In this document: positions 1 through 64,000 of the stretch, piece by piece
Layout: each line of letters starts with the position of its first letter
Position numbering within the stretch: position 1 is the stretch's first letter
NCBI GenBank assembly: GCA_965235115.1
Contig: OZ249436.1
Span: 2,110,001-2,174,000 of the forward strand
Length of the DNA: 64,000 nucleotides
Direction of reading: 5' to 3'
DNA from: Laetmonice hystrix
Lineage: Eukaryota
The notes under the pieces: generated by a model
What the model saw: only the letters and a program-made list of their open reading frames with translations
Database searches by the model: none
What the model was told of the DNA's origin: nothing
Program-made: the position numbers and the translations under genes

Positions 1-1198
1 GATGTTACCATTGACGACAAGACCTGCCTTGGCTCGGGATGTTACCATTGACAAGACATGCCTTGGGTCGGGATGTTACCATTGACGACAAGACATGCCT
101 TGGCTCGGGATGTTACCATTGAGAAGACATGCCTTGGCTCGGGATGTTACCATTGACAAGACATGCCTTGGCTCGGGATGTTACCATTGACGACAAGACA
201 TGCCTTGTGATCGGGATGTTACCATTGACAAGACATGCTTTGGCTCGGGATGTTACCATTGACAAGACATGTCATGGCTCGGGATGTTACCATTGACAAG
301 ACATGCCTTGGCTCGGGATGTTACCATTGACGACAAGACATGCCTTGTGCTCGGGATGTTACCATTGACAAGACATGCTTTGGCTCGGGATGTTACCATT
401 GACAAGACATGCCATGGCTCGGGATGTTACCATTGACAAGACATGCCATGGCTCGGGATGTTACCATTGACAACAAGACATGCCTTGGGTCGGGATGTTA
501 CTATTGACAAGACATGCCATGGCTTGAGATGTTACCATTGACGACAAGACATGCCATGGCTCGGGATGTTACCATTGACGACAAGACATGCCATGGCTCG
601 GGATGTTACCATTGACGACAAGACATGCCTTGGGCTCGGGATGTTACCATTGACGACAAGACATGCCTTGGCTCGGGATGTTACCATTGACGACAAGACA
701 TGCCTTGGCTCGGGATGTTACCATTGACGACAAGACATGCCTTGTGCTCGGGATGTTACCATTGACGACAAGACATGCCTTGTGCTCGGGATGTTACCAT
801 TGACGACAAGACATGCCTTGGCTCGGGATGTTACCATTGACGACAAGACATGCCTTGGCTCGGGATGTTACCATTGACGACAAGACATGCCTTGGCTCGG
901 GATGTTACCATTGACGACAAGACATGCCTTGTGCTCGGGATGTTACCATTGACAAGACATGCCTTGGCTCGGGATGTTACCATTGACAACAAGACATGCC
1001 ATGGGCTCGGGATGTTACCATTGACAACAAGACATGCCTTGGGTCGGGATGTTACCATTGACAACAAGACATGCCTTGGGTCGGGATGTTACCATTGACA
1101 AGACATGCCATGGCTCGGGATGTAACCATTGACAACAAGACATGCCTTGGGTCGGGATGTTACCATTGACAAGACATGCCTTGGCTTGGGATGTTACC
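1..1198. repeat. 35/38-bp minisatellite, ~33 copies, runs off the window start
   Basis: Unit gatgttaccattgac(gac)aagacatgccttggctcgg. Confidence 0.97.
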
Positions 1199-3199
1199 AA
1201 AGAACATCTTCGTGTTCTGACCAACTACATGCATTTTTAAACTTTCATTTGGATAGCCTTGCGGCTGTTAATGTAAAAAAAATAATTAGCTCTAATTAGT
1301 TTAGAAGAAGAGTTAGTTGCTGGTAGGTTAAACACAAGTAGGGATCGGGCAAGTTTAGTCCGGGTCTCGTCCAGTTTTAAATGTTCGGTAGCCATGGCCA
1401 CATACACGACCAGAATGGATTCGTTACCATAAATAGATGTGCCTCCATGCACCCACCAATCACGCCTTCCTTCGTACAGACACGAAAGGTCATTTATATC
1501 ACTGACGTAGACAAGTCTGGAGGAAATGGTATTCTGTGATCAAATCTGCCCAAAGAAATTCCACAGGTTTAATATTTCACTTTCTTGATTAAACACGCTC
1601 AGAGACAAAGGTTCAGTCAAATGATGCTGGGAAATGAATATGTTTTTGTACCTCTCAATAAAGGTAGAGAGTATGCAAACGTCAGACGGTTGGCCTCAGT
1701 TGGCATGTAGCAGCAATGTCAGTTAGATGTTTGTAATGGTTTCACGAATTAGTCATTGTTGAGATTGTCCTGCAGTTGGGCGTGTTTGCCATGGAAACAC
1801 AGCGTTAGTCGTCGAATTCAAAGGTTTAGTTTTTAGTTATTATCTCTCCGGACGACTATAGGCTTTGATGACGCCATGGTTGTCACGTGACCTGTAGCCG
1901 GGACCAGGTGAATGCGACATGATATTTTCATTACTGTTAATAGATTTTTTGGTTGTTTTCGAAGTTGATAACAATGTATTCAACTGACTGTCAAATCCTC
2001 TGTATGGAACGATTTAAAGACTTTTGTTATGGCTTCACAGCTCGGTTTTTTCTGCTTTTACTGTTGATAGATTTAACATAATTTTTAAAGTTGATTAAAG
2101 TGAGTTCGCTAGACATTCATAATGTGCCTGGAACGACTCACAATCGACGTTTGATCTGCATTCACCAGTTTTTTTGCCCGACATGACCGATGACTGTTAG
2201 AGAAATGTTTGAGAGTTTTCTTTCTACCCTGCGTAGCCTTTATATCGTTATCTTTGCGCAGTTTGTTTTTAAACAAAGGTAGTTTAAATATCAGTAATAT
2301 AGTTAGGTTCTGTCACGTTTTGGTGAATTTCATAGAATAGATTGAACAAATGCCGCAAATAGTTTTAATAAATGTCACAAATTTCTGTGATGGTTTCCTG
2401 TCGACCTCCTAAACGTTTTCTGGCTTTATTTTTTCAACCACCCCCTGGGCTACCTGCAAGACTTTCTTAACCCTACCCCGCAAGGTGAATTCTTGCAGGA
2501 AACCGTGTATGATGCAATGTTTTGTATGTCTGTCTAGACGTGAACCCCGTGAAGTGAGACCGTGTATGATGCAATGTTTTGTATGTCCGTCTAGACGTGA
2601 ACCTCGTGAAGTGAGACCGTTTAGTGACTTGAGTTGTAAATCAGTGTAAGCGACCGATCAGATCGTTGGTGACGCCGAGATACGCAAAGCGGCCGTTTGA
2701 CTGTCAACTGAAGATTACTGTATGTAGACGGAACGACACCGGCCTCCTCGGCCGCCCTAAGTGGCAAGCTCAGGTAAATGGAGGCGGACTGTCCGACCAG
2801 GATGTGCCGCTAATCGGGGCTCGGCATCCTAATGCCTACAAATGGCCGTAGAGACAGGCCGGCCGGGGTGGGGGCCGGGGCCGGGGCCGGGGTGGTGGCC
2901 TGGGCCGGGGCCGGGAGGGCGTGGACGGCCAGCGGCCGGGGTGGGGGCAGGGACGGGGTATGGCTGGCCGGGGGTTCCCGGTCGCCTGCACTGACCGATG
3001 TCTTAACGGACAACTGACGTTGACTGACAACCCAAGAAAGCTGCCCTTTCTTGGGACAAACTATAGACGTATAAACTATATAAACTCCATCGACCATATG
3101 AAAGTATCTAATTGTTTAATTGGATATCAATCTGCTTACTACGGAAGCCCCTAAGTACAATTATAACCATAACCATTATAACCATAAATTATATCACTG

Positions 3200-3520
3200 A
3201 CACTATATGAGTGGTTAGGGAATGAGTAAGTGATTTTTTAGAGGAGAGAGGACTTGATCTCCACTGTGTACGGGCATCAGGCGTAACCCAGTTCATTTTC
3301 AGAACCCCGGCCCTAGGATTACTGCACCCATTCGCATAGCATAGTGGTTTTCTTTTTAAATGCACGGGCATGAGGCGTAACCCAGTTACTTTGAGAATGT
3401 CCGGAAAGAGAAAAGTTGTAGTCCTCTACTGGAATTGAACCCCGGCCCCAAGATTACTACACCCATTCGCATAGCATAAGGTGTCGACACCCATGCCCAC
3501 TCGGCCACCGCCACTTCCCT
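3200..3520 (-). mobile_element. tRNA-derived SINE of a second family, with internal partial duplication
   Basis: The minus strand reads gggaagtggcggtggccgagtgg (A box) ... ggggttcaattcc (B box). The same head recurs at 14860-14950. Confidence 0.65.
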
Positions 3521-3855
3521 ATAAAAGTAAGCTTTGGTGGTCGAGCAGGACAGTGGACCCTTCCCCTACACACATCTTCCGAGATGAGACGGAATCCATG
3601 CTTTCCTAGATAGAGCTACACATGATTTCTACGGAACTTTCCAATGAGTGAATGAGTGAGTTTTACACATTCCACTGTTGAATGAGTGAGTTTTACGCTC
3701 CGTCAGCAGTATCCACTGGTAGAGAAAACAAGCGGAGAAACTTTTTATTAAAGATCTCTCTCAGACTCAGAGGACACCTAGAATCCCATCGGTTTATTTT
3801 TTAGGTGAAGCAACATTCCGGTGTTTTTCTCTCACCTGATTCGGGCCGGGTTGAT

Positions 3856-4234
3856 ACAGTCCTACCACCAACACGTGTTAGTTACAGTCCTACCACCAAC
3901 ACGTGTTAGTTACAGTCCTACCACCAACACGTGTTAGTTACAGTCCTACCACCAACACGTGTTAGTTACAGTCCTACCACCAACACGTGTTAGTTACAGT
4001 CCTACCACCAACACGTGTTAGTTACAGTCCTACCACCAACACGTGTTAGTTACAGTCCTACCACCAACACGTGTTAGTTACAGACCTACCACCAACACGT
4101 GTTAGTTACAGTCCTACCACCAACACGTGTTAGTTACAGACCTGCCAACAACACGTGTTAGTTACAGCCCTACCACCAACACGTGATAGTTACAGTCCTA
4201 CCACCAACACGTGTTAGTTACAGTCCTACCACGT
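3856..4234. repeat. 28-bp minisatellite, ~13 copies
   Basis: Unit tacagtcctaccaccaacacgtgttagt. Confidence 0.97.
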
Positions 4235-4498
4235 GTTGGGCCGCAGCTGCTTTACGGTCCTCTTTATATGGTAGATTTCCCGAGGGAATCGGGGAAAATA
4301 ATAAGTGGAACAAATTTAAACAATTTATAAAATATAAAAAAAGGCTGGATCCCAAACATACGAGATTTTGCTTGTGAGACCATGTGTGTGGGTGAAGGAA
4401 AAAATCCTTTTGATGATGGCACTGAGTCAGCAGAACTGCAGTCCCTGTAGGAGCACGGACTTGAATAGTACTCTGAGAATAACGCGAGCGTTTGACGC

Positions 4499-5003
4499 AC
4501 TATTTGATAACGTCTACTATATACAACTCTCTCCTTGCCCCTCCAGAAGGAGATTGTATTATCTCGAGTGTCAGATCCAGGGATATTGGTGTATAGATAG
4601 ACTATTTGATAACGTCTACTATATACAACTCTCTCCTTGCCCCTCCAGAAGGAGATTGTATTATCTCGAGTGTCAGATCCAGGGATATTGGTGTATAGAT
4701 AGACTATTTGATAACGTCTACTATATACAACTCTCTCCTTGCCCCTCCAGAAGGAGATTGTATTATCTCGAGTGTCAGATCCAGGGATATTGGTGTATAG
4801 ATCGACTATTTGATAACGTCTACTATATACAACTCTCTCCTTGCCCCTCCAGAAGGAGATTGTATTATCTCGAGTGTCAGATCCAGGGATATTGGTGTAT
4901 AGATCGACTATTTGATAACGTCTACTATATACAACTCTCTCCTTGCCCCTCCAGAAGGAGATTGTATTATCTCGAGTGTCCGGTCCAGGGATATTGCTGT
5001 ATA
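4499..5003. repeat. 102-bp tandem repeat, ~5 copies
   Basis: actatttgataacgtctac recurs every 102 bp. Confidence 0.97.
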
Positions 5004-5539
5004 GATTGTGGGATATGTTATTTCAGATAGTATTTATCCTATTTCACGGCGCCCATGGCAGCCAACCATACTAATCCGGGTTTCAAATGCTCTATTCTCT
5101 ACCTGAAGGGCACAAGGAAGCAGCTATCAGATAGAGGACCTGAGGATGATTGGAGCAAGCGTCGTCTGTCTGGACCGATGTATTCTCACACCGTCACACC
5201 ATAGCATAATATCAGCACTGCTGGTTTACCAGTGATAATACTGCTGGAGGAATCAATAGCTATCTAGGTCAACCATGGTTTCATCAAGGGACTCTACAGC
5301 CTCCAGTGACGGATTGGGTGGGGGAAACCAATGAGCTACCCCACCCCGTTTTGCATACTCCCTCCCCACTCCCGCGTCCCCATGTCCAATAACTAGGCTA
5401 GGGTTAGTAGGGTAAAGTGGTGGTGGGATTATAGTGGTGAGATGGTTGGGGTTTTAGTGTTGTGGCCAAGGTCACTCAGTGTCTGTAGTCTGGGAAGCAC
5501 AGCTGAGCGGCGATAAGCGACCAGCACAGTCTCGGTGGT

Positions 5540-6330
5540 GCACGGGCGAGCTGTGGCTGGCTATTGGTGGGTGTGTCCGTACACGGCCGGGCTGTGGCTG
5601 GCTGTCGGTGGGTGTGTGCGGGTGAGGTCTATGGTACACGGCCGGGCTGTGCCTGGTGTGTGCGGGTGAGGTCCGTACACGGCCGAGCTGTGGCTGGCTG
5701 TCGGTGTGTGCGTCCGTACACGGCCGGGCTGTGGCTGGCTGTTGGTGGGGGTGTTCGTACACGGCCGGGCTGTGCCTGGCTGTCGGTGGGTGTTTACGGG
5801 TGAGGTCTGTGCCTGGCTGTCGGTGGGTGTGTGAGGGTGAGGTCTGTGCCTGGCTGTCGGTGTGTGCGTCCGTACACGGCCGGGCTGTGGCTGGCTGTCG
5901 GTGTGTGCGTCCGTACACGGCCGGGCTGTGGCTGGCTGTCGGTGTGTGCGTCCGTACACGGCCGGGCTGTGGCTGGCTGTCGGTGTGTGCATCCGTACAC
6001 GGCCGGGCTGTGGCTGGCTGTCGGTGTGTGCGTCCGTACACGGCCGGGCTGTGGCTGGCTGTCGGTGTGTGCGTCCGTACACGGCCGGGCTGTGGCTGGC
6101 TGTCGGTGGGTGTGTGCGTATAGGGCCGGGCTGTGCCTGGCTGTCGGTGGGTGTGTGCCAGTGAGGTCCGTACACGGCCGGGCTGCGGCTGGCTGTCGGT
6201 GTGTGTGTGCCGGTGAGGTCTGTCCCAGGCTGTCGGTGGGTGTGTGCGGGTGAGGTCCGTGGTACACGGCCGGGCTGTGCCTGGTGTGTGCGGGTGAGGT
6301 CTGTGCCTAGCTGTCGGTGGGTGTGTGAGG
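5540..6330. repeat. ~41-bp GT/GC-rich minisatellite with variant units
   Basis: Unit gtccgtacacggccgggctgtggctggctgtcggtgtgtgc. Confidence 0.95.
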
Positions 6331-6953
6331 AGCTACCGTCGCCGTACATATTTTATGTAGACTGCCTGGTGCTGGAGGGCAGTGACCGTGGATGGCTGTT
6401 GTTGGTCTGGCTGTCCGCCCGCCCAGCCAGGAGGTGGTGAGACAGGGGAATGAAGTCTACAAGTAAACGAGATCGTGAACCATTTTCTCCGATAATTCTC
6501 CCGGACACTATCAGTAATAGAGAGGTTTGGCCACACGTTTTACGTTTGTACGTGAGGAAAGGTCACGACCTGACCACCCGTACAGATTCCGTCAGACAGT
6601 TGTTTTGATATGAGTCCCTTTGACGCTCTAGGTACACAGGTACATTGGTACAGCTTAGTTAGAACAGAGCTGGTCAGCAGGCAAAATGTGCTCAGTTTGA
6701 TTCCATTTATCACATATATCCAACATATCCAACCAATGTTTATATATCGGGTGTCCCAGAAAAAGTGAACCGCTTTTTGACAAGTATTTTCTCAGTGATA
6801 GATAAACCGAATTCATTGAAAATTTGCACACAGTAACCTTAGGGTATAATCAACAAGTCTGCAAAATATCTAAAAGATCTGACATAACTTATGCGAGTAT
6901 TGTCAAATTCAAAACAGCATGTCAAAAAATCCAATATCAAAGGAAAACCCTTA

Positions 6954-9900
6954 TTATCCCATCCCCTATCCAGGGGATGGGATCTAGAAATTGTCTGGTT
7001 TCGGTTTCTGTATTATTATTATTATTTGCGGAGTAGTAGTAGTAAACAAGGGGTCGTATATCTCGGCCGTTTTTCAAGATATCTAAGTCAAACTTGGTGG
7101 ACATGTTGATAGTCACCAACTTTGATCTGACAATGAGTCATGACGTCACACGACCTAACGTCATGACGTCATGACGTCATTCGTGTTCTGAATATTAGGA
7201 CGGTTTTCAAGGTCAGTATTGATACTTTTGAGGAACTGATGACACAGTCTAAATTGGGCAAGGACCTAATTGATTTTTTTCAAAAATTTTGACCTTTGAC
7301 CTTTGACATGTCTAAAAGCTAGGTCGAAGGTCAGAAAATGCTTAAATCCTATCTTCTTCCTCAATTTTCATTAAAATTTCATGACATTGCACAGGGATGG
7401 TCTCTAACGAGAGCTTCAAAGGAATCCGCTTTGCTACAATTGATTTGACCTATATTCGTTGAGTCACGTGACCTGAAAGACTTGAACAGAGGTCAATATA
7501 GATATATATGGCTATAACTAAGAAACGGTGCCAGATAGGGCCATAGTTACTATTGAACACGAATAGGAAGTCATGTATGCTCTTTCAATTGACGCCAAGT
7601 TTGATGACGTAGCATGAAGTATGACGTCATAATGACGTCATCTATATTTTCTAAGGCCTAGATCTCCTCAACGGTGGGAGATAAAGCCATGGTTACTATT
7701 GAACACGAATAGGAAGTCGTGCATGCTCTTTCAAATGACACCAAGTTTGATGACGTAGCGTGACGTATAACGTCATAATGAAGTCATCAATATTTTCTAA
7801 GGCCTAGAACTCTTCAACGGTGGGAGATAAAGCCATGGTTACTATTGAACACGAATAGGAAGTCATATATGTTCTTTCAATTGACACCAACATTTATTAG
7901 ATAGCGTGACGTATGACGTCATTATGACGTCATCAATATTTCCTAAGGCCTAGAACTCCTCAACGGTGTGAGATAAAGCCATGGTTACTATTGAACACAA
8001 ATAGGAAGTCATATATGTTCTTTCAATTGACACCAAGTTTGATGACGTAGCGTGACGTATGACGTCATAATGACTTCATCAATATTTCCTAAGGCCTAGA
8101 ACTCCTCAACGGTGGGAGATAAAGCCATGGTTACTATTGAACACGAATAGGAATTCGTGCATGCTCTTTCAATTGACACCAAGTTTGATGACGTAGCGTG
8201 AGGTATGACGTGATAATGACGTCATCAATATTTTCTAAGGCCTAGAACTCCTCAACGGTGGGAGATAAAGCCATGGTTACTGTTGAACATGAATAGGAAG
8301 TCGTGCATGCTCTTTCAATTGACGCCAAGTTTGATGACGTAGGATGACGTATGACGTAATGACGTCATCAATATTTTCTAAGGCCTGTAACTCCTAAACG
8401 GTGGGAGATAAAGCCTTGGTTACTATCGAACATGAATAGGAAGTCATACATGCTCTTTCAATTGACACCAACATTTATTAGGTAGCGTGACGTATGACGT
8501 TATAATGACGTCATTGGTATCTTCTATGGCCTATAACTCGAAACGGTGCAGCATAGGACCATAGTTACTATTGAACACGAATAGGAAGTCATATGTGCTC
8601 TTTCAATTGAGACCAAGTTTGATGACGTAGCGTGACGTATGACGTCATAATGACGTCATCAATATTTTCTAAGGCCTATAACTTGTAAGTGGTGGGAGAT
8701 AAAGCCATGGTTACTACTGAACATGACTAGGAAGTCATAGATCCTCTTTTAAATGACATCAAGATTCCTGACGTAGCATGACGTATGTCATAATGATGTC
8801 ATCAATATTTTCTAAGGTTTATGTCTCCTAAACGGTGGGAGATAAAGCCATGGTTACTATTGAAAATGCATAGAAAGTCATGCTCTTTCAAATGACACCA
8901 ACATTTATTAGGTAGCGTGACATATGACGTCATTATGACGTCATTGGTATCTTCTATGGCCTATAACTCATAAACGGTGCCATATAGGCCCATAGTTACT
9001 ATTGAACACGAATAGGAAGTCATACATGCTCTTTCAATTGACACCAACATTTATTAGGTAGCGTGACGTATGACGTCATTATGACGTCATTGGTATCTTC
9101 TATGGCCTATAACTCATAAACGGCGCCATATAGGCCCATAGTTACTATTGAACACGAATAGGAAGTCATATATGCTCTTTCCATTGTGGCCAGTTTGATG
9201 ACATAGCGTGAAGTATGACGTCATAATGATGTCATCAATATGTTCTAAGGCCTCTAACTCGGAAATGGAGGGCGATAAAGCCATGGTTACTACTGAACAT
9301 GAATAGAAAGTCATAGATCCTCTTTTAAATGACATCACGATTCATGACGTAGCATGACGTGTAATGACGTCATCAATATATTCTAAGGCTTATGACTCCT
9401 AAACGGTGGGCGATAAAGCCATGGTTACTATCGAACATGAATAGGAAGTCATATGCTCTTTGAATTGACACCAACATTTATTAGGTAGCGTGACGTATGA
9501 CGTTATAATGATGTCTTTGGTATCTTCTATGGCCTATAACTCGAGAACGGTGCAAGATATGCCCATATTTACTACTGAAGACGAATAGGAAGTCATATAT
9601 GCTCTTTCAATTGACACCAAGATTAATGATGTAGCATCACATATGACGTCATAATGACATCATCAATATTTTCTAAGGAATATAACTCCTAAACGGTGGC
9701 AGATAAAGCCATGATTACTATTGAACATGAATAGGAAGTCATATGCTCTTTGAATTGACACCAACATTTATTAGGTAGCGTGACGTATGACGTCGTAATT
9801 ACGTCATTGCCATCTTCTAAGGATTTTCAGAGGCCTGTAACTACCAAACGGTGCTAGATAGCCCCATAGTTACTATTGAACATGAATAGTAATAGTCATA

Positions 9901-10046
9901 GATCATAATGACGAAATTTGCATCTTCTAAGGCTGATCATCACGGGTGCAAGATAGCACCATACCTAGTTATCCCTACTCAGAACATGTTGGACGGGACA
10001 CCCCGGGGATGGGATCCATTGTGGTATCGCCACAACGAATCTAGTT
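6954..10046 (+). mobile_element. non-autonomous Helentron (HINE/DINE-1/pearl-like) carrying a satellite array
   Basis: 5' subTIR atcccatcccc (6956-6966) with adjacent inverted copy (6973-6983). (TAT)n and (AGT)n microsatellites, internal array, 3' subTIR ggggatgggat (10005-10015), hairpin ttgtgg-tatcg-ccacaa, end ctag-tt. Inserted in a TT site of the host TIR. Confidence 0.8.
7510..9900. repeat. ~146-bp satellite, ~16 copies, inside the Helentron-like element; rich in TGACGTCA/TGACGTA
   Basis: gaataggaagtc recurs at 7561, 7707, 7853 and onward (period 146). Confidence 0.92.
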
Positions 10047-10251
10047 TCAGTTTATGCTCAATGTGGCCTCCATCTTCCTTCACGACTAAATGAAGCCGTT
10101 CCTTCCAAACAGGAATGCTTTTACGTATTTCTTCCACCGATATCTTCTCCTATGACATAATTATCCTGTCCTTTAACGCTGCCGGGGTCAATTTGTCTCT
10201 CAGTGCCCGGTAAACTTTCTCCTTCAGACAGTTCCATATAGCATAATCCAT
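10045..10251 (-). pseudogene. C-terminal fragment of a Tc1/mariner (maT/DD37D-like) transposase
   Basis: Manual translation gives MDYAIWNCLKEKVYRALRDKLTPAALKDRIIMS*EKISVEEIRKSIPVWKERLHLVVKEDGGHIEHKLK. It has the DYxIWxxLKxKVY and GGHIE motifs and one in-frame stop where W is expected. Confidence 0.85.
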
Positions 10252-10919
10252 GAACATGATGGTGATGGTCAGATTGCACAGTTTTGATATCGAATTTTTT
10301 TACATGTTGTTTTGAATTTGACAATATTCGCATAATTTCCGTCCGATCTTTTAGATATTTTGCAGACTTGTTGATGCTTCCCTAAAGTTATTGTGTGAAA
10401 AATTTAAATGAAATCGGTTTATCTGTTTGCAAGAAACGGCTTCCTTTAATCGTGAAGGAAGATGGAGGCCACATTGAGCATAAACTGAAATAAGGGTTTT
10501 CCTTTGATATTGGATTTTTTAACATGCTGTTTTGAATTTGACAATACTCGCATAAGTTCTGTCAGATCTTTTAGATATTTTGCAGACTTGTTGATGATAC
10601 CCTAAGGTTACTGTGTGAAAATTTTCAATGAATTCGGTTGATCTATCACTGAGAAAATACTTGTCAAAAAGCGGTTCACTTTTTCTGGGACACCCGATAT
10701 AACAAACACCTGAACTCAGCGTATGTTTTGATGGTACAACGTCTTAAGGTTACTCTACATTTTGATGTTATATTTTTAAATAATATTTTTGGTACACGTT
10801 TCCATGTACTGGTAAACTCGCCTCCACACGTCCCATGCATGTGGTCTGTACGGGTACGTTTACAGATGAGTGCACATTTCGGTCAGTTATATCACCCGTC
10901 AGTCTACCCGTACCCGTTC

Positions 10920-11860
10920 GGACCTGCGAAACCTCGCTAATATCAAACGGTACATAAAACCGGACAGAAGATGAGGACCTGCGAAACCTCGCTAATATCA
11001 AACGGTACATAAAACCGGACAGAAGATGAGGACCTGCGAAACCTCGCTAATATCAAGGGGTTCATAACACTGGGCAGAAGATTCGGACCTGCGAAACCTC
11101 GCTAATATCAAACGGTACATAAAACCGGACAGAAGATGAGGACCTGCGAAACCTGGCTAATATCAAGCGGTACATAAAACCGGACAGAAGATTCGGACCT
11201 GCGAAACCTCGCTAATGTCAAGCGGTACATAAAAGTGGACAGAAGATGAGGACCTGCGAAACCTCGCTAATATCAAGCGGTACATAAAACCGGACAGAAG
11301 ATGAGGACCTGCGGAACCTGGCTAATATCAAGCGGTACATAAAAGTGGACAGAAGATGAGGACCTGCGAAACCTCGCTAATATCAAGCGGTACATAAAAC
11401 CGGACAGAAGATGCGGACCTGCGAAACCTGGCTAATATCAAACGGTACATAAAACCGGACAGAAGATGAGGACCTGCGAAACCTCGCTAATATCAAGCGG
11501 TACATAAAAGTGGACAGACGATGAGGATGAGGACCTGCGAAACCTCGCTAATATCAAGCGGTACATAAAAGTGGACAGACGATGAGGATGAGGACCTGCG
11601 AAACCTCGCTAATATCAAGCGGTACATAAAAGTGGACAGAAGATGAGGACCTGCGAAACCTCGCTAATATCAAGCGGTACATAAAACCGGACAGAAGATG
11701 AGGACCTGCGGAACCTGGCTAATATCAAGCGGTACATAAAAGTGGACAGACGATGAGGATGAGGACCTGCGAAACCTCGCTAATATCAAGCGAGACATAA
11801 AACCGGACAGAAGATGAGGACCTGCGAAACCTCGCTAATATCAAACGGTACATAAAACAG
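10920..11860. repeat. 55-bp minisatellite, ~17 copies
   Basis: Unit ggacctgcgaaacctcgctaatatcaa(a/g)cggtacataaaaccggacagaagatga. Confidence 0.97.
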
Positions 11861-12271
11861 GAGAGACTTCCCCAAAGATTGAACCCTGCGTGTAGTGGGG
11901 TGCGATGGTGGGTGGGATAACGCTTGTACCGATTTGTTTGAACGATGTCAGTATTGATAGACAGAGTGATAAGTGGTGTTGGCAGTAATAGAATAGGTTG
12001 TGTGTTGAGTATGGTTGTGGTGGTAATAATCAGTGAGACTCGGGAGGCGGTATGTCTACGATAGGTTGAGGTGCTGTCGGAGGGTTCTGACGACAGCTAG
12101 AGACGGCCACCGTATGCCCAGCCAAGGTGGTACGGTTTACAGAATGAGTCGACGATCTACATAATTCATACACTCACATCCTAGAGCTAGGTTTTCCGGG
12201 ATGTGCCATCGCTGTCAAACGCGGTTTGTGAACGGCAAACTGTCCACTGTCCCGTCCTCCGTCATTCGTCG

Positions 12272-12541
12272 GGGTGGCCTCGGGTGGCCGAGTGGTCTAA
12301 GGTGTCGGCTCCATCATGACACCTAGGACCATCGCCTCACACCGCTGCGACCCGGGTTCGATTCCCGGCCTGGGCTGCATGTGTGAAAGGTTTGTCAGTC
12401 AGTTCCTTCCCGAAGGTCGGTGGTTTCCTCCGGGTACTCCGGTTTCCTCCACCAAGAAAAACTGACTTTCATGTCATCTTCACCGCCGTGATATGACCCT
12501 GGCTGTTGCAAGGCGTAAAACCCCAAATACCCACCCACCCA
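12272..12541 (+). mobile_element. full-length tRNA-derived SINE with V-SINE-like core
   Basis: A box tggccgagtgg, B box ggttcgattcc, core ggtttcctccgggtactccggtttcctcc, (ccca)n tail. 13-bp TSD ccgtcattcgtcg at 12259-12271 and 12542-12554. Confidence 0.9.
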
Positions 12542-14859
12542 CCGTCATTCGTCGTCGCTAACACACACGGCATGAGACCCCGGTGTGGTGATACTGTCTC
12601 GTCGTCGCTAACACACACGGCAGGAGGCCCGGTGTGGTGATACTGTCGTGCTTAGCGAGCTCATCCCTAATTTGGAATGGGATGTACATGTATTTTGTTC
12701 GATGTCCACCGAATGTGGCATTTGATTCCTGTACACACTTTATGACATTTCCTTCATTAAATCAACGTGTCAGATTTGGTTTTGAATGATAGAAACAAAA
12801 ATCCGATACACCGATAAGAAACCTAAATTTGTTTTTTACAGAATAGAATAAGTAAATTATGAAGGAATGTTGTCCCTGTTCAGGGAAAAGGTTAACTTGT
12901 ACTCTAAAACTTAGGTTTTCGTACAGTCTAAGTTCCTAGTAGTATATAGAAAGTATAGTATTGATGCAGGCTGTCACGGTAGGCGTTAGTATGGAATCAA
13001 GTTTAGGTTGTCATTGACAGTTTGACACAACATGATCCCTCTCTGGTTTCCCGAGTAATTTATTTTCAAGGGTTGCTGTAGGGTCAGTAATTCCTATTTC
13101 AGTAGATATCTGTGTGAAAGAGGACCGTGGAGGAGCATATGAATGGACCTGGAAGTCTTCAACGTCATTGAAAAATCAACTTTATCAGGGTCAGCGACTG
13201 GAGAATCATTGTTAATAAATCCCTTCAGATCGTTGTCAAAATCAAATCAACAAGAAAGTTTCAAACTTTGCCAAGTGGTTGTCGATATATTATAACCTCT
13301 AACAGTAGTGAGAGAGTAATTTTGTTATTTGTTGACATACTCAATCCACCCACCATAATAAATTGTAATCTGTTTCCATTATTTTACAACTGAGCACATG
13401 ATCTTTAGTTCAGCCATAGTCATGGAAACGGACGACAAGTTGTAATCCTCACAGGGCCTTGAATTAGAAGGTGTAATTAGTCCCTGATGATTATAAAGAA
13501 TGTGACCCAATAATAGTGGCGATAGAGAACAATCAAATCGTTTTCACGAGGTTCCCATTCCTCAGCTGTTCCCACAGTAACAGTTATCTTCTTCACGAGG
13601 TTCCCATTCCTCAGCTGTTCCCACAGTAACAGTTATCAAGTAATTGTCAGCGGAATGAAATATATGCACTTTAAAATGTCGGCAGAAGTGAAAACACGAA
13701 ACATAATGAGGAGGATTTAATCCTGAAATATAAATGTTCCTGAAGTCGCGGCCGCCTTGCAATCATAGTTTTCCTGTATTTGTGAAAAACAAGGCTCGTG
13801 TGAACCTCGCCATGACAGGGTCCTGAGCTATGACAAATATACCCTTGTGATGCTCGGTAATGGCGCTGGGGGTGGGGTGGGGCGGGGGGCGCCAGGGTGG
13901 GAGGGGGGGGGCTGTTCGTCATTCAGAATGCCAAGTCAGCACTTCTGCCTGCAAACCTCGCTAACTAACACTCAAATCAGGGAAATGGTAAATGGTGTTA
14001 GGTGTAAATTGTCCTAATTAAAGTTCCCTGGCATGCCTAAGTCTTAATACTTAAGGCATCATTTGGAAAGTCTCTCTGGAATCATTATTTCTCCTGTAGG
14101 TACCGGAGTGATAGAAAACATACATGTAAGTGCCAGATCTATATTAGGAGTCAATTATTGTTTAACACTAAGTTCCAGCGCAAGTTAAAAGACACTAATA
14201 TTAATTACGTATACCTTAGGTTACACCGAACAGTCGCTGACTAATTTTGAAGAATGAAATTGAAGCTTTGTTCTTGATTCGTGTTATAATGAATACGTTA
14301 TCATTAACGGCACCTCGTTAGTGTAGCGGATCATCATAAAACACACGTTATGAATGTGTATTTGAAATGTGTTGAAATGTTAACGAACTGCCGGAAGGTT
14401 TTGTTAACTGTGTCAGGGCCAAGATGCGGTGCTGCCCCCTGGTGGCCGAGGTAGTAAACCGAGGACGTTACCGTTCAGAATGCCATGACACCACGTGATG
14501 ATTGTACTGAGGGGAAATCTGTGCACACACAGACACACCCCCACCCACACACAAACACAACACCCCCCCCCCCCCCCCCACACACACACACCGTTGGGGA
14601 ATGTTGTGGGGACAATGAAATACACAATTCTTCTGGCTATAAAACTGGGTACATTAATTAGCAGTGGTATGATTGGTGTTCATCAGTGAAATGTTAACGA
14701 ATTGATTAGAAGAGATTAATTAGACACAGGGATGTTGTAATTAACGACGGTTGAGGCCATGCTGGGACCAACCCGTACATTATGGGATGGATTAGTGACA
14801 ATTTGTTAAATGTTTATACCGTTTCTGTCGGTGAGAGGGTGAAAAGTTGTACGGTATAG

Positions 14860-14950
14860 ATCTCTACTGGAAGTCCGGCCCCAATATTACTGCACCCATT
14901 CGCATAATTAAGGTATCAACGACCCTGCCAACTCGGCCACCGCCACTTTC
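14860..14950 (-). mobile_element. SINE head fragment related to 3420-3520
   Basis: Shares ctctactggaa..ccggcccc..attactgcacccattcgcata..actcggccaccgccactt. Confidence 0.6.
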
Positions 14951-14954
14951 ATGG

Positions 14955-17900
14955 TGTGGGGCAGTACTCCAGGCTATCAGTGAGTGTGAGGCAGTGCTCC
15001 AGGCTATCAGTGAGTGTGGGGCAGTGCTCCAGGCTATCAGTGAGTGTGGGGCAGTGCTCCAGGCTATCAGTGAGTGTGAGGCAGTGCTCCAGGCTATCAG
15101 TGAGTGTGAGGCAGTGCTCCAGGCTATCAGTGAGTGTGGGGCAGTGCTCCAGGCTATCAGTGAGTGTGAGGCAGTGCTCCAGGCTATCAGTGAGTGTGGG
15201 GGAATGCTCCAGGCTATCAGTGAGTGTGGGGCAGTGCTCCAGGCTATCAGTGAGTGTGAGGCAGTGCTCCAGGCTATCAGTGAGTGTGGGGCAGTGCTCC
15301 AGGCTATCAGTGAGTGTGAGGCAGTGCTCCAGGCTATCAGTGAGTGTGGGGCAGTGCTCCAGGCTATCAGTGAGTGTGGGGCAGTGCTCCAGGCTATCAG
15401 TGAGTGTGAGGCAGTGCTCCAGGCTATCAGTGAGTGTGGGGCAGTGCTCCAGGCTATCAGTGAGTGTGAGGCAGTGCTCCAGGCTATCAGTGAGTGTGAG
15501 GCAGTGCTCCAGGCTATCAGTGAGTGTGAGGCAGTGCTCCAGGCTATCAGTGAGTGTGAGGCAGTGCTCCAGGCTATCAGTGAGTGTGAGGCAGTGCTCC
15601 AGGCTATCAGTGAGTGTGAGGCAGTGCTCCAGGCTATCAGTGAGTGTGGGGCAGTGCTCCAGGCTATCAGTGAGTGTGGGGCAGTGCTCCAGGCTATCAG
15701 TGAGTGTGGGGCAGTGCTCCAGGCTATCAGTGAGTGTGAGGCAGTGCTCCAGGCTATCAGTGAGTGTGAGGCAGTGCTCCAGGCTATCAGTGAGTGTGAG
15801 GCAGTGCTCCAGGCTATCAGTGAGTGTGAGGCAGTGCTCCAGGCTATCAGTGAGTGTGGGGCAGTGCTCCAGGCTATCAGTGAGTGTGAGGCAGTGCTCC
15901 AGGCTATCAGTGAGTGTGAGGCAGTGCTCCAGGCTATCAGTGAGTGTGAGGCAGTGCTCCAGGCTATCAGTGAGTGTGGGGCAGTGCTCCAGGCTATCAG
16001 TGAGTGTGGGGCAGTGCTCCAGGCTATCAGTGAGTGTGAGGCAGTGCTCCAGGTGCTATCAGTGAGTGTGGGGCAGTGCTCCAGGCTATCAGTGAGTGTG
16101 AGGCAGTGCTCCAGGCTATCAGTGAGTGTGAGGCAGTGCTCCAGGCTATCAGTGAGTGTGAGGCAGTGCTCAAGGCTATCAGTGAGTGTGGGGTAGTGCT
16201 CCAGGCTATCAGTGAGTGTGAGGCAGTGCTCCAGGCTATCAGTGAGTGTGGGGCAGTGCTCCAGGCTATCAGTGAGTGTGGGGCAGTGCTCCAGGCTATC
16301 AGTGAGTGTGAGGCAGTGCTCCAGGCTATCAGTGAGTGTGAGGCAGTGCTCCAGGTGCTATCAGTGAGTGTGAGGCAGTGCTCCAGGCTATCAGTGAGTG
16401 TGGGGCAGTGCTCCAGGCTATCAGTGAGTGTGAGGCAGTGCTCCAGGCTATCAGTGAGTGTGGGGCAGTGCTCCAGGCTATCAGTGAGTGTGAGGCAGTG
16501 CTCCAGGCTATCAGTGAGTGTGGGGCAGTGCTCCAGGCTATCAGTGAGTGTGAGGCAGTGCTCCAGGCTATCAGTGAGTGTGAGGCAGTGCTCCAGGCTA
16601 TCAGTGAGTGTGGGGCAGTGCTCCAGGCTATCAGTGAGTGTGGGGCAGTGCTCCAGGCTATCAGTGAGTGTGGGGCAGTGCTCCAGGCTATCAGTGAGTG
16701 TGAGGCAGTGCTCCAGGCTATCAGTGAGTGTGAGGCAGTGCTCCAGGCTATCAGTGAGTGTGGGGCAGTGCTCCAGGCTATCAGTGAGTGTGAGGCAGTG
16801 CTCCAGGCTATCAGTGAGTGTGGGGCAGTGCTTCAGGCTATCAGTGAGTGTGGGGCAGTGCTTCAGGCTATCAGTGAGTGTGGGGCAGTGCTCCAGGTGC
16901 TATCAGAGTGTGAGGCAGTGCTCCAGGCTATCAGTGAGTGTGGGGCAGTGCTCCAGGCTATCAGTGAGTGTGGGGCAGTGCTCCAGGTGCTATCAGTGAG
17001 TGTGGGGCAGTGCTCAAGGCTATCAGTGAGTGTGGGGTAGTGCTCCAGGCTATCAGTGAGTGTGAGGCAGTGCTCCAGGCTATCAGTGAGAGTGGGGCAG
17101 TGCTCCAGGCTATCAGTGAGTGTGAGGCAGTGCTCCAGGCTATCAGTGAGTGTGAGGCAGTGCTCCAGGCTATCAGTGAGTGTGGGGCAGTGCTCCAGGC
17201 TATCAGTGAGTGTGAGGCAGTGCTCCAGGCTATCAGTGAGTGTGAGGCAGTGCTCCAGGCTATCAGTGAGTGTGGGGCAGTGCTCCAGGCTATCAGTGAG
17301 TGTGGGGCAGTGCTCCAGGCTATCAGTGAGTGTGGGGCAGTGCTCCAGGCTATCAGAGTGTGAGGCAGTGCTCCAGGCTATCAGTGAGTGTGAGGCAGTG
17401 CTCCAGGCTATCAGTGAGTGTGGGGCAGTGCTCCAGGCTATCAGTGAGTGTGGGGCAGTGCTCCAGGCTATCAGTGAGTGTGAGGCAGTGCTCCAGGTGC
17501 TATCAGTGAGTGTGGGGCAGTGCTCCAGGCTATCAGTGAGTGTGAGGCAGTGCTCCAGGCTATCAGTGAGTGTGGGGCAGTGCTCCAGGCTATCAGTGAG
17601 TGTGGGGCAGTGCTCCAGGCTATCAGTGAGTGTGAGGCAGTGCTCCAGGCTATCAGTGAGTGTGAGGCAGTGCTCCAGGCTATCAGTGAGTGTGGGGCAG
17701 TGCTCCAGGCTATCAGTGAGTGTGGGGCAGTGCTCCAGGCTATCAGTGAGTGTGAGGCAGTGCTCCAGGTGCTATCAGTGAGTGTGGGGCAGTGCTCCAG
17801 GCTATCAGTGAGTGTGGGGCAGTGCTCCAGGCTATCAGTGAGTGTGAGGCAGTGCTCCAGGTGCTATCAGTGAGTGTGGGGCAGTGCTCCAGGCTATCAG

Positions 17901-20900
17901 TGAGTGTGAGGCAGTGCTCCAGGCTATCAGTGAGTGTGAGGCAGTGCTCCAGGTGCTATCAGAGTGTGAGGCAGTGCTCCAGGCTATCAGTGAGTGTGAG
18001 GCAGTGCTCCAGGCTATCAGTGAGTGTGAGGCAGTGCTCCAGGTGCTATCAGAGTGTGAGGCAGTGCTCCAGGCTATCAGTGAGTGTGGGGCAGTGCTCC
18101 AGGTGCTATCAGTGAGTGTGGGGCAGTGCTCCAGGCTATCAGTGAGTGTGAGGCAGAGCTCCAGGCTATCAGTGAGTGTGGGGCAGTGCTCCAGGTGCTG
18201 TCAGAGTGTGAAGCAGTGCTCCAGGCTATCAGTGAGTGTGGGGCAGAGCTCCAGGCTATCAGTGAGTGTGGGGCAGAGCTCCAGGCTATCAGTGAGTGTG
18301 GGGCAGTGCTCCAGGCTATCAGTGAGTGTGAGGCAGTGCTCCAGGCTATCAGTGAGTGTGAGGCAGTGCTCCAGGCTATCAGTGAGTGTGAGGCAGTGCT
18401 CCAGGCTATCAGTGAGTGTGAGGCAGTGCTCCAGGCTATCAGTGAGTGTGGGGCAGTGCTCCAGGCTATCAGTGAGTGTGGGGCAGTGCTCCAGGCTATC
18501 AGTGAGTGTGAGGCAGTGCTCCAGGCTATCAGAGTGTGAGGCAGTGCTCCAGGCTATCAGTGAGTGTGGGGCAGTGCTCCAGGCTATCAGTGAGTGTGAG
18601 GCAGTGCTCCAGGCTATCAGTGAGTGTGGGGCAGTGCTCCAGGTGCTATCAGTGAGTGTGGGGCAGTGCTCCAGGCTATCAGTGAGTGTGAGGCAGTGCT
18701 CCAGGCTATCAGTGAGTGTGAGGCAGTGCTCCAGGCTATCAGTGAGTGTGAGGCAGTGCTCCAGGCTATCAGTGAGTGTGAGGCAGTGCTCCAGGCTATC
18801 AGTGAGTGTGGGGCAGGGCTCCAGGCTATCAGTGAGTGTGGGGCAGTGCTCCAGGCTATCAGTGAGTGTGGGGCAGTGCTCCAGGTGCTATCAGTGAGTG
18901 TGAGGCAGTGCTCCAGGCTATCAGTGAGTGTGAGGCAGTGCTCCAGGCTATCAGTGAGTGTGGGGCAGTGCTCCAGGCTATCAGTGAGTGTGAGGCAGTG
19001 CTCCAGGCTATCAGTGAGTGTGGGGCAGTGCTCCAGGCTATCAGTGAGTGTGAGGCAGTGCTCCAGGCTATCAGTGAGTGTGAGGCAGTGCTCCAGGCTA
19101 TCAGTGAGTGTGGGGCAGTGCTCCAGGCTATCAGTGAGTGTGGGGCAGTGCTCCAGGCTATCAGTGAGTGTGAGGCAGTGCTCCAGGCTATCAGTGAGTG
19201 TGGGGCAGTGCTCCAGGTGCTATCAGAGTGTGAGGCAGTGCTCCAGGCTATCAGTGAGTGTGAGGCAGTGCTCCAGGCTATCAGTGAGTGTGAGGCAGTG
19301 CTCCAGGCTATCAGTGAGTGTGAGGCAGTGCTCCAGGCTATCAGTGAGTGTGGGGCAGTGCTCCAGGCTATCAGTGAGTGTGGGGCAGTGCTCCAGGCTA
19401 TCAGTGAGTGTGGGGCAGTGCTCCAGGCTATCAGTGAGTGTGAGGCAGTGCTCCAGGCTATCAGTGAGTGTGGGGCAGTGCTCCAGGCTATCAGTGAGTG
19501 TGAGGCAGTGCTCCAGGCTATCAGTGAGTGTGAGGCAGTGCTCCAGGCTATCAGTGAGTGTGAGGCAGTGCTCCAGGCTATCATTGAGTGTGAGGCAGTG
19601 CTCCAGGCTATCAGTGAGTGTGAGGCAGTGCTCCAGGCTATCAGTGAGTGTGAGGCAGTGCTCCAGGCTATCAGTGAGTGTGAGGCAGTGCTCCAGGCTA
19701 TCAGTGAGTGTGAGGCAGTGCTCCAGGCTATCAGTGAGTGTGAGGCAGTGCTCCAGGCTATCAGTGAGTGTGAGGCAGTGCTCCAGGCTATCAGTGAGTG
19801 TGAGGCAGTGCTCCAGGCTATCAGTGAGTGTGAGGCAGTGCTCCAGGTGCTATCAGAGTGTGGGGCAGTGCTCCAGGCTATCAGTGAGTGTGAGGCAGTG
19901 CTCCAGGCTATCAGTGAGTGTGAGGCAGTGCTCCAGGCTATCAGTGAGTGTGGGGCAGTGCTCCAGGCTATCAGTGAGTGTGGGGCAGTGCTCCAGGCTA
20001 TCAGTGAGTGTGAGGCAGTGCTCCAGGTGCTATCAGAGTGTGAGGCAGTGCTCCAGGCTATCAGTGAGTGTGAGGCAGTGCTCCAGGCTATCAGTGAGTG
20101 TGAGGCAGTGCTCCAGGCTATCAGTGAGTGTGAGGCAGTGCTCCAGGCTATCAGTGAGTGTGAGGCAGTGCTCCAGGCTATCAGTGAGTGTGAGGCAGTG
20201 CTCCAGGCTATCAGTGAGTGTGAGGCAGTGCTCCAGGCTATCAGTGAGTGTGAGGCAGTGCTCCAGGTGCTATCAGAGTGTGGGGCAGTGCTCCAGGCTA
20301 TCAGTGAGTGTGAGGCAGTGCTCCAGGCTATCAGTGAGTGTGAGGCAGTGCTCCAGGCTATCAGTGAGTGTGGGGCAGTGCTCCAGGCTATCAGTGAGTG
20401 TGGGGCAGTGCTCCAGGCTATCAGTGAGTGTGGGGCAGTGCTCCAGGTGCTATCAGTGAGTGTGGGGCAGTGCTCCAGGTGCTATCAATGACTGTGAGGC
20501 AGTGCTCCAGGCTATCAGTGAGTGTGAGGCAGTGCTCCAGGCTATCAGTGAGTGTGAGGCAGTGCTCCAGGCTATCAGTGAGTGTGAGGCAGTGCTCCAG
20601 GCTATCAGTGAGTGTGAGGCAGTGCTCCAGGCTATCAGTGAGTGTGAGGCAGTGCTCCAGGCTATCAGTGAGTGTGAGGCAGTGCTCCAGGCTATCAGTG
20701 AGTGTGAGGCAGTGCTCCAGGTGCTATCAGTGAGTGTGGGGCAGTGCTCCAGGCTATCAGTGAGTGTGAGGCAGTGCTCCAGGCTATCAGTGAGTGTGAG
20801 GCAGTGCTCCAGGCTATCAGTGAGTGTGAGGCAGTGCTCCAGGTGCTATCAGTGAGTGTGGGGCAGTGCTCCAGGTGCTATCAATGACTGTGAGGCAGTG

Positions 20901-21092
20901 CTCCAGGCTATCAGTGGGTGTGGGGCAGTGCTCCAGGTGCTATCAGTGAGTGTGAGGCAGTGCTCCAGGCTATCAGTGAGTGTGGGGCAGTGCTCCAGGC
21001 TATCAGTGAGTGTGGGGCAGTGCTCCAGGTGCTATCAGTGAGTGTGAGGCAGTGCTCCAGGCTATCAGTGGGTGTGAGGCAGTGCTCCAGGC
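14955..21092. repeat. 30-bp minisatellite, ~200 copies (6.1 kb)
   Basis: Unit gcagtgctccaggctatcagtgagtgtg(a/g)g, with occasional 2-bp gt indels. Confidence 0.99.
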
Positions 21093-21279
21093 CGGGTGGT
21101 ATCAAACCCATCTGTCCACCCCGACCCGCACTCTCTGGACCTCACTGTGTGACAGCGGGTGTTTGAGGCAGGCGGTTCGTGTCGGACATAATGACGACGA
21201 GATTGATGTTGGCAGTGGCAGTGTCGTCACGTCGAGAACACTGCCAACAGCAGCCCGGCGCTGAGCTTGTACTGGGAGC

Positions 21280-22790
21280 CGATTGGTGCCACGTGCTACA
21301 TATTCCCCTCAACCCGACCCAACTCAGCCAACACCGATTGGTGCCACGTGCTCCATTCCTGTCAACCCGACCCAACTCAGCCAACACCGATTGGTGGCAC
21401 GTGCTCCATTCCTGTCAACCCGACCCAACTCAGCCAACACCGATTGGTGGCACGTGCTACACTCCCCTCAACCCCACCCAACTCAGCCAACACCGATTGG
21501 TGCCACGTGCTACACTCCCCTCAACCCCACCCAACTCAGCCAACACCGATTGGTGCCACGTGCTACACTCCCCTCAAACCCACCCAACTCAGCCAACACC
21601 GATTGGTGGCTGTTACACTCCCCTCAACCCGACCCAACTCAGCCAACACCGATTGGTGGCTGTTACACTCCCCTCAACCCGACCCAACTCAGCCAACACC
21701 GATTGGTGGCACGTGCTACACTCCCCCCAACCCGACCCAACTCAGCCAACACCGATTGGTGGCACGTGCTACACTCCCCCCAACCCGACCAAACTCAGCC
21801 AACACCGATTGGTGGCACGTGCTACACCCCCCCCCAACCCCACCCAACTCAGCCAACACCGATTGGTGGCTGTTACACTCCGCTCAACCCGACCCAACTC
21901 AGCCAACACCGATTGGTGGCACGTGCTACACTCCCCCCAACCCCACCCAACTCAGCCAACACCGATTGGTGGCACGTGCTACAGTCCCCTCAAACCGACC
22001 CAACTCAGCCAACACCGATTGGTGGCTGTTACACTCCGCTCAACCCGACCCAACTCAGCCAACACCGATTGGTGCCACGTGCTACACTCCCCTCAACCCC
22101 ACCCAACTCAGCCAACACCGATTGGTGGCACGTGCTACACTGCCCTCAACCCCACCCAACTCGGCCAACACCGATTGGTGGCTGTTACACTCCGCTCAAC
22201 CCGACCCAACTCAGCCAACACCGATTGGTGGCACGTGCTACACTCCCCCCAACCCCACCCAACTCAGCCAACACCGATTGGTGGCTGTTACACTCCGCTC
22301 AACCCGACCCAACTCAGCCAACACCGATTGGTGGCACGTGCTACACTCCCCCCAACCCCACCCAACTCAGCCAACACCGATTGGTGGCACGTGCTACAGT
22401 CCCCTCAAACCGACCCAACTCAGCCAACACCGATTGGTGGCTGTTACAATCCGCTCAACCCGACCCAACTCAGCCAACACCGATTGGTGCCACGTGCTAC
22501 ACTCCCCTCAACCCCACCCAACTCAGCCAACACCGATTGGTGGCACGTGCTACACTGCCCTCAACCCCACCCAACTCGGCCAACACCGATTGGTGGCTGT
22601 TACACTCCGCTCAACCCGACCCAACTCAGCCAACACCGATTGGTGGCTGTTACACTCCGCTCAACCCCACCCAACTCAGCCAACACCGATTGGTGGCACG
22701 TGCTACACTCCCCCCAACCCCACCCAACTCAGCCAACACCGATTGGTGGCACGTGCTACACTCCCCTCAACCCCACCCAACACTGGTGGC
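21280..22790. repeat. 50/53-bp minisatellite, ~29 copies
   Basis: Unit ccgattggtggcacgtgctacactcccctcaaccccacccaactcagccaaca. Confidence 0.97.
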
Positions 22791-23026
22791 ATGAGGTACA
22801 TGTGTCCATTTTAATACTGGGACCCTCTGGATTACACAAGATTAACGATTTTGTGTTGATTTCTCTGTAAATCTCTGTAGGCAGTGAGGTTATAATCTTG
22901 TATTATATTATTATCCTATTGGCTATTATTATATCATCGTAACTAAGGAAGGGAATGAGCAAATTTGGAAAGAGTCGATTTTGTAAATAGGCAACATCGG
23001 AATGATCTGCCTGGAGCCAGGTATTA

Positions 23027-23179
23027 GGGCCTGGTTTCAGAAAGATTAAGAACTTAAGTTAAGCCATAGGTTAAGCTCTGCTTAGGGTCTCTCATTGTCT
23101 AGTTGAAGCTGAGCAGCAGCCAATCAGAGGTCCTAAGTAGAGCTTAAGTTATTGTGCTAACCTTTCTGAAACCGGGACC
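23027..23179. mobile_element. short palindromic MITE (PIF/Harbinger-like termini)
   Basis: Imperfect TIR gggcctggtttcagaaag ... ctttctgaaaccgggacc, plus internal inverted repeat taagctctgcttagg/cctaagtagagctta. Confidence 0.6.
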
Positions 23180-23180
23180 T

Positions 23181-23314
23181 GGGCCCAGTTCATACGTAAG
23201 ATCTTACTTAAACTTAGGCTTAACGTTTCTGATTGGCTGGTCTAAGCAAACCAGCCAATCAGAAGCGTTAATCTTAATCTTAAGCAAGATCTTAAGTTTG
23301 TACGAACTGGGCCC
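23181..23314. mobile_element. second short palindromic MITE, directly adjacent
   Basis: Termini gggcccagttcatac ... gtacgaactgggccc; core ttctgattggctgg/ccagccaatcagaa; near-complete fold-back. Confidence 0.7.
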
Positions 23315-24029
23315 CTGAATACGGTTACTAATGGTAACAGTAGCATCCCCGCAATGGGTGATAGGGTAAGGGTTTATAGACAGGGCTTGGGCACCCTCTG
23401 ACTGAGGGGGGTGGGGTGGGGTAGGGGTGGCGAGAAGAGTGATAGATTTGTACTTTATACCGCCTCATTTCGTGTATTTGTTACCATGGGAACCACCTTG
23501 GCCGGGGGGGGGGGGGTCAGGACTAGCCTCGAGTCGGCAGACTCTGACTCGAGGTATTGACTCGGGGCACAGATGATGTATTAACACTACCCAGGGGGTG
23601 AAGTAGACCGCTGACCCGGGGTATTGACCCTGAATATGTATGGGGTATCAACCGTGATCCTTGGTGAAGTGTGACCCTCACTGAGAATATGACCCTGCAT
23701 GGCAATGGCCAGATACCCCACGTCAAATCCGACCTGGGGTAGCCTGAAGGACTGTGAATGGCAATATTCTCACGGGGTTGTCGTAGCCATTTGAGGCCGA
23801 GTAGCGGATCGATTGGAAAATATTTCCGCCCATTTATGAAGCTTGGTCGTTTTTTTCTAATCGGTTCATTTTCTCCTCACTAAGAAGAAAAAAACTCTTA
23901 AGGTAATTCAAAGAAAATGGGGCTGGATGGTGGTGACTAACCATCCAATTCCATACACCTTCTCCACTGAGTTTAACTTTAATGTAAGATTTGATGGTGG
24001 CGTGTATGAGTGGGGAGTTGGGGAATAAA

Positions 24030-24405
24030 AAGGCTGTTTGTGTTTGCAATGAAATGATGTTCAGCTGAGTTTTATAACATGGTATATTTGTGTTTCCAAT
24101 GAGAAGATGCTAGGCTGATTTAAAGTACGGAATATTTGTGTTTCCAATGATATGATGTTGAGCTGATTTTAAAGTACGGAATGGTTGTGTTTTCAATGAT
24201 ATGATGTTGAGCTGATTTTAAAGTACGGAATGTTTGTGTTTCCAATGAGGCGATGCTGAACTGATTTAAAGTACGGAATGTTTGTGTTTCCAATGAGAGG
24301 ATGCTGAGCTGATTTTTAAAGCACGTAATGTCTGTGTTTGCAGTGAGACGATGTTGGGCTGATGTTTAAAGGACCTTATGTCTATGTTTGCAGTGAGACG
24401 ATGCG
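24030..24405. repeat. degenerate ~52-bp repeat ending in the unc-13 acceptor at 24393
   Basis: Units tgtttgtgtttccaatga..gatg.tgagctgattttaaagtacggaa; the last two read tgtttgcagtgagacgatg. Confidence 0.85.
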
Positions 24406-24511
24406 GCTGGACATGGGGCTGATCATCGAGCTGTGGAATAAAGGCATGTTGTGGGACAAGTTGATCGGCACCCATTGGCTGCCCCTGATGAGTATCAAAC
24501 ACTCCAACCAG
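24394..24511 (+). CDS. unc-13: unc-13/Munc13 coding exon, C2A domain (ETMRLDMGLIIELWNKGMLWDKLIGTHWLPLMSIKHSNQ)
   Basis: Acceptor tgtttgcag| and donor |gtaagt; 118 bp, phase 2 to 0. The peptide matches the Munc13 C2A pattern E-x-x-R-L-D-x-G-L-x-x-E-x-W-N-K-G-x-x-W-D, recognised from memory. Confidence 0.95.
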
Positions 24512-25349
24512 GTAAGTTCTCATCAACCTTCTCTCCGAGGGGGTGGGGGGTGGGAGGGTAGGGTGACATATTGGGGGGGGGGAAGAGTACTTCATTTGTG
24601 GGAAGGTCACCCAGGGGAGTTCTCATCACCCTTCTCTCCGAGGGGGGGGGGGGGAGCAAGGTGACATGTTGGGGAGGGGAATACTTCATTTGTGGGAAGG
24701 TGAGCCCGGGAAGTTCTCATCACCACACATTTGAAAAAAAAGACAAAAATTAACGCATAGACAGTTGTGATGGTAAAGGCGTTCTACTGCACTGTTTGTC
24801 CCGCCCCCCTATTATATAGGGAAACTTCTCAAAAAGTTACCCTGCCGTGAACAGTGCAAATCCGTTGAGATGTCGGATAAGGTGTCGGATTAGAACTTGT
24901 CCAAAGTCGTTAACACTCGCCAGTTAATGGATAGAAACGTTGAAAACGTGCACCATTTTAAAAAGTCAATTGACCGAATTGCCGCTGCAGGAGCCCCGTC
25001 CCGTCCCGCCCCGCCCCGCCCCGCCCCGCCCCGCCCCGCCCCGCCCCGCCCCGTCCCGCCCCGCCCCGTCCCGCCCGGACCCCCTCCCCAACCCGCCAAG
25101 TTTTGCTAAGAAAGTTTCAGTTTGTTTCCTGATCACGCCCCAGTGTATTGTATGAGGACTCAGAAGGCCTGATAGAAACGGTAAAATAGTTGTAGTGTGC
25201 TGTCAGTGGTGGGTGCCAAGTCTGGCACCGTTTATCGCTCCATGGCGGCCGGCCCGCCATTGATTGCCTCTATCCTCTTGACGTCAGTGGACAAACCGTC
25301 GTCTCGTCTCCTAGGTTACCAACCCCTACCGTAACATGCCACCAACCTG

Positions 25350-25690
25350 GGGCCAGGGGCTAGGGTCGGGGTTAGAGTTAGGGGCTAAGGTCAAGGTTAG
25401 AGTTAGGGGCTAAGGTCAAGGTTAGGGTTAGGGGCTAGGGTCGAGGTTAGAGTTAGGGGCTAAGGTCAAGGTTAGAGTTAGGGGCTAAGGTTAAGGTAAG
25501 GGTTAGGGGCTAAGGTCAAGGTTAGGGACTAGGGTTAGGGTTAAGGTTAGGCTAGGGTTAAGAGTTAAGGTCAAGGCTAAGGCTAGGGGCTAAGGTCAAG
25601 GCTAGGGTTAGGGGCGATGGTCCAGGTTAGGGTTAGGGGCTAAGGTCAAGGTTAGGGGCTAAGGTCAAGGCTAGGGTTAGGGGTACGGAT
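25350..25690 (+). repeat. degenerate TTAGGG-like simple repeat
   Basis: ggttagagttaggggctaaggtcaa-type units. Confidence 0.85.
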
Positions 25691-26099
25691 AGGTTCCTTG
25701 GCGGAGGTCGGAGGACCTAGATTAGGGGTTATACAGTGATATACAATGTATATGTCCATGTCGGTTTGATTTCGTGGAGATTTCACCATTGGAATCTACC
25801 ATCTCCTAATACATGTGGGAGCCGTGATCGGCAGGGCACCACAGCTGGTGGCGCCATCTATCGCAGAGACGTGTCACATGGTGGGGCTCTTTGTGAAGGC
25901 GGCTGTGGAGTGCCTGTACTGACCGAGTCCTTCTCACTGGCTGGCTACAGACCAAGCCGACCGTCGTCTAAGCTGGGTGGTGTAATTAGAACTAATAAAT
26001 GACAGGATCACTCGAGTCTGAGAGAGGTGTGATGAAGTGGGTGAGGGACTAGGTGCTGGGAGAGAGCTCGGCCATCGGTCATTCCAGAGACATAAGTTG

Positions 26100-26840
26100 G
26101 TGGTTAGGGTTCGGGTCAGGGATGGGTAAACGGCTTGTTGAAAACATTGGACCGGAAGTAGGGGTTAGGGTCAGGGATGGGTAAACGGCTTGTTGAAAAC
26201 ATTGGACCAGAAGTAGGGGTTAGGGTCAGGGATAGGTAAACGGCTTTTATAAAACATTGGGCCGGAAGTAGGGGTTAGGGTCGGGGATAGGTAAAGGGCT
26301 TTTATAAAACATTGGACCGGAAGTAGGGGTTAGGGTCAGGGATAGGTAAACGGCTTGTTGAAAACATTGGACCAGAAGTAGGGGTTAGGGTCAGGGATAG
26401 GTAAACGGCTTTTATAAAACATTGGGCCGGAAGTAGGGGTTAGGGTCGGGGATAGGTAAAGGGCTTTTATAAAACATTGGACCGGAAGTAGGGGTTAGGG
26501 TCGGGGATAGGTAAAGGGCTTTTTGAAAACATTGGACCGGATGTAGGGGTTAGGGTCAGGGCTGGGTAAACGGCTTTTTAAAAACATTGGACCGGATGTA
26601 GGGGTTAGGGTCAGGGATAGGTAAAGGGCTTTTTAAAAACATTGGACCGGAAGTAGGGATTAGGGTCAGGGATAGGTTAACGGCTTTTATAAAACATTGG
26701 ACCGGAAGTAGGGGTTAGGGTCAGAGATAGGTAAACGGCTTTTATAAAACATTGGACCGGAAGTAGGGGTTAGGGTCAGAGATAGGTAAACGGCTTTTAT
26801 GAAACATTGGACCGGAAATAGGGGTTAGGGTTAGGGGTAG
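26100..26840. repeat. 55-bp minisatellite, ~13 copies
   Basis: Unit ggggttagggtcagggataggtaaacggcttttataaaacattggaccggaagta. Confidence 0.95.
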
Positions 26841-26857
26841 GTTTGGGCCCAGACAAC

Positions 26858-27181
26858 GGACAGCGATGGGCTATAGTCGTCTCTACATGGACAGCGATCG
26901 GCTATGGTCGTCTGTACTCAGACAGCGATCGGCTATGGTCGTCTGTACTCGGACAGCGATGGGCTATGGTCGTCTGTACTCGGACAGCGATGGGCTATGG
27001 TCGTCTGTACTCGGACAGCGATAGGTTATGGCCGTCTGTACATGGACAGCGATGGGCCATGGTCGTCTGTACATGGACAGCGATGGGCTATGGTCGTCTG
27101 TACTTGGACAGCGATGGGCTATGGTCGTCTGTACTCGGACAGCGATGGGCTATGGTCGTCTGTACTCGGACAGCGATCGGC
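26858..27181. repeat. 31-bp minisatellite, ~10 copies
   Basis: Unit ggacagcgatgggctatggtcgtctgtactc. Confidence 0.95.
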
Positions 27182-27629
27182 AGCTCGTAAAAACTCAATC
27201 TCATTATTTGCTGGGTGGTCCTGAGCTCAGGTTACAGTCATGACGCACGACTTTAGTCCAAGTATTTAAATCACATGATTTGAGTCGTTAAATATAGCTA
27301 CATTTACACAGATGATATTAATTTAAGAAATTATATGGAGGTCGCAATATCTTTTTTTTTTACCTCGTGAAGTCATGAAGTTAAAATGAGGATAAAGTTC
27401 TATGAGAGGACAATCGGCCCCTTACGGCCAGTAAAACTCGTTCACGTAACATGGGGCCAGAAATATAAGGGACCATTGACACGAACATCAGATTGACGTC
27501 CAGGTTGATACAAGTTACGAAACGCTTTCATTTGTTTAACAGTTTTATCAGTACATTTCGTCGATGTGAAATGATTGGGTCGTAGTCACGTGTCCGCTGT
27601 AGCCTGGGCGGACTCCCGGTTCCTCGCCC

Positions 27630-28335
27630 TGTCCTGTACCGTGACCGGTTTCCCTTCCGTCCCTCCCCGTCCCCCGTCCCCGTCCCCCGTCCCCGTCCCC
27701 CGTCCCCCGTCCCCCCGCCTCCCATCCCCCGCCCCCGGACCCTCCTGCACCGTGACCGCCCTCCCCGTCCCCCCCGTCCCCCCCGCCTCCCCGGACCGTC
27801 CTGCACCGTGACCGCCCTCCCCTCCCCCGTCCCCGGACCGTCCTGCACCGTGACCGCCCTCCCTGCCCCCCGTCCCCAGACCGTCCTGCACCGTGACCGC
27901 CCTCCCCTCCCCATCCCCGGACCGTCGTGTACCGTGACCGCCCTCCCTGCCCCCCGTCCCCGGACCGTCCTGCACCGTGACCGCCCTCCCTGCCCCCCGT
28001 CCCCGGACCGTCCTGCACCGTGACCGCCCTCCCTGCCCCCCGTCCCCGGACCGTCCTGCACCGTGACAGCCCTCCCCGTCCCCGGACCGTCCTGCACCGT
28101 GACCGCCCTCGCCTCCCCCGTCCTCGGACCGTCGTGTACCGTGACCACCCTCCCCTCCCCCGTCCCCGGACCGTCCTGCACCGTGACCGCCCTCCCTGCC
28201 CCCCGTCCCCGGACCGTCGTGTACCGTGACCGCCCTCCCGTCCCCCCGCCTCCGGACCGTCCTACACCGTGACCGCCCTCCCCGCCCCCCCCCCCCGTCC
28301 CCGGACCGTCCTGCACCGTGACCGCCCTCCCCTCC
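27630..28335. repeat. C-rich ~43-bp minisatellite (G-quadruplex-prone on the minus strand)
   Basis: Unit ccccggaccgtcctgcaccgtgaccgccctccctgccccccgt. Confidence 0.92.
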
Positions 28336-28939
28336 CCAGAGTCCTCCATGATCCCCAGTTCGTGCACGGCCTGCTCCAAGACCCGTCCTAGACTTTGCCC
28401 CTTTTGTTCCATCCAGACACAGAGATTTAGTACACGTCTAACAGCTACTGTTTACTCAGGTAGCTCGCTGCCAACAGTCGCATTTCATTTATTTATGTCA
28501 GCCCCGCTATAGTTTCACATCATCATGTCATTGTTTTTCTCGTGTGAGTGTTTGCCACTCATCTGTTACCATATATCTAATGAAAAACGGCAAAACGCAA
28601 AAAGAGCGCCACGGTTTTTCAAATTCCCGACCGGGAGTTTTTTCTTGAGTCTGTATCCATTTTGTGCCAGTATCCTGATGTGTTCCCTTTGAAAGGTTTT
28701 CCTGATTTCTAACCTTCCATTTCGATGGGAAGCCCACCTGATCACCTGTGGATGTCCGTGTTTTTACTAACACCTGGGTTTAGCCAACCGTTAGGTCAAT
28801 ATTGACTGACTCAGGCCCGTCTGTGCTGAGTGTTGGTCAGGATTCGGTTCATGCTGAGTGTTGTTTTCTCATTCAGGATTCATTGGTGTAATATCGACTC
28901 AATATGGAGGTCATTATGATCCGGTGATCTTGGATCTAT

Positions 28940-29865
28940 GTAACCCCTCGACCCAAGGACCAGTGACCGGGTGGGTCTATGGATCCACAAACCCTCGAAC
29001 CCAAGGACCAGTGACCGGGTTAAGGTTGGGTCTATGGATCCACAAACCCTCGAACCCAAGGACCAGTGACCGGGTTAAGGTTGGGTCTATGGATCCACAA
29101 ACCCTCGAACCCAAGGACCAGTGACCGGGTTTAGGTTGGGTCTATGGATCCACAAACCCTCGAACCCAAGGACCAGTGACCGGGTTTAGGTTGGGTGTAT
29201 GGATCCACAAACCCTCGAACCCAATGACCAGTGACCGGGTTAAGGTTGGGTCTATGGATCCACAAACCCTCGAACCCAAGGACCAGTGACCGGGTTAAGG
29301 TTGGGTCTATGGATCCACAAACCCTCGAACCCAAGGACCAGTGACCGGGTTAAGGTTGGGTCTATGGATCCACAAACCCTCGAACCCAAGGACCAGTGAC
29401 CGGGTGGGTCTGTGGATCCACAAACCCTCGAACCCAATGACCAGTGACCGGGTTTAGGTTGCGTCTATGGATCCACAAACCCTCGAACCCAAGGACCAGT
29501 GACCGGGTTAAGGTTGGGTCTATGGATCCACAAACCCTCGAACCCAAGGACCAGTGACCGGGTTTAGGTTGGGTCTATGGATCCACAAACCCTCGAACCC
29601 AATAACCACTGACCGGGTGGGTCTATGGATCCACAAACCCTCGAACCCAATGACCAGTGACCGGGTTAAGGTTGGGTCTATGGATCCACAAACCCTCGAA
29701 CCCAAGGACCACTGACCGGGTTAAGGTTGGGTCTATGGATCCACAAACCCTCGAACCCAAGGACCAGTGACCGGGTTAAGGTTGGGTCTCTCAACAAACC
29801 TTCGAACCCAAGGACCAGTGACCGCGTTTAGGTTGGGTCTATGGATCCACAAACCCTCGAACCTA
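28940..29865. repeat. 55-bp minisatellite, ~17 copies
   Basis: Unit ggatccacaaaccctcgaacccaaggaccagtgaccgggttaaggttgggtctat. Confidence 0.96.
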
Positions 29866-30265
29866 TGGCCAATGACTGGTTCTACGTTGATTCTATGTAT
29901 CAAACGGATCAAGATCCCATCCTCGGCCCGTTAACGTAATCGTGTGGTCAGGACCCAGGTGTTAGCGGCCGAACCCAGCCGCTGCACGTTAACGTAATCG
30001 TGTGGTCAGGACCCAGGTGTCTGCACGTTAACGTAATCGTGTGGTCAGGACCCAGGTGTCTGCACGTTAACGTAATCGTGTGGTCAGGACCCAGGTGTCT
30101 GCACGTTAACGTAATCGTGTGGTCAGGACCCTGGTGTCTGCCCGTTAACGTAATCGTGTGGTCAGGACCCAGGTGTCTGCACGTTAACGTAATCGTGTGG
30201 TCAGGACCCTGGTGTCTGCCCGTTAACGTAATCGTGTGGTCAGGACCCAGGTGTCTGCACGTTAA

Positions 30266-31147
30266 AAGAAAAGACCACCGCCAGTCTGTACAGGCCAGGC
30301 ACACAGGCCGTGATATTCGAAGCAAGTTAAAACACAATTGGTGCTCAAATAGTTAAGATATAAGCACTTCAGTGCCGGAGCCTGCTTAGAACCTGCTCCG
30401 CTGGTGATGGCGGCCATAGCTGTCTGCTTGGGCAAATCTCTTGGTCTAATCTCACTTTGCGCATGCTCCAACCACTGCTCTCCAGTTTGGGAGGAACGAA
30501 AAACTGACGCACCTGTTGCGTTGAGCGAACCATAGACCATACTGTATGGTCTATGAGCGAACGTTGACAGCTTATTTATATAAGCAAAATTTGTTAGAAC
30601 ATAGACGAAAACTACCGATCATAGTAAAGAGGATTGGCTAGGAATTAAGCCTACCGATGTCAGGGGATATATCAGGGTGGACACGGATCTCGGCAAGCTC
30701 CAGCCGTGGGTTTCGGCCGCCTGCATTCGTACTGTTGACGGCACCCGCAGTGCGACTGGGCCGGGCCCTGACCGTGGCTTCGACCGCGGGCGGGTGCTGA
30801 CAGTGTCAGACTCTTGTGGTCACTTCAGCACAGATCTGTTTTAGTTGTGACTGTGACTGTGGGACTGACCCCCGTTGATTTTGCCGACCCGCCCCGGCTG
30901 CCTTTACTTTAGTCTAGTCTAGCCTAGCGCCTGCATACAATAGATTAGCCCCGAAACGTCACTTCCGGCCAGCCCAATAGCAACAAATGGCTGCGCCGCT
31001 GAAGCCAGTGATTTTGTCACAGTTGTCATGTTCAACATATGACTTTTTGGAATGGGGAGATATTTATTTCCAACCACTACTCTGAAAGGTGAGTGCATAT
31101 AGAGGCCTTGCAGCTGTCCAAATGTGATTTTTGACTGGTCTTCTCCT
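30266..31147. mobile_element. non-autonomous Kolobok-like DNA transposon inserted in the 39-bp minisatellite
   Basis: TTAA TSD at 30262-30265 and 31148-31151. Short imperfect TIR aagaaaagacca / tggtcttctcct with RR...YY ends. The array resumes in register on the other side. Confidence 0.75.
30531..30555. mobile_element. 25-bp palindromic micro-insertion with 7-bp TSD
   Basis: agcgaac|catagaccatac-t-gtatggtctatg|agcgaac. Confidence 0.7.
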
Positions 31148-31714
31148 TTAACGTAATCGTGTGGTCAGGACCCTGGTGTCTGCACGTTAACGTAATCGTG
31201 TGGTCAGGACCCAGGTATCTGCACGTTAACGTAATCGTGTGGTCAGGACCCAGGTGTCTGCACGTAAACGTAATCGTGTGGTCAGGACCCAGGTGTCTGC
31301 ACGTTAACGTGTGGTCAGGACCCAGGTGTTAACAGCCGAACCCAGCCGTACCAACCGCCGTGGAGGAACCAAACTGACGTCACCAACTGGAGGCGCTCCA
31401 GACGTTTGAAGGTTGATGAATACCACATGGTCACTACTTTAGTACACGTGAACAAAAGGTCAGCGACCTGTCATTGTATACCGGTCGGTTTATGGGTTGT
31501 TTGAACCAATTACTGCCGCCATACATCGGTTAACTGATCCAAGGATCGATCAGGACATGCCTGCCATCGTCCAGACAAACACTGCCCTGCCCCCTGGCGG
31601 CAGTTTGTGAACGATGGATTGTCTCCAGATGGGGTTAGTGTGAACGATGACGTGTAGGGGCATTGACTGACAGCCTTGTACCCCACTCATGCCACGCAGG
31701 GGGTTTGTGTCCTT

Positions 31715-31915
31715 TCAGTTGACGGTAGTGTGGTTGAGGGTAGTGTGGTTGAGGGTAGTGTGGTTGAGGGTAGTGTGGTTGAGGGTAGTGTGGTTGAGGG
31801 TAGTGTGGTTGAGGGTAGTGTGGTTGAGGGTAGTGTGGTTGAGGGTAGTGTGGTTGAGGGTAGTGTGGTTGACGGTAGTGTGGTTGACGGTAGTGTGGTT
31901 GACGGTAGTGTGGTG
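31715..31915. repeat. 15-bp minisatellite, ~13 copies
   Basis: Unit ggttgagggtagtgt. Confidence 0.96.
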
Positions 31916-32584
31916 GTTGTTGGCAGGTTACGATGGTTGCGGATCAAAGCGTTCAGCCTTGGGGCACGGCAGTAGCTAGGAGAAACAGGTTTTGTCCCGT
32001 GTGTTTGCTCGTTTACACGACCAGACACGGAGTCGGGGTCCCGTCGTAACAGTTCTATACAATGTCAGGGGTGGATTAGGGTTAGGGGCAGGGGTTAGGG
32101 ACAGGGGTTAGGGCAGGGATTAGGGTTAGGGGCAGGGATTGGGTTAAGGGCATGGCTAGTAATCGGAGGTAGTTTTTGTTGGGGGGGGGGGGATCCAAGG
32201 ACGAAGGTTTGGTGTAATGGGAAATGGTTTCTGCTAGATATTGATATATATTTGTGGATGTCAGGGTGTCACCATCGCATGGTTGAAGGGCCTGGTACCT
32301 GTAGTATTTTTGGCAGGACCCCCAGCCCTGCTGGGTCCCGGGGGCGGGGAAGCCCCCCCCCCCATCCCCCGGCAGCCGGTGTTGTGATGTCGGCGGCCCG
32401 TAATCGGACAATTAAAGTGGACGTTTTACGGCCGGCGTGTGGCAAGCTCCCAGACGGCGGCCGGGTCGGGTTGGAGGGTTTTAGTTCTCTCAGGGGTTAA
32501 TACGGTGGAAACATGTGGCGATGAATGGTACGTCATACAAAGGCATGGTTGGACGTGATTAGCGGTGATTGGAAATGTACTGTT

Positions 32585-33445
32585 AGTATTTCAACCTTTG
32601 TTTGCGTTGTCACGGGAAGGGGGACGGGAAGATGTTGATATTTCAACCTTTGTTTGCGTTGTCACCGGAAGGGGTCTGGAAGATATATGTTGATATTTCA
32701 ACCTTTGTTTGCGTTGTCACCGGAAGGGGTCTGGAAGATATATGTTGATATTTCAACCTTTGTTTGCGTTGTCACAGGAAGGGGTCTGGAAGATATATGT
32801 TGATATTTCAACCTTTGTTTGCGTTGTCACCGGAAGGGGTCTGGAAGATATATGTTGATATTTCAACCTTTGTTTGCGTTGTCACCGGAAGGGGTCTGGA
32901 AGATATATGTTGATATTTCAACCTTTGTTTGCGTTGTCACAGGAAGGGGTCTGGAAGATTATGTTGATATTTCAACCTTTGTTTGCGTTGTCACCGGAAG
33001 GGGTCTGGAAGATTATGTTGATATTTCAACCTTTGTTTGCGTTGTCACCGGAAGGGGTCTGGAGGATTATGTTGATATTTCAACCTTTGTTTGCGTTGTC
33101 ACAGGAAGGGGACGGGAAGATATATGTTGATATTTCAACCTTTGTTTGCGTTGTCCCCGGAAGGGGTCTGGAAGATTATGTTGACATTTCAACCTTTGTT
33201 TGCGTTGTCACCGGAAGGTAGCTGCAGATATATGTTGATATTTCAACCTTTGTTTGCGTTGTCACCGGAAGGTGGCTGCAGATATATGTTGATATTTCAA
33301 CCTTTGTTTGCGTTGTTCCAGGAAGGGGTCTGGAAGATATATGTTGATATTTCAACCTTTGTTTGCGTTGTCACCGGAAGGTGGCTGCAGATATATGTTG
33401 ATATTTCAACCTTTGTTTGCGTTGTCACAGGAAGGGGACGGGAAA
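32585..33445. repeat. ~55-bp minisatellite, 16 copies, whose last unit contains the unc-13 acceptor at 33430
   Basis: Unit tatatgttgatatttcaacctttgtttgcgttgtcac(c/a)ggaaggggtctggaaga. Confidence 0.97.
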
Positions 33446-33554
33446 TGGCTGTCGCTGGACTCGGAACTAATCATGCGGAACGGCCAAGTGATTGGGACTC
33501 AGACCCCGACCGGACACAGCGTGCTCATCGACGCCCGCTTCGAACTCCCATACG
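33431..33554 (+). CDS. unc-13: unc-13 coding exon, end of C2A ([41 protein letters not shown])
   Basis: Acceptor gttgtcacag| and donor |gtgagt; 124 bp, phase 0 to 1. Resembles Munc13 EGPGEW..L..E......GT..PT.H..L.D.RFELP. Confidence 0.95.
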
Positions 33555-35082
33555 GTGAGTCCACCCCACTCCTTCCACCTACCCCACCCCGCTCACGTTA
33601 GGGAGAACAGGGCAGGCTAGGATTTACATTCACTGTATTCTGGTCGTATTGGCTGGAACTGAAAGCCTGTTTAAATGTTATGGTAAAGAAAATTATCAAA
33701 AATTGACAATTAGTTTTAATTTTTTTTTAGAATTTACTTGTTTTGAGTGTGGTATAGGCCAACTAGGATAAGGAATTTATTATGTGAAAGCGCTAACAAA
33801 TACAAAACAAAAATAAATAAAAGTTTTTGTTGATCACGTGTCTAAAACAGTGGGCGTGAGCCGGAAAATATTAATCTCTCGTGATTAAGGACTTTAAAAA
33901 ACAGAAGCTCAAACAAAAAGTCTTCATGCACTTTTCATGTGTGCCAATCGTAGGTGAAACAGTTCCAGGAAGTGCAGGTAGGTGGCGCTCCGACCAAGCT
34001 ATGCGGTCATTGGTGGGCAGGGTCCACGTGACTCGTTCAGTAGGCGGTAGACGGGCAGGCAGAGCGGCATGGCGCTTGGCGTGTGTTTGGTGTGTGCTAG
34101 AACCTAGTGGTTACAGTTCCATCCAGGTGACCTGAGTCTCCATCATCGTGACCTTGAGCTGACGTCCACATATCTCCACACCTAATACGTCCTGGGTGAA
34201 GGTCATAATGGACAGATTAATCAGGAGGCAATTTATAACCATTCCACAGGAAGGATAGAATGTCGGTCCTGTATCGCACATAATTTACTCGTTTGTAAAG
34301 ATAGGAGTGTCTTCATGATTAAAAAAATCACCATAAACCGGTAATATCACTGTGTACAATGTTCCCGCTGTGGGCCAGGCCCGCTACTCGTACTACATAT
34401 AGGACATTCTGAAGTAGTCCATGCACCTAATGTTCACAGAGCTCGCTTTGGGTTGCTACATGGCTACATGAATACAAACTAACCTTATTCGAGCTTATAT
34501 TTTAATAGAAAGCTGTTGCTATGTCACCGAACTAACCGGGTCTTTGTATATAAATGCATGTATGGACGTAGGTCTTGGTAAAAGAACCCCCAACATTCCT
34601 TGAACAGTCCTAGAGACCCTTGGGTCTGCCTTACTAAGGTCTGGTTATTAACGATATCGTTAATGGGATCGTTATTAACCAGAGACTTTCCTATTGAAGT
34701 TAACGATATCGTTAGTTACCGGAGCTCAGTAAGACATGCCCCTGGCAGCACAACAAGAGGAAGCTTTAGCATAGACTCTAGTTTGTCTAGATAGCTGCTG
34801 CACTTTACAAAGTCAGGCCTACGTTAACAAGCCTGATGGTTTGATTGCTGCATTATGTGAACTGTACGGGTTTTTTTCTCAGACAGAAGGCGTGTGATGG
34901 CTTTTTGAAAAGAGCATATTTGTCATTTTTTGTTAAACAGCTCTTTTAGTTGAATATGTTGAGTATATCGAACGGTATGCTCAAAGTCAAATACAAATCT
35001 CATTTACTGCCATATTAACAGAGCGACTCCCATCGATCGGGAATGGTTAGTCTAACTGTGAGGCAGTTATTTCCAATGCCCA

Positions 35083-35460
35083 GCATTTGTTTATAGAATG
35101 TGCCTCCCACATGAGATAACATATCATTTGTTTATAGAATGTGCCTCCCACATGAGATAACATATCATTTGTTTATAGAATGTGCCTCCCACATGAGATA
35201 ACATATCATTTGTTTATAGAATGTGCCTCCCACATGAGATAACATATCATTTGTTTATAGAATGTGCCTCCCACATGAGATAACATATCATTTGTTTATA
35301 GAATGTGCCTCCCACATGAGATAACATACCATTTGTTTATAGAATGTGCCTCCCACATGAGATAACATACCATTTGTTTATAGAATGTGCCTCCCACATG
35401 AGATAACATATCATTTGTTTATAGAATGTGCCTCCCACATGAGATAACATATCATTTGTC
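35083..35460. repeat. 41-bp minisatellite, ~9 copies
   Basis: Unit catttgtttatagaatgtgcctcccacatgagataacatat. Confidence 0.96.
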
Positions 35461-35884
35461 TCATTTCTTGTCCTGGCGTACATAACATGGTACATAACAT
35501 GTGTTTCATAAATCCCTACTCGTGTTATCATTTTAAATGACAACAAAAATAGTTTTTTCTGCTCAAAATGACTTGAACCGTTAGAACTCTAAAATAGCCA
35601 AAAGCCAAATTACCCCTGCATGTTAACTTATAAACGAACGGGAAGGTCTCGTTTGGAATCACCGTCGGGTGGCGTGGGGAGTCGATTACCACGCCCTCTA
35701 CCGGGGAACTTGGATCAAAGGTGACGGTCGATGGTGCTGCCACCTAGCCATATATGTATGAGTTACCGGTAACGCAATCAGCGTCGACGCCCCCAGCTTC
35801 ACAAACAGCTGTTAGGCTCCGGGACGCACATCCTAAATTTTATTGGACATTAATTTTTGAACAGAGCAGCTGGAGCATTGGAAT

Positions 35885-36365
35885 CCCTGTAGATCTGTAA
35901 CCGTGAACTACTGATCAGATGATGTTTGTGTTCAGTCCGCCGCATATATCGAGAGTTCAAGATTCCACAGTCCTGTAGGTTTGTGACCGTGAACTACTGA
36001 TCAGATGATGTTTGTGTTCAGTCCGCCGCATATATCGAGAGTCCAAGATTCCACAGTCCTGTAGGTCTGTGACCGTGAACTACTGATCAGATGATGTTTG
36101 TGTTCAGTCCGCCGCATATATCGAGAGTCCAAGATTCCACAGTCCTGTAGGTTTGTGACCGTGAACTACTGATCAGATGATGTTTGTGTTCAGTCCGCCA
36201 CATATATCGAGAGTCCAAGATTCCACAGTCCTGTAGCTCTGTGACCGTGAACTACTGATCAGATGATGTTTGTGTTCAGTCCACCGCATATATCGAGAGT
36301 CCAAGATTCCACAGTCCTGTAGCTCTGTGACCGTGAACTACTGATCAGATGATGTTTGTGTTCAG
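35885..36365. repeat. 86-bp tandem repeat, ~5.5 copies
   Basis: gatgtttgtgttcagtc recurs at 35921, 36007 and onward. Confidence 0.95.
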
Positions 36366-36422
36366 TCTGTGGAAAGTGAACCCGGGTCCTAACGTATTCA
36401 CACCACAGTCACGACCACCGTT

Positions 36423-37570
36423 GTCACCCTCCAACCCATACTCAGTGAGAACCCAACCTTCTCCGTGTCTGGTGTGTGTGGGGTTACGTACAGGTCACCC
36501 ACCAACCCGTACTCAGTGAGAACCCAACCTTCTCCGTGTCTGGTGTGTGTGGGGTTACGTACAGGTCACCCTCCAACCCGTACTCAGTGAGAACCCAACC
36601 TTCTCCGTGTCTGGCGTGTGTGGGGTTACGTACAGGTCACCCACCAACCCGTACTCAGTGACTGTGAGAACCCAAGCTTCTCCGTGTCTGGTGTGTGTGG
36701 GGTTACGTACAGGTCACCCACCAACCCGTACTCAGTGAGAACCCAACCTTCTCCGTGTCTGGTGTGTGTGGGGTTACGTACAGGTCACCCACCAACCCGT
36801 ACTCAGTGAGAACCCAACCTTCTCCGTGTCTGGTGTGTGTGGGGTTACGTACAGGTCACCCTCCAACCCGTACTCAGTGAGAACCCAACCTTCTCCGTGT
36901 CTGGCGTGTGTGGGGTTACGTACAGGTCACCCACCAACCCGTACTCAGTGACTGTGAGAACCCAAGCTTCTCCGTGTCTGGTGTGTGTGGGGTTACGTAC
37001 AGGTCACCCACCAACCCGTACTCAGTGAGAACCCAACCTTCTCCGTGTCTGGCGTGTGTGGGGTTACGTACAGGTCACCCACCAACCCGTACTCAGTGAG
37101 AACCCAACCTTCTCCGTGTCTGGCGTGTGTGGGGTTACGTACAGGTCACCCACCAACCCGTACTCAGTGACTGTGAGAACCCAAGCTTCTCCGTGTCTGG
37201 TGTGTGTGGGGTTACGTACAGGTCACCCACCAACCCGTACTCAGTGAGAACCCAACCTTCTCCGTGCCTGGTGTGTGGGGTTACGTACAGGTCACCCACC
37301 AACCCGTACTCAGTGAGAACCCAACCTTCTCCGTGTCTGGCGTGTGTGGGGTTACGTACAGGTCACCCACCAACCCGTACTCAGTGAGAACCCAACCTTC
37401 TCCGTGTCTGGCGTGTGTGGGGTTACGTACAGGTCACCCACCAACCCGTACTCAGTGAGAACCCAACCTTCTCCGTGTCTGGCGTGTATGGGGTTACGTA
37501 CAGGTCACCCACCAACCCGTACTCAGTGAGAACCCAACCTTCTCCGTGTCTGGCGTGTGTGGGGTTACGT
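36423..37570. repeat. 71-bp minisatellite, ~16 copies (some 77-bp variants)
   Basis: Unit gtcacccaccaacccgtactcagtgagaacccaaccttctccgtgtctggtgtgtgtggggttacgtacag. Confidence 0.97.
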
Positions 37571-38037
37571 ATTCAGGGAACCCATTCGGCAGTCATTGGT
37601 CACAGATACCCCCCCCCCCCCCCCCCGGGACGCGTGAACTTGTGAACGCGCCCGGTGGTCGTGAGGAGCAGGGTTGTGTTTCCTCTCCGTGCCACCAGGG
37701 GGCATTACGTATTCAGCCGGCGTGCCGCGCGCCGCGTGGTACGTGGGACGAACGCCACACTACTCACAAATAGTCAAAGGATCACGCAAACAAAACGGAT
37801 GGAAGGGAAAATTCAACAGTTAGCAGATCTTTCCGAAAATATTAGTAAATCAAGCAGTTTCTGTTGCCATATTTAATAGCTTTGAACGGCGTACTTAGAC
37901 CCACTGATCCAGTGGGCCGATGACTTGTGAAAGGCTATTTGGTCACACAGACGTAGTCAAATTCAGTATTCAGTGTGTGATTTGACTGTTTCTGGTGTAG
38001 CACTGTTTACTTATATGTATTTGTTTCCTCTGCATAG

Positions 38038-38108
38038 ATCTGCCGGAGTCGGAAGCAGCGGAACTACAAAATAAACTCGAGGTACTAAACAACATCATGG
38101 ACCAAGAG
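38038..38108 (+). CDS. unc-13: unc-13 coding exon (DLPESEAAELQNKLEVLNNIMDQE)
   Basis: Acceptor ttcctctgcatag| and donor |gtgaga; 71 bp, phase 1 to 0. Continues the frame of the previous exon and resembles the post-C2A helix DIPEEEA...KLE.LN...DQ. Confidence 0.9.
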
Positions 38109-38674
38109 GTGAGATAACACAGTTCATATTTCTTTTATTCACATTTTTTACCACAGCAGCGGATCAGGCAGCGCCTGTTCTTCCCCCGGTGCCAGCTGTA
38201 TACACCTTATCCATGTTCTGAGTTCGTAAAGTAGTGATACCTAGTCAGAGTGCAGGATGAGATGAAAATGGGGTGACAGGATTTATATAATGAACTTACG
38301 TCTGTAGATGAGTCACCTGTATGCTAATGTAGAAAAATTATCATGTAAATTCAATTTATATCAAGTGTTCTGTTCTGAGATTATTGGGTAATGTCTTGGG
38401 ATGATTGAAATAGATGATATTCTCACCTAATTACGTTGAGGTGGATGCGTCTATGTCTAGACGAGGTAGTCATTAGACTGACAGCGCCCCCTATCGTCAA
38501 TTGGAGGAACTATGTGATGAATTGGCAATATACGAACAATACAGTGGTTTGAAATGTGACTTTGACAGTGAGATTCGAATATTAATGCATGGCAAGCCTT
38601 TAACCTCCCCCCATGCCCCGAGATGTCCGTATTTTTGTGGGTTTTATTAAATTTCTAATATGATTTTGTTGCAG

Positions 38675-38720
38675 CCAATAATAACGATGAAGGACCAAAG
38701 ACGAGGTACCTACTCACAAT
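38675..38720 (+). CDS. unc-13: unc-13 short coding exon (PIITMKDQRRGTYSQ + first base of S)
   Basis: Acceptor gattttgttgcag| and donor |gtaagt; 46 bp, phase 0 to 1. This is exactly the phase needed to join 38108 to 48549. Confidence 0.8.
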
Positions 38721-38997
38721 GTAAGTACACGTACACGTTGTTCTCACGCCAGGGGGCGCCACTTGTTCTTATCTCACTCAATCACAAACACCTCATCAAT
38801 TCATATAGTCATGCCGTACTACATATCGGGTGGGCATTAAAAAAGTCACGTTAAATATTTCAAAAACCCCATGTGTCACCTTTATTTAAAGAATAATTTA
38901 TTTGATAAGTTTATCTGATCGATCTAGTTTCAGTAGTTTCAAGGGTTCGGGAACCTCCTATAAACCATTTTCACGGTCTGTAGGTGGACCGCATGTT

Positions 38998-39766
38998 CTC
39001 TCCTTCGAAGAAGAGAGAAGTCTGTTGGTCTGTCCTTGTTCAAGAAGAGAGTTTTCACCCAGGCAGCGTGCCGAGTAGTGGGCTGAGATAGATAAGTTCC
39101 TAGATTATTAGCCAATAACAGACCGTTAAGGTTAGGTTTAGGGTTAGTCTCGATAAGTTCCTGGCTATTAGCCAATAACAGACCGTTAAGGTTTAGGGTT
39201 AGTCTCGATAAGTTCCTAGATTATTAGCCAATAACAGACCGTTAAGGTTAGGGTTAGTCTCGATAAGTTCCTAGATTATTAGCCAATAACAGACCGTTAA
39301 GGTTAGGTTTAGGGTTAGTCTCAATAAGTTCCTGGCTATTAGCCAATAACAGACCGTTAAGGTTAGGTTTAGGGTTAGTCTCGATAAGTTCCTAGATTAT
39401 TAGCCAATAACAGACCGTTAAGGTTAGGTTTAGGGTTAGTCTCAATAAGTTCCTGGCTATTAGCCAATAACAGACCGTTAAGGTTAGGTTTAGGGTTAGT
39501 CCCGATAAGTTCCTAGATTATTAGCCAATAACAGACCGTTAAGGTTAGGTTTAGGGTTAGTCTCGATAAGTTCCTAGATTATTAGCCAATAACAGACAGT
39601 TACGGTTAGGTTTAGGGTTAGTCTCGATAAGTTCCTAGATTATTAGCCAATAACAGACCGTTAAGGTTAGGTTTAGGGTTAGTCTCAATTTGAAGAAGGA
39701 CTTCTCTACCCATTGCTCCCATCACTAGGCACGTTGGGTGATTTCTCTCTTCTTGAAGAAGGAGAG
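38998..39766. mobile_element. MITE-like element enclosing a ~60-bp GGTTAG-containing tandem array (39093-39688, ~10 copies)
   Basis: Inverted ends ctctccttcgaagaagagagaa / ttctctcttcttgaagaaggagag, plus a second internal inverted pair gtccttgttcaa / ttgaagaaggac. Confidence 0.55.
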
Positions 39767-39904
39767 TAGGCTTGTAGGCTTGAGGCGAAGCCGAGAGCTT
39801 CTACATGGCATGAAGCACAAAGGCGTGACTGACGAATTCAATACTGTCGTTAGCATAATGTTTTAGTGGCGTCGGCTTGTGCTAAATTGTAAATACCCTG
39901 CCTC

Positions 39905-40323
39905 AAACGGCAAGGGTTAGACGGCATCAGTAAAACTCTTATCCCAGTACGGTAAGGGTTAGACAGCATCTGTAAAACTCTTATCCCAGTACGGTAAGGG
40001 GTAGACGGCATCTGTAAAAATCCTACCCCAGTACGGTAAGGGTTAGACAGCATCTGTAAAATATATCCTACCGCAGTACGGTAAGGGTTAGACGGTGTCC
40101 CTACAAATCCTACCCCAGTACAGTAAGGGTTAGACGGTGTCCGTAAAAATCCTATCCCAGTACGGTAAGGGTTAGACAGTGTCTATAAAATCCTACCCCA
40201 GTATGGTAAGGGTTAGACGGTGTCCGTAAAATCCTACCGCAGTACGGTAAGGGTTAGACGATGTCCGTAAAATCCTATCCCAGTACGATAAGAGTTAAGC
40301 GGCGTCTGTGAAAATCCTACCCC
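39905..40323. repeat. ~41-bp degenerate minisatellite, ~10 copies
   Basis: Unit cccagtacggtaagggttagacggtgtccgtaaaatccta. Confidence 0.9.
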
Positions 40324-40611
40324 ATTTTTAAACTAGAAAACTCAAGAAAAGCTACAGAGTGCATTGCAATGCTGAAGGAAAACTAGTTATCTGTAATGAC
40401 CAGTCTGTAAATCTGAACAACCAATCATGACTAGATAAAGATCACCCAAGTATTTTGTATTCTTTGTGTAATTTGTTCGCACCCTAATCCCATATGGTTT
40501 TAATTTCTCACTTCTTGCCTTGATGTGCTAAGGTGAGATTTGTTACACTTGGTGTGATGTAGCAGCAGGTAGAACTTAGAGTGTGAAACTTCTCCCCTAC
40601 TTCATTTAGTT

Positions 40612-41825
40612 ATACCCTCCCCCTCTCCAAACGTACATTCTACCCTCCCCCTCTCCAAACGTACATTCTACCCCCTCTCCAAACGTACGTTCTACCCTCC
40701 ACCTCTCCAAACGTACATTCTACCCTGCCCCTCTCCAAACGTACATTCTACCTTCCCCCTCTCCAAACGTACATTCTACCCTGCCCCTCTCCAAACGTAC
40801 ATTCTACCTTCCCCCTCTCCAAACGTACATTCTACCTTCCCCCTCTCCAAACGTACATTCTACCTTCCCCCTCTCCAAACGTACATTCTACCCTCCCCCT
40901 CTCCAAACGTACATTCTACCCTCCACCTCTCCAAACGTACATTCTACCCTCCCCCTCTCCAAACGTACGTTCTACCCTCCACCTCTCCAAACGTACATTC
41001 TACCCTCCCCTCTCCAAACGTACATTCTACCCTCCACCTCTCCAAACGTACATTCTACCCCACGCCCTCTCCAAACCTATACATTCTACCCTACCCCTCT
41101 CCAAACGTACGTTCTACCCTCCACCTCTCCAAACGTACATTCTACCCTCCCCTCTCCAAACGTACATTCTACCCTCCACCTCTCCAAACGTACATTCTAC
41201 CCCACGCCCTCTCCAAACCTATACATTCTACCCCCCCTCTCCAAACGTACGTTCTACCCTCCACCTCTCCAAACGTACATTCTACCCTCCCCTCTCCAAA
41301 CGTACATTCTACCCTCCACCTCTCCAAACGTACATTCTACCCTCCGCCTCTCCAAACGTACATTCTACCCTCCACCTCTCCAAACGTACATTCTACCCTC
41401 CACCTCTCCAAACGTACATTCTACCCTGCCCCTCTCCAAACGTACATTCTACCTTCCCCCTCTCCAAACGTACATTCTACCTTCCCCCTCTCCAAACGTA
41501 CATTCTACCTTCCCCCTCTCCAAACGTACATTCTACCCTCCCCCTCTCCAAACGTACATTCTACCCTCCACCTCTCCAAACGTACATTCTACCCTCCACC
41601 TCTCCAAACGTACATTCTACCCTCCCCTCTCCAAACGTACATTCTACCCTCCGCCTCTCCAAACGTACATTCTACCCTCCCCTCTCCAAACGTACATTCT
41701 ACCCTCCACCTCTCCAAACGTACATTCTACCCTCCCCTCTCCAAACGTACATTCTACCCTCCACCTCTCCAAACGTACATTCTACCCTACCCCTCTCCAA
41801 ACGTACATTCTACCCTACCCCCTCA
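40612..41825. repeat. 27-28-bp pyrimidine-rich minisatellite, ~44 copies
   Basis: Unit taccctccacctctccaaacgtacattc. Confidence 0.97.
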
Positions 41826-43377
41826 ACCACATCTTACCCTTACCCTGGCACATCATACCCTTCACCCCTTAACCCTTTCCGGTCCACTTACACCCCTACG
41901 ACTTCCCAAGCAAATACCACCTCGGCTTCTTTCCATTTTTCCTTCTGTCCCTTTCCATCCTGCAACTACCCCTACCCATGCCTCCACCCAACCCCACCCC
42001 GACCGTTCTTCATCCCATCCCGTTTCCCATCCACCGTCTCCACCCCTAACCCTTCCCACCCCACCTTTCCCTTTCCAACCCCACCCCTCCACCCCTAACC
42101 CTTCCCACCCCACCTTTCCCTACGCAATACGCAATACAGACACATGGATTCCTGGCTTAACCCTTCCCATCCCGTCTTAACCTCAGTTTGTGTATGCTAA
42201 CTCCTTAGATCCCCCCCGATCTGTGTTAGAAATCTCACACAGTTTGACCGTTGGATCACTAGAGCTGAATCACCAAGCTTTAGTTTTTTAGAACCAGTGT
42301 CAGTGCATTCATGTAGTCTTGAACTTTTTCTCCCAGTCTTTTACAGCAAAATACGATCGTCATTAGCAAAAGTCGTCTACCGACAAACGTTGCCATTCTC
42401 TAGTTATGATATTTGATAATGTGTCAACACGTAGGGTCAGTTATAAAAAATAAAGAGATGAATATCTGACACCCTGATTCCTTGAACGGTTTTAATCTGA
42501 TCTCCTTTTCGGCAGAGTTAGACTGTGTCTCTCACCGTTTGAACTCCTATCCGGCAGAGTTAGACAGTGTCTCACCGTTTGAACTCCTGTCTGGCAGAGT
42601 TAGACTGTGTCTCCGCGTTTGAACTCCTATCCGGCAGAGTTAGACTGTGTCTCGCCGTTTGAACTCCTATCCGGCAGAGTTTGACAGTGTCTCACCGTTT
42701 GAACTCCTGTCTGGCAGAGTTAGACTGTGTCTCGCCGTTTGAACTCCTATCCGGCAGAGTTAGACTGTGTCTCCGCGTTTGAACTCCTATCCGGCAGAGT
42801 TAGACTGTGTCTCCGCGTTTGAACTCCTATCCGGCAGAGTTAGACTGTGTCTCTCACCGTTTGAACTCCTGTCAGGCAGAGTTAGACTGTGTCTCTCCCC
42901 GTTTGAACTCATGTCCAGCAGAGTTAGACTGTGTCTCCGCGTTTGAACTCCTGTCTGGCAGAGTTGTGTCTCTCACCGTTTGAACTCCTGTCAGGCAGAG
43001 TTAGACTGTGTCTCTCACCGTTTGAACTCCTATCCGGCAGAGTTAGACTGTGTCTCTCACCGTTTGAACTCCTATCCGGCAGAGTTAGACTGTGTCTCTC
43101 CCCGTTTGAACTCATGTCCAGCAGAGTTAGACTGTGTCTCCGCGTTTGAACTCCTATCCGGCAGAGTTAGACTGTGTCTCGCCGTTTGAACTCCTATCCG
43201 GCAGAGTTAGACTGTGTCTCCGCGTTTGAACTCCTATCCGGCAGAGTTAGACTGTGTCTCGCCGTTTGAACTCCTATCCCAGTATCCGGCAGAGTTAGAC
43301 TGTGTCTCGCCGTTTGAACTCCTATCCGGCAGAGTTAGACTGTGTCTCCCCGTTTGAACTCCTATCCGGCAGAGTAA

Positions 43378-44214
43378 AGGCCTAGACACACATGGGCGGC
43401 AAGCGGCAAGCGGCGAGCGTCAAGCGTCATTTTGAAAATGACGCTCTGAATGCTCAGTATCTATATACTAATACCGTAAGGGGGCTGCGTTGTCATCGCT
43501 CTAAAGTTACCGCTTTTCCCTTTCGAAGCATCAACGTGAAAGTACGCCAGGCATATTTATAGTATTCCCCTGTTTGTTTTGATGTGTATTAATCTTTCTT
43601 TCCTTGGCGCTGTGAGGCATTTTTTAACACATGTTTTACTACAACCGCCCGAACTGTCTGCCATTGTTGTTGTTGTTCATCGGCTATGACAACTGACCTT
43701 GGCTGGAGACCTGCGCCCCCTGGTGGCAGTCTGGCCGCACCATCTCTGGTGCGGCGGGAGAGGGCAGCAGCCACTTTTCAACATAATTCATGTCAAGCCT
43801 GTGCCACGGACTCGACCCCCGCACCCGGCCGCCCACTTTGTGAGCCCGTTGATCTGTGCTATAGTCCGAGAGACTCTGACCCTCTCCGAGGGGAAAGTTG
43901 TGTGCAGCTCTCACCATACAGCTTAGCCTCAGTTAGGGGCCGTCCATTAAGATTGTACGCAAGGGACTGGGACAGGGGGTCATTTAATTTTTTTCCATGA
44001 TTTTGTGTGTATGTACTCCATGGTCGACCCCTTTTAGCCCTTTTCGGTCCCGTGCGGCGCACGGGTTCTTGCTAGTGGTTTTCTATTACACCATTCACAT
44101 TATGGGCGGCGCGTCAAAAAACAATGCTTCCATACTGAGCATTCAGAGCGTCATTTTCAAAATGACACTTGCCGTTCGACGCTTGCCGCTTGACGCCCAT
44201 GTGTGTCTAGGCCT
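43378..44214. mobile_element. PIF/Harbinger-like MITE inserted in the ~40-bp minisatellite
   Basis: ~80-bp TIR aggcctagacacacatgggcg...atgctcagtat / atactgagcat...cgcccatgtgtgtctaggcct, flanked by taa and tta. The array resumes after it. Confidence 0.85.
43713..43727. promoter_or_regulatory. CTCF-like motif inside the MITE
   Basis: gcgccccctggtggc equals the canonical bilaterian CTCF core. Similar sites occur at 14431, 31587, 37691, 38747 and 51209. Confidence 0.55.
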
Positions 44215-45149
44215 TTAGACTGTGTCTCTCGCCGATTAAACTCCTATCCGACAGAGTTAGACTGTGTCTCGCCGATTGAACTCCTATCCGGCAGAGTTAG
44301 ACCGTGTCTCTCGCCGATTGAACTCCTATCCGACAGAGTTAGACTGTGTCTCTCGCCGATTGAACTCCTATCCGGCAGAGTTAGACTGTGTCTCGCCGAT
44401 TGAACTCCTGTCTGGCAGAGTTAAACTGTGTCTTTAACCATTAGGTCCCAGAATAAGTTAGTTGTGAGGAATTGGTCTGTCAACACACTAGCTCGTGTAA
44501 AAGTACCTACATCAACTACCAAAGTAGGTTGGGAGTAGTTCCACTGAAGAGATGTGTCATTTATTTGACGTGTTGCTAGGCGAGCAGCGTCTCCTTGACA
44601 CAACTGGCCGTTTGTCACCACTTGAGACTGTCAGCGTTCAATCGCTGTCACGCTTCGGTTACCATGACAATAGTAGTAGTTGTCTGGAGCGCCCGACCTG
44701 CCGATTCGTTGATGGTTTCAGGTTAAGAGAGCATTCTGTGTGGTCTAATCACACGAAAGGAAAACTTGTCTGCCTGCTAATTGAACACAGAGTCGGTACT
44801 GTTGAGGTGGAGAGAAGTGTAGGGCCACATTACCACTAATGGCCACAGCGGGAGTACAAGTAATTGTTCAGTGAGTTATTACAGGTAAGCAAAGCTCCTC
44901 CCGGAATGTCAGGGGACACTCATTGTCATCTGTAATACCTTACAGTCCGCCCTGATCGGTGTCTAGCTCATGTTGGCGGAGCTCCAATTACAGACTGTGT
45001 TCAGCTGACTGAATGATGCTGCTAGCTTCATGGTCATTATGGCATCCTCGTAAACCGTCATTGCATGAGAGCATTTCACATCTAATACCGGAATACAAGT
45101 CATCTAATTGAAAAAGGAAACCGCCGATATCGGCAAGAGAATACTATGT

Positions 45150-47646
45150 ATGGAGATGGAGTTCTGACTTGGTGAGTGTAGGGCGATGTGACAAAGATAC
45201 TTGGGTCCGTTATATTGATGGAGATGGAGTTCTGACTTGGTGAGTGTAGGGCGAGGTGACAAAGATACTTGGGTCCGTTATATTGATGGAGACGGAGTTC
45301 TGACTTGGTGAGTGTAGGGCGATGTGACAAAGATACTTGGGTCCGTTATATTGATGGAGATGGAGTTCTGACTTGGTGAGTGTAGGGCGATGTGACAAAG
45401 ATACTTGGGTCCGTTATATTGATGGAGACGGAGTTCTGACTTGGTGAGTGTAGGGCGATGTGACAAAGATACTTGGGTCCGTTATATTGACGGAGATGGA
45501 GTTCTGACTTGGTGAGTGTAGGGCGATGTGACAAAGATACTTGGGTCCGTTATATTGACGGAGATGGAGTTCTGACTTGGTGAGTGTAGGGCGATGTGAC
45601 AAAGATACTTGGGTCCGTTATATTGATGGAGATGGAGTTCTGACTTGGTGAGTGTAGGGCGAGGTGACAAAGATACTTGGGTCCGTTATATTGATGGAGA
45701 CGGAGTTCTGACTTGGTGAGTGTAGGGCGATGTGACAAAGATACTTGGGTCCGTTATATTGACGGAGATGGAGTTCTGACTTGGTGAGTGTAGGGCGAGG
45801 TGACAAAGATACTTGGGTCCGTTATATTGACGGAGATGGAGTTCTGACGTGGTGAGTGTAGGGCGAGGTGACAAAGATACTTGGGTCCGTTATATTGATG
45901 GAGGTGGAGTTCTGACTTGGTGAGTGTAGGGCGAGGTGACAAAGATACTTGGGTCCGTTATATTGATGGAGACGGAGTTCTGACTTGGTGAGTGTAGGGC
46001 GAGGTGACAAAGATACTTGGGTCCGTTATATTGATGGAGGTGGAGTTCTGACTTGGTGAGTGTAGGGCGAGGTGACAAAGATACTTGGGTCCGTTATATT
46101 GATGGAGATGGAGTTCTGACTTGGTGAGTGTAGGGCGAGGTGACAAAGATACTTGGGTCCGTTATATTGATGGAGACGGAGTTCGGACTTGGTGAGTGTA
46201 GGGCGAGGTGACAAAGATACTTGGGTCCGTTATATTGATGGAGATGGAGTTCTGACTTGGTGAGTGTAGGGCGAGGTGACAAAGATACTTGGGTCCGTTA
46301 TATTGACGGAGATGGAGTTCTGACGTGGTGAGTGTAGGGCGAGGTGACAAAGATACTTGGGTCCGTTATATTGATGGAGTTCTGACTTGGTGAGTGTAGG
46401 GCGAGGTGACAAAGATACTTGGGTCCGTTATATTGATGGAGGTGGAGTTCTGACTTGGTGAGTGTAGGGCGAGGTGACAAAGATACTTGGGTCCGTTATA
46501 TTGACGGAGATGGAGTTCTGACGTGGTGAGTGTAGGGCGAGGTGACAAAGATACTTGGGTCCGTTATATTGATGGAGTTCTGACTTGGTGAGTGTAGGGC
46601 GAGGTGACAAAGATACTTGGGTCCGTTATATTGATGGAGATGGAGTTCGGACTTGGTGAGCGTAGGGCGATGTGACAAAGATACTTGGGTCCGTTATATT
46701 GATGGAGACGGAGTTCTGACTTGGTGAGTGTAGGGCGATGTGACAAAGATACTTGGGTCCGTTATATTGATGGAGATGGAGTTCGGACTTGGTGAGTGTA
46801 GGGCGAGGTGACAAAGATACTTGGGTCCGTTATATTGATGGAGACGGAGTTCTGACTTGGTGAGTGTAGGGCGATGTGACAAAGATACTTGGGTCCGTTA
46901 TATTGATGGAGATGGAGTTCTGACTTGGTGAGTGTAGGGCGAGGTGACAAAGATACTTGGGTCCGTTATATTGATGGAGACGGAGTTCTGACTTGGTGAG
47001 TGTAGGGCGAGGTGACAAAGATACTTGGGTCCGTTATATTGATGGAGATGGAGTTCTGACTTGGTGAGTGTAGGGCGAGGTGACAAAGATACTTGGGTCC
47101 GTTATATTGATGGAGATGGAGTTCTGACTTGGTGAGTGTAGGGCGAGGTGACAAAGATACTTGGGTCCGTTATATTGATGGAGACGGAGTTCTGACTTGG
47201 TGAGTGTAGGGCGAGGTGACAAAGATACTTGGGTCCGTTATATTGATGGAGACGGAGTTCTGACTTGGTGAGTGTAGGGCGAGGTGACAAAGATACTTGG
47301 GTCCGTTATATTGATGGAGATGGAGTTCTGACTTGGTGAGTGTAGGGCGAGGTGACAAAGATACTTGGGTCCGTTATATTGATGGAGACGGAGTTCTGAC
47401 TTGGTGAGTGTAGGGCGAGGTGACAAAGATACTTGGGTCCGTTATATTGATGGAGATGGAGTTCTGACTTGGTGAGTGTAGGGCGAGGTGACAAAGATAC
47501 TTGGGTCCGTTATATTGATGGAGAAGGAGTTCTGACTTGGTGAGTGTAGGGCGATGTGACAAAGATACTTGGGTCCGTTATATTGATGGAGATGGAGTTC
47601 TGACTTGGTGAGTGTAGGGCGATGTGACAAAGATACTTGGGTCCGT
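45150..47646. repeat. 68-bp minisatellite, ~37 copies
   Basis: Unit gatggagatggagttctgacttggtgagtgtagggcgaggtgacaaagatacttgggtccgttatatt. Confidence 0.98.
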
Positions 47647-48548
47647 TCTAGTTGTTAGGAAGCGATCCAGAGGTCAGTATTCGCGATTAGCGGGTGGGTG
47701 TGCAGGACATGAAACTCCAAGGATGGAGTGAGCGGGTGATTCAGCCAGGGTTAAACAAGGGCAAAAAAACTCCCTAAGTATCGATTCATGAATTGATCAA
47801 ATTGTAGAACGTCATAATGGTATTGTAGTACGCCGCAATGGTAAGTGTGTAGGAGTGACCATCTCCCTGTAGCCCGGCCCCTTGCCCCCCCCCCTTCCCC
47901 CCCCCCCAGGTAGGAGTTCCGCGAGCTGGGGTATTGGGACTGTGGGGTGTATTGCGTGTGTTTGGAGATGAAACTCTACACAATGTGTTGTGGTGGTAAT
48001 GTTACTGCTGCCTTGTAGACCTGAGACCGTGTAGACCAGAGACCGTGTAGACCTGAGACCGTGTAGATCTGAGACCGTGTAGACCTGAGACTGTGTAGAT
48101 CTGAGACCGTGCAGATCTATATGACTTATGTGTTCACATTGTGTCAGTGCAGTCCATCATTAGTGCAGTTCTATTGTTGTCTTAGACATTGTTGTGAAAC
48201 GCGTTTTGTGAAACTTGTTCTGATTCCAATTGAGTAAGTACCGTATACCGTACGTTTATGTTGTGAATCCTTCAAGCATTTCTAGAATAATCTTACCTGT
48301 ATTTTAAAAAGACAGAAAAAGAAAGAAAAAGAAAGGATTCAGGAGAGATAAATTAACTGCAAAATTGAAATTACTTTTTCTTTAATGGAAAAGACGTTGT
48401 TTTTCGACCAAGCAAATGCCTTTTCTTGTCTTGCTTGAAACTCCTTTCAGCGGTGATAAGCGTGTATCCGCATTTGAACGATAATCCACGAACCCGATGG
48501 AGACGACTGTTGTGGCAGGTTTATTAGAACCGTTTTGTCTGTTTACAG

Positions 48549-48948
48549 CAGGGATGTCCGAGGACAGTGACTATACAAGTGACATCAACTATCCGCTACA
48601 ACACCAGCACAACAGCTCAGCCCACCAGTACCCGAGCGAGCACCCGTACCGGAGTCAACGGGAGGACAGCCGGGAGAGCCAGCACACTCCGGGTAGTCAG
48701 GACTACTACAGTACTCGCGAGTACTACCACGACTCGTTCGACAGGAGTGGATCGTTCGACCAGGACTACCACCATCACCCGTATGATGATGTCGATTACT
48801 ACGATCGCGGGTATGATCATCGAGAACAGGATTATTACTCAGGCTACCCGGAGAACTCGTACCAAACTGGGCGCAGTGACACAGACTTTGAACCCTTGTA
48901 CTATAACAGTAGGCCTAACTCTAGACCACAGTCTTTCCTCAAGGATAG
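48549..48948 (+). CDS. unc-13: unc-13 coding exon, acidic Tyr/His-rich linker (SGMSEDSDYTSDINYPLQHQHNSSAHQY...EPLYYNSRPNSRPQSFLKDR)
   Basis: NAGNAG acceptor tttacag|cag and donor AG|gtgagt; phase 1 to 2; open frame. SEDSDYTSD..YP and PLYYNSRP are motifs I recall from invertebrate long UNC-13 isoforms. Confidence 0.88.
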
Positions 48949-49179
48949 GTGAGTGCCACGCTTTGCACTAACTTCTGGCCTGCCCTCCACGTCCATTTCT
49001 ACCTCTCTCTACGTCTCTCTCTCTCTTTGTTCATAATCCTGGCCCGACTCTGGACACCACAAACTCACCTCCGATTGATTTCCTTAACCATCGCTCCCTC
49101 TGCAACCTTCCCTGTACCTTGGTCTACTTCCATTCTCCTAAAACAAACACCTTAAAATCACAGTAAATGTAGTCACTTA

Positions 49180-50600
49180 GGTCCTGGCCCTGAATGCTCC
49201 TGAGAAAATGCATAAAATAACAGTAACTTGTCATTGAAGTCCTGGCCCTGAATGCTCCCAAGGAAATACTTCAAATAACAGTAACTTGTCTTTGAAGTCC
49301 TGGCCCTGAATGCTCCCGAGCAAATGCTTAAAATAACAGTAACTTGTCATTGAAGTCCTGGCCCTGAATGCTCCCGAGCAAATGCTTAAAATAACAGTAA
49401 CTTGTCCCTGGCCCTGAATGCTCCCGAGGAAATACTTAAAATAACAGTAACTTGTCATTGAAGTCCTGGCCCTGAATGCTCCCGAGGAAATGCTTAAAAT
49501 AACAGTAACTTGTCATTGAAGTCCTGGCCCTGAATGCTCCCGAGGAAATACTTAAAATAACAGCAACTTGTCATTGAAGTCCTGGCCCTGAATGCTCCCG
49601 AGGAAATAGTTAAAATAACAGAAACTTGTCATTGAAGTCCTGGCCCTGAATGCTCCCGAGGATATACTTAAAATAACAGTAACTTGTCATTGAAGTCCTG
49701 GCCCTGAATGCTCCTGAGGAAATAGTTAAAATAACAGAAACTTGTCATTGAAGTCCTGGCCCTGAATGCTCCCGAGGAAATGCTTAAAATAACAGTAACT
49801 TGTCATTGAAGTCCTGGCCCTGAATGAAATACTTAAAATAACAGTAACTTGTCATTGAAGTCCTGGCCCTGAATGCTCCCGAGGAAATACTTAAAATAAC
49901 AGCAACTTGTCATTGAAGTCCTGGCCCTGAATGCTTCCGAGGAAATACTTAAAATAACCGTAACTTGTCTTTGAAGTCCTGGCCCTGAATGCTTCCGAGA
50001 AAATACTTAAAATAACAGTAACTTGTCATTGAAGTCCTGGCCCTGAATGCTCCCGAGGAAATAGTTAAAATAACAGCAACTTGTCATTGAAGTCCTGGCC
50101 CTGAATGCTTCCGAGAAAATACTTAAAATAACAGTAACTTGTCATTTGAAGTCCTGGCCCTGAATGCTCCCGAGGAAATACTTAAAATAACAGCAACTTG
50201 TCATTGAAGTCCTGGCCCTGAATGCTCCCGAGGAAATACTTAAAATAACAGTAACTTGTCATTGAAATGCTCCCGAGGAAATACTTAAAATAACAGTAAC
50301 TTGTCATTGAAGTCCTGGCCCTGAATGCTCCCGAGGAAATACTTAAAATAACAGTAACTTGTCATTGAATTCCTGGCCCTGAATGCTTCCGAGGAAATAG
50401 TTAAAATAACAGAAACTTGTCATTGAAGTCCTGGCCCTGAATGCTTCCGAGGAAATGCTTAAAATAACAGTAACTTGTCATTGAAGTCCTGGCCCTGAAT
50501 GCTCCCGAGGAAATACTTAAAATAACAGTAACTTGTCATTGAAGTCCTGGCCCTGAATGCTCCCGAGGAAATACTTAAAATAACAGTAACTTGTCATTGA
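49180..50600. repeat. 58-bp minisatellite, ~24 copies
   Basis: Unit gtcattgaagtcctggccctgaatgctcccgaggaaatacttaaaataacagtaactt. Confidence 0.97.
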
Positions 50601-51774
50601 ACCGCTTGGAAAGCAATAATTAGGAGATGGATTCGATCGAAACTGATATGAACGGATAAAAAAATGATTACAAATATTTTCTTATTACTTTTCAAATTGA
50701 GATCATGAAATCGCTGAAAATAATAAATTAAAACGTCGTTAGGTTTGAATTGATGGCGGCGACAGTGAAATAGTCTGAAGTTAATTCACTCTCTCAATGA
50801 GTTCATAAAATATTTCATCCAGTAACGGGAATAACGAAACTAGGCGCACCCTATTTGAGGCATGGTAACTTATTTTTTTAAATTATTTTTTGCATGGTCA
50901 CCCCCATTGTAATCTCCTGGCCCGCTATGGTCACATTTGGACCTGTGTACACATGTATACACCCACCCCCACAGGTGCACACAGGTGCAGGTACGATCCT
51001 CTGTAGCAGACACGCTCCAGAAACACAGTTCCCTTCCCACCGGCTTGTTGTTCGCTCAGAGTTCGAACTAAAAGCCAATGGAAGAAAGACATTCCCCCAA
51101 GCCGATGTATTTGAGATGCGTGTATCGTTTCCGTTAAAGGCCCTATAACAATTAAACTGTATGGAATTTTAACTGACATTATCAATCAAACACACGGTCT
51201 CGCATAGTGCTGCCCCCTGGTGGCTGTTGGGGGAACTATTAAGGTACCTCCCGAAATTTTGTTTTGGTTTTGTTTGAGTTGTCTCAAACTGGTCTCAGGT
51301 TGAAAAAGTCAGTGTTTCTGGAGGTGGGCTGTGGTGCTATCCCCTCCCCGTCCCACCCTGTCCGGTGTAAAAACCCTCCTGCTCCCTCTCTGTTTACCCC
51401 TCTATGCTGAGTGTTGTCACCCCACGAGGTCGAACCCCCCGGGGTGTGACCCTTGAGGTCAGCCAGGACTGGGACCACTGCCCCACCCACCAGACTACCC
51501 TCAGCTGTCAATCAACGCCTCCTGGAGGTGTGGCTAGCAGTGATTGATGTATGTCAGGAGTTGAAGGACAAAACTGTGATTTGATGTCTGTTGGGGGCAG
51601 TGGTTGCAGCCGCTGCAAGCACACATTGAAAGCTAACAAACTGGGCTGCAACTGAATCTACAAAGCTTTTTGAGAGATTACATTTCTAACCTTTTCTAGA
51701 TTGAAACTTGGTGTGTTGTTGCTGGATGCGAAGTGAGAAATAGGCATGGACCGTCTCTGGACCAGTAGTATGGA

Positions 51775-51985
51775 GGTGACGTCACAACTATCTGGTGTGA
51801 GACATTCCATAGCTGGTGACGTCACAACTATCTGGTGTGAGACATTCCACAGCTGGTGACGTCACAATACTAACTGGTGTGAGACATTCCACAGCTGGTG
51901 ACGTCACAACTATCTGGTGTGAGACATTCCACAGCTGGTGACGTCACAATACTAACTGTCTGATGTGAGACATTCCACAGCTGGT
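51775..51985. repeat. ~41-bp tandem repeat, ~5 copies
   Basis: Unit ggtgacgtcacaactatctggtgtgagacattccacagct. Confidence 0.92.
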
Positions 51986-53559
51986 GCATGCTGGGAACAT
52001 GCCATTTGGTCGGGGGTATCGCTTCAAATGATTTTCACAGGAGAAATGTTTTGAAATGTTTGGGACTGATTGGGAAGTTGATGCAAAGTTAAGCCATGTA
52101 AAGTAATGTTCTGTTCCCAGCTGGCATGATGTGTGGAGTGTTTCTAAACTTGTTTCTGTTACAGCAAGGTCTACTCCAGCCTCACCCTGTAACTTAATCT
52201 TACCTTGCAGCATGCCCACATAGTATTAAGGTGGATGGTCGTCTCCTGCTGTCAACTTTGATCTCTGACTGTCAACATGGTAGAATAAAGGCATGGCTTG
52301 ATTTAGCTGAAGATCAACTCGCTCTGTTTGCAGTAACCTCTCAACCACGTGATTGAAGATCCGATAGCTAATATTTTTACTGCAATATATCGCCTGCGTT
52401 ATTGTAGCTAACTGAAGAAAAAGTGTCATCAAAATTTCATGGATTAATCCCAGAAAGGGCATTTGGCCGGTTTTATGTTAACTTCAATAAGGGTTGTTCT
52501 GAGCGATAATAGAGAATTGTATTGTGAACGTTTGGCCGGAAAGTCGTGGTTAGTGAGAGGACGTACATTGAGTGAAGCAGTACTTCACTGTTGCCATGGA
52601 GATTACAACGGACGCCTGTGGACGTTGATTGCATGAAATGCGTACGAATTGCAGATTAAAGTTTAACTACTCTGCACTAAAACTCCATCTGCTAACAGTC
52701 AACCTATACTTGAAACTTGATACATTGAGCTAACACAAATTAAAACCGTTACTTACAATTTTAAGGACCGGGGGCCACCGGATTTCCGCTAGTTAAGTCA
52801 AATTTCTTCTAGCTGATTAAGTAACAGACGCTATCCTATCCTGGTTAAGTTTTAAGAAAAAAATACTCTTCTCTATCAGATGATCGATTTCAAATTGAAC
52901 GGAAGTTTGTGTCACTGCCTCAGAAAAAGGATGTCTCCTGGTAGCTATGGGATGATCCGATATCACCAAAAGTCTAGCTTTAAGGAAAGATGAATTCACC
53001 TCAAAGTTTGCCTTTAAGAAGTCTGTCTGAAAGCCAATGGTTATAATATCTGGATTACATTTTCTCGATAATGGATAGTCGACTCGAGTCGATACGTCAG
53101 TATCCTGGAGAAAGATTTTATATAAATCCAATGCACTTTAAAATTTTCTGGTAAGTATTCCTGGTGCGATGAGAGCTGTTAAACTGATTAAAATTAAATA
53201 TATAATCTTCACACATTAGAAGGAATAACAAAGGGCTATCGCCTTTCTAGTGTACCAACTCTGGATGATAACGAAGATTCGGTACATACCATTATGAAAT
53301 ACAGAAATCTATTAAAGCTAGGAGCCCAAGAACTGGCTGAACATTTGACCAGAGTTTAGTTTTAGAAGATGCTGAGAGGTAAACTAGGAAACAGTTGTGC
53401 TCAGGGACCTTGATAAATCGGTGACTGGTATAGAGAAAGCCTTTATATTGGCTCTATACAAGGGTAAACGGCCCGGGAGTGGCGGTCAGAGAGAGTGGCC
53501 GGGTACCAGTCGGGTATTATAGTAGGACCGACGTGATGTGTGGTTGTCGGCGGGTCACT

Positions 53560-53760
53560 GGTCGCCCTGTCCGTCTCCTCGCCACTCGCCACTCATAGAT
53601 AACCTTGGCCAGACATCACGTGACCTCATGTACTTTACCATAGCCAATCAACTGGAAGCTTCCAGCTCCAGACGACGGCGCGACAGCCAATCAGCCGTGC
53701 CCTTCCATCACCACGTCAGGGCACGGGGCAGCCAGCCGGAAAGCAGCCTGTTTCCTCTGT
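53560..53760. promoter_or_regulatory. candidate internal promoter or enhancer
   Basis: GC/CpG-richer patch with E-box tcacgtga (53616), two agccaatca CCAAT boxes (53642, 53685), ccacgtca (53711) and ccggaa (53736). Confidence 0.35.
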
Positions 53761-54231
53761 TCCTCTGGCTGAGCATGGATTCTTGATAGAGAGAGTAAAA
53801 GTTTGCCGGCCGGTTTGTCTGTTAAATCCCTGCTCGGTGAGGCTGACAGCAACCGGCAGCAGACTGAGAGCGGGAATGGATCTTATCTGTCACTGCAAGG
53901 CGTGCTCAGAATACACGCTATGATGATGACCTCTGACAGGGCCTTGATTGGGTTTCCACAGCAACAGTTTGATAGCCAACCTCTTACTCTAACTCCAAAA
54001 TCTGTTTTCTCAGTCGTCTGACAATTATATGACATCATCTGAAAAAAGGGGTCACAATAAGGATGAATGAGGTGGAGAGGACAATGCCCCCACCAAAGTC
54101 TGCCGGACTGACAGACTGGCTGTGTATTCACTGTGTATCTGTGTCTCCTTGGAGAGGACAATGCCCCCACCAATGTCTGCCGGACTGACAAACTGGCTGT
54201 GTATTCCCTGTGTATCTGTGTCTCCTTGTAA

Positions 54232-55537
54232 AGCCCCAGTCCCACCAAAGCCGATTGTACGACGTTCTATGCCGTTCTATCAAGATCTGAGATTTAGTTT
54301 ACGTCGTGATGAATCGTGATGAAATCATGAAAACCCGAAGACCTAGCTACGAATCTATCATGTTCTATCCCGACATCGGCCCGACCTTCCCGACAGCGCA
54401 ACGACTAAAGCAACGTTCACTGCCGACCTATGCAGATTGAGCTTCGACCTCTCAAGATCCCGGCCCGATGTATGGCGACCTATACCAAGATTGACAAACG
54501 ATGTAGCAACGTTCTATGCCGTGCCCCAGCCGAGCTACGACCTGTCCCGATGACATCTGGTCTAGATCAGGGCTAAAGCCCCAGTCCCACCAAAGCCGAA
54601 TTAGCTACGACGTGTCACGATCTGATAAATCGTGTAGAATCGGGAAAGGTCCTAACTCGGTCGTACAGTAGTCTTGATAGATCCCCATAGGTCGGGATAG
54701 GCCACGATTGCACCCCGACAATTTTAAACTGTTCAAAACAATCGGCACTGGTCGGGAAAAAGCTCAAATCGGGGATATACCGTAGGTCAAACGTTGCTCA
54801 GTCGGGAATAGTCGGGGGACAATCGGGATAGTTCGTTGTTCAGTCCTGGTTGATCGTAGGACAATCGCCGGACATTTCCTAGATCTAGCCCTGACGTCAT
54901 CGGGACAGGTCGTCGCTCGGCCGGGGCTCAGACGGCATAGAACGTTGCTACATCGTTGGTCAAACATCGGGTCGGGTTCTTGATAGGACGTAGCTCAATC
55001 TGCATAGGTCGGCAGAGAACGTTTCTCGGTCGGGAAGGTCGGGGGGATGTCGAGATAGAACATGATAGCACGCATCGTGATCGTTGAGAGATCTTTGGAA
55101 AACCGTTGCCCAGTCGCCGTTGAACGTGGCAATTCGTAGCTAGGTCTTCGGATTGTCATTATTTCATCACGATTCATCACGACTTAAAATAAATTTTAGA
55201 TCTTGATAGAACGGCATGGAACGTAGTACAATCGGCTTTGGTTGGAGTGGGGATTAATTTTCTGGCAGTTGTCCTACGATAAACCAGGACTGAACAACGA
55301 ACTATCCCGATTGTTCCCCGACTATATTCCCGACTGAGCAACGTTTGACCTACGATATAGCCCCGATCTGAGCTTTTTCCCGACCAATGCCGATTGTTTT
55401 GAACAGTTCAAAATTGTCGCGACCTATGAGGATCTATCAAGACTACTCTACGACCGAGTTAGGACCTTTCCCGATTCTACACGATTTATCAGATCGTGAC
55501 ACGTCGTAGCTAATTCGGCTTTGGTGGGACTGGGGCT
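54232..55537. mobile_element. PIF/Harbinger-like MITE (outer copy)
   Basis: TIR agccccagtcccaccaaagccga / tcggctttggtgggactggggct, flanked by taa and tta. Confidence 0.85.
54577..55254. mobile_element. same-family MITE nested in inverted orientation (inner copy)
   Basis: taa|agccccagtcccaccaaagccga ... tcggctttggttggagtggggat|taa. Its body is the reverse complement of the two outer halves. Confidence 0.8.
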
Positions 55538-55739
55538 TTAGACGTCCCAAGTGACTGGCCAGGGTCCGACCCTTACGGTAGACGCCATCAGTAGTCGGCC
55601 ATTTACTGAACCACAGGTCCGTGTGGTCACGGACCATGAGCTTGTGATAGACCAGACGGCCAGACTCACTATACAAAGTAATAAAAACCTTCACTGTACA
55701 GCTCTATTGTTGGTGAAAGCCACGCTTGGCCTTGACAAA

Positions 55740-56165
55740 GATAACTCCCAATATTGACTGAGGTAACTCAATATAATATAGTGAGGTAACTCCAAATATT
55801 GATCAAGGTAACTCCCAATATTGACCGAGGTAACTCCCAATATTGACCAAGGTAACTCCCAATATTGACTGAGGTAACTCAATATATAGTGAGGTAACTC
55901 CCAATATTGACCGAGGTAACTCCCAATATTGACTGAGGTAACTCAATATATAGTGAGGTAACTCCCAATATTGACCGAGGTAACTCCCAATATTGACCAA
56001 GGTAACTCCCAATATTGACTGAGATTGTTCTCAATATATAGTTAGGTAACTCCTAATATTGACTGAGGTAACTCCTAATATAGTGAGATGTAACTCCCAG
56101 TATTAACCGAGTTAGCTGTCAATATATAGTGAGGTATAACTCCTAATATTGACTGAGGTAACTCA
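55740..56165. repeat. ~22-bp minisatellite
   Basis: Unit ggtaactcccaatattgaccga. Confidence 0.92.
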
Positions 56166-58640
56166 ATACGATCCTCGGACGGGCAGGGCACCAGCGGGTA
56201 CCTGATTGGTCCTGCCGGTACATCGACTTGAACAGAACGTTGTAAGTCGGTATATCCGCGATAATTAGTTCTGTATTGTAGATAATGGTCCCAGTTTATT
56301 ATTCAAATCTCTGTTCGTTCCAGGTGGAGAAGGCAACAGCTAACATTGTGACACTCTTTGAAAGTAAACCCAACATGAAGATCAAGTTAACCGTTGCATG
56401 GTCTGTACAAGAAGCCCGGCGGTTGGTTCGACTTGTTTGCTTGCAGTCTGTATCAGTTTCAGGATGGCGAGAGAGCGGGACAAAGGGCACAGACAGTTTG
56501 CAGCACATCCATTCGCCGGGAATATGAATCTTCCCTGTTGTTTCATTGTGGCAGCCTTTGCGCTTCGGATTTTACAAGATCATTTAAACTTTTTGTAATT
56601 TTCCTTGCAGGACTTTCCAGTTATTGCTTTCTTGCAGAATGTGAAGACTGATGTGTTCATAATAAACTGTTTTAGGGTGACCCTACCATGTGTGAAGACT
56701 GATGTGTTCATAATAAACTGTTTTAAGGTGACCCTACCATGTTGCCTGATTGGACTTTTAGCGTTACCCTTTGCAGACGTTTTGATTCATAGATTCGCTT
56801 GTAGTTTCGTATCCTACCCCGAAATCCCTGTTTTTCACCGAATATTGTTACTGAGGTGGCTTCATCACTGAACGTTTTCGTTTATGCTGCATCCTGATTG
56901 GCCCTTTAGAGTGTCAAATGACTGTTGACAGTCCAATCAGCCAGGCTCCCGTAATATTTATCACGGAATGTGGCACAGTTTTTGCAAGCTTTGGCTTCCG
57001 CTTTATTCAAATGCCGCGTGGCCTGGCTATCATTGGGAAAGACTCGGCACAGGACGTAGATAGGGAAAGTCAGAGGAAATGATAAAGGTTTAATCTGAAC
57101 AAATCTTAACGTCATCAATGCAAGTCAAAGTGTATTTAAAATAGCGTGGTACATTAGGTCGCATACACATTTTAAGAGGGTAAATAATTCAGTTCTTGTG
57201 CAAATCTGTAATGACTTATTTAGAAAAGCAGGACGATCTTTACTTTACAAAAGTAAGAGTGTTGCCCTCTCACTGCCATCTGAGTCTATGAGTCTGTTTG
57301 ATATACTGTTTAAAGTTGATAGTCACTTGGCAGTGTCAAAGTACTCAAACTGTCGTCGTCTAGAGTTACTGGTACTGTTCTCATGTTACACTTTCAGAAC
57401 AAGCTTTCCTGGTGGTTTCCAAGGTAGAATTCCACGGATCGATGTATAAACCTGAATCTTTGCCAACTGTCTTTATCTTACACAGACTCACCGGTCTCTG
57501 GGGTACAGGCGGTCCCTTTGATGACGCCCATAGGACGGGACTGAAGACTTGGGGAGGGCGAGGGGGCCCAGGATATAATCAATGATAGTCCGAGTATTGT
57601 GAGTCTAGATGATGGATTCAGAGAGGACATACTAAAGTGGGAGTTGAAACGAGAATATGTTTGAACTTTCATGTCGTGTGGGTCTGTGCCTATCTTGTAG
57701 CCATGATGAGTACCTTCCAACGGAAATTCTTGAGAGAAAAAAAACGGGGTTTGAAAGAGTTCCCTGAATTTATGGTTTTGGGAAGACTGCCATGCGTAAC
57801 CCGAAGACACCTCAGACTGTCACCTTTTTTTGAGGGGGCGGGGGTGGGGGGGGGGGGGGTGGAATACACACGACAAAGTTTTCTTGCTATGAACATTGAT
57901 GCCATTTTTGTTTGACGCATGAAGATGTCAAAATAATGTCAAACCTTGATGGGATTTCATTTGTGGAAAAATTAATTTCAGTCAGCGGATAATGAGACTA
58001 TTAATTTAATCAATAAGTGGAAAAACTTGTGAGGTAATTACCCCAGGGTTTTTATTACTGGTATTTTTTCCCCGACGGATTATGACCTGAAATTCAGCCG
58101 TTTAGAATTTGTGCATGTCTCTGTGGCAAGGCCTGATCTTCCATTCCAGATTGATGAGGTGTGCCCGTCTGACATGTTAAAGTAGTATACATGTACAATG
58201 TTATAATGTTAATGGGCAGACAACCCTGGTGGTTGTTAATATTGTTGGTATGTTGTTGAACAATGCAGATATTTACTGGAAGTTTTTCTCCCTGTCTGGT
58301 AGTCTGGTACAGACTCCAGGATGGACAGTTTGATAATGTTGGACGTGATACTGAACCGTTGTCAGAGAGTTGGTGTTAGTGACGTCAGTGACGGTCAGTC
58401 TGGGAGGAGACGGGTCAGTGGCGGGCGTTGGGGGACGGTAGGGGGCGGTAGGGGGCGGTAGGGGGCAGTAGGGGGCGGTAGGGCACGGTAGGGGGCGGTA
58501 GGGGACGGTAGGGGGCGGTAGGGGGCGGTAGGGGGCGGTAGGGCACGGTAGGGGGCGGTAGGGGACGGTAGGGCACGGTAGGGGGCGGTAGGGCACGGTA
58601 GGGCACGGTAGGGCACGGGGAGCGAGTCTGACGTTTTCAG

Positions 58641-58787
58641 GTGGACGGACGCCATGGACGAGGTGGACGCTAGGTGTCACGTGACCCTTCTCTGCTACAG
58701 GTGTCCCTCTTACTGTTTCAGGGGCCCGGGACTTCCACTGGACCCTTATGTCACACCCCCCGATAGTCCAGTCGACAGTCTTGGAAG
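58641..58787 (+). CDS. candidate unc-13 exon, copy 1 (WTDAMDEVDAR...GPGLPLDPYVTPPDSPVDSLGR)
   Basis: Three acceptors in the same frame give exon starts 58641, 58701 and 58722, all phase 2 like the upstream donor. Candidate GC donor AG|gcaaga. No homology recognised. Confidence 0.4.
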
Positions 58788-59790
58788 GCAAGATTCTGCC
58801 ATTGCTCTTTTTTTAATTGTTCCTTTTATTCCTCTAGCTGTTTTTATTGCCTGTTTTTCACATACAGTACCCAGACAACATCACAATTCTAGATCCTGCC
58901 ATTCCCACAACCTGTCACCAGTTATACCTGGTAAATAGGTTTACACACACAGCTTTAGCTTTACACATTGCGTTCAATAAATCCAGAATTATCCCTGTGT
59001 TACGGTAATTGGATACAAGTTCAATCATGATTTAGAAAATAATTTGAAATTAATGGCGCTATTTGTTATATCGTGCTGCCTGTGCACTAGTGTACGGTCG
59101 GTCTATGGTTGGAAAAACTGTACGATCCATGGAATACACACGACAAAGTTTTCTTGCTATGAACATTGATGCCATTTTTGTTTGACGCATGAAGATGTCA
59201 AAATAATGTCAAACCTTGATGGGATTTCATTTGTGGAAAAATTAATTTCAGTCAGCGGATAATGAGACTATTAATTTAATCAATAAGTGGAAAAACTTGT
59301 GAGGTAATTACCCCAGGGTTTTTATTACTGGTATTTTTTCCCCGACGGATTATGACCTGAAATTCAGCCGTTTAGAATTTGTGCATGTCTCTGTGGCAAG
59401 GCCTGATCTTCCATTCCAGATTGATGAGGTGTGCCCGTCTGACATGTTAAAGTAGTATACATGTACAATGTTATAATGTTAATGGGCAGACAACCCTGGT
59501 GGTTGTTAATATTGTTGGTATGTTGTTGAACAATGCAGATATTTACTGGAAGTTTTTCTCCCTGTCTGGTAGTCTGGTACAGACTCCAGGATGGACAGTT
59601 TGATAATGTTGGACGTGATACTGAACCGTTGTCAGAGAGTTGGTGTTAGTGACGTCAGTGACGGTCAGTCTGGGATGAGACGGGTCAGTGGCGGGCGTTG
59701 GGGGGCGGTAGGGGGCGGTAGGGGGCGGTAGGGGGCGGTAGGGGGCGGTAGGGGGCGGTAGGGCACGGGGAGCGAGTCTGACGTTTTCAG

Positions 59791-59937
59791 GTGGACGAAC
59801 GCCATGGACGAGGTGGACGCTAGGTGTCACGTGACCCTTCTCTGCTACAGGTGTCCCTCTTACTGTTTCAGGGGCCCGGGACTTCCACTGGACCCTTATG
59901 TCACACCCCCCGATAGTCCAGTCGACAGTCTTGGAAG
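59791..59937 (+). CDS. candidate unc-13 exon, copy 2 (D>N variant: WTNAMDEV...)
   Basis: Near-identical duplicate of 58641-58787 at an offset of 1150 bp. Confidence 0.35.
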
Positions 59938-60239
59938 GCAAGATTCTGCCATTGCTCTTTTTTTAATTGTTCCTTTTATTCCTCTAGCTGTTTTTATTGC
60001 CTGTTTTTCACATACAGTACCCAGACAACATCACAATTCTAGATCCTGCCATTCCCACAACCTGTCACCAGTTATACCTGGTAAATAGGTTTACACACAC
60101 AGCTTTAGCTTTACACATTGCGTTCAATAAATCCAGAATTATCCCTGTGTTACGGTAATTGAATACAAGTTCAATCATGATTTAGAAAATAATTTGAAAT
60201 TAATGGCGCTATTTGTTATATCGTGCTGCCTGTGCACTA

Positions 60240-61060
60240 GTGTACGGTCGGTCTATGGTTGGAAAAACTGTACGATCAGCCTTCGATTGCACAAACTACG
60301 ATCAGCCTATGATTGCACAAACTGTACGATCGATTGTACAAACTGTTCGGCAGGCCTATGATTGCACCAACTGTACAATCGGTCTATCAATACAAAAGCT
60401 GTTTGCAGGCCTATGATTGCAAAAAAACTGGTTGGTAGGCCTATGATTGCACAAAATGTACGCTCGATTGTACAAACTGTTTGACAGGCCGACGATTGCA
60501 CCAACTGGTTGGCAGGCCTATGATTGCACAAACTGTACGATTGGCCTATGATTGCACAAAATGTACGATTGGCCTATGATTGCACAAAATGTACGATCAG
60601 CCTACGATTGCACAAACTGTACGATCAGCCTACGATTGCACAAACTGTACGATCAGCCTACGATTGCACAAACTACGATCGATTGTACAAACTGTTCGGC
60701 AGGCCTATGATTGCACCAACTCAACGATCGGTCTATAATTACAAAAACTGTTTGGCAGGCCTATGATTGCAAAAACTGTTCGACAGGCCTATGATTGCAA
60801 AAACTGTTTGACAGGCCTATGATTGCAAAAACTGTTTGGCAGGCCTATAATTACAAAAACTGTTTGGCAGGCCTATGATTGCAAAAACTGTTCGACAGGC
60901 CTATGATTGCAAAAACTGTTCGACAGGCCTATGATTGCAAAAACTATTTGGCAGGCCTATGATTGCAAAAACTGTTCGGCAGGCCTACGATTGCACAAAC
61001 TGTACGATCAGCCTACGATTGCACAAACTACGATCAGCCTATGATTGCACAAACTGTACG
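60240..61060. repeat. ~29-bp degenerate minisatellite
   Basis: Unit gcctatgattgcacaaactgtacgatca and variants such as ...gttcggcag. Confidence 0.92.
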
Positions 61061-62275
61061 GCAGGCAGAATCAAACTCCCAAAAGTGCTCACTACCAATC
61101 ACGTGATCACTCCAAACATGTTACCAAACTGCTGATTCATTGCATGAATTTTTAGAACCAGTCCCACTTTGTAATACTGAAGGTTTACTATGCGCATGAT
61201 ACTTGGCTGCTACGGTTCTAAAGTTTACTTTGGACTCATAACTTTTGGGGATCAACTGGCACTGATCCCTGTAAATATATGAGCGCCAGTTGAATTCATT
61301 GATTTGTTGAATATTCTCAATGTCCTAATGCATGTTGATGGATCTGTCCTTCGATCAACTGTTTGAGGGTAATTACAAATACCCCCTGCCAGCCGGCCGG
61401 GGGTGCAAGAGTCACTGAATGTAGAACAGTCGAGGGCACAGTTGTTCTTGTCTCGATGTTGTGATAGTCTAGGATTCAGTAGTTAACCTCATCATGAGTA
61501 TGTCGTCACAGTTGATCAGTTCTGTTTAAAGGCATGCAGTGGCTGACATTTACGACCACAGCATTTAATATACGCATTTATTTCGTATCCTTGTCATACG
61601 CAGAATGTACTGTATGTAAGATTGGTTTTACATACATTGGTATCGTTCCTAGATAGCTGATATCATAGTGACATTTAAATTGTGGACAAAACGGTCAGCG
61701 TTCTGCTTAGGCGATGATTTACCGTTCATATACTAATCTTGTGTCTTGTGAAAACCAATGATATTCTTGGAAATAATATACTGAGAAAATCGTATATTGC
61801 TCTATGGATCAGCACCACAAATCTTAGTTTATGATACAATATGTGGGGTATGTTTTAAACGAAAGGAAACACACCATTTATGTAAAGTATGATTCATTAG
61901 CCTGATATGTAAGGGGGCGTCAGCACAAAGCTAACCTTAACTATTAGCTTGCGTAATTTTCTGACAAATAAAGTCATTCTTACAACAGGCCTAAGTAATA
62001 TTGGATCCTAAGAAGTAAGAAGTTATTTTGATGACCAAAGATTGTCTTTTCTCTTACCAGATGATACATGTAAACAACTTGTCCTACAGGTCACGCTGAT
62101 CTGTAATTTATTAACATTACGTAAGGACAGATAGGTTCAGGTATTGTCTTACATGAGAATAATTAAAATCAAGTATTGTTTTTTTCTATCTCTGACCCAG
62201 CAGTCTTGATACGCTCAGGTCAGTGTCTTTGAGATCACCTTCTAACTTCTTCTTCAATATGTTATCATCTTGGTA

Positions 62276-63952
62276 AAACTGTTTCCCGTGAGAAGTATAA
62301 GATATGTCAAGTATATCCAGTAACCAACCCCAGAATACAACTGTTTCCCGTGAGGAGTATAAAATATGTCAAGTATATCCAGTAACCAACCCCAGAATAC
62401 AACTGTTTCCCTTGAGGAGTATAAAATATGTCAAGTATATCCAGTAACCAACCCCAGAATACAACTGTTTCCCGTGAGGAGTATAAAATATGTCAAGTAT
62501 ATCCATTAACCAACCCCAGAATACAACTGTTTCCCGTGAGGAGTATAAAATATGTCAAGTATATCCATTAACCAACCCCAGAATACAACTGTTTCCCGTG
62601 AGGAGTATAAAATATGTCAAGTATATCCATTAACTAACCCCAGAATACAACTGTTTCCCGTGAGGAGTATAAAATATGTCAAGTATATCCATTAACCAAC
62701 CCCAGAATACAACTGTTTCCCGTGAGGAGTATAAAATATGTCAAGTATATCCATTAACCAACCCCAGAATACAACTGTTTCCCGTGAGGAGTATAAAATA
62801 TGTCAAGTATATCCATTAACCAACCCCAGAATACAACTGTTTCCCGTGAGAAGTATAAAATATGTCAAGTATATCCATTAACCAACCCCAGAATACAACT
62901 GTTTCCCGTGAGGAGTATAAAATATGTCAAGTATATCCATTAACTAACCCCAGAATACAACTGTTTCCCGTGAGGAGTATAAAATATGTCAAGTATATCC
63001 AGTAACCAACCCCAGAATACAACTGTTTCCCGTGAGAAGTCTAAAATATGTCAAGTATATCCATTAACCAACCCCAGAATACAACTGTTTCCCGTCAGAA
63101 GTATAAAATATGTCAAGTATATCCATTAACTAACCCCAGAATACAACTGTTTCCCGTCAGAAGTATAAAATATGTCAAGTATATCCATTAACCAACCCCA
63201 GAATACAACTGTTTCCCGTCAGAAGTATAAAATATGTCAAGTATATCCATTAACCAACCCCAGAATACAACTGTTTCCCGTGAGGAGTATAAAATATGTC
63301 AAGTATATCCATTAACCAACCCCAGAATACAACTGTTTCCCGTCAGAAGTATAAAATATGTCAAGTATATCCATTAACTAACCCCAGAATACAACTGTTT
63401 CCCGTGAGAAGTATAAAATATGTCAAGTATATCCATTAACTAACCCCAGAATACAACTGTTTCCCGTCAGAAGTATAAAATATGTCAAGTATATCCATTA
63501 ACCAACCCCAGAATACAACTGTTTCCCGTCAGAAGTATAAAATATGTCAAGTATATCCATTAACCAACCCCAGAATACAACTGTTTCCCGTGAGAAGTAT
63601 AAAATATGTCAAGTATATCCATTAACCAACCCCAGAATACAACTGTTTCCCGTGAGAAGTATCAAATATGTCAAGTATATCCATTAACCAACCCCAGAAT
63701 ACAACTGTTTCCCGTGAGGAGTATAAAATATGTCAAGTATATCCAGTAACCAACCCCAGAATACAACTGTTTCCCGTGAGGAGTATAAAATATGTCAGGT
63801 ATATCCATTAACTAACCCCAGAATACAACTGTTTCCCGTGAGGAGTATAAAATATGTCAAGTATATCCATTAACCAACCCCAGAATACAACTGTTTCCCG
63901 TGAGGAGTATAAAATATGTCAAGTATATCCATTAACCAATCCCAGAATACAA
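62276..63952. repeat. 62-bp minisatellite, ~27 copies
   Basis: Unit aactgtttcccgtgaggagtataaaatatgtcaagtatatccattaaccaaccccagaatac. Confidence 0.98.
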
Positions 63953-64000
63953 CCAACGTCTCGATCATGTTTGTGTTTACATGGACATGAATTTGGTGAT

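Follow-up and report, generated by a model that had tools for sequence, protein, structure and literature searches.

Why does unc-13 carry fifteen further copies of one of its splice acceptors directly upstream of the real one, and why have most of these copies lost the AG? The array that raises this question lies in the window, by which we mean the whole stretch of 64,000 nucleotides of Laetmonice hystrix DNA that was analysed. TRF gave 92 rows over the window, including a minisatellite at 32587-33444 with a period of 55, 15.8 copies and 93% matches. Unit-by-unit reading resolved this into 16 head-to-tail units of 52-55 nt each, every unit comprising about 41 nt of intron end, with its pyrimidine-rich tract and the acceptor position, followed by the first 14 or so bases of the exon. 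The acceptor position is CAG in units 4, 7, 10 and 14 and in the real unit 16, CCG in 10 units and CGG in unit 1; AG is intact in 4 of the 15 upstream copies and lost in 11. Unit 10 is the real unit letter for letter from -37 to +14. The only branch-point motif is a weak one at -30, common to every unit, and no inverted repeat was found within 32587-33444. The features are as follows.

32587..33444, plus strand: acceptor-spanning minisatellite (a "mirage"), from TRF and unit-by-unit alignment
32776..32777, plus strand: spare AG of unit 4; exon start 32778, +653 nt, exon of 777 nt, stop within the extension
32941..32942, plus strand: spare AG of unit 7; exon start 32943, +488 nt, exon of 612 nt, stop within the extension
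33103..33104, plus strand: spare AG of unit 10; exon start 33105, +326 nt, exon of 450 nt, stop within the extension
33320..33321, plus strand: spare AG of unit 14; exon start 33322, +109 nt, exon of 233 nt, frameshift, stop in the next exon
33429..33430, plus strand: real acceptor AG of unit 16, the sole site joining in frame to C2A sequence

The gene was identified as unc-13 by a match of the exon behind the array to the C2A domain of UNC-13A and by the mapping of oyster unc-13, which places the whole gene over C1:1.98-2.42 Mb of the 627-Mb assembly. It spans about 440 kb, of which about 150 kb precedes the first exon in the window, and its best named matches are from molluscs and Capitella. 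The exons that concern us here are these.

24394..24511, plus strand: preceding unc-13 C2A exon, 118 nt; donor GT at 24512, intron to 33431 of 8919 nt
33431..33554, plus strand: unc-13 coding exon, C-terminal part of C2A, 124 nt; matches UNC-13A C2A (PDB 2cjs, E 3e-10), donor GTGAGT at 33555
38038..38108, plus strand: following unc-13 exon; edges without an array, resembles Capitella P0012

The first-pass annotation, made from the letters of the window, had named the gene, taken 24511 as the upstream donor partner, and listed 16 copies with AG kept in four of the upstream ones, four frameshifting exon starts and a single copy leading into the real exon. All of this was borne out; unit 16 alone continues into the 124-nt exon. 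Two further observations concern the exons of this gene. A probable 46-nt unc-13 exon lies at 38675-38720 of the window, proposed solely from splice signals and the frame needed between 38038-38108 and 48549-48948. Downstream, at C1:2394138-2395270, two similar exons each match oyster unc-13 residues 716-751 (83% and 47% identity), and from their sequence they are likely to be mutually exclusive exons between C1 and C2B.

What would follow from use of a spare site could be read from the unit positions. None of the four offsets (+653, +488, +326 and +109 nt) is divisible by 3, so that each would shift the frame, and all four live spares, if used, would give a premature stop with many junctions downstream. 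That tandem duplication had produced spare 3' splice sites, each predicted to lead to a premature stop, was likewise a claim of the earlier annotation, and it held. We considered the frame of the offsets as evidence of function and rejected it, four out-of-frame offsets being at chance level (p = 0.20). Three units are in frame, all without AG (chance p = 0.36). Unit 15, which adjoins the real site, is dead at its AG and is the only copy whose use would yield a stop-free in-frame insert, of 18 residues. The spare in unit 14 is the most plausible competitor of the real acceptor. Units 12, 13 and 15 (window 33218, 33272 and 33381) share a variant that creates both a GT weakly resembling a donor and an additional CAG whose pyrimidine tract is poor.

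The array could in principle be an artefact of assembly or reads, and no listed contig spans the whole of the stretch compared. Contigs of three public runs, all from one sample, contain head-to-tail joints at 33444>33392; they cover only the last unit and a half of the array and run unbroken from exon into intron. Such joints recur in every one of the three runs, which shows that assembly did not create the array. The array maps to a single genomic place, and its variants are patterned and common to several units, which leaves an artefactual origin of the array or its variants as an explanation to which we give almost no credence. The same-sample contigs also contain spacer and unit variants that are missing from the assembled array. 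Because the array has one genomic place, these extra spacer variants most likely come from the other allele. Across window 33571-35042, over 1.7 kb of intron, the contigs and the assembly differ by 20 listed substitutions and 12 listed indels, with none listed in the exon; on this comparison the second allele appears to be very divergent.

The history of the dead units was reconstructed from a unit table. A tree in which A>C occurs once accommodates the A, C and G states at -2 together with the exon-side variant. By parsimony, we infer that the real type first changed on the exon side, at +8 and +10, and afterwards acquired A>C at -2, with the A>G of unit 1 arising separately. The 11 dead copies therefore need only two mutations, A>C and A>G, spread by amplification, and this account fits best. 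Most copies depart from the real unit at +8 and +10 as well as at -2, so that the AG has not been singled out. The live units are spaced at gaps of 3, 3, 4 and 2 (spacing p about 0.06), and similarity between units peaks at a lag of 3 (mean distance 2.73, compared with 3.3-4.4). The two patterns together suggest that about three units were amplified at a time. The fallback of the first-pass annotation, a mutation that arose early and was then spread by neutral amplification, is the best fit of the proposals put forward there.

The array is not alone in unc-13. Two more splice-site arrays flank the preceding exon.

24035..24403, plus strand: second acceptor mirage, of the preceding exon; about 50-nt unit, 7 upstream copies, 6 with AG>AA; the nearest copy (24344) keeps CAG
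24508..24724, plus strand: donor mirage, of the preceding exon; 94-nt unit, 2 downstream copies, both GT>GG

All three splice-site arrays of the window are thus majority-dead, with the dinucleotide lost in 11 of 15, 6 of 7 and 2 of 2 copies. In the 3' part of unc-13, at C1:2413195-2414237, a fourth array with a 63-nt unit repeats a donor, and there all 16 of the 16 downstream GTs are intact. Repeats of other kinds also occur in the window. At 6743-10701, 213-nt inverted arms (98%) flank a 146-nt satellite, an arrangement that looks like a non-autonomous DNA transposon; nested long inverted repeats at 54231-55541 are foldback or MITE-like, with a further pair at 43370-44222. The segment at 12270-12530 has a tRNA-like head followed by a conserved-looking body, and in this it resembles a tRNA-derived SINE.

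The frequency of junction-spanning arrays in this genome was estimated from 168 donors and 168 acceptors modelled over about 273 kb. The survey took in unc-13 and 11 dynein genes sampled in pieces of 3-14 kb, together with longer stretches from two dynein genes that are subtelomeric (C18 and C13); these two were picked since more arrays were expected there, and the sample is small, non-random and made up of DNA-level models only. Dynein heavy-chain genes were located, homologues were fetched, and introns were modelled by alignment across candidate GT-AG pairs. Five junction calls judged to be array-internal or wrong (C18 29861 and 18850, C13 3781 and 39805, C7 8925) were dropped before counting, as was one donor array that took in about 1 nt of exon. 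At array edges on C18, inspection by eye added two sites, an acceptor with 7 of 13 copies intact and a donor with all 11 intact. No stops occur in the exon runs modelled for the C18 and C13 genes; that of the C7 gene has stops because exons are missing from the model.

Junction-spanning arrays were present on 17 of the 168 acceptors and 14 of the 168 donors, and about 26 of the 130 splice sites in the two subtelomeric dynein genes carry them. Of the 148 upstream AG copies outside the window, 118 are intact (77 being out of frame); 10 of the 15 acceptor arrays there keep every AG, and the copy nearest the real site is intact in 13 of the 15. Donor arrays outside the window retain GT in 152 of 163 copies, with majority loss in 2 of 12. 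In the dynein heavy-chain genes up to 22 intact acceptors precede the real one, and at the level of DNA this shows that so many live upstream acceptors are tolerated elsewhere. In the dynein gene at C13:1.13-1.16 Mb, a 49-nt acceptor unit recurs about 22 kb away in another intron, in about 24 copies, of which 22 have CAG. A 65-nt acceptor array in that gene is matched by a twin lying 18 kb upstream, with blocks of a 407-nt satellite between the two. These displaced mirages suggest that a spare acceptor can pass from one intron to another. Of the 69 arrays in the two subtelomeric dynein genes, 23 span a junction where 9.5 would be expected (p 1e-4); the corresponding figure for unc-13 is 2 of 40, with 3.3 expected. 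We do not claim that arrays are preferentially born on junctions, because the null takes introns at their present, swollen size; were they about 250 nt long, as in interior dynein genes, the expectation would on a rough estimate be near 20.

The first-pass annotation had proposed selection for AG-dead units, with an excess of AG loss across such arrays as its signature. Majority AG loss was found in only 2 of the 15 acceptor arrays outside the window, compared with 9 of 135 other intronic dinucleotides of the same units (Fisher p 0.30). A control drawn from arrays away from exons (89 examined, of which 70 had an AG in the end unit) showed loss of 19 of 214 such AGs. Background loss was thus 7-9%, and acceptor-only comparisons gave p 0.2-0.3; addition of the window's second acceptor array gave 3 of 16 against the control 19 of 214 (p 0.19), and at a 25% loss threshold the counts were 3 of 15 and 28 of 135 (p 0.64). 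A true AG loss rate of at least 50% is rejected (p = 0.004), and the 95% interval of 2-41% allows a modest excess. With acceptors and donors pooled outside the window, loss was 4 of 27 against 15 of 240 (6.2%; p 0.09-0.11). Inclusion of the two other arrays of the window raised this to 6 of 29 against 21 of 258 (8.1%; p 0.03-0.04), a count that is biased because the window arrays had been seen before the test. Strong selection for AG-dead units is therefore rejected. The expected excess failed to appear for acceptors alone and survives as a weak, roughly twofold trend in the pooled counts. Three further candidates were tried and set aside. Acceptors do not lose their dinucleotide more often than donors, as scanning would predict (2 of 15 against 2 of 12); no gradient with the nearest copy dead was seen, that copy being intact also in the window's second acceptor array; and by eye, across 17 arrays, AG loss followed no pattern with exon overlap, acceptor score, or exon or intron length. 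No genome-wide count of AG or GT loss in such arrays was found in the literature searched, in which subscription journals are largely missing.

How, then, should the dead units of unc-13 be understood? One possibility is weak purifying selection: live spares would steal a small share of splicing, alleles with dead units would gain a slight advantage, greater in a dosage-sensitive gene like unc-13, and the array itself would have no function. The majority-dead state of all three window arrays would be expected under such selection, as would the roughly twofold pooled excess and the dead AG of unit 15, the one neighbour of the real site that could add a readable insert. The acceptor comparisons, in contrast, show no significant excess, and none at the 25% threshold; the nearest copy is usually alive; acceptors lose no more than donors; and the fourth unc-13 array keeps every GT. 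The strength of the pooled trend also depends on arrays known beforehand. We regard weak selection as unlikely. A more far-reaching reading is less likely again. It holds that arrays sit on roughly one fifth of the splice sites of subtelomeric genes, probably on thousands genome-wide, with up to 22 identical live acceptors, that the twofold excess of dinucleotide loss may be genuine and most pronounced in neural genes sensitive to dosage, and that the number of live AGs in unc-13 is a heritable splicing-efficiency allele; taken as a whole, this is a speculation that we rate as improbable.

The other reading offered by the first-pass annotation was that the array is a copy-number-tunable source of NMD-targeted unc-13 transcripts. 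As a dial, the count of live AGs would determine what fraction of these transcripts goes to nonsense-mediated decay and thereby tune synaptic release. The premature stops of all live spares, the different units that the other allele appears to carry, and the plausible 233-nt exon from unit 14 would suit such a switch. Out-of-frame offsets, however, are the default, both here and elsewhere in the survey, and most random spares would give stops as well. The same layout occurs on 15 other acceptors, in dynein genes, and as it is common in unrelated genes it is not specific to unc-13. There was no sign of a conserved element in the closest named relatives, P0001-P0005, for which translated upstream frames only were compared, and amphioxus mirages are reported to yield no aberrant mRNA (PMC3087553, PMC3902484). 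We found no evidence for a tunable switch, and dynein heavy-chain genes with up to 22 live acceptors speak against it; we consider it very improbable.

The explanation that we favour, and think probably correct, is that the array is a near-neutral mirage minisatellite whose real site is chosen across the exon. In other genes the spare splice signals have been retained in most arrays of this kind, so that partial AG loss needs no special function. Tandem copying of an intron-exon boundary is a known by-product of repeat instability and is common near chromosome ends in this animal. Minisatellites expand by slippage or unequal exchange, and by such a route a segment of about 55 nt that chanced to straddle the acceptor would have been duplicated in tandem and expanded into the intron to give the observed array; half of the intronic DNA near this chromosome end has expanded in this way. 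On the parsimony tree, one copy would have gained the exon-side change, and a descendant of it the A>C at the AG; amplification would then have copied about three units at a time (in the order dead, dead, live), and the edge unit would have taken A>G separately. If exon definition applies, the spliceosome should pick the last copy, which gives the shortest exon (124 nt from the real site, 233-777 nt from the spares) and would be paired across the exon given the 8.9-kb upstream intron. The last copy would be the one used, because unit 16 alone leads directly into the whole 124-nt exon and its donor. Rare mis-splicing would lead to premature stops, and leaked transcripts with such stops would be decayed. 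Such decay would lower the cost of live spares and is not in itself a function.

Published work on competing sites gives this choice some support. In human data the sites closest across the exon are favoured when introns are long, and the upstream 3' site, which is preferred overall, has this preference only "significantly reduced" where exon definition operates (PMC9225289). Old experiments with duplicated sites reportedly gave opposite results (PMC1557585). As the upstream preference is merely reduced and the experiments conflict, choice of the last copy is not guaranteed, and some leakage may occur.

The feature is real, its kind is already known as the mirage, and the locus is one of many such arrays. 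If the broad pattern described above is true, this genome would offer a natural library for the way in which the spliceosome chooses the last among many identical 3' sites. Tolerance of many perfect spare acceptors directly upstream would favour 3' site choice across the exon over first-AG scanning, a prediction testable with ordinary RNA-seq. The arrays also call for caution in annotation, because gene predictors and protein-to-genome aligners can choose array-internal sites, as happened several times here.

The original report of mirages is said to be that of Canestro et al. 2002. In amphioxus, they are described for Adh3, the globins BflGb6 and BflGb9, troponin C and PGBD5, with units of 10-160 bp of which "many, but not all" keep AG or GT; splicing is reported as normal, haplotypes differ in copy number and edge units diverge (PMC3087553, PMC3902484). 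BflGb6, as described there, resembles the unc-13 array in that the 3' end of an intron and the start of an exon are repeated. The unc-13 array shares the defining traits of a tandem unit of minisatellite size (55 nt), an authentic unit at the end, and a dinucleotide kept in some copies (4 of 15). A comparable case is the 37-bp VNTR of human F7 intron 7, where the end unit spans the real splice site and identical spares are silent (PMC1557585). There it is a donor that is repeated and the first copy that is used, whereas the repeated site of unc-13 is an acceptor, of which the last copy has to be used; 5'-to-3' scanning alone is thus an insufficient explanation at unc-13. The rule for competing 3' sites, by which long flanking introns favour the site closest across the exon, would pick unit 16, but that study concerns natural alternative pairs in human genes and not 5-23 identical copies, and it describes a reduced upstream preference rather than a strict rule (PMC9225289). 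Compared with the amphioxus mirages, the present case comes from a lophotrochozoan, judged from the best named matches to be probably an annelid, involves unc-13, has most upstream copies without AG, and is accompanied by counts of affected junctions and kept sites on a sample at the DNA level.
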